DNA of 63,552 nt, filler included, from Heterodontus francisci (taxonomy: Eukaryota): NCBI RefSeq assembly GCF_036365525.1. It is 4 parts of 4 records of this genome, joined end to end, with 100 filler letters (N's around TTAATTAATTAA, not from the genome) between each part and the next. Parts side by side here need not be neighbours in the genome. Positions count along the whole stretch, not along the records: positions 26,365 to 47,344 come from NC_090404.1; 3 more parts are not named here. The stretch is one strand, 5' to 3'. The notes under the pieces were generated by a model. That model saw only the letters and a list, made by a program, of their open reading frames with translations. It was not told the origin of the DNA and did no database searches. Numbering within the stretch: the stretch's first letter is position 1; every line of letters starts with the position of its first letter. The translations under genes and the position numbers were made by a program. Shown here piece after piece: positions 1 to 63,552 of this stretch.

Positions 1-1450
1 AACAAGACTTCCCTATTTTTAAACTTCAACCCCCGAGCAATAAAGGCCAAAATTCCATTTGCCTTCTTAATTACTTGCTGCACCTGCATGCTAACTCGTT
101 GTGTTTCATGTATAAGAACAGCCAGATCCCTCTTTACTGCATTTTTTTGGAGTATCTCGCCATTTAAATAGTCTGCCTTTTGATTCTTCCGACCAAAGTG
201 TATGACCTCTCACTTTCCTACATTAAACTCCATCTGCCAAGTTTTTGCCCACTCACTCAACCTATCTATATCCCCTTGCAGATTCCTTATGTCCTCATCA
301 CAACATGCCCTCCCACCTATTTTTGTATCTACAGCAAATTTGGATATATTACACCCTTTCCTCCAAGTCATTAATATAGATAATAAATAATTGAGGCCTA
401 GGACTGATCCTTGTGGCACGCCACTAGTTACATTTTTCCAACCTGAAAAAGACCCATTATCCCAACTCTCTGTCTTCTGTGAATTAACCAATCCTCAATC
501 CATGCTAATACATTACCCCCAATACTGTGAGCTCCTATCTTGTGCAATAATCTTTTTATGTGGCACCTTATCGAATGCCTTCTGGAAATCCAAATACACT
601 ACGTCTACCAGTTCCCCTTTATCAACTCTGCTTGTTATATCCTCAAAGAACTCGAGCAAATTTGTCAAACATGATTTCCCTTTCATAAAACCAGGATGAT
701 TCTGTTTGATTGCGTTAAGCTTTTCTAAATGTCCTGCTATTTCTTCCTTAATAATGGACTCTAGCATTTTCCCAATGGCTGATATTAGGCTGGCTGGCCC
801 TAGTTTGCTGCTTTTTGTCTCCCTCCCTTCTTGAACAGGGGCGCCACATTAGCGGTTTTCTAATCTGCTAGGACCCTCCAGGTATCCAGTGAGTTCTGGA
901 ATATTTCGACCAATGCCTCCACTATCTCTGCAGCCACTTCCTTTAAAACCCTTGGATGCAGGCCGTCAGGTCCTGGTGACTTATCTGCTTTTAGTCCCAT
1001 TAGTTTGTCAAATACTTTATTCCTCACGATAGAGAATGTAACAAGATCTTTCCTCCCATTAACTCCTTGCTTATCTGATATCGGTGAGATGTTTATAGTG
1101 TCCTCCAACATGAAGACCGAAGCAAAATATTAGTTTAAATTATCTACCATTTCCCTGTTCCCCGTTATCAATTCTCCAGTGGCATCCTCCAAGGGTCCCA
1201 CGCTCACTTGAGCTACTCTCCTTTTTATATACCCATTGAAGCTCTTGCTGTTGATTTTTATATTTCTTGCCAATTTACTCTCATAATCAATTTTCTCCCT
1301 CTTTATTAGTTTTTCAGTCATCCACTGCTGGTTCCTAAAAAAATTCCCAGTCCTCTGGCCTACCACTAGTTTTCGCTGCTTTGTATGCCTTAGTTTTTGA
1401 TTAGATACTCTCCTTGACCACCTTTGTTAACCATGGGTGGTTCATCCTTC
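1..1450 (-). mobile_element. CR1 LINE ORF2 (reverse transcriptase) fragment, decayed
   Basis: Minus-strand ORF pieces [66 protein letters not shown] are CR1-type RT motifs, broken by frameshifts. Confidence 0.95.
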
Positions 1451-1499
1451 TCATCGAGGTCTTTAACACTTTAATAGCTCCCAAATCTGTAGCTGTGGC

Positions 1500-2150
1500 T
1501 CTATGTTTGAACTTTTCAAATCTGGATTCTGTCCCTGAAATGGTCCGAACTCCATTCTTTTCTTTCCAATTGTAATCAGAGAATCTCCAGCAAATCCCAC
1601 CTCCAATTTATTGCCAGCCTATTCCCTGCTTCAGCTCATCTGTCACTGCAAACTTCTTCTATGCTTTTATCACCCCGACTCAACTATTCTAATCCTCTCC
1701 TGGCCCGCTTCCCATCCTCAACCTTACATTAACTTCAGATCATCAAAAACTCTACTCCCCGTATCTTATTCCACACCAAGACCCGCTCATGCATCAGCTC
1801 TGTCTTTGCGACCGACAATGGCTATTAGTCTCCCAGACTTAAAATTCTCATCCGTTGTTTAAATCCCTTCATGGCCTCACCCCTTGCTAACTCCATAACC
1901 TCCATCAGTCCTATAACCCTCTCCAGAACTCCCTGATCCTCTGACACTGTTCCTTCAGCTGTCCGGGCCACACACTCGGCAATTCTCTTTTAAAGCCTCT
2001 TCCCTATTCCACCCTCTCTTTCAAAACCCTCCTGTAAAACCCATCTCTTTGATCAAGCTTTTGCCCACCTCTCCAATATCTATCACCTCTTTGTTTTGCT
2101 ATCCATTTTTGTCTAATTAAATGTGCTACATGAATGCAAATTGTTGTTAC
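1500..2150 (+). mobile_element. L2-type LINE 3' end, decayed
   Basis: Resembles (opposite strand) the 18050-19490 element; ends in a tgctacatgaatgcaaattgttgtt tail of the L2/SINE type. Recognised by eye only. Confidence 0.55.
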
Positions 2151-2598
2151 TAGAAGGGCAGACGGACTGGCTACCACATCTCAATGCACTGGGATGCAAT
2201 TCACAAATCTTAACTACAATCCACACTTTTCTTCCTCTCTGTATCCTCACTGTGTTGAAGTGAAGACTCACTTTCTCAGTATTCCTCCATTTGCCCTGTC
2301 AGGACGGTATGAAATGAGACATCTAGGCATGCAGGGGGGGTTTACTAATTTTTGGTTTGATCAAAATTAGTGTTTTTTGGTGTTTCAGTATTTTTAAATT
2401 AAAATTTTTACAAATTCAGTATGAAACAAACTGGCAGAAAAGTGATGTGAATGTGATGAATGCCTTGGTCATGAGCTTCCTGCTACCAGACAGGATCTTT
2501 ATATAAGAGCGACATGCGCCATAACGGCAAGAATATTACACTGGTCTTCTGTGATTTTCAATACCTTCAACACAAATATCAATTTACAAATTGGGGGC

Positions 2599-5500
2599 AT
2601 AATGTATCTGTAAAGTATTTGAACAGGGACCCCTCGGTATAATGTATCTGTAAAGTATTTGAACAGGGACCCCTCGGTGTAATGTATCTGTAAAGTATTT
2701 GAACAGGGACCCCTCGGTATAATGTATCTGTAAAGTATTTGAACAGGGACCCCTCGGTATAATGTATCTGTAAAGTATTTGAACAGGGACCCCTCGGTAT
2801 AATGTATCTGTAAAGTATTTAAACAGGGACCCCTCGGTATAATGTATCTGTAAAGTATCTGAACAGGGACCCCTCGGTGTAATGTATCTGTAAAGTATTT
2901 GAACAGGGACCCCTCGGTATAATGTATCTGTAAAGTATCTGAACAGGGACCCCTCGGTGTAATGTATCTGTAAAGTATTTAAACAGGGACCCCTCGGTGT
3001 AATGTATCTGTAAAGTATTTAAACAGGGACCCCTCGGTATAATGTATCTGTAAAGTATTTAAACAGGGACCCCTCGGTATAATGTATCTGTAAAGTATCT
3101 GAACAGGGACCCCTCGGTGTAATGTATCTGTAAAGTATTTGAACAGGGACCCCTCGGTATAATGTATCTGTAAAGTATCTGAACAGGGACCCCTCGGTGT
3201 AATGTATCTGTAAAGTATTTGAACAGGGACCCCTCGGTGTAATGTATCTGTAAAGTATTTAAACAGGGACCCCTCGGTGTAATGTATCTGTAAAGTATTT
3301 GAACAGGGACCCCTCGGTATAATGTATCTGTAAAGTATCTGAACAGGGACCCCTCGGTGTAATGTATCTGTAAAGTATTTAAACAGGGACCCCTCGGTGT
3401 AATGTATCTGTAAAGTATTTGAACAGGGACCCCTCGGTATAATGTATCTGTAAAGTATCTGAACAGGGACCCCTCGGTATAATGTATCTGTAAAGTATTT
3501 GAACAGGGACCCCTCGGTATAATGTATCTGTAAAGTATCTGAACAGGGACCCCTCGGTGTAATGTATCTGTAAAGTATTTAAACAGGGACCCCTCGGTGT
3601 AATGTATCTGTAAAGTATTTGAACAGGGACCCCTCGGTATAATGTATCTGTAAAGTATCTGAACAGGGACCCCTCGGTGTAATGTATCTGTAAAGTATTT
3701 AAACAGGGACCCCTCGGTGTAATGTATCTGTAAAGTATTTGAACAGGGACCCCTCGGTATAATGTATCTGTAAAGTATTTAAACAGGGACCCCTCGGTGT
3801 AATGTATCTGTAAAGTATTTGAACAGGGACCCCTCGGTATAATGTATCTGTAAAGTATCTGAACAGGGACCCCTCGGTGTAATGTATCTGTAAAGTATTT
3901 AAACAGGGACCCCTCGGTGTAATGTATCTGTAAAGTATTTGAACAGGGACCCCTCGGTATAATGTATCTGTAAAGTATCTGAACAGGGACCCCTCGGTGT
4001 AATGTATCTGTAAAGTATTTGAACAGGGACCCCTCGGTGTAATGTATCTGTAAAGTATTTGAACAGGGACCCCTCGGTGTAATGTATCTGTAAAGTATTT
4101 GAACAGGGACCCCTCGGTATAATGTATCTGTAAAGTATCTGAACAGGGACCCCTCGGTGTAATGTATCTGTAAAGTATTTAAACAGGGACCCCTCGGTGT
4201 AATGTATCTGTAAAGTATCTGAACAGGGACCCCTCGGTATAATGTATCTGTAAAGTATCTGAACAGGGACCCCTCGGTATAATGTATCTGTAAAGTATTT
4301 GAACAGGGACCCCTCGGTATAATGTATCTGTAAAGTATTTAAACAGGGACCCCTCGGTATAATGTATCTGTAAAGTATCTGAACAGGGACCCCTCGGTGT
4401 AATGTATCTGTAAAGTATTTAAACAGGGACCCCTCGGTATAATGTATCTGTAAAGTATCTGAACAGGGACCCCTCGGTGTAATGTATCTGTAAAGTCTTT
4501 GAACAGGGACCCCTCGGTGTAATGTATCTGTAAAGTATTTGAACAGGGACCCCTCGGTGTAATGTATCTGTAAAGTATTTAAACAGGGACCCCTCGGTGT
4601 AAAGTACTTAAACAGGGACCCCTCGGTGTAATGTATCTGTAAAGTATTTGAACAGGGACCCCTCGGTGTAATGTATCTGTAAAGTATTTGAACAGGGACC
4701 CCTCGGTGTAATGTATCTGTAAAGTATTTAAACAGGGACCCCTCGGTGTAATGTATCTGTAAAGTATTTAAACAGGGACCCCTCGGTGTAAAGTACTTAA
4801 ACAGGGACCCCTCGGTGTAATGTATCTGTAAAGTATTTGAACAGGGACCCCTCGGTGTAATGTATCTGTAAAGTATTTAAACAGGGACCCCTCGGTGTAA
4901 TGTATCTGTAAAGTATCTGAACAGGGACCCCTCGGTGTAATGTATCTGTAAAGTATTTGAACAGGGACCCCTCGGTATAATGTATCTGTAAAGTATTTGA
5001 ACAGGGACCCCTCGGTGTAATGTATCTGTAAAGTATCTGAACAGGGACCCCTCGGTATAATGTATCTGTAAAGTATCTGAACAGGGACCCCTCGGTGTAA
5101 TGTATCTGTAAAGTATTTGAACAGGGACCCCTCGGTATAATGTATCTGTAAAGTATTTGAACAGGGACCCCTCGGTGTAATGTATCTGTAAAGTATTTGA
5201 ACAGGGACCCCTCGGTGTAATGTATCTGTAAAGTATTTGAACAGGGACCCCTCGGTGTAATGTATCTGTAAAGTATTTGAACAGGGACCCCTCGGTGTAA
5301 TGTATCTGTAAAGTATTTGAACAGGGACCCCTCGGTGTAATGTATCTGTAAAGTATTTGAACAGGGACCCCTCGGTATAATGTATCTGTAAAGTATTTGA
5401 ACAGGGACCCCTCGGTGTAATGTATCTGTAAAGTATTTGAACAGGGACCCCTCGGTGTAATGTATCTGTAAAGTATTTGAACAGGGACCCCTCGGTATAA

Positions 5501-8500
5501 TGTATCTGTAAAGTATTTGAACAGGGACCCCTCGGTGTAATGTATCTGTAAAGTATTTAAACAGGGACCCCTCGGTGTAATGTATCTATAAAGTATTTGA
5601 ACAGGGACCCCTCGGTATAATGTATCTGTAAAGTATTTGAACAGGGACCCCTCGGTGTAATGTATCTGTAAAGTATTTGAACAGGGACCCCTCGGCGTAA
5701 TGTATCTGTAAAGTATTTGAACAGGGACCCCTCGGTATAATGTATCTGTAAAGTATCTGAACAGGGATCCCTCGGTATAATGTATCTGTAAAGTATTTGA
5801 ACAGGGACCCCTCGGTGTAATGTATCTATAAAGTATTTGAACAGGGACCCCTCGGTATAATGTATCTGTAAAGTATCTGAACAGGGATCCCTCGGTATAA
5901 TGTATCTGTAAAGTATTTGAACAGGGACCCCTCGGTGTAATGTATCTGTAAAGTATTTGAACAGGGACCCCTCGGTGTAATGTATCTGTAAAGTATTTGA
6001 ACAGGGACCCCTCGGTATAATGTATCTGTAAAGTATCTGAACAGGGATCCCTCGGTGTAATGTATCTGTAAAGTATTTGAACAGGGACCCCTCGGTGTAA
6101 TGTATCTGTAAAGTATCTGAACAGGGACCCCTCGGTGTAAAGTACTTAAACAGGGACCCCTCGGTGTAATGTATCTGTAAAGTATTTGAACAGGGACCCC
6201 TCGGTGTAATGTATCTGTAAAGTATTTAAACAGGGACCCCTCGGTGTAATGTATCTGTAAAGTATTTGAACAGGGACCCCTCGGTGTAATGTATCTGTAA
6301 AGTATTTGAACAGGGACCCCTCGGTATAATGTATCTGTAAAGTATTTGAACAGGGACCCCTCGGCGTAATGTATCTGTAAAGTATTTAAACAGGGACCCC
6401 TCGGTGTAATGTATCTGTAAAGTATTTAAACAGGGACCCCTCGGTGTAAAGTACTTAAACAGGGACCCCTCGGTGTAATGTATCTGTAAAGTATTTGAAC
6501 AGGGACCCCTCGGTGTAATGTATCTGTAAAGTATTTGAACAGGGACCCCTCGGTGTAATGTATCTGTAAAGTATCTGAACAGGGACCCCTCGGTGTAATG
6601 TATCTGTAAAGTATTTGAACAGGGACCCCTCGGTGTAATGTATCTGTAAAGTATCTGAACAGGGACCCCTCGGTATAATGTATCTGTAAAGTATCTGAAC
6701 AGGGACCCCTCGGTGTAATGTATCTGTAAAGTATTTGAACAGGGACCCCTCGGTGTAATGTATCTGTAAAGTATCTGAACAGGGACCCCTCGGTGTAATG
6801 TATCTGTAAAGTATCTGAACAGGGACCCCTCGGTGTAATGTATCTGTAAAGTATCTGAACAGGGACCCCTCGGTGTAATGTATCTGTAAAGTATTTGAAC
6901 AGGGACCCCTCGGTGTAATGTATCTGTAAAGTATTTGAACAGGGACCCCTCGGTGTAATGTATCTGTAAAGTATTTGAACAGGGACCCCTCGGTATAATG
7001 TATCTGTAAAGTATTTGAACAGGGACCCCTCGGCGTAATGTATCTGTAAAGTATTTAAACAGGGACCCCTCGGTGTAATGTATCTGTAAAGTATTTAAAC
7101 AGGGACCCCTCGGTGTAATGTATCTGTAAAGTATTTGAACAGGGACCCCTCGGTGTAATGTATCTGTAAAGTATTTGAACAGGGACCCCTCGGTGTAATG
7201 TATCTGTAAAGTATCTGAACAGGGACCCCTCGGTATAATGTATCTGTAAAGTATTTGAACAGGGACCCCTCGGTGTAATGTATCTGTAAAGTATCTGAAC
7301 AGGGACCCCTCGGTATAATGTATCTGTAAAGTATTTGAACAGGGACCCCTCGGTGTAATGTATCTGTAAAGTATTTGAACAGGGACCCCTCGGTGTAATG
7401 TATCTGTAAAGTATTTGAACAGGGACCCCTCGGTGTAATGTATCTGTAAAGTATTTGAACAGGGACCCCTCGGTATAATGTATCTGTAAAGTATTTGAAC
7501 AGGGACCCCTCGGCGTAATGTATCTGTAAAGTATTTAAACAGGGACCCCTCGGTGTAATGTATCTGTAAAGTATTTAAACAGGGACCCCTCGGTGTAATG
7601 TATCTATAAAGTATTTGAACAGGGACCCCTCGGTGTAATGTATCTATAAAGTATTTGAACAGGGACCCCTCGGTGTAATGTATCTATAAAGTATTTGAAC
7701 AGGGACCCCTCGGTGTAATGTATCTGTAAAGTATTTGAACAGGGACCCCTCGGTATAATGTATCTGTAAAGTATTTGAACAGGGACCCCTCGGCGTAATG
7801 TATCTGTAAAGTATTTAAACAGGGACCCCTCGGTGTAATGTATCTGTAAAGTATTTAAACAGGGACCCCTCGGTGTAATGTATCTATAAAGTATTTGAAC
7901 AGGGACCCCTCGGTGTAATGTATCTGTAAAGTATTTGAACAGGGACCCCTCGGTGTAATGTATCTGTAAAGTATTTGAACAGGGACCCCTCGGTGTAATG
8001 TATCTATAAAGTATTTGAACAGGGACCCCTCGGTGTAATGTATCTGTAAAGTATTTGAACAGGGACCCCTCGGTATAATGTATCTGTAAAGTATCTGAAC
8101 AGGGACCCCTCGGTGTAATGTATCTGTAAAGTATTTGAACAGGGACCCCTTGGTATAATGTATCTGTAAAGTATCTGAACAGGGACCCCTCGGTGTAATG
8201 TATCTGTAAAGTATCTGAACAGGGATCCCTCGGTATAATGTATCTGTAAAGTATTTGAACAGGGATCCCTCGGTATAATGTATCTGTAAAGTATTTGAAC
8301 AGGGACCCCTCGGTGTAATGTATCTGTAAAGTATCTGAACAGGGATCCCTCGGTATAATGTATCTGTAAAGTATTTGAACAGGGACCCCTCGGTGTAATG
8401 TATCTGTAAAGTATTTGAACAGGGACCCCTTGGTATAATGTATCTGTAAAGTATCTGAACAGGGACCCCTCGGTATAATGTATCTGTAAAGTATTTAAAC

Positions 8501-9915
8501 AGGGACCCCTCGGTGTAATGTATCTGTAAAGTATTTGAACAGGGACCCCTCGGTATAATGTATCTGTAAAGTATCTGAACAGGGACCCCTCGGTGTAATG
8601 TATCTGTAAAGTATTTAAACAGGGACCCCTCGGTGTAATGTATCTGTAAAGTATTTAAACAGGGACCCCTCGGTGTAATGTATCTGTAAAGTATTTAAAC
8701 AGGGACCCCTCGGTGTAAAGTACTTAAACAGGGACCCCTCGGTGTAATGTATCTGTAAAGTATTTGAACAGGGACCCCTCGGTATAATGTATCTGTAAAG
8801 TATTTAAACAGGGACCCCTCGGTGTAATGTATCTATAAAGTATTTGAACAGGGACCCCTCGGTGTAATGTATCTGTAAAGTATCTGAACAGGGACCCCTC
8901 GGTATAATGTATCTGTAAAGTATTTGAACAGGGACCCCTCGGTGTAATGTATCTGTAAAGTATTTGAACAGGGACCCCTCGGTGTAATGTATCTGTAAAG
9001 TATCTGAACAGGGACCCCTCGGTATAATGTATCTGTAAAGTATTTGAACAGGGACCCCTCGGTGTAATGTATCTGTAAAGTATTTGAACAGGGACCCCTC
9101 GGTGTAATGTATCTGTAAAGTATTTGAACAGGGACCCCTCGGTGTAATGTATCTGTAAAGTATTTGAACAGGGACCCCTCGGTATAATGTATCTGTAAAG
9201 TATTTGAACAGGGACCCCTCGGCGTAATGTATCTGTAAAGTATTTAAACAGGGACCCCTCGGTGTAATGTATCTGTAAAGTATTTAAACAGGGACCCCTC
9301 GGTGTAATGTATCTATAAAGTATTTGAACAGGGACCCCTCGGTGTAATGTATCTGTAAAGTATTTGAACAGGGACCCCTCGGTGTAATGTATCTATAAAG
9401 TATTTGAACAGGGACCCCTCGGTATAATGTATCTGTAAAGTATCTGAACAGGGATCCCTCGGTATAATGTATCTGTAAAGTATTTGAACAGGGACCCCTC
9501 GGTGTAATGTATCTGTAAAGTATTTGAACAGGGACCCCTCCGTGTAATGTATCTGTAAAGTATTTGAACAGGGATCCCTCGGTATAATGTATCTGTAAAG
9601 TATTTGAACATGGACCCCTCGGTGTAATGTATCTGTAAAGTATTTGAACAGGGACCCCTCGGTGTAATGTATCTGTAAAGTATCTGAACAAGGACCCCTC
9701 AGCGTAATGTATCTGTAAAGTATTTGAACAGGGATCCCTCAGCGTAATGTATCTGTAAAGTATTTGAACAGGGACCCCTCCGCGTAATGTATCTGTAAAG
9801 TATTTGAACAGGGACCCCTCGGTATAATGTATCTGTAAAGTATTTGAACAGGGACCCCTCGGTATAATGTATTTGTAAAGTATTTGAACAGGGAACTCCA
9901 TGTATAATGTATTTG
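2599..9915. repeat. 40-bp tandem satellite, about 180 copies
   Basis: Unit aatgtatctgtaaagtat(t/c)t(g/a)aacagggacccctcggt(g/a)t repeated head to tail over 7.3 kb. Confidence 0.99.
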
Positions 9916-10029
9916 GGCAGTATATGATGGAGTGGAAGCTACGACCTAATCTATCTCCGCACGTCTCTGTGTATCGTATGTGTATGTACCTTTACACAGT
10001 ATTATGAGCAGTGATGCCGCTCCCTGCTG

Positions 10030-10630
10030 TGAAACAACCATTTATTTTAAGTGGTAACATGGTGCTTGAACAATGAGCTGGTACACTGGTTTTGGGTGAT
10101 TAGCAACCCGATGCTGGGCCAGTTGGCTTGGGAGAAGACGCTACTGTTGGACAGCCTTTCTTGCCACCGGATTTGGAGGATCTTGCGGAGGTTTCTCTGC
10201 TGGTACTTCTCCAGTGCTATGAGGTACCTGCTGTAGGTTGTCCAAGTCTCCAAAGCATATAGGAGCGCAGGGATCTCTATTATCTGGTCAACCATAATCT
10301 TTGTCTCGGGTTTGAGATCCTGATCCTCAAATACTCTCTTCCTCAGTCGGCTGAAGGCTGAGCTGGCACATTGGAGGCAATGATGAACCTCATCATCTAC
10401 GTCTGCCTTCGCTGAGAGGAGGCTCCCAAGATATGGAAAATGGTCACATTTTCCGCAATCTCATCATTGATCTTGATTGATGGGGGAGGTGTTGCGCTGT
10501 GGGAGTTGGTTAGAAGAGGACCTTCGTTTGCCGAGTGTTTAGTGAAAGACCTTTTTCTCACATGCTTCGGGGAAGGTGCTAATCACCCAAAACCAGCTCT
10601 GCTGGGCAGGGTTTGTTGTTCCCACGCCTG
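10030..10630 (-). mobile_element. RTE-clade LINE ORF fragment
   Basis: ORF 10047-10295: PALLYALETWT...RNLRKILQIRWQERLSN, typical of the RTE post-RT region. Confidence 0.8.
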
Positions 10631-10699
10631 ACACCAGACTCCCAAAGTAGCTGTTCTACTCAGAACCTGGTTGTGACAGGAGACTCCCAGGATGACAGT

Positions 10700-11060
10700 G
10701 GAAATGCTTTAGTGAAGCGATGTCCTCAAAACATCACTGAAGAGATCAAACATTCCCGTCGACTTGTGGACGCCCCTGGCTTGTGACCATCCTAGATGGA
10801 GAAAGTTCATTTGAAAAGGCATCGTACACCTTGAGGACTTTGTTGGGAATAAGCAGAGACAAAGTCAAGGCATTGGAGAGAGTACACAAACTCCCAAACT
10901 ACTCATCTACCTGACCCTTCAGGCACCACCTGCCTCTCATGTGGCAGAGACTGCAGATCACACATTGGACTTACTAGACATTTCAGAACCCACTGAACCA
11001 GAGTAAAAGGAAGTCATCCTCCATCCCAAGGGACTGCCTAAGAAGAAGGGATGATGATGG
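10700..11060 (+). mobile_element. RTE-clade LINE 3' end
   Basis: Plus-strand translation near 10930-10995 gives CLSCGRDCRSHIGLTRHFRTH (C-terminal zinc finger), followed by an aagaagaag/atgatgatg short-repeat tail. Confidence 0.65.
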
Positions 11061-11714
11061 TGTAGGAATGTGCTGAGGGAAAGGTGAGCCAGTGTCTCCA
11101 GATATGACTTACACACTTTTCAATTCATCATTACAAACTGCCCAATGCAGACAAAAGAGTCATTTTTTCCTTTATTTTGGGGTTAAAGTGAGGGGATTTC
11201 CAAACAATTTAGGATATTTCTTTCTATTGTTTCCAGAGTCAATATGAAGCATTCCCACAGCATCAATACATCAGCAGAGATCAATGGAATTGAGAACTCG
11301 TCTTATACACTGGTGTGACACACATTCTCCTGTCACTACTGGATCAGCACTAGTTTTGTGATGTTGCTTATGTGCAGTAGGCTCCAGGTGAAGTCTCTGC
11401 CCCAAACTAATTCAAAGGGCGTAGACCCACAATATTGACAATCAGGGAGAAATAAACAGTCCCATTCAACCTCACTGGGAAGCCTGATAGTTGCAAAGGT
11501 TGCTTCAGTGGCTCATATACTCACAATCTGAGGTCAGCTTAATTTCCACAAGATACTGGAGATGAAACAAGTCTTTCTGTCTCATTCACTCAGCCATCAA
11601 TGTTTCCATTTCCACTTTCCCCTTCACTTCTAAGCATTGTCTTTCATTCTCATTCTTCATCTCACTGCCTTTTAATCTTCATCATTCCCATCTTTTCCTT
11701 CAACTTTTTTTGTA

Positions 11715-12115
11715 TTCGTTCTTGGGATGTGAGCATTGTTGACAAGGACAGAATTTATTGCCCATCCCAAATTGCCCTTGAGAAGGTGGTGGTGAGCTGC
11801 TTTCTTGAACTGCTGCAGTCAGTGTGATGTAGGCACACTCACAGTGTTATTAGGAAGGGAGTTCCAGGATTTTGACCCAGTGACAGTGAAGGAACAGTAA
11901 GGTTGGTGTGTGACTTGAAAGGCAACTTGCAGGTGGTGGTGTTCCCATGTGTCTGCTGCCTTTGTTCTTCTAAGTGGTAGGGGTCATGGGGTTGGGTGGT
12001 ACTGCTGAAGAAGCCTTGGTGAGTTGCTGCAAGGCATCTTGTAGATGGTACACACTGCTGCCACTGTGCGCCAGTGGTGGAGGGAGTGAATGATGGTAGA
12101 TGGATTGACAATTAT
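11715..12115 (-). mobile_element. LINE (CR1-like) 3' fragment
   Basis: Decayed ORF remnants (AVCTIYKM/TTCK/KSWNSLP-like in mixed frames) resembling a common fish/shark LINE tail. Confidence 0.55.
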
Positions 12116-14179
12116 CAATTCCCCTCACTAAATGTACCAAATAAACACATCTCCAATCACCAGATGTCACTACTCGTCCCAGCTCCCATCACTAATTACC
12201 ATCAGTAAATACATCTTAATCTCTCTTGATGTTTCTTGTAAACAAAGTTTCTTTTCATTACTCCAGTAGCCACAGCTCACTTTACCCAATATCACTAGTA
12301 AACACGTCCACCATACTAGATGGAAAGAACAAACTTAAATTTATAGTGCCTTTCACATCCTCAAGAAGTCCCATTTGCAGCCAATGAAATGCTATCTCTT
12401 TGAAGAGTAGTCATTATTGTAACGTAGGAAAAGCAGCAGCCAATTTGCACACAGCAAGATCACACACAGCAATGAAATAAATGACCAAATCATGTTGTTT
12501 TTAGGGACACTGAATAGTGCCACAGAATTTTTTTCACACTGTTAGTATATCACTGGTAATCACTATATGCCACAAATAATCACAGGTCCATTCACTAGAC
12601 CGTTTGTTGCTCATTTCAGCTTCCAGTAACCCAGCACCTCCACCTTTCTTCCCTTGAAATCAGACATGTATTTTTCTCAAAGCAGAAACACTGAAGGACA
12701 GTCACTTTGGGCCTTGATCTGGAAAATTATTCAACAACTGAGACAGCAGTCTCTGATCTGAAGTGCATCCAATAAAACAATGAGGGATTGGCGCTAAGAG
12801 GTTCACAATGTCAACCTGATTACTGGGCACCAAACAGAAAGGTTCGCACTCTGTGCCACATTCCCCCCCTCAACATAGCATCTGCAGGAACTGTGATTCC
12901 GCTCTGAATGCTGTTTCTCACTACTCTCTCACACCAATCACTATAAATGCATTCTAGTGGTACAAAATCAAACTGATGTCAGTTTCTATGGCGAGTCTCA
13001 GGCTTCCCACCTCCCAACCCCAGACTGTGATCCTAATCAAGCAAATCCAAACCTTTGCCTCTCACAGATGGGATAACACCGCAGAACTAACCAGTGTGTG
13101 CCAAAATCCTACAAAACACTGAACAAAACTCCAATTTTACTTCAGAACATTAGGAAAGCCTTGTTGTTATGATCGCAACAAAAATTGTTGCACAGACACA
13201 GGGGCTCATGTGTGAGCTTTATGAGACTGTGTCCAGTGAGCATTACAAAGGAAACACACCTTCTGTAAAAAGAGAGTAGCAATGAAGGATAAGCCGTATT
13301 GTTTATCATCTCTGACGGTCTGTCCTGTGCAGTATGACCATTAGCAAACTTTCATACATGTGCTTTTCAATTTTACTGAACCAAATAATGCTAAGGGGGA
13401 AAAATTGTGGTTCCAAACCAAACAATCAGAATATGCATTACTGTTCTCTACTGCTCATTACATCTGGGGAGAAGGGATATGCTTACAAATCACTCGGTGA
13501 AGATGGTGAATTACTGTGAATATTGTACTGGCTCATTGGTGATTTGCCAATACACAGAATGGATTTTGTCAGTGTTGGGGTTTCCCTGCAATACAACAGC
13601 AGCTGTATTATAGAAAGTAACTCAGTTTATATGAAATACTCTGAGATCTCTCCAGACAATAGATTGCGATAGGAATGCTCCGACTGCCAGTATTTATTTT
13701 TCAAACAATCAGCCTGAGTGCAGAAGCTGCACAAAGACCTTCAGATTGTCAGAGTGGATCCCATGCACTCTCTCCTTTCCTCAGTTCCTCTCCCTCACAC
13801 CAAAGATCTGTCCCTCACCTGGATAAAGAAAAACAAGTCCCTAAATTACCGGGCTCTAAGGGTGGACCCAGGGGGTGGAGAAGTGGCCGTGATGAGCTCT
13901 TGTTGTTTAGGGGCCAAGCCCCCTCTATTCTCCCAGTGTTTATCTGGCGCGGATTCCTTGTTGTTCATTGGCAGACGGGGGCGGTGGGACCCCCATCACC
14001 GTTGCCCACGGTAACGATGCCCCCCAGATTCGAGGGCATTGTTGCCAAGGCGACACCGTGTTGGCATGTGGGCAGAATCCTGCTCCTCACTCAGGATCCA
14101 GAACCAGGGGAGATTTTACACATTTCCAGGCCTCAGGCCCAGGGCTTGGCCTTTCCTCTTCATCCCCCACCTAAACCCG

Positions 14180-14465
14180 CCAGGACCAGGGCCCAGGCCG
14201 CAAAGCCTCGGGCTCTCCAGTCCCTCCGCCCGGAAGCACAGTCTAGGCCGTATAGAGCTGGCATCGAGCAGCCAATGAGCCCGGGCCGAGCTCAAGAAGA
14301 CGACCAATTTGCAGAAGGCATTGGAGCCACGGAGAGGCGAGGCCGCGGGAGGCGGTGGCGGGACTTACCGAACGAAAGAAGCCGGATCCGGGGCCACGGC
14401 GGAGACACGGTCACAAAATGGCGGCGAGTCCGCGGAGAGTGCTAAACCGCGCCGCCTGCGGCCAC
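14180..14465 (-). promoter_or_regulatory. CpG-island promoter-like region with YY1 site and candidate first-exon splice donor
   Basis: High CpG density; canonical YY1 motif CAAAATGGCGGC at 14414-14425; minus-strand G|GTAAGT donor at 14363-14369; CCAAT at about 14272. Confidence 0.55.
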
Positions 14466-14467
14466 AC

Positions 14468-26364: not shown

Positions 26365-27640
26365 CACTGTACTCAGTCTCATCTTTATCTATCTCTTTCT
26401 GTTGGCCTCTCTCTGTATCACTGTACTCAGTCTCACTTTTATCTATCTCTCTCTGTTGGTCTCTCCCTGTATCACTGTACTCAGTCTCATCTTTATCTAT
26501 CTCTCTCTGTTGGTCCCTCTCTGTATCACTGTACTCAGTCTCATCTTTATCTATCTCTTTCTGTTGGCCTCTCTCTGTATCACTGTACTCAGTCTCATCT
26601 TTATCTATCTCTCTCTGTTGGCCTCTCTCTGTATCACTGTACTCAGTCTCACTTTTATCTATCTCTCTCTGTTGGTCCCTCTCTGTATCACTGTACTCAG
26701 TCTCACTTTTATCTATCTCTCTCTGTTTGTCCCTCTCTGTATCACTGTACTCAGTCTCATCTTTATCTATCTCTTTCTGTTGGCCTCTCTCTGTATCACT
26801 GTACTCAGTCTCATCTTTATCTCTCTCTCTCTGTTGGTCCCTCTCTGTATCACTGTACTCAGTCTCATCTTTATCTATCTCTTTCTGTTGGCCTCTCTCT
26901 GTATCACTGTACTCAGTCTCATCTTTATCTATCTCTCTCTGTTGGTCCCTCTCTGTATCACTGTACTCAGTCTCATCTTTATCTCTCTCTCTCTGTTGGT
27001 CCCTCTCTGTATCACTGTACTCAGTCTCATCTTTATCTATCTCTTTCTGTTGGCCTCTCTCTGTATCACTGTACTCAGTCTCATCTTTATCTATCTCTCT
27101 CTGTTGGCCTCTCTCTGTATCACTGTACTCAGTCTCACTTTTATCTATCTCTCTCTGTTGGTCCCTCTCTGTATCACTGTACTCAGTCTCATCTTTATCT
27201 ATCTCTTTCTGTTGGCCTCTCTCTGTATCACTGTACTCAGTCTCACTTTTATCTATCTCTCTCTGTTGGCCTCTCTCTGTATCACTGTACTCAGTCTCAC
27301 TTTTATCTATCTCTCTCTGTTGGTCCCTCTCTGTATCACTGTACTCAGTCTCACTTTTATCTATCTCTCTCTGTTGGTCTCTCTCTCTGTATCACTGTAC
27401 TCAATCTCACCTTTATCTATCTCACTCTGTTGGTCTCTCGCTGTATCACTGTACTCAGTCTTACCTTTATCTATCTGATTCTGTTGGTCTCTCTCTGTAT
27501 CACTGTACTCAGTCTCATCTTTATCTCTCTCTCTCTGTTGGTCCCTCTCTGTATCACTGTACTCAGTCTCATCTTTATCTATCTCATTCTGTTGGTCTCT
27601 CTCTGAATCAATGTACCCAGTCTCGCCTTCATTTATACAT
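26365..27640. repeat. 54-bp pyrimidine-rich minisatellite, about 23 copies
   Basis: Unit cactgtactcagtctcatctttatctatctctctctgttggcctctctctgtat; gives an 18-aa periodic spurious ORF. Confidence 0.97.
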
Positions 27641-28118
27641 TTCTCTGTGTGACGTCAGTCTGTAGTCTATGTGACGTCAGTCTTCTGTCTGTGTGATGTG
27701 TCTTCTGTCTGTGTGTCGTATCTTCATTCTGTGTGACGTGAGTCTGAAGTTTGCATGACGTCTGTCTGAAGACTTGCCAATGTAGGTTTGAGTGACGTAA
27801 TTGTCAGCGATCTCTTTCTCGGAGCTGATCTGAACGTAATCCCTGATTATGAATTATTAAGCAGTTGATCAGAAGCAGGAAGGACAGTTTAACCGGTAGA
27901 TTGATTCTTTGCTGGATCTGTCTGTCTGATTGGATTCTGCAGTTTGTTTTCTCGGCCGCTCCTGGAAACAGTTGGGTGACAGTTTGATCCATGGTTAATT
28001 TGGTTTCCTCTCGGTGTGTGTTTGAGTGCCTGACAGCGCGCTGCACATTGTGGCTGCATCTGCCCGCGATTCTACACACCTCCCAACAGACAGAAGCTCC
28101 CACCCACAGTCCAACAGC

Positions 28119-28157
28119 TGTTTTTGTACAGGGGTGAGACTGTTTCCCATCACTGCG
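28119..28157 (-). promoter_or_regulatory. Defective 23-RSS (heptamer CGCAGTG, 23-bp spacer, nonamer ACAAAAACA)
   Basis: Spacer counted 28128-28150; the essential CAC is mutated to CGC. Confidence 0.9.
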
Positions 28158-28457
28158 AGTCCCACAGAGAGCACAGTAAGAGTTAATTATCTGCAATTCG
28201 GTCATGGTTAAACTTGCTAAGGAGTCTGAAAGCACGAGTTCTGAAGAGAAACGGATTCCTGTCTCTGCTCTTTTCCATTCCACTCTATCCCAGAACCATC
28301 TCCTCATCACCAACTGGAGTTCCTTCTCTGGTTGCTGTCGGTACCAATATAAATAATACCTGTTTTCAGTGGTCCTATCGATACATCTTATAGTCACTGC
28401 TTCTCCTTCTCTTCCGCTCACTGAAGACTGGGACTGAGTAATCTTAATTACTCTGAT
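28158..28457 (-). pseudogene. TCR alpha/delta-type V exon, pseudogene
   Basis: ITQSQSSVSGREGEAVTIRC..YYLYWYRQQPEK..RFSSEL..SLTMTELQIINSYCAL; the D-x-A-x-Y motif is deleted, the RSS is mutated and the leader is disrupted. Confidence 0.9.
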
Positions 28458-28555
28458 CTGCAACATGTGTTCAGGAAGAAGATAAAGCCGAGTATTAAAA
28501 GGCATCAGTGAAAATAAATGTCATTTCAGTTTGAACACGACAAGATGAGAGCCAT

Positions 28556-29390
28556 AAATTAAAAGAAAAATACTGCGGATGCTGGAAATCTGAAATAAAA
28601 ACAAGAAATGCTGGAAACACTCAGCAGGTCTGGCAGCATCTGTGGAGAGAGAAGTAGAGTTAACATTTCGGGTCAGTGACCCTTCTTCAGAACTGGCAAA
28701 TATTAGAAATGTAAAAGGTTATAAGCAAGTAAAGTGAGGGTGGGGCAAGAGATAACAAAGGAGAAGGTGTAGCTAGGACAAGGTCACAGAATAGCTGACC
28801 AGAAGGTCATGGAGCAAAGATATGTTAATGGTGTGTTGAAAGACAAAGCATTAGTACAGAAAGGGTGTTAATGGACTGAAAATTGGTCAAGTACAAACAT
28901 GAAAAAAACAGTGGGTAAGCAAACTGAACAAACTAAGACGAAATAAAATAAAATAAACATTAAAAAATATATAAAAAAGGAAAAAAGTAACTCAAAATAA
29001 AAGTAAAATGGGGAGCCCGTCATGCTCTGAAATTATTGAACTCAGTGTTCAGTCCGGCAGGCTGTAGCGTGCCAAATCGGTAAATGAGATGCTGTTCTTC
29101 GAGCTTGCATTGATGTTCCCTGGAACTCTGCAGCAATCCCAGGACAGAGATATGAGCATGAGAGCAGGGGGAGTGTTGAAATGGCAAGCAACCGGAAGCT
29201 CGGGGTCCTGTTTGCGGTCTGAGCGGATGTGTTCCGCAAAGCGGTCCCCCAGTCTGCATTTGGTCTCCCCAATGTAGAGGAGACCACATTGTGAGCAGCG
29301 AGTACAGTATACTACATTGAAAGAAGTACTAGTAAATCGCTGCTTCACCTGAAAGGAGTGTTTGGGGCATTGGATAGTGGGTGGATAGTG
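28556..29390 (-). mobile_element. 5'-truncated Penelope-like element (GIY-YIG endonuclease end plus pseudo-LTR), 12-bp TSD
   Basis: NVVYCTRCSQCGLLYIGETKCRLGDRFAEH...PVACHFN; TSD gatgagagccat at 28544-28555 and 29391-29402. Confidence 0.93.
28658..28694 (-). ncRNA. Minimal type I hammerhead ribozyme motif in Penelope pseudo-LTR
   Basis: AGUU-CUGAAGA-A-GGGUC-ACU-GACCC-GAAA-UGUU-AACU: CUGANGA and GAAA cores, 5-bp stem II, 4-bp stem I, GUU cleavage triplet. Confidence 0.75.
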
Positions 29391-29408
29391 GATGAGAGCC
29401 ATCCTTAC

Positions 29409-29424
29409 CGACAGTAAACAGCCC
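29409..29424 (-). pseudogene. 3' half of the split V leader exon (GGG CTG TTT ACT GTC G|GTAAGG)
   Basis: Directly follows the Tx1 poly(A); phase-1 donor at 29408. Confidence 0.85.
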
Positions 29425-32400
29425 TTTTTTATTTCCAAAGTAGACTTCGTTCATAAAAATCTGTAAAAAAAAAAATACATTACAAAATAATTCCAAACAA
29501 CACCAAGTCAAAAAATACAAGAAGTGCAAAGGAGGTCAGTTTCCTTCAATACTGATGTGAGTTGCCTTCCATTTCATTTTTCATGCCACATACATTTTAC
29601 AGCAAATGAAACTTTTCCCGTTACAGTTCAAGGGGTTTCCCATGGATCCAGCCCCTCTGTTCAGCTTGGTGAGGCGGACCTTACACTGTGGTCTTTCCCC
29701 ATTGAGCCTTTGCTGCGGCTGCCCCAAGCTTTAGTGCGTCCCTCAGCACGTAGTCCTGGACCTTGGAATGTGCCAGTCTGCAACATTCGGTGGTGGACAA
29801 CTCTTTGTGCTGGAAGACCAGCAAGTTTCGGGCAGACCAAAGGGCGTCTTTCACCGAATTGATAGTCCTCCAGCAGCAGTTGATGTTTGTCTCGGTGTGC
29901 GTCCCTGGGAACAGCCCTTAGAGCACAGACTCCTGTGTTCCAGAGCTGCTTGGGATGAACCTCGACAAAAACCACTGCATCTCTTTCCACACCTGCTTTG
30001 CAAAGACACATTCCAGAAGGAGGTGGGCAACCATCTCTTCCCCACCACAGCCACCGCGGGGGCATTGCGCAGAGGGGGTGAGACTTCGTGCAGGAAGGAT
30101 CTGACGCGGAGGGCTCTTCTCACCACCAGCCAAGCTACATCTTGGTGCTTGTTTGAAAGTTCTGGTGATGAGGCATTCCGCCAAATGACTTTGACGGTCT
30201 GCTCGGGGAACCATCAGATAGGGTCCACCATCTCCTTTTCCCGTAGGGCCTTGAGGACATTCCGTGCAGACCACTGCCTGAGGGATTGGTGGTCAAAGGT
30301 GTTTTCCCACAGAAACTGCTCCACGAAGGATAGGTGGTACGGCACAGTCTAACTGGATGGAGCGTTCTGTGGCAATATGACCAGGCCCATCCTTCGCAAC
30401 ACTGGGGACAGATAGAACCTCAGCACGTAGTAACACTTGGAGTTTGCATACTGGAGGTCTACACACAGCTTGATGCAGCCACACTCAAAGGTAGTCATCA
30501 GGATGAGGGCGATGTTGGGTACATTTTTCCAGCCCTTATCCAGAGGTTTGAACATCGTGTCCATCTGGATCCGGTCCATTTTGGATCCCCAGATGAAGCG
30601 GAAAATGGCTCGGGTGACCGGCACAGCGCAGGAGTGGGGTATGGGCCAGACCTGCGCCACGTACAGCAACAACGTGAGCGCCTCGCACCTGATGACCAGG
30701 TTCTTACCCACAATGGAGAGAGATCACTGCTTCCATATGCTCAGTTTAGGTCTACCCTGGCTACACGCTCATTCCAGGTTTTGGTGCACGCCCCAGCCCT
30801 TCCAAACCACATCCCCAGCACCTTCAGGTAGTGTGACCTGACGGTGAAGGGGACAAAGGATCGGTCGGCCCAGTTCCCAAAGAACATGGCCTCGCTCTTG
30901 CCGTGGTTAACTTTGGCTCCCGAGGCCAGTTCGAACTGGTCGCAGATGCTCATCAGTCTGCGCACAGACAGCGGATCCGAGCAGAAGACAGTGACGTCAT
31001 CCATGTACAGGGAGGTTTTAACCAGAGTGCCTCCGCTGCCTGGGATTGTCACCCCTCGTATGCTCGCATCCTTCCTAATAGACTCAGCAAAGGGTTCAAT
31101 ACAGCAAACAAATAACACAGGGGTGAGAGGACAGCCCTGTCTGACTCCAGATTGGATCAGGAAACTTTTTGATATTGATTGAGACTGAGCTACTGATGTT
31201 TGTGTAGAGCAGTTTGATCCAATTGCAGAGTCCCTCCCCAAACCCCATTTTGGAAAGCACGTCCATCATGTAGGTGTGCGATATCCTGTCAAAAGCCTTC
31301 TCCTGGTCCAGGCTGATGAGGCAGGTGTCCACCCTTCTGTCCCATACATAGGTGATCGTATCCTTGAGTAGCACGAGACTATCAGAGATCTTCCTGCCGG
31401 GTACAGTACAGGTCTGATCAGGGTGAATCACCAACTCCAGAGCAGACCTGACTCGACTGGCTATGACTTTGGACAGAATCTTGTAGTCGACATGAAGCAC
31501 TGAGATGGGCTGCCAATTTCTGATTTCTGCCCTCTCCCCCTTCCGCTTGTAGATGAGGGTGATGATGCCTTTCCTCATGGATTCTGACATGATGCCAGCC
31601 AGGAGCATACTTTCGTATACTTCCAGCAGGTCCGGGCCGACCCAGTCCCACAGGGCCGAATACAACTCAACTGGTAAGCCGTCGCTTCCGGGAGTTTTAC
31701 TCGTCTCAAAGGACCTGACGGCCTTTGTCAGCTCGTCCAGAGTTAGCGGCTTGTCCAGTCTCTCCCTCGTGCTGTCATCTAAGACCTCTGTGATAGATGA
31801 CAGGAAGGACTGGTAGGCTCTGCTGTCTGTGGGCTTCACGTCATACAGCCCAGCAGAAAAGGATTTGCTGATCCTTAGTATGTCGGACTGCGAAGACGTT
31901 ACCGAGCCATCCTCTTCCTTCAGGCTGCTGATCACAGAGCTCTCTCTGTGTACCTTTCGGAAGAAGTAACGCAAGCACGTCTCATCCTGCTCAATGGAGC
32001 GGACTCTGGACCGGAAGATGATCTTGGAGGCCTCCGTGGCAAAGAGCGAGGCCTGCTGGCTCTTCACCTCATGGAGGTCCTCCTTCACCTCGACCCCCAT
32101 CGACTGCAGCTGGAGCAGATTTTGCATACTTCTCTGGGGTCGGGACATTTCCCTCTGTCTCTCCCTCGCCCTCTGAACATCTTTGAAGATAAAGAACCTC
32201 TTGATGTTCTCCTTGATCACCTCCCACCAGTGAACTGGAGACTCAAAGAGGGGTTTCACGGTCTTCCAACCTTTGTAATCCCTTTTGAGTTCCTCAACGT
32301 TCTTTGGGGTTAGCAGTGTAGCATTGAGCTTCCACGTCCCTCTGCCAGCCCGTTGGTCATCCTGTAAGTGACAGTCGGCCAGTAAGAGGCAAGGGTCAGA

Positions 32401-33029
32401 GAAGAACACCGGCTTGACATCGGTGGATCCGACCGTGACAGCACGGGACACAAACAGGAAATCAATCCTGGAACGGGCAGACCCGTCCGATCTTGACCAT
32501 GTGTATCTGCGCTGCGCTCCGTCTGCAGGTTTGCTGAAGACGTCGTGCAGTTTGGCATCTTTAACTGTTTCTATTAGGAATCTGGATGTAGCGTCCAGTT
32601 TGCTGTCGTCACTGCCGGATCGTAAAGCTGCATCGATGATGCAGTTGAAGTCACCGCCTCGGATGACCGGCCTGAACGTCGCCAGCAGCAGTGGGAGCTG
32701 CTGGAAGACGGTCAGCCGCTCACTGCATTGAACCAGGGTGCACATGTTGATCAACCGGAGCGGAGCGTTGTTGTACATTACATCTGCTACGAGGAGGCGA
32801 CCGCCCACCACCTCCTTAACTTCGGAGATGGTGAAGTTACCTCCCCACAGCAGAATACCCAGGCCAGAGGAACGGCAATCATTACCCCCTGACCAGATCG
32901 ATGGCCCGTGGGACCACCGTCGCAACCATTGCCTATAGGTGCTGAGATGTGGTATTCCACACTCCTGCAGAAACAGTGGGTTGGCTTTTACCTTGGCGAG
33001 GTAATCCAAGGTTGAAACACATCGCGTAG

Positions 33030-33820
33030 TGGCAGCTAACTGCAGCACAGTCGTCTGCAAGAACTGCAAGGAGAAAGGCCATCAGACCAAGGACTGTAAG
33101 CAGAGTAAGTGTTGTAACCTGTGCGGTGCAGCAGGCCACCTCTACAAAACCTGCCCCAAACGCTGCCTCAGTTATGCTCAGGCGGCAAGGTCCAAGGAAA
33201 GGCCGGGAGAAGGAACGACGAAGGCGTCTGGTGCTGGAAAGGAGACAAGCAATCCTCTCCACTGTGAGCAAATTCTACCTGAGAAGGAGAAGAAAGGGGA
33301 GGCAGCTGCAACCAGCGATTCAGCACCTACCCTGTGCCTGGAAACCCCTCCTCCACAGACAGAATCAATGGAGGAGGAGGCAGCAGATGGACAAACAGGT
33401 CAGTGGCAAGCAGTACAAAGGAAAACCACAAAGAAAAAACCTCCAAAAGCGGAACAGCCCTCCTCCCAAACCAATGGTAAGAGGAGGTTACCGTCTGAGA
33501 CAGACTACAGCAGCTCCTCTTCACTGGACGAGGAAGTGCCGGAACGTGGCACCTTCAAAAGAGGCAGCAGAACTCAAAGGAACTGGAAGATAAAGCCCCC
33601 CAGCTCCCGGGCACTGGCAGCTGTGATGGGCCCGGCATGCCCCAAACCCAAAGCGCCAAACCTAGTGACATGGCCAGCGCATCCCAGCTCCGGGACACTG
33701 AGAGCAAAGACAGGTCTGGCACACCTCAGCTCCAGGAAGGTGGGAGTAGTGATGTTTTCAAGGAAGAACAAAGGGGAACAGCAGAGGATAGCCCAATCCT
33801 TGCTGCCTCCAAGACCCCGC
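33030..33820 (+). mobile_element. Inverted ORF1 C-terminal segment (CCHC zinc knuckles) of the Tx1 element
   Basis: CKNCKEKGHQTKDC and CNLCGAAGHLYKTC on the plus strand while the rest of the element is on the minus strand. Confidence 0.9.
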
Positions 33821-34227
33821 CGGCCACCTCGACGTACCTGGCGAGAAAGGTGAGTACATCCACTGCAGGAACATGGGTATTATAGAGGTGAATTGGCACC
33901 ACCCGGTCACATTGTGAGGGCAGCGTGAAGAGCGGCTCCACTGTGAGGATCGACAGCGGCGCCAGGTTCCCTTTCTCCTTGAACACCATCAGGAACTTGA
34001 TGCATCCCGCCACATTCTTGAACATCAAGTCGAAATATCCACTGCTGGGGAAATCCTGCAGGCAGAAGATGTCCGTAGCTTGGAATCCACTGCAATTGAT
34101 GAGGATTTTCTTAATGAAGAAGGTGCGATCAACCAGTGCATCTCCTTCCTTGTCCTTCACTACCAACCGAACGGTCTTGCGCACTCCCTGACCTGAAGCT
34201 CGAAGCCGACCCAGGATCAAAAGCCAC

Positions 34228-34258
34228 TGATCGTGGTTTCTCCCCTGCCAAGTAAGTA
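34228..34258 (-). ncRNA. RNU1: U1 snRNA 5' fragment (about nt 2-32)
   Basis: TACTTACTTGGCAGGGGAGAAACCACGATCA versus vertebrate U1 TACTTACCTGGCAGGGGAGATACCATGATCA: 28/31 identical to the human sequence as recalled. Confidence 0.9.
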
Positions 34259-34305
34259 CTAATAAGAACAGATACTACACTTGATCTTAGCCAAAAGACC
34301 GAGAA
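34258..34305 (-). ncRNA. RNU2: U2 snRNA 5' fragment (about nt 6-53)
   Basis: TTCTCGGTCTTTTGGCTAAGATCAAGTGTAGTATCTGTTCTTATTAGT: 46/48 identical to human U2 as recalled, including the branch-point recognition GTAGTA. Confidence 0.96.
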
Positions 34306-34306
34306 A

Positions 34307-34339
34307 CCCAAACACAACCCAGGCGCTGAATATCCGCAT
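34307..34339 (-). pseudogene. 5' half of the split V leader exon (MRIFSAWVVFG)
   Basis: ATG at 34339; joined to 29409-29421 it gives a 46-nt hydrophobic leader MRIFSAWVVFGLFTV+G. TTTTAAA and TTGCGTCA (CRE-like) lie upstream at 34370-34432. Confidence 0.85.
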
Positions 34340-34796
34340 GGCTGCTGCCGAGACCAAACATGCTGGCCCCTTTAAAAGCCCAAATCCGGACCGCCATTTC
34401 CTGGTCTCACTGTTTCCCTGCAATGACGCAATCTTCAATCAGACCACCATATATTGAAATGAGATTCAAATGAGGGTCCTGGGTCATCTGCAGTCCTTTG
34501 ATCCACAGCATAAAGTATCTGCCGATGGGTCATTCTTTCAGTGAGCTCAGTGTGAGGGCCCTCAGTTTACCGTCTGATCCAAAAGGCTCAAACTCCAGCA
34601 GTTCAGCGCTCCCTCAGTACTGACACCGGGAGCTTGAGCCCGGATTATAGGCTGACGTCTCCGCCTTGGGATTTGACCCTACAAATGTCTAACTCAGATG
34701 CAGGAGTGACAGCGACTGAGCCACGGCTGCCGCTGGCAGAGCAGCGCGAGTTCCTCCGAACTGAAGGTACCGCCGGCAGCAGCTTCACTTCACTGA

Positions 34797-34835
34797 GGTT
34801 TTTGTACAGCGGCAACTGAGTTTTAAAGCACTGTG
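34797..34835 (-). promoter_or_regulatory. Consensus 23-RSS (CACAGTG-23-ACAAAAACC)
   Basis: Heptamer 34829-34835, spacer 34806-34828, nonamer 34797-34805. Confidence 0.97.
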
Positions 34836-35278
34836 CTTCCCAACCCGCAGAAATACACAGCGGTGTCCTGGATTTCCACTCCAGGAATCGTTAAAGGAAA
34901 CTTCTTTTCTGAGTTGGTCTGGTCAGCCTGGAATCTTCCCATGACAAAATCCGCATCCATTTTTCTGCTGTTATCCCGGTACAAAATAAAATGCGGAGCC
35001 TGGTTCGAGTGCTGTCTGTACCAATACAGATAGGGGTCATAGTAGCTTGTTGTGTAAGTACAGTCTATTTTCACACGATCGCCTTCAGCCGCGTCGAGTG
35101 TGGTCTGAGGTTGTGACACCGTATCTGCCCGAATCTCCCCTGAATTAAAAAATAACAGAAGCTTGAATATAATACTGTGTTAGAATGTTTGGTAGCACCA
35201 CATTAGTGCAAACAGATGCAAAACATGACCACACCTACCGAACACCAGCCATAATATAACAAGATGATGGTACGACAT
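34836..35278 (-). CDS. Intact TCR alpha/delta-type V gene segment (leader 35239-35278, V exon 34836-35139)
   Basis: MSYHHLVILWLVF-G|EIRADTVSQPQ..VKIDCTYTTSYYDPYLYWYRQ..GRF..LTI..DTAVYFCGL; GT-AG phase-1 intron of 99 nt; perfect 23-RSS. Confidence 0.92.
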
Positions 35279-36095
35279 GGGCTCTATTCTACCTTCAGTG
35301 ACAACCCCTTTGGAATAGCAGTTCCAGTTACTGTTGCAATCTGTTATATGGAGTAAAGTGAGACAATGTTTGTCAGAAAGGTATAACAGAAGGCGAGGAA
35401 GTATCGCGTGCAATTCTGCAGCTGGAAAAGGTACCGAATGCATTAACTGGCTTTTAGCAGAAGCGCTGATTGGTCGGATGGATTTTCTCGACTTCCTCCT
35501 CCACCGCATCACTCAGAGCGTCACTCAGTAGGTTAAAGGAGGCGGGACCAGATTGTGGAAGAGCACTGCACTGGGCGCAGTTTGTGTTTGGTACTTCACC
35601 CCCTCTCCCTGCCCCCTACCTCTCCGCATCACCCTTCTTGTTCAAAAGAAGATCACACGGATGTGGTGCAAGGTAACTATTGAAAGATTTTCGTACCGTA
35701 ATAGCAGAAAGAGAAATAATGAATGAGAGTGAACGCGCGACAAAGTAGGAGAGACGAGAAAAAGACTGAAATAGAGAAAGAACGGAAAGCGAAAGAGAAG
35801 AAAAGCAAATGTAATCGTGGAAGAAAGAACCAATGGCAGAAATTGAGAAGTATTGTCATCCTGTACCCATTGCTTCTCGTATCTTTTTTTTCTACTCTTC
35901 CCATGTGAACATCGCTGGCAAGGTTAGCATTTGTTGCCCATCTCCAATTGCCCTTGCAGCTAAGTGGCTTGTTTGGCCATTTCAGAGGGCAGTTAAGGGA
36001 CAACCACATGGATGTGACTCTGGAGTCACATGTAGGCCAGACCAGGTAAGGACAGCAGATTTCCGTCCCTAAAAGGACATTAGTGAATCAGCAGG

Positions 36096-36520
36096 TTGAT
36101 TAAGCGGAGGGGAGTAGGGTCTGAGAGTAAACTTGCGGGGCACATAAAAACTGACTGTAAAAGCTTCTGTAAATATATGAAGAGAAAAAGATTAGTGAAG
36201 ACAAATGTAGGTCCCTTACAGTCAGAAACGGGGGAAATTATAATGGGGAACAAAGAAATAGCAGATCAATTAAACACATACTTTGGTTCTGCCTTCACAA
36301 AGGAGGACACAAATAACCTCCCAGAAATGTTAGGGAACCAAGGGTCTAATGAGAGGGAGGATTTGAAGGAAATCAGTATTAGTTAAAAAATAGTGCAAAG
36401 GAAATTAACGGGGTTAAAAAACTGACAAATCCCCAGGGCCTGATAATCTACATCCCAGAGTACTAAAGGAAGTGGCCCTGGAAATAGTGGGTGCATTGGT
36501 GGTCATCTTCCAAAATGTTC
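36096..36520 (+). mobile_element. CR1 ORF2 fragment
   Basis: SKLAGHIKTDCKSFCKY..VGPLQSETGE..LNTYFGSAFTKED and [15 protein letters not shown]. Confidence 0.88.
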
Positions 36521-36529
36521 CAATTAAAA

Positions 36530-36705
36530 GCAGTCGATTGAGACACCAGCGTGTTCACACGGGGGAGAGGCCATTTACTTGTTCTGTGTGTGGGAAGGGA
36601 TTTGTCATTTCAACCAAGCTGCTGAGGCACCAGCGAGTTCACCAATGACTGCAGGGGTTGGATTCTGCTCTTGTTGCTGCTGTTAATCACATCCAGAACT
36701 AAATC
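36530..36705 (+). pseudogene. C2H2 zinc-finger gene 3' relic
   Basis: [29 protein letters not shown] plus a 3' tail matching the reverse of 44245-44330. Confidence 0.8.
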
Positions 36706-36739
36706 CTGACTCAAAGCCTGTTTCCAATTGGGTTTCCAC

Positions 36740-37330
36740 AGGGCTACTTGTTTTTCGTGGTATATATCAGTGATTTAGACTTAAATGTAGGGTCATGACT
36801 AAGAAGTTTGCAGATTATACAAAAATTGGTCGTGTGGTTGACAGTAAGGAAGAATGCTATAGGCTGCAGGAAAATATCAATGGACTGATCAGGTAGGCAG
36901 AAAATTGGATTTTCACTCACTCTGCGGAAAGATTTGATAGGCTGAGGTTGTTTTCTTTCCAACTGAGGTGTACAAAATTATGAGAGGCCTAGACAGAGTG
37001 GCTAGGAAGGACCTACTTCCCTTAGCAGAGAGGTGAATAACCATGGAGAACCGATTGAAAGTAATTGGTGGAAGGATTAGAGGGGAGTGGAGAAATCATT
37101 TCACCCAGAGGATGGTGGGGGTCTGGAACTCACTGCCTGGAAGGGTGCTGGAGGCAGAAACCCTCATCACATTTTTAAAAAACTGTATGTGCACTTGAAG
37201 TGCTTTATGCTACAGGGCTGCAGACCAAGAGCTGGAAAGTGAGATTAGGCTGGATCACTCTTTTTCGGCCAGCAAAGATACAATGGGCTGAATGGCCTCC
37301 TTCTGTGCTGTAAATTTTCTCTGTTCCTAT
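36740..37330 (+). mobile_element. CR1 3' fragment
   Basis: KFADYTKIG and HFTQRMVGVWNSLP-like motifs. Confidence 0.8.
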
Positions 37331-39094
37331 TGATAGTTGGGGTTTACTGATAAACTCCAGCCCAGGAAGAGGGTTTATTAATATTCTGAATAGATTTGAA
37401 ATAAATCAGCTTTGGTTTAAACATATTGCACATTTTTGTCTTTCCCACCTGAGTGTTTAGCATCACCTGGCTGGAGCTCAGAAAGGACAATCTGAGGGGA
37501 GGATCGTACAGCAGGAACAGAACTTCAGCCTGGACACAGTCCTTCAGGATCACACTGAGAGGGACAAAAGGCACTTTGGTCTTTCTCATCTCTCGACTGA
37601 CAGCAAAGTCCCCGTGTGGGTAAAAACTGTGTCCCAGCCGCTCCTTTCCATGGTTCAGAGCTCCTGGGCACGGAACAGAAGTCTCCTTTACAACTGTGTT
37701 TAGAGTCAGGAAGAATAACAGTGAATGCTGGCAACGTGCTGTCAAATCAGAAATTAGTGTAAAACTGTGATCTGTTCCTGACAAAGTGAAATGGCAGGTT
37801 TAAATTTCCAGTCTGAAAATGACTGATAATTAAGGTATGAAGATTTAAGTTGTTTGTGTGTCAGTCCTGAGTCCATCATTTTCATACAGGTGTTAACTCA
37901 TTTAAAACAATCCTGCCCAATATAAATAAAGTTTGCATTAAAATAGCAGCCAGAGCCTGCTGGGACAGTTCTTGAACAAACATTTTTTTTCTCCAGATAA
38001 AGGAGGACCTGGGGCATGTTTCCAAGAATTCCCTGTTTTATTGATGTGTGCATGTTAGACACCAGGATAACTAAAAATACAAAACCCAAAACATCCATGA
38101 GGGTGCGATCCTGTCAGTTACTCTGACACCACTCCCACTGTGGAACTCACCTACTGACCCTTCTGAAGGTTGTAGATTCAGGGAGTGGGGCCTCCAGGAG
38201 TGGACTGTAAGAAAGCTGGGTTTCAGTATCCTGACAAATATATGGTGAGGAACCAGAGGAATCCTTACGAAGGAACTGGCTCGGGTTTTACATGCCAGTG
38301 TAGGTCTAGGGGTGAATGATGCTTGACTCCCTGAACTGTCTTACATTGAACCCAGTTTGGATCAAGATGAATTCAGTTTCCAGGAGAATAGGGACAAATA
38401 TCACCCACAATTGAGGGAGACAAAAAGCAGCCATTAGAGAAGCTAAGAGATGGTTCACAATTGTGGTAATAATAGTAAAGGTTTTTCCAGCTACTTTGAG
38501 TCAGAGATAAAATAACATAGACTTACAGAGAATTACAGTGAGTACATAAGAGTTACATCAAATCGACAGCAGTCGTTCTCAGTCTTTGAGTTGAATGATC
38601 CCTTTAAGAATGGACAAGTAATCACGGAACCCCCAACCTAAATTATACTATAAACTCTTTGTACATTTACATTTATTTCTGTAAAGCTCATCAGTGTCCT
38701 GTTAAAGGGACTTGCAGGAACTTTTTCCCGGGCTGTCTGATATAGTGAACATCGATGTGATTGCTGATGTGAAAACTTTTATCCTCCCTTCAGCTGAATG
38801 GTAACCTGACAGGAAATATCCACCGAGTCTCATTGTAAAATTAATTAAATAGTTGATACGTGTGAGTGTTAATTCAGCTTTATATCACCTCCCCGTGGGA
38901 CTGTCCTGTCCCGTCGATGCTGGGTCAGGCCCTGTCCAGCTCCACCAGCCCCAGTCACATGGGCCATCTTGACAGCCCATATGTGAGAAAGACAATCCCA
39001 GATCTGATTTGCTCCAAATTAAATTTCATGTTTCATATTTCATTCCGAGGGAAGGTTTGTTTATTCAAGATAGGATTATCATTACAATGACAAC

Positions 39095-42000
39095 ACAAGA
39101 TCACAAATAGAAGTAGACCATATGGCCGATTGAGCCTGTTCCGCGATTTAATACGATCATGGCTGATCTTGGGCTTCAATTCCACTTTCCTGCCCACTCC
39201 CCATATCCCTTGTTTCCCTGCGAGACCAAAATTCTATCTATCCCAGAATTAAATGTATTCGATGATGGAGCATCCACAACCCTCTGGGGTAGAGGGTAGA
39301 TTGGCCCCTTATCCTGAGACTGTACCCCCGTGTTCTAGATTCCCTGACCAGTGGAAACAATTTCTCAGCTTCTACCCTATCAAGCCCTTTCAGAATCCTG
39401 TCTGTCTCAGTTAGATCACTTCTCATTCTTCTAAACTCCAGAGAATATAGGCCCAATTTACTCAGCTTTTCATCATAGGCCAAACCCCTATCCCAGGGAC
39501 CAATTTAGTAAATCTTCGCTGCACTGCCTCCAGTGCAAGTATATCCTTTCTTAAATGTGGAGACCAAAACTGCACACAGTATTCCAGGTGAGGTCTCACC
39601 AAAGCCCTGTACAAATTTAGTAAGACTTCTTTATTCCTGTACTCCAATCCCCTTGCAATAAAGGCCAACATACCATTTGCCTTCCTAACAGCCTGCTGCA
39701 CCTGCATGTTAACTTTGTGCATTCCTTGTACGAGTACCCCCAAGTCTCTCTGAACATCAACTTACTATTTTCACACCTCGTAAAAAATATTTTGCTTTTC
39801 TATTTTTACAACCAAAGTGAACAACTTCACACTTCCCTACATTATACCCCATTTGCCATCTTGTTGCCCATTCACTTAACCTGTCTATATCTCTTTGCAG
39901 CCTCTCTACATCCTCCCTGCAGCTTACCTTTCCACCGAGCTTTTTGTTATCAGAAAACGTAGATACATTACTCTCTGTCATTTCATCCAAGTCATTAATA
40001 TAGAGTGTAAATAGTTGAGGCCCCAGCACTGATCCTTGCGGCACCCCACTATTCACTGCCGGCCAACTTGAAAATGCCTCATGTATGCCCCCTCTCTGCT
40101 TCCTGTCTGTTAACCAATCCTCTATCCATGCTAATATATTACCCCCAACACCATGAGCCCTTATCTTGCCTATTAATCTTTTATGTGGTACATTATCGAA
40201 CGCCTTTTGAAAATCCAGGTATACTACATCTATTGGTTCGCCTTTATCTACCCTACTAGTTATATCCTCAAATAACCTCTAATAAATTTGTCAAACAGGA
40301 TCTCCCTTTACTAATACCATACTGACTTGCTCTAATCGTACTTTTCTTTTCTAAGTGCAACGTTAAGACTTCTTTAATAATAGTTTCCAGTATCTTTCCA
40401 ACGACTGATGTTAGGCTAACTGGCCTGTTCTTCCCTGTTTTCCTTCTACCTCCTTTCTTGAAAAGCGGCATAACATTTGCCAACTTCCAATCTAACCGGA
40501 CCACTCCTGAATCTAAGGAATTCTGGAAAATCATAGCCAGCGCATCCACTATCTCTGCAGCTATCTCTTTTAGAACCCTAGGATGTAGGCTATCTGGTCC
40601 TGGGGACTTGTCAGATTTTAGTCCCTCAAGTTTCTCCAATACTTTTTCTCGGCTGCTATCAATATCCTTAATTTCCTCACTTTTTAGCCCCTGGGTTACT
40701 GCCTATTTCTGGTATGGAACTTGTGTCTTCTATTGTGAAGACTTGCACAACATTTTTGTTCAATGCCTCTGCCATTTCCTCATTCCCTATGATAATTTCT
40801 CCTGTCTCCACCTCTAAGGGATCAACGTCTACATTAACTCCTCACTTCCTATTTATGTACTTATAAAAGTTCTTACAATCTGTTTTTATATTGCTGGCTA
40901 GTTTACTGTCATTCTATTTTTTTCCCGTTTTTATCAACTATTTGGTGGATCTTTGATGGTTTCTAAAACATTCCCAATCCTCAGACTTGCTACTATTTTT
41001 TGCAACATTGTACACTTTTAGTCTAATACTCTCCTTAAATTCCTGAGTGAGCCACAGATGGGTCTTTCTTGACGAGTTTTTGCTTTTGAGCGGAACGTAT
41101 TTCTGTCGAACCCCTTGAATCATTTCTTTAAATTTTTCCCACTGTTCATTTACTGCCATTCCTTCTAGTCTATTTACCTAATTAACCTTAACCCGTTCTC
41201 CCCTCATACCTTCGTAATTGGTTTTGTTTAAGTTTAAGATTCAATTGAAATGTGTCACTTTCAAACTTAACATGAAATTCAATGGTATAATGATCACTAT
41301 TTACCAGTGGATCTTTTACTATGACATAGCTTATTAACCTTACTTCATTACACAATACGAGATCTAAGATAGCTTTATCCCGAGTCGGTTCCACAACGTA
41401 TTGCTCCAAGAAACTGTCATGAAAGCATTCTACAAATTAATCTTCCAGACCACTGTTGCCAATTTGATTGTCCCAGTCTATATGCAGATTAAAGTTCCCT
41501 ACAATTAATACATTACCTTTTTTTAACATGCTTCAATAATTTCCCATTTAATATTCTGTCCAATAATATAACTACTATTTGGGGGCTTGTAAAACTACTC
41601 TCACCGATGTTTTTTGACTTCTGCTATTCCTAATTTCCACCCAAACTGAATCGACATTATGATCTTCTGAGGCTAGATCCCTTCTTAATAATGCCATGTC
41701 ATCCTTCACTATCAGGGCTACCCCTCCTCCTTTGCCATTCTGTCTGTCTTTCCAAAATACTGTGTATCCTGGAATATTCATTTCCCACCCTTGATCTCCT
41801 TGTAACCATGTCTCAATAATGGCAATTAGATCTGTATCATTTACTTCTATCTGTGCCACTAGTTTATCTATTTTACTACAGATGCTTCTTGCATTCAGAT
41901 AAAGGAACTTTAATTTCATTTTTTTTTACCTCTATTCCCTGCAATGACCTAATTTACCAATGTACAATTTTTTGTTAAACTCTCTGTCCCTTCCTGTCCC

Positions 42001-43620
42001 ATTCTGTTGGGAGTTACCCACATCACCATCCTGCTCCGATGCCCTGACCCCTCTCTGATTTCTAAATTTCCCTTTACCCAAACCCTCGCCTCCCCACCCC
42101 CACCCACCCCCGTCCCCCGTTAATTTAAAGCCCTGTCCATAACCCTAGTTATGCGATGGGCCAGGACATTGGTTCCAGCCCAGTTCAAGTGAAGCCCATC
42201 CCAACAGAATAGCTCCCTCTTCCCGGAGTACTGATGCCCCAAGAATCAGAACCCCTTCCTCCCACATGAATCTTTCAGTCACCCATTTTGTTCTCTAATC
42301 TGCTTGACTCTGTGCCAATTTGCATGTGGCTCAGGTAACAATCCGGAGATGATTACCTTTGATGTTCTGCTTTTTAGTTTGGACTCTAACTCCTCAAATT
42401 CTCCAAGCAGAAAATCATTTCTAGTTCTACCTATGTCATTGATTCCCACATGGACCACAACAACTGGATCCTCCCCTCCTACTCCAGGTTCCTCTCCAGC
42501 CGTGAGAAGATGTCCTTAACCCTGGCACCGGGCATGCAACACAGCCGTCGGAGCTCCCGGTCATGGCTCAGAGAACAGTATCTATCCCCCTGACTATTCT
42601 GTCTCCTATCACTACCACATTCCTCTTCACTCCACCCACTTGAAAGGCATCTTTCACCATGGTGCCAATGTCAGTCCACTCATCCACCTTGCAGTCCTTC
42701 TCTTCATCCACACAGGTAGTAAGGACCTCGTACCTGTTGGACAAGGGCAGGGGCTGAGGCTCCTCCATCACTAGATGCTGATTCCCCCTACCTGCCTCAC
42801 TTGCAGTCACACCCTCCTGTCCCTGAACATTGGTCAACTCTAATGGCCTCCCTACTCTAAGAGGCATGACTGCCTCCTGGAACAAAGTGTCCAACCATCT
42901 CTCCCTCCCTGATGCTCTGCAATGTCAGCAACTCAGTCTCCAGCTCAGCAATTCTGAGCTGAAGTCGTGAAAGCTGCAGACACTTACTGCAGATATGGTT
43001 GTCCAGGATTGCAACGCATTCCACAGATTCCCACATGCTGCAGTTGCAGCATAACACGGGCCCTGCCATCTCTGTACAATCTTATTTTTTAATTAGCCCA
43101 TTAGTTCATAATTCAAGCTGAATAATGGAAAGTTGCACTGGAGTCAAAGGAAGAAAACTCACCAACTGCTGGAGGCTGAAAAAGATCGGAAAAGGAGCCC
43201 CTCTTTCCCCCTCTGCACATTATTCCCACGTGCACAAAATTTCCAAATCCACTCTGGCAAATGTCTCTCAGGCAACTGTCTCTTCTCAACTGTGTCCCCT
43301 CACTTCGTTTGGCTAAGAAACCAGCCTGCTTTATAAGGATTCTGATGACTCACTAACTAGCTCAGCTTTCTGCTACAATAGTTAACACCTATTGAACCTA
43401 ACTACTTCCAACTGATTGACAGATTACTGCCACTACTGGCTGCTTATTCTTTAACAAAGTTATTTACCTAACCAGCAGATTTAAAGCCTGACTCATAATC
43501 TAAACTTTAACCTGTACAAAAACTTACCAGAACCTACCACCTGCACCAAATTTCCAAAGTCACTCTAGCAAATGACTAACTCAGGCAACTGTCTCTTCTC
43601 AACTGAGTCCCTTTGCTGGT
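39095..43620 (-). mobile_element. Near full-length decayed CR1 LINE (5' UTR, ORF1 zinc finger/leucine zipper/esterase, ORF2 APE-RT)
   Basis: ORF1 CCNCSMWE..HICSKCLQLSRLQLRIAELETEL and VVVIGDRIVRG; ORF2 LYLNARSI, IETWL, SDH, SGVPQGSVLGP, RPHLEYCVQFWSP. Confidence 0.93.
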
Positions 43621-43624
43621 TTGC

Positions 43625-43745
43625 TCAAGGTCTTCCGTGACCAGTGGGCACCAAAGGGGCTGGAGTGCATCATAGATGTGGAGAATTGCATTTTAATTTG
43701 AGTTCAGTTTTACTTATCTGTTTTTAAATGAAGTTGTTTATTTGA
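43625..43745 (+). mobile_element. Tx1 extreme 3' fragment
   Basis: Similar to 16385-16500 (ttccgtgaccagtgg...ctggagtgcatc...ttttaatttgagtt). Confidence 0.8.
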
Positions 43746-44417
43746 AATGCGTATAAACGGGGCCTGGGGAAAAAAGGGCATTTTGACAAAATAATAGCGG
43801 TCTGGGGTATAAAGGCCATCTTTTAAAAAAAAGTGTTAGATACAGAGTAAATCTCCCTCCACACTGTCCCATCAAACACTCCCCAGGCAGGTACAGCATG
43901 GGTTAGATACAGAGAACGTAAGAAATAGGAGCTGGACTTGGCCATTTGGGGTAAAGCTCCCTCTAAACTTCATTGGCTGGAAACTGTTTTGAGACGTCCA
44001 GATGTCATGAAAGGAGTTACAAAAACACAAGTCTTTCTTTAACAGAGCAGAAAAGGACCAAAAATGGAACAGTTAACAGCAGCATTTCAATTAGTCTCCT
44101 CTTTTCCTGGAAACAAATACTCCACACACTGAGTGTTTGAAATAAAACTGATTTGATTTTTATCCAGAACATTAAACTCCAGCTTAGTTATTGGGGTTAT
44201 TAACATTCAACAGAAACAAACACCAACTGTCAGAATGAACATGGTTCAGTCTGGATGTGATTAACAGCAGCAAGAACAGCAGAATCCAATCCCTGCAGTC
44301 ACTTGTGAAGCTGCTGGTATCTCAGCAGGTTTGATGACTGAATCCCTTCCCCCACACGGAGCAGGTGAATGGCTAGCTCCAGAGTGAGTGCATTGGTGTT
44401 TCAGCAGATCATTTCTA

Positions 44418-45790
<1,373 letters not shown>

Positions 45791-46419
45791 GGTGCTGGTG
45801 TCCTTGTGTCTCTCCAGGTTGGACGCTCACTTGAAGCCTTGTCCACATACAGAACTGGTGTACAGCTTCTCCCTGTTGTGGATGGTGTGATTTTTTTTCA
45901 GGCTGTGTAACTGGTTAAAGTTCTTTCCAGTGCACTGGAACACTTTCACCCAGGTGTATGTCTCAGTGCTTTTCCAGTCACGCTGATATTTGAAATCTTT
46001 TCCTACAGAAAGAACAGAGAAGCATCTGATATAAAGGTCCTGATGAATCGTGTGACCCTGTCAGATCTTGATGTACTGCTTGGTTTGTGTTTCCTGTCTT
46101 TAAATCCTCCACTTCTAATCCACTGTAAAAGGAATTTACAAAAGGCATCACAGTCAGTGCAGGGTAGAAATTCTGAACAGACATTTCTAGTTTCTATGGA
46201 ACATTTTTTCCTCTCTTATTCCCCTAAAGCTGTAAATCCCTGCCCCACACATTCTCCCTCCTCCCTGTGCTGAAATCCAAACCTACTGCACCATTTCTTT
46301 CCTCCACTGCCAATTTTTTCTTTCCCTCCACTCCGGCTGGGTTCCGTTCTCCAGCCCCTGTGTGCAGAGTGAGAATCAAAACAATGAATTAATGATTTTC
46401 TCTCCTGGTCACTGAACCC

Positions 46420-46760
46420 TGAAGCCCCGCCCACTCTGTGTCGTCACCAAGATGGCCACGCATGCGCTCTACTCCGCGCTCAACCAAGAAGGCGACCATT
46501 AACCTGGGCCTGTTCCTGGAAATAAGCCCCGCATCTGCAAACGTGGGACCTGGAGGTTCTTATTCAGGGCTTGCTACCTACACCAGCTGTTTCTGAAGCC
46601 TCCCCGCTCCCCCGCCGGCTCCATTCCTCCCCTGCGCCGCGTCGACTCTCACCCACTGCAAAAGTGTCTCCATCACTCGCGCAGCTCTGATCAAAGTCAC
46701 ATTGGCTATACTCCAGATATAGTCCACCACTGCGCCTGCGTACTGGGCTCTTGTAGCGTG
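46420..46760. promoter_or_regulatory. CpG-rich promoter-like region upstream of the ZNF
   Basis: CpG enrichment, CAAGATGGCC (YY1-like), GC box gccccgccc, cgcatgcg/tgcgcctgcg (NRF1-like). Confidence 0.5.
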
Positions 46761-47344
46761 AATAGGGCACATTCACTTTGCAGCGAATGCTGGGTAACAG
46801 ATCCCCCATGGTGATCGGAAACGAATTCTCTGTGATCCTATTAAGGTGAACGTAATGAAGAATTCACACAGAAACCCAAGTTCAAGGGCCTTCCGCTATG
46901 CACCACTCCCAGCAGAATCCAATCCTGAAGTTTACAGGTGAACTCGCTGGTGTCTCAGCAATTGGGGTTAAATTCTTCCCACAGACAGAATATGTGAACA
47001 ACATCTCTTCACTGTGAGAATGCGCTGATCAGCTGCTTTAAAATTTAGAAGATTTTCTCTCAGTCATAAGAGTTGCTTTGAACACACTCTAAGGTGGAAA
47101 ACACTCCCAAGACTGGTACAACACGGGTTAGATACAGAGTCCTGTATCTACACTGTCCTGCGAATCACACTCAGGGCAGTTACAGCACAGATTAGATACA
47201 GAGTAAAGCTTCCTCTACACTAGGGTTGTCCAACATATGGCCGAGGTTTCTGTCCAGCCCACGGATGTATTTCAGAGATGAGAAATTTTCCATTGTCTTC
47301 TTTCAGACCAGCTGTCTTTAAAAAAAAAATTGTGCTGTCAGTTT

Positions 47345-47444
47345 NNNNNNNNNNNNNNNNNNNNNNNNNNNNNNNNNNNNNNNNNNNNTTAATTAATTAA
47401 NNNNNNNNNNNNNNNNNNNNNNNNNNNNNNNNNNNNNNNNNNNN
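47345..47444. other. Artificial contig linker
   Basis: N44-TTAATTAATTAA-N44. Confidence 0.95.
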
Positions 47445-48094
47445 GTTTAATTAGTTCATTCAAACTGTAATCACCGAAAGATAGAGTTTGATACATACAG
47501 AGACAGAGAGCTAGATAATCAGGTAGAGAGATAGATAGATAGAGAGTCAGTCAGGTTGACAGATAGATATAGAGAGAGGTAGAGATATAGAGAGATCGAG
47601 GGAAAGTCATGTAGGTAGAAAAATAACGAGCTAGATAGAGAGACAGTCACTGCCCCTGTAAAAGACAGGGATGTTAATTGGCATTCTCTCATTTTACACC
47701 AGCTTGGTAGCGAGAGTGAGAGAGTGGGATGGAGAGAGAGGGAGAGAGCATGATGGAGAGAGAGGCAGAGATGGATGGCGAGAGAGGGAGAGAGAGGAAT
47801 GGAGATAGGAAGAGAGAGGGATGGAGAGGAGCAGAGAGAGGGATGGAGAGTGTAGGAGAGAGAGGGATGGAGAGAGATGGAGAGAGAGTGATGGAGAGAG
47901 GGTGAGAGAAGGATGGGGAGAGAGAGGGAGAGAGAGGGATGGAGACAGGAAGAGAGAGGATGGAGAGTGGGAGCGAGAGGGTTGGAGAGAGAGGGAGAGA
48001 GAGGGATGGAGAAAGACAGGGATGGAGAGAGGGAGAGAGAGGGTTGGAGAGAGAGAGCGATGGGAAGTTATCGATCAGTCATGATCTCAGTGAA

Positions 48095-48208
48095 ATAAAG
48101 GATTACTGACCCGAAAGAAGGGTCACTGACCCGAAGCGTTAACTCTGCTTCTCTTTCCACAGATGCTGCCAGACCCGCTGAGTGGTTCCAGGATTTCTTG
48201 TCTTTATT
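48095..48208 (+). mobile_element. Penelope pseudo-LTR cassette, degenerate hammerhead, 16-bp TSD
   Basis: gaagggtcactgacccgaagcgttaactc; tcatgatctcagtgaa at 48079-48094 and 48209-48224. Confidence 0.8.
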
Positions 48209-49205
48209 TCATGATCTCAGTGAAGGTCGGAATGTTTTCGAGGTGATGAATGAACTCCTTGTGTTCCCAGGTCACTGTTAAAGTGTGTTCCAGACTCTGA
48301 TGTTTATCATGGTCCAACAGCGCACTCTACTGTCCCTTTGGAGAAAGAAAACGCAGTGACATAAAACCACACCTTCAATATCCATTCATCAATCCATCCA
48401 TCTCTCTCTATCTTTCTCCCTCTCTCTATCTCTCTCTCTACTTCTCTTTATCTCTCTCTCACTGTCTCTGTCTCTCTCTCTCCCTCTCTCTATCCGTGTC
48501 TCTCTTTCTCCCTCTCTCTATCTATCTCTCTATCTATCAATCTCTCTATGTCTCTCTCTATCTATCTATCTATCCATCTCAATTTATTTCCCTATCTCTC
48601 TCTATCCGTCTCTCTTTCTCTCTCTTTATCTCTCTCTCTATCTATCTNNNNNNNNNNNNNNNNNNNNNNNNNNNNNNNNNNNNNNNNNNNNNNNNNNNNN
48701 NNNNNNNNNNNNNNNNNNNNNNNNNNNNNNNNNNNNNNNNNNNNNNNNNNNNNNNNNNNNNNNNNNNNNNNNNNNNNNNNNNNNNNNNNNNNNNNNNNNN
48801 NNNNNNNNNNNNNNNNNNNNNNNNNNNNNNNNNNNNNNNNNNNNNNNNNNNNNNNNNNNNNNNNNNNNNNNNNNNNTCTCTGTCTCTCTCGCTGTTGTTT
48901 CTGATCTTCACTTCACATATTAAAATCTTTAACAATCTCTCTAAGACCGCTGAAGGTTTACCCTTCAGTCTTCCCTTTTCTGGAGCAAAGAGACCCCGAT
49001 ATTCAAACTATCATGTTCGCTTTAAACTCTGTGTTCCCGTAAAGTCCAGTTCGCAATTCCCCGGTGCTTCGAAATCTAACCTGTCACTTTCTCTTTAAAT
49101 CCGCGCTGACTTCTTGTGAAGAACATGTACCCAATGATGAAATCACCCTACAGGATGCAGCACCGCCTGGTTTTATCTGAAACAGGTGTTTCCTGCTGCC
49201 TTTGG

Positions 49206-49244
49206 GGTTTTTGTTGAACTGCTCCATCTCTCTGGGTCACTGTG
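49206..49244 (-). promoter_or_regulatory. Consensus 23-RSS
   Basis: CACAGTG 49238-49244, 23-bp spacer, ACAAAAACC 49206-49214. Confidence 0.97.
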
Positions 49245-49719
49245 ATGTCTCCAGGCACAGAAATACACGGCCGAGTGATTCTCCCACAGGCTGGAGGACT
49301 CCAGGTGGAACTCAGAGTTACTCGGTCTCTCGGCGGTGAAACCCTCCACCGTCCCCTCTGAGTTCACACTTTGTACACTTCGGGAGCAAAACATCAGCTG
49401 CGGCTCCTTCCCCGGGTATTGTCTGTACCAAAACATGTCAGGGTTACTTGTGCCCTGCACGGTGCATTTCAGCTTCACCTGCTCCCCAGAAAATTTGGAG
49501 ACAGCGGCGGGAGTCTGGTGCATAGTCTGTGAGTTCACATCTGGGAAAGAGACAGGGAGAGGAGGAGATCAATAAACAGGGACATTCAGTCCAGTGGGGA
49601 GAAAGGGGAGAAAGAGAAAATCAAAGAAAAATGAAACGAAAGAAATGTTAAGTAGAATTATTGTTTTAATAAAACGCCTTACGGTGAAACAGGGAGATCA
49701 GAGTCAGTAACAGATACAT
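49245..49719 (-). CDS. TRBV: TCR beta V gene segment, TRBV30-like (leader 49683-49719, V exon 49245-49540)
   Basis: MYLLLTLISLFH|HVNSQTMHQTP..KLKCTVQGTSNPDMFWYRQ..SAVYFCAWR; resembles human TRBV30 (SQTIHQ, CTVEGTSNPNLYWYRQ, CAWS). Confidence 0.88.
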
Positions 49720-49789
49720 CTTTTACTTTAAGCTGCCCTCTGAATCAGCAAAGGGGAGAGAGCAGGAGTGATGAGTGTTGTCAATAACC

Positions 49790-49862
49790 AACCCACTCTT
49801 TACAAATCATTGGGAGGAACAGGGAGAGCATTAGGAAGTGATGCAGAGATGGTGACGCCCAG
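49790..49862 (-). promoter_or_regulatory. Conserved V-beta promoter block (also about 52090, 52988, 54875)
   Basis: cactctttacaaatcattgggaggaaca..gcattaggaagtgat conserved 70-140 bp upstream of all four ATGs; contains CCAAT, ETS (GGAAGT) and CRE/decamer-like TGATGCA/TGACG motifs. Confidence 0.7.
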
Positions 49863-50139
49863 GTAAACAAGTCAGAGTGGAGTAGTTTGTCAATGTCTCT
49901 CTCTATCGATCTCAATCCGCCTTCCTCTCTCTTTCTTACTCATTGTTCCTCACTCTCTCTCTCTGCATGTATCGAGCTTCATGTCTCCCACTCTTTCAAT
50001 CTCTTTCTCTCTCTGTATCTGTGTGTGTGTGTGTGTGTGTGTGTATTTCTCTCTCTGTCTCCCTCTGTCCCGTTCTTTTACGTTGAGCTTTTCCTCTCTA
50101 TGTCTCCCTGATTCACCCTCTCTGTCTCTGTGTTTCATG

Positions 50140-50930
50140 GGCGGATGTATTGGTAACCAGAGGGCACTTATTGAAGGTAATTGGCAAACGATCCAAAGGT
50201 GAACTGAGGAAACGTTTTGACGCAGTGAGTGGTGAGGATCTGGAATGCACTACCTGAGAGTGCGGGGGAGGCAGATTCAATCGTGGCTTTCAATGGGAAA
50301 TTTGGATAATTATCTGAAGGGAAAATGTGCAGTGTTATGTAGAAAGGGCAGGAGGAGTGGGACTAGCTGCAGAGACCAAGTACAGCAACAGGGTGACAGC
50401 ATTGTGGAACATCCTGCATTCAGGCTGCAAGTGTGACCCTGAGATTCCGGTTAGCGGATACTTTTAATTCTCATTCCCACTCCCACCTCTCTGTACTCGA
50501 CCTCCTTCTCTGCTCCAGTGAAGCTCCACAGAAACTCGAAGAAAAGCACATCATCTTTCAATTGGATTCTTTACAGCTTTCAGGGCTCAACAATGAGTTA
50601 AACAATTTCTGATCATAACCACTGCTCCAGTTTCTATGGGCAGAGGTTTGTTGGTGATGATTGCGTTTCTGCCATTTCCATCTCCTCTCGACCCATCTCT
50701 TGTTCTTTACTTGACCCATTAACTTCCCCTTTGTCTTGCACCAGCCTCAGTTTTGTTATTAAATCTCTCCTGCATTCCTCCCATTCTCCCTCTCCCTGGC
50801 TTTCTGCTGCTGCAAAGCTGATAGATCACTAAATCCTTCCAGTTCTGTTGAAAGGTCTACGACCTGATATGTTTTGTCTCTCTCCACAGAGGCTGTCTGA
50901 CCTGATTAGTATTTCCATCCTTATTTATTT
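50140..50930 (+). mobile_element. CR1 3' fragment followed by a Penelope 3' fragment (duplicated at 55230-56030)
   Basis: QxVVRIWNALPE; KLEEKHIIFQL; pseudo-LTR remnant. Confidence 0.7.
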
Positions 50931-51526
50931 ATAACCCAGAAACACAATGAGCTCCAATACAGTGACAGAGCGCCCAGAACCTAAACCATCCAGCATCTGC
51001 GGTACCTTGTGTTCAGTTCACCAGACTGTAACCGGGATGTAGTTTTATAATTATCAGGAGAGGTTCATAGACAAGTTTCAAAGTCCCTATTGAAACATCA
51101 TCAATAATCTGATACTTATCACGGTCCTACACCGCCCTCTGCTGTCGCTGTGGATAAAGACAACACTGTCAGTGAATAAAACACAACTTTGTCTGTCTGC
51201 CTACCAGCTTTCTATCGACCTATCTCCCTACCTATCTGATCTTCACTTCACACATTAAACCCTTTCATAATCTTTCTAAGAACTATGAATGTTCACCCTT
51301 CAGTCTTCTCCTTTCTGGAGCAAAGATGTTCAAACTATCTTTGTTCCGATATCATTCCTGTAAAGTCTATTTCACAATTCCCCTGTGCTTCTATTTCTAA
51401 CCTCTCACTTTCTGTTTAAATCCGCCCTGTCTTCTTGTGAAAAACACTTTTCCAATGCCAAAAACAACCAACAGGACGCAGCACAGCCTGGTTTTATCTG
51501 AAACAGGTGTTTCCTGCTGCCTTTGG

Positions 51527-51559
51527 GGTTTTTGTTGAACTGCTCCATCTCTCACTGTG
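51527..51559 (-). promoter_or_regulatory. RSS with non-canonical 17-bp spacer
   Basis: CACAGTG 51553-51559, spacer 51536-51552, ACAAAAACC 51527-51535. Confidence 0.92.

Positions 51560-63552: not shown

Follow-up and report, generated by a model that had tools for sequence, protein, structure and literature searches.

In a window of 63,552 nucleotides of DNA from the shark Heterodontus francisci (filler included), we have found a Tx1-type LINE whose 5' end consists of a piece of U2 snRNA stacked directly on a piece of U1 snRNA. The U1 piece in turn reaches the start of ORF1. The element spans 34306-29425 on the minus strand (4,882 nt), within the 21-kb piece of the window that comes from NC_090404.1; Pfam and tblastn recover both of its open reading frames, in agreement with the Tx1-type element of about 4.9 kb reported by a first-pass annotation of this DNA. 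What is new is that, in a shark, an element of coding type carries U2 stacked on U1 and has no other leader in front of its start codon. The principle of an snRNA-headed Tx1 element is not new, and the novelty is smaller than the first-pass annotation implied. The features are collected in Table 1.

Table 1. Features of the snRNA-headed Tx1 copy and its host exon (positions in the window).
Feature	Position	Strand	Details and basis
Host leader exon, 5' part	34307..34339	-	ATG 34339-34337, end GGG 34309-34307
U2-derived head piece	34259..34306	-	U2 nt 5-52, three C>T differences; Rfam U2 and sequence reading
U1-derived head piece	34219..34258	-	U1 nt 2-45; sequence reading against textbook U1
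ORF1, N-terminal part	33807..34220	-	Pfam, tblastn, alignment of the relatives' Met
Inverted segment, ORF1 C-terminal half	33029..33853	+	tblastn, translation, Pfam zinc knuckles
ORF2	29683..33027	-	AP endonuclease, reverse transcriptase, C-terminal zinc-binding region; Pfam, tblastn
3' UTR	29425..29682	-	Sequence; ends with AATAAA and a run of six A, all that remains of a possible poly(A) tail
Host 3' flank	29407..29424	-	GGG, leader remainder 29421-29409, splice donor GT 29408-29407

The snRNA head and the coding regions

The U2 piece was detected with Rfam as a match to RF00004 at 34194-34310 on the minus strand, with 47.5 bits (gathering score 46) and an E value of 7.6e-07, the true alignment being limited to model positions ~5-49. 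The U1 piece was read against the textbook vertebrate U1 5' sequence. Positions 34258-34228 correspond to U1 nt 2-32 with 3 substitutions and adjoin the U2 piece with zero spacer, while GTGG(C)TTTT beyond a 5-nt gap corresponds to U1 nt 38-45; besides these substitutions, the U1 piece departs from the reference by the loss of 5 nt in a loop and the gain of 1 nt. Rfam gave no U1 match on 34150-34256 alone, which is expected for a fragment of 40 nt. A match to U1 over 31 nt with 3 mismatches lies well outside what chance would give in 21 kb. The Rfam score and the direct reading of U1 thus agree with the first-pass description of a U2-then-U1 head without spacer, and the GTGG(C)TTTT block bears out its suggestion that the U1 match resumes past a 5-nt loop deletion. 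Both pieces begin near the 5' end of their snRNA (U2 nt 5, U1 nt 2) and have their 3' sides cut off. We have seen no second headed copy within the 21-kb piece. A hairpin in the U1 piece was also considered as a notable structure and was rejected (z-score -0.92).

The N-terminal part of ORF1 contains the first ZCCHC3-type RNA-binding domain (PF23057, 7.8e-17) and the start of a second (PF23058). Aligned relatives (whale-shark, carpet-shark-like, ray and others) have their initiator Met opposite TTG 34220-34218, a codon that shares the final T's of the U1 piece. That is, the ORF1 start position abuts or lies inside the U1 piece, and therefore the entire 5' UTR is snRNA-derived. The first-pass annotation had let ORF1 begin about 30 nt after the head, and this position has to be moved up to the U1 piece itself.

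A second correction is that the element is not collinear. Opposite-frame tblastn matches of the homologous proteins P0026, P0031, P0001 and P0029 define an inverted segment, also seen by translation and Pfam, which carries the C-terminal half of ORF1, i.e., CCHC zinc knuckles (below the Pfam cut-offs) and the tail. The ORF1 architecture of RRM-like RNA-binding domains plus CCHC knuckles is intact in the shark relative P0129. About 59 residues of ORF1 (~195-253) have been lost at one inversion breakpoint, and the first ~16 residues of ORF2 are unrecognisable and have been lost at the other, sense ORF2 resuming at ~33027. As an observation in itself, this inversion of ~0.8 kb differs from the classical twin-priming layout, in that sense sequence flanks it on both sides.

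For ORF2, Pfam reports RVT_1 (6e-15 and 1.6e-14), together with matches below the cut-off to Exo_endo_phos (6.7e-4) and, weakly, to zf-RVT at the C-terminus. According to the tblastn frames, the reading frame changes near 31160, 30755 and 30100, that is, by at least three frameshifts, before the stop at 29685-29683. ORF2 is 42-43% identical over ~620 aa to salamander APE-RT proteins with PF03372, PF14529 and PF00078, while with shorter fragments from sharks and rays the identity is as high as 56-76%. By the domain architecture of ORF1 and ORF2, the element is a Tx1-type LINE of the L1 group, and it appears to be related to the Keno elements, which target U2 genes. An atlas search returned generic names only and no clade name for it. 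Since half of ORF1 is inverted and ORF2 is frameshifted, the copy is dead. A reverse-transcriptase fragment at 39988-40666 (-) was examined as a further Tx1 copy and set aside; it belongs to a different LINE, with 24-30% identity to ORF2 and no head.

Insertion boundaries and the V-gene host

The element is flanked on its 5' side by ATG CGG ... GTG TTT GGG, which translates as MRIFSAWVVFG, and on its 3' side by GGG CTG TTT ACT GTC G followed by gtaagg. Joined, with GGG counted once, the two flanks make up a V-gene leader exon that is 15 codons long and in phase 1; the leader of the neighbouring V gene is similar in layout (MSYHHLVILWLVF, then gtaggt). As the flanks rebuild one leader exon, with the phase seen in the neighbouring V gene, the U2-U1-LINE unit entered as a single insertion, and the first-pass claim that the head lies inside the insertion boundaries stands. 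On the evidence of these flanks, the U2 piece at this locus is a part of the insertion and not a target gene. The GGG, which is found at 34309-34307 and again in the 3' flank, is possibly a 3-bp target duplication, consistent with the exon phase. A degenerate target duplication of 12-13 bp was considered and rejected for its many mismatches.

The element sits in a cluster of antigen-receptor V genes, with V-set domains on the same strand at 34823-35119 and 27804-28505. According to PDB matches, both segments are light-chain or TCR alpha/delta-like. The segment at 34823-35119 has an intact leader at 35277-35238. The segment at 27804-28505 has no clean YxC motif and its leader is split by the LINE, and it is probably a pseudogene. 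Taken alone, then, the locus holds a dead insertion that disabled one V gene. The leader intron of the split V gene also contains a Penelope-like fragment at 29049-29400 (-) with a GIY-YIG motif (Pfam E 0.0058, below the cut-off), and the 5' part of this gene has thus received two retroelements.

Other features were observed in the same piece of the window. A tandem array with a 54-bp unit occupies 26365-27750, with more than 20 copies at 80-98% identity, and reaches the edge of the piece. At 44468-45790 (-) there is an open frame of 440 aa with ~14 C2H2 zinc fingers and an 84-bp period; pieces related to it are found at 36539-36700 and 46910-46973, and of the shorter zinc-finger fragments elsewhere in the piece some are in inverted orientation.

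Traces of related heads in other species, and known systems

ORF1 homologues were taken from an exhaustive HMMER search and then scanned for translated snRNA traces. The query peptide, LLGLLA(K/N)IKC, is based on the translation of Rfam U2 consensus positions 5-34 in one frame (LLGLLAKIKC). Traces of this kind are at the protein level and depend on gene models, and an NCBI model may be spliced. With this reading in mind, the basking-shark protein P0026 (Cetorhinus maximus, XP_078387188.1) has the U2 peptide upstream of its ORF1 domain with 9 of 10 residues identical, a score that none of 20000 composition-preserving shuffles reached. Two ENA proteins, P0111 and P0133, have the peptide at the same side of the ORF1 domain with all 10 residues identical. 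In Xenopus laevis P0076 (XP_041430624.1), IASRPFG..IKWS corresponds to U2 nt 1-37 in two frames, and the Met of ORF1 comes 5 codons later. Since frogs are among the reported hosts of Keno, whose insertion site lies 37 nt into U2, this protein looks like a Keno residing in its U2 target gene.

The U2 part of P0026 stops at about nt 37; next comes RGDTM, which corresponds to U1 nt 14-28 in one frame. After it the same protein has VLPRQGR, corresponding to the U1 5' end in the reading frame which at the Heterodontus locus yields VLTWQGR; the distance to the conserved TVR motif is 18 codons in P0026 and 21 codons in the Heterodontus copy. Shuffle tests of the U1 peptides of P0026 gave 44/5000 and 14/2000, which are modest statistics. 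In addition, residues 1-30 of P0026, upstream of the U2-like peptide, contain ..SAFF.. and ..FLSFSS.... These may represent additional incomplete copies of the U2 5' end (a TTCTCG stutter), in which case 5' additions would have taken place repeatedly. Two other candidates for U1 traces were discarded: the spacer of P0111 is not significantly U1-like (2129/5000 shuffles), and a U1 origin for the N-terminal end of ORF1 in the shark relatives (M..PGQG) scored at noise level.

Overall, these protein traces suggest that a U1 piece beside ORF1 is common to shark relatives, with differing pieces stacked above it. They also suggest that the head is a trait of a lineage, and make a purely local accident less likely. 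The first-pass annotation had likewise preferred a lineage to a one-off event. The anatomy on which it relied, U2, U1 and ORF1 on a Tx1-type element, has been verified here, and the lineage itself is favoured, rather than established, by the peptides of U2 and U1 origin that precede homologous ORF1s. We have observed no relatives of the element in metagenome contigs or viral contigs, and homologous-protein searches with the ORF1 fragment and with P0026 returned almost nothing.

Coding snRNA-headed elements have been described in crocodilians. Kojima (2015) reported Tx1-Mar families with a U1 head (Tx1-2_Crp, Tx1-2B_Crp, Tx1-4_AMi) and one with a U2 head (Tx1-11_Crp), and the headed families cluster with Keno (PMC4494074). 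Like the shark element, these are coding, Keno-related Tx1-type LINEs with a U1/U2 5' fragment as their 5' end. Unlike it, they have a single head and are described only in crocodilians, whereas the shark element has U2 stacked on U1, its U1 piece abuts the ORF1 start, and its insertion lies outside Mariner-N4. In the same work, SINEU-1 subfamilies show recurrent, stacked U1/U2 additions with variable end points, for which template switching was favoured, and no SINEU was found outside crocodilians (PMC4494074). SINEU elements thus resemble the shark element in having stacked, recurrently added U1/U2 5' fragments on the 5' end of a retroposon and no evident internal promoter, but they are short and non-coding, and in SINEU-2 the order is U1 upstream of U2, opposite to that in the shark. 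With the snRNA-headed Tx1 and SINEU elements alike, then, the shark element shares a 5' end taken from the 5' region of U1 or U2.

Keno is the U2 snRNA gene-specific Tx1 element of Kojima and Fujiwara (2004), as cited in PMC6136364 and PMC4640811. The shark element has in common with it the Tx1-type architecture and may also resemble it in the U2 5' sequence ahead of ORF1, which in Xenopus P0076 lies directly upstream. However, as far as these citing papers describe it, the U2 sequence at Keno is the target gene itself, with nt 1-37 before the element and the rest of U2 after its 3' end. In the shark, the element brought U2 nt 5-52 along when it entered a V gene. A U2 5' part is present upstream, but inside the insertion and reaching nt 52 instead of 37, and the 3' flank is the V leader exon (GGGCTGTTTACTGTCG), with no U2 sequence, instead of the TCTGTTCTTATCAG that follows Keno.

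A further comparison is with the chimeric U6-L1 retrocopies mediated by L1, where the 5' part of an snRNA is likewise fused to a LINE, there by template switching, and target sequence flanks the whole. As they are characterised where PMC4494074 cites Buzdin 2002 and Garcia-Perez 2007, those copies are one-off and dead, with the LINE randomly truncated. By contrast, the junction in the shark keeps the complete start of ORF1, and traces of similar heads occur in relatives from other species.

The first-pass account of known work was therefore incomplete, as coding Tx1 elements headed by U1 or U2 and stacked SINEU-1 heads had been described in 2015 (PMC4494074). That it was aware of no double-headed coding element in cartilaginous fish does agree with our literature search, which, with Repbase and Dfam outside its scope, found nothing on snRNA-headed LINEs in these animals. 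Were the head a trait of the family, Tx1 LINEs headed by snRNA would not be restricted to crocodilians, and the Keno-related lineage would have carried such heads since early times or acquired them repeatedly, with a history extending to cartilaginous fish.

Origin of the stacked head

We tentatively prefer the explanation that the head was inherited from a source element in which it had been built by serial capture of snRNA through template switching, and we place its chance somewhat below even. The RNA of such a source would have begun with U2 nt 5-52, followed by U1 nt 2-45 and the ORF1 start codon, with no conventional 5' UTR. On reaching the 5' end of the LINE RNA, the reverse transcriptase would switch onto an abundant nuclear snRNA and copy it to its 5' end; U1 would have been captured first, and U2 later onto the already U1-headed RNA. 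Chimeras that retained a complete ORF1 could serve as new source elements. Their transcription would start from promoters upstream of the sites of the source copies, and an upstream promoter would be needed because the head has no known promoter of its own, the U1 and U2 genes using external promoters.

That the head came from a source element, that U1 was captured before U2 and that template switching was at work are what we infer. The crocodilian headed families and the stacked additions on SINEU-1 give this a precedent (PMC4494074). The snRNA 5' ends are kept and the 3' sides are cut, as expected if the cDNA runs to the snRNA 5' end. The order of U1 before U2 fits both the geometry of the head and the basking-shark relative, a fit that falls short of proof. 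In addition, a propagating element is favoured by the position of the U1 junction exactly at the ORF1 start, where a randomly truncated one-off would rarely break and where selection on a propagating element would preserve the junction.

Next in rank stands the model of the first-pass annotation, which we consider possible but unlikely. According to it, the U2 piece is a 5' transduction: a U1-headed source element resides inside a U2 gene and is transcribed from the external U2 promoter, its RNA starts at U2 +1, and off-target copies carry the upstream part of U2 with them. This would agree with the insertion of Keno 37 nt into U2, as given in the citing papers above (PMC6136364; PMC4640811), and with the clustering of the crocodilian headed families with Keno (PMC4494074). 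Moreover, the arrangement in P0076, with Met 5 codons after U2 nt 1-37, makes Keno seem almost without a 5' UTR of its own, and the U2 part of P0026 also stops at about nt 37; as far as such protein traces can tell, U2 pieces that end near the Keno site in two relatives are more easily reconciled with read-through from a U2 gene than with template switching at random. The V-leader target even resembles U2 around the Keno site at 12 of 20 positions, a weakly suggestive likeness that 341 of 20000 random 20-mers also reach; the U2 numbering in this comparison is off by one. On the other hand, the U2 piece of the shark continues to nt 52 and takes in 14 nt beyond the Keno nick, where the Keno 3' target sequence lies; this calls for either another insertion site or a target duplication of 14 bp, and the latter is absent in the Xenopus copy. 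Also, no U1-targeting Tx1 is known that could account for the U1 piece, the stacked partial pieces of P0026 are left unexplained by residence in a target gene, and the shark copy is followed by the V leader instead of U2.

We regard as less probable still that the head arose once, at this insertion, when the reverse transcriptase jumped from LINE RNA to U1 and from U1 to U2, as in the L1-U6 retrocopies, so that there would be no headed family. Chimeras of this type made by L1 are well known (reviewed in PMC4494074), and a second copy was not found in the 21-kb piece. The internal inversion, reflecting either a messy integration or later history, is a further sign of irregularity; it speaks against inheritance to the extent that it makes a one-off less unlikely. 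Yet the U1 junction is no random truncation point, two successive jumps in one event should be rarer than one, and the peptides encoded by U2 and U1 lie upstream of homologous ORF1s in other species. A chance resemblance, or an assembly artefact joining snRNA reads to a LINE, is very improbable. Nothing specific points to it except that the runs that cover this stretch include only about half of its sampled words, while the U2 score exceeds the Rfam gathering threshold, the host exon is exactly rebuilt across the insertion, and the snRNA pieces have diverged as in old genomic DNA. Serial template switching is therefore ranked above read-through from a U2 gene, and the latter above a one-off chimera.

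Such a family trait would sharpen the question raised by SINEU of how elements are transcribed whose 5' ends derive from externally promoted genes. A lineage with an all-snRNA leader makes a good test case for whether residence in a U2 gene supplies the promoter. A bolder proposal, which we consider improbable, is that a Keno-related lineage of elasmobranchs has no 5' UTR or promoter of its own, that its sources sit in U2 genes and depend on the external, snRNA-type pol II promoter there, that its leader consists of U2 and U1, and that in some members an AUG of U1 may start ORF1. The AUG meant is U1 nt 26-28 with the codons that follow, and the basking-shark relative would be an example of such a member. 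If true, a retrotransposon that encodes proteins would be driven by the promoter of an snRNA, and snRNA sequence would have been co-opted for its translation.

Finally, some gene models of other sharks join the N-terminal domain of Tx1 ORF1 to unrelated proteins. P0035 (Carcharodon carcharias, XP_041071580.1) joins it to a hyaluronidase-5-like protein, and P0034/P0134 (Mustelus asterias) join it to PRDM7-like zinc-finger proteins. These fusions are either exonisations of a LINE 5' end or annotation artefacts.
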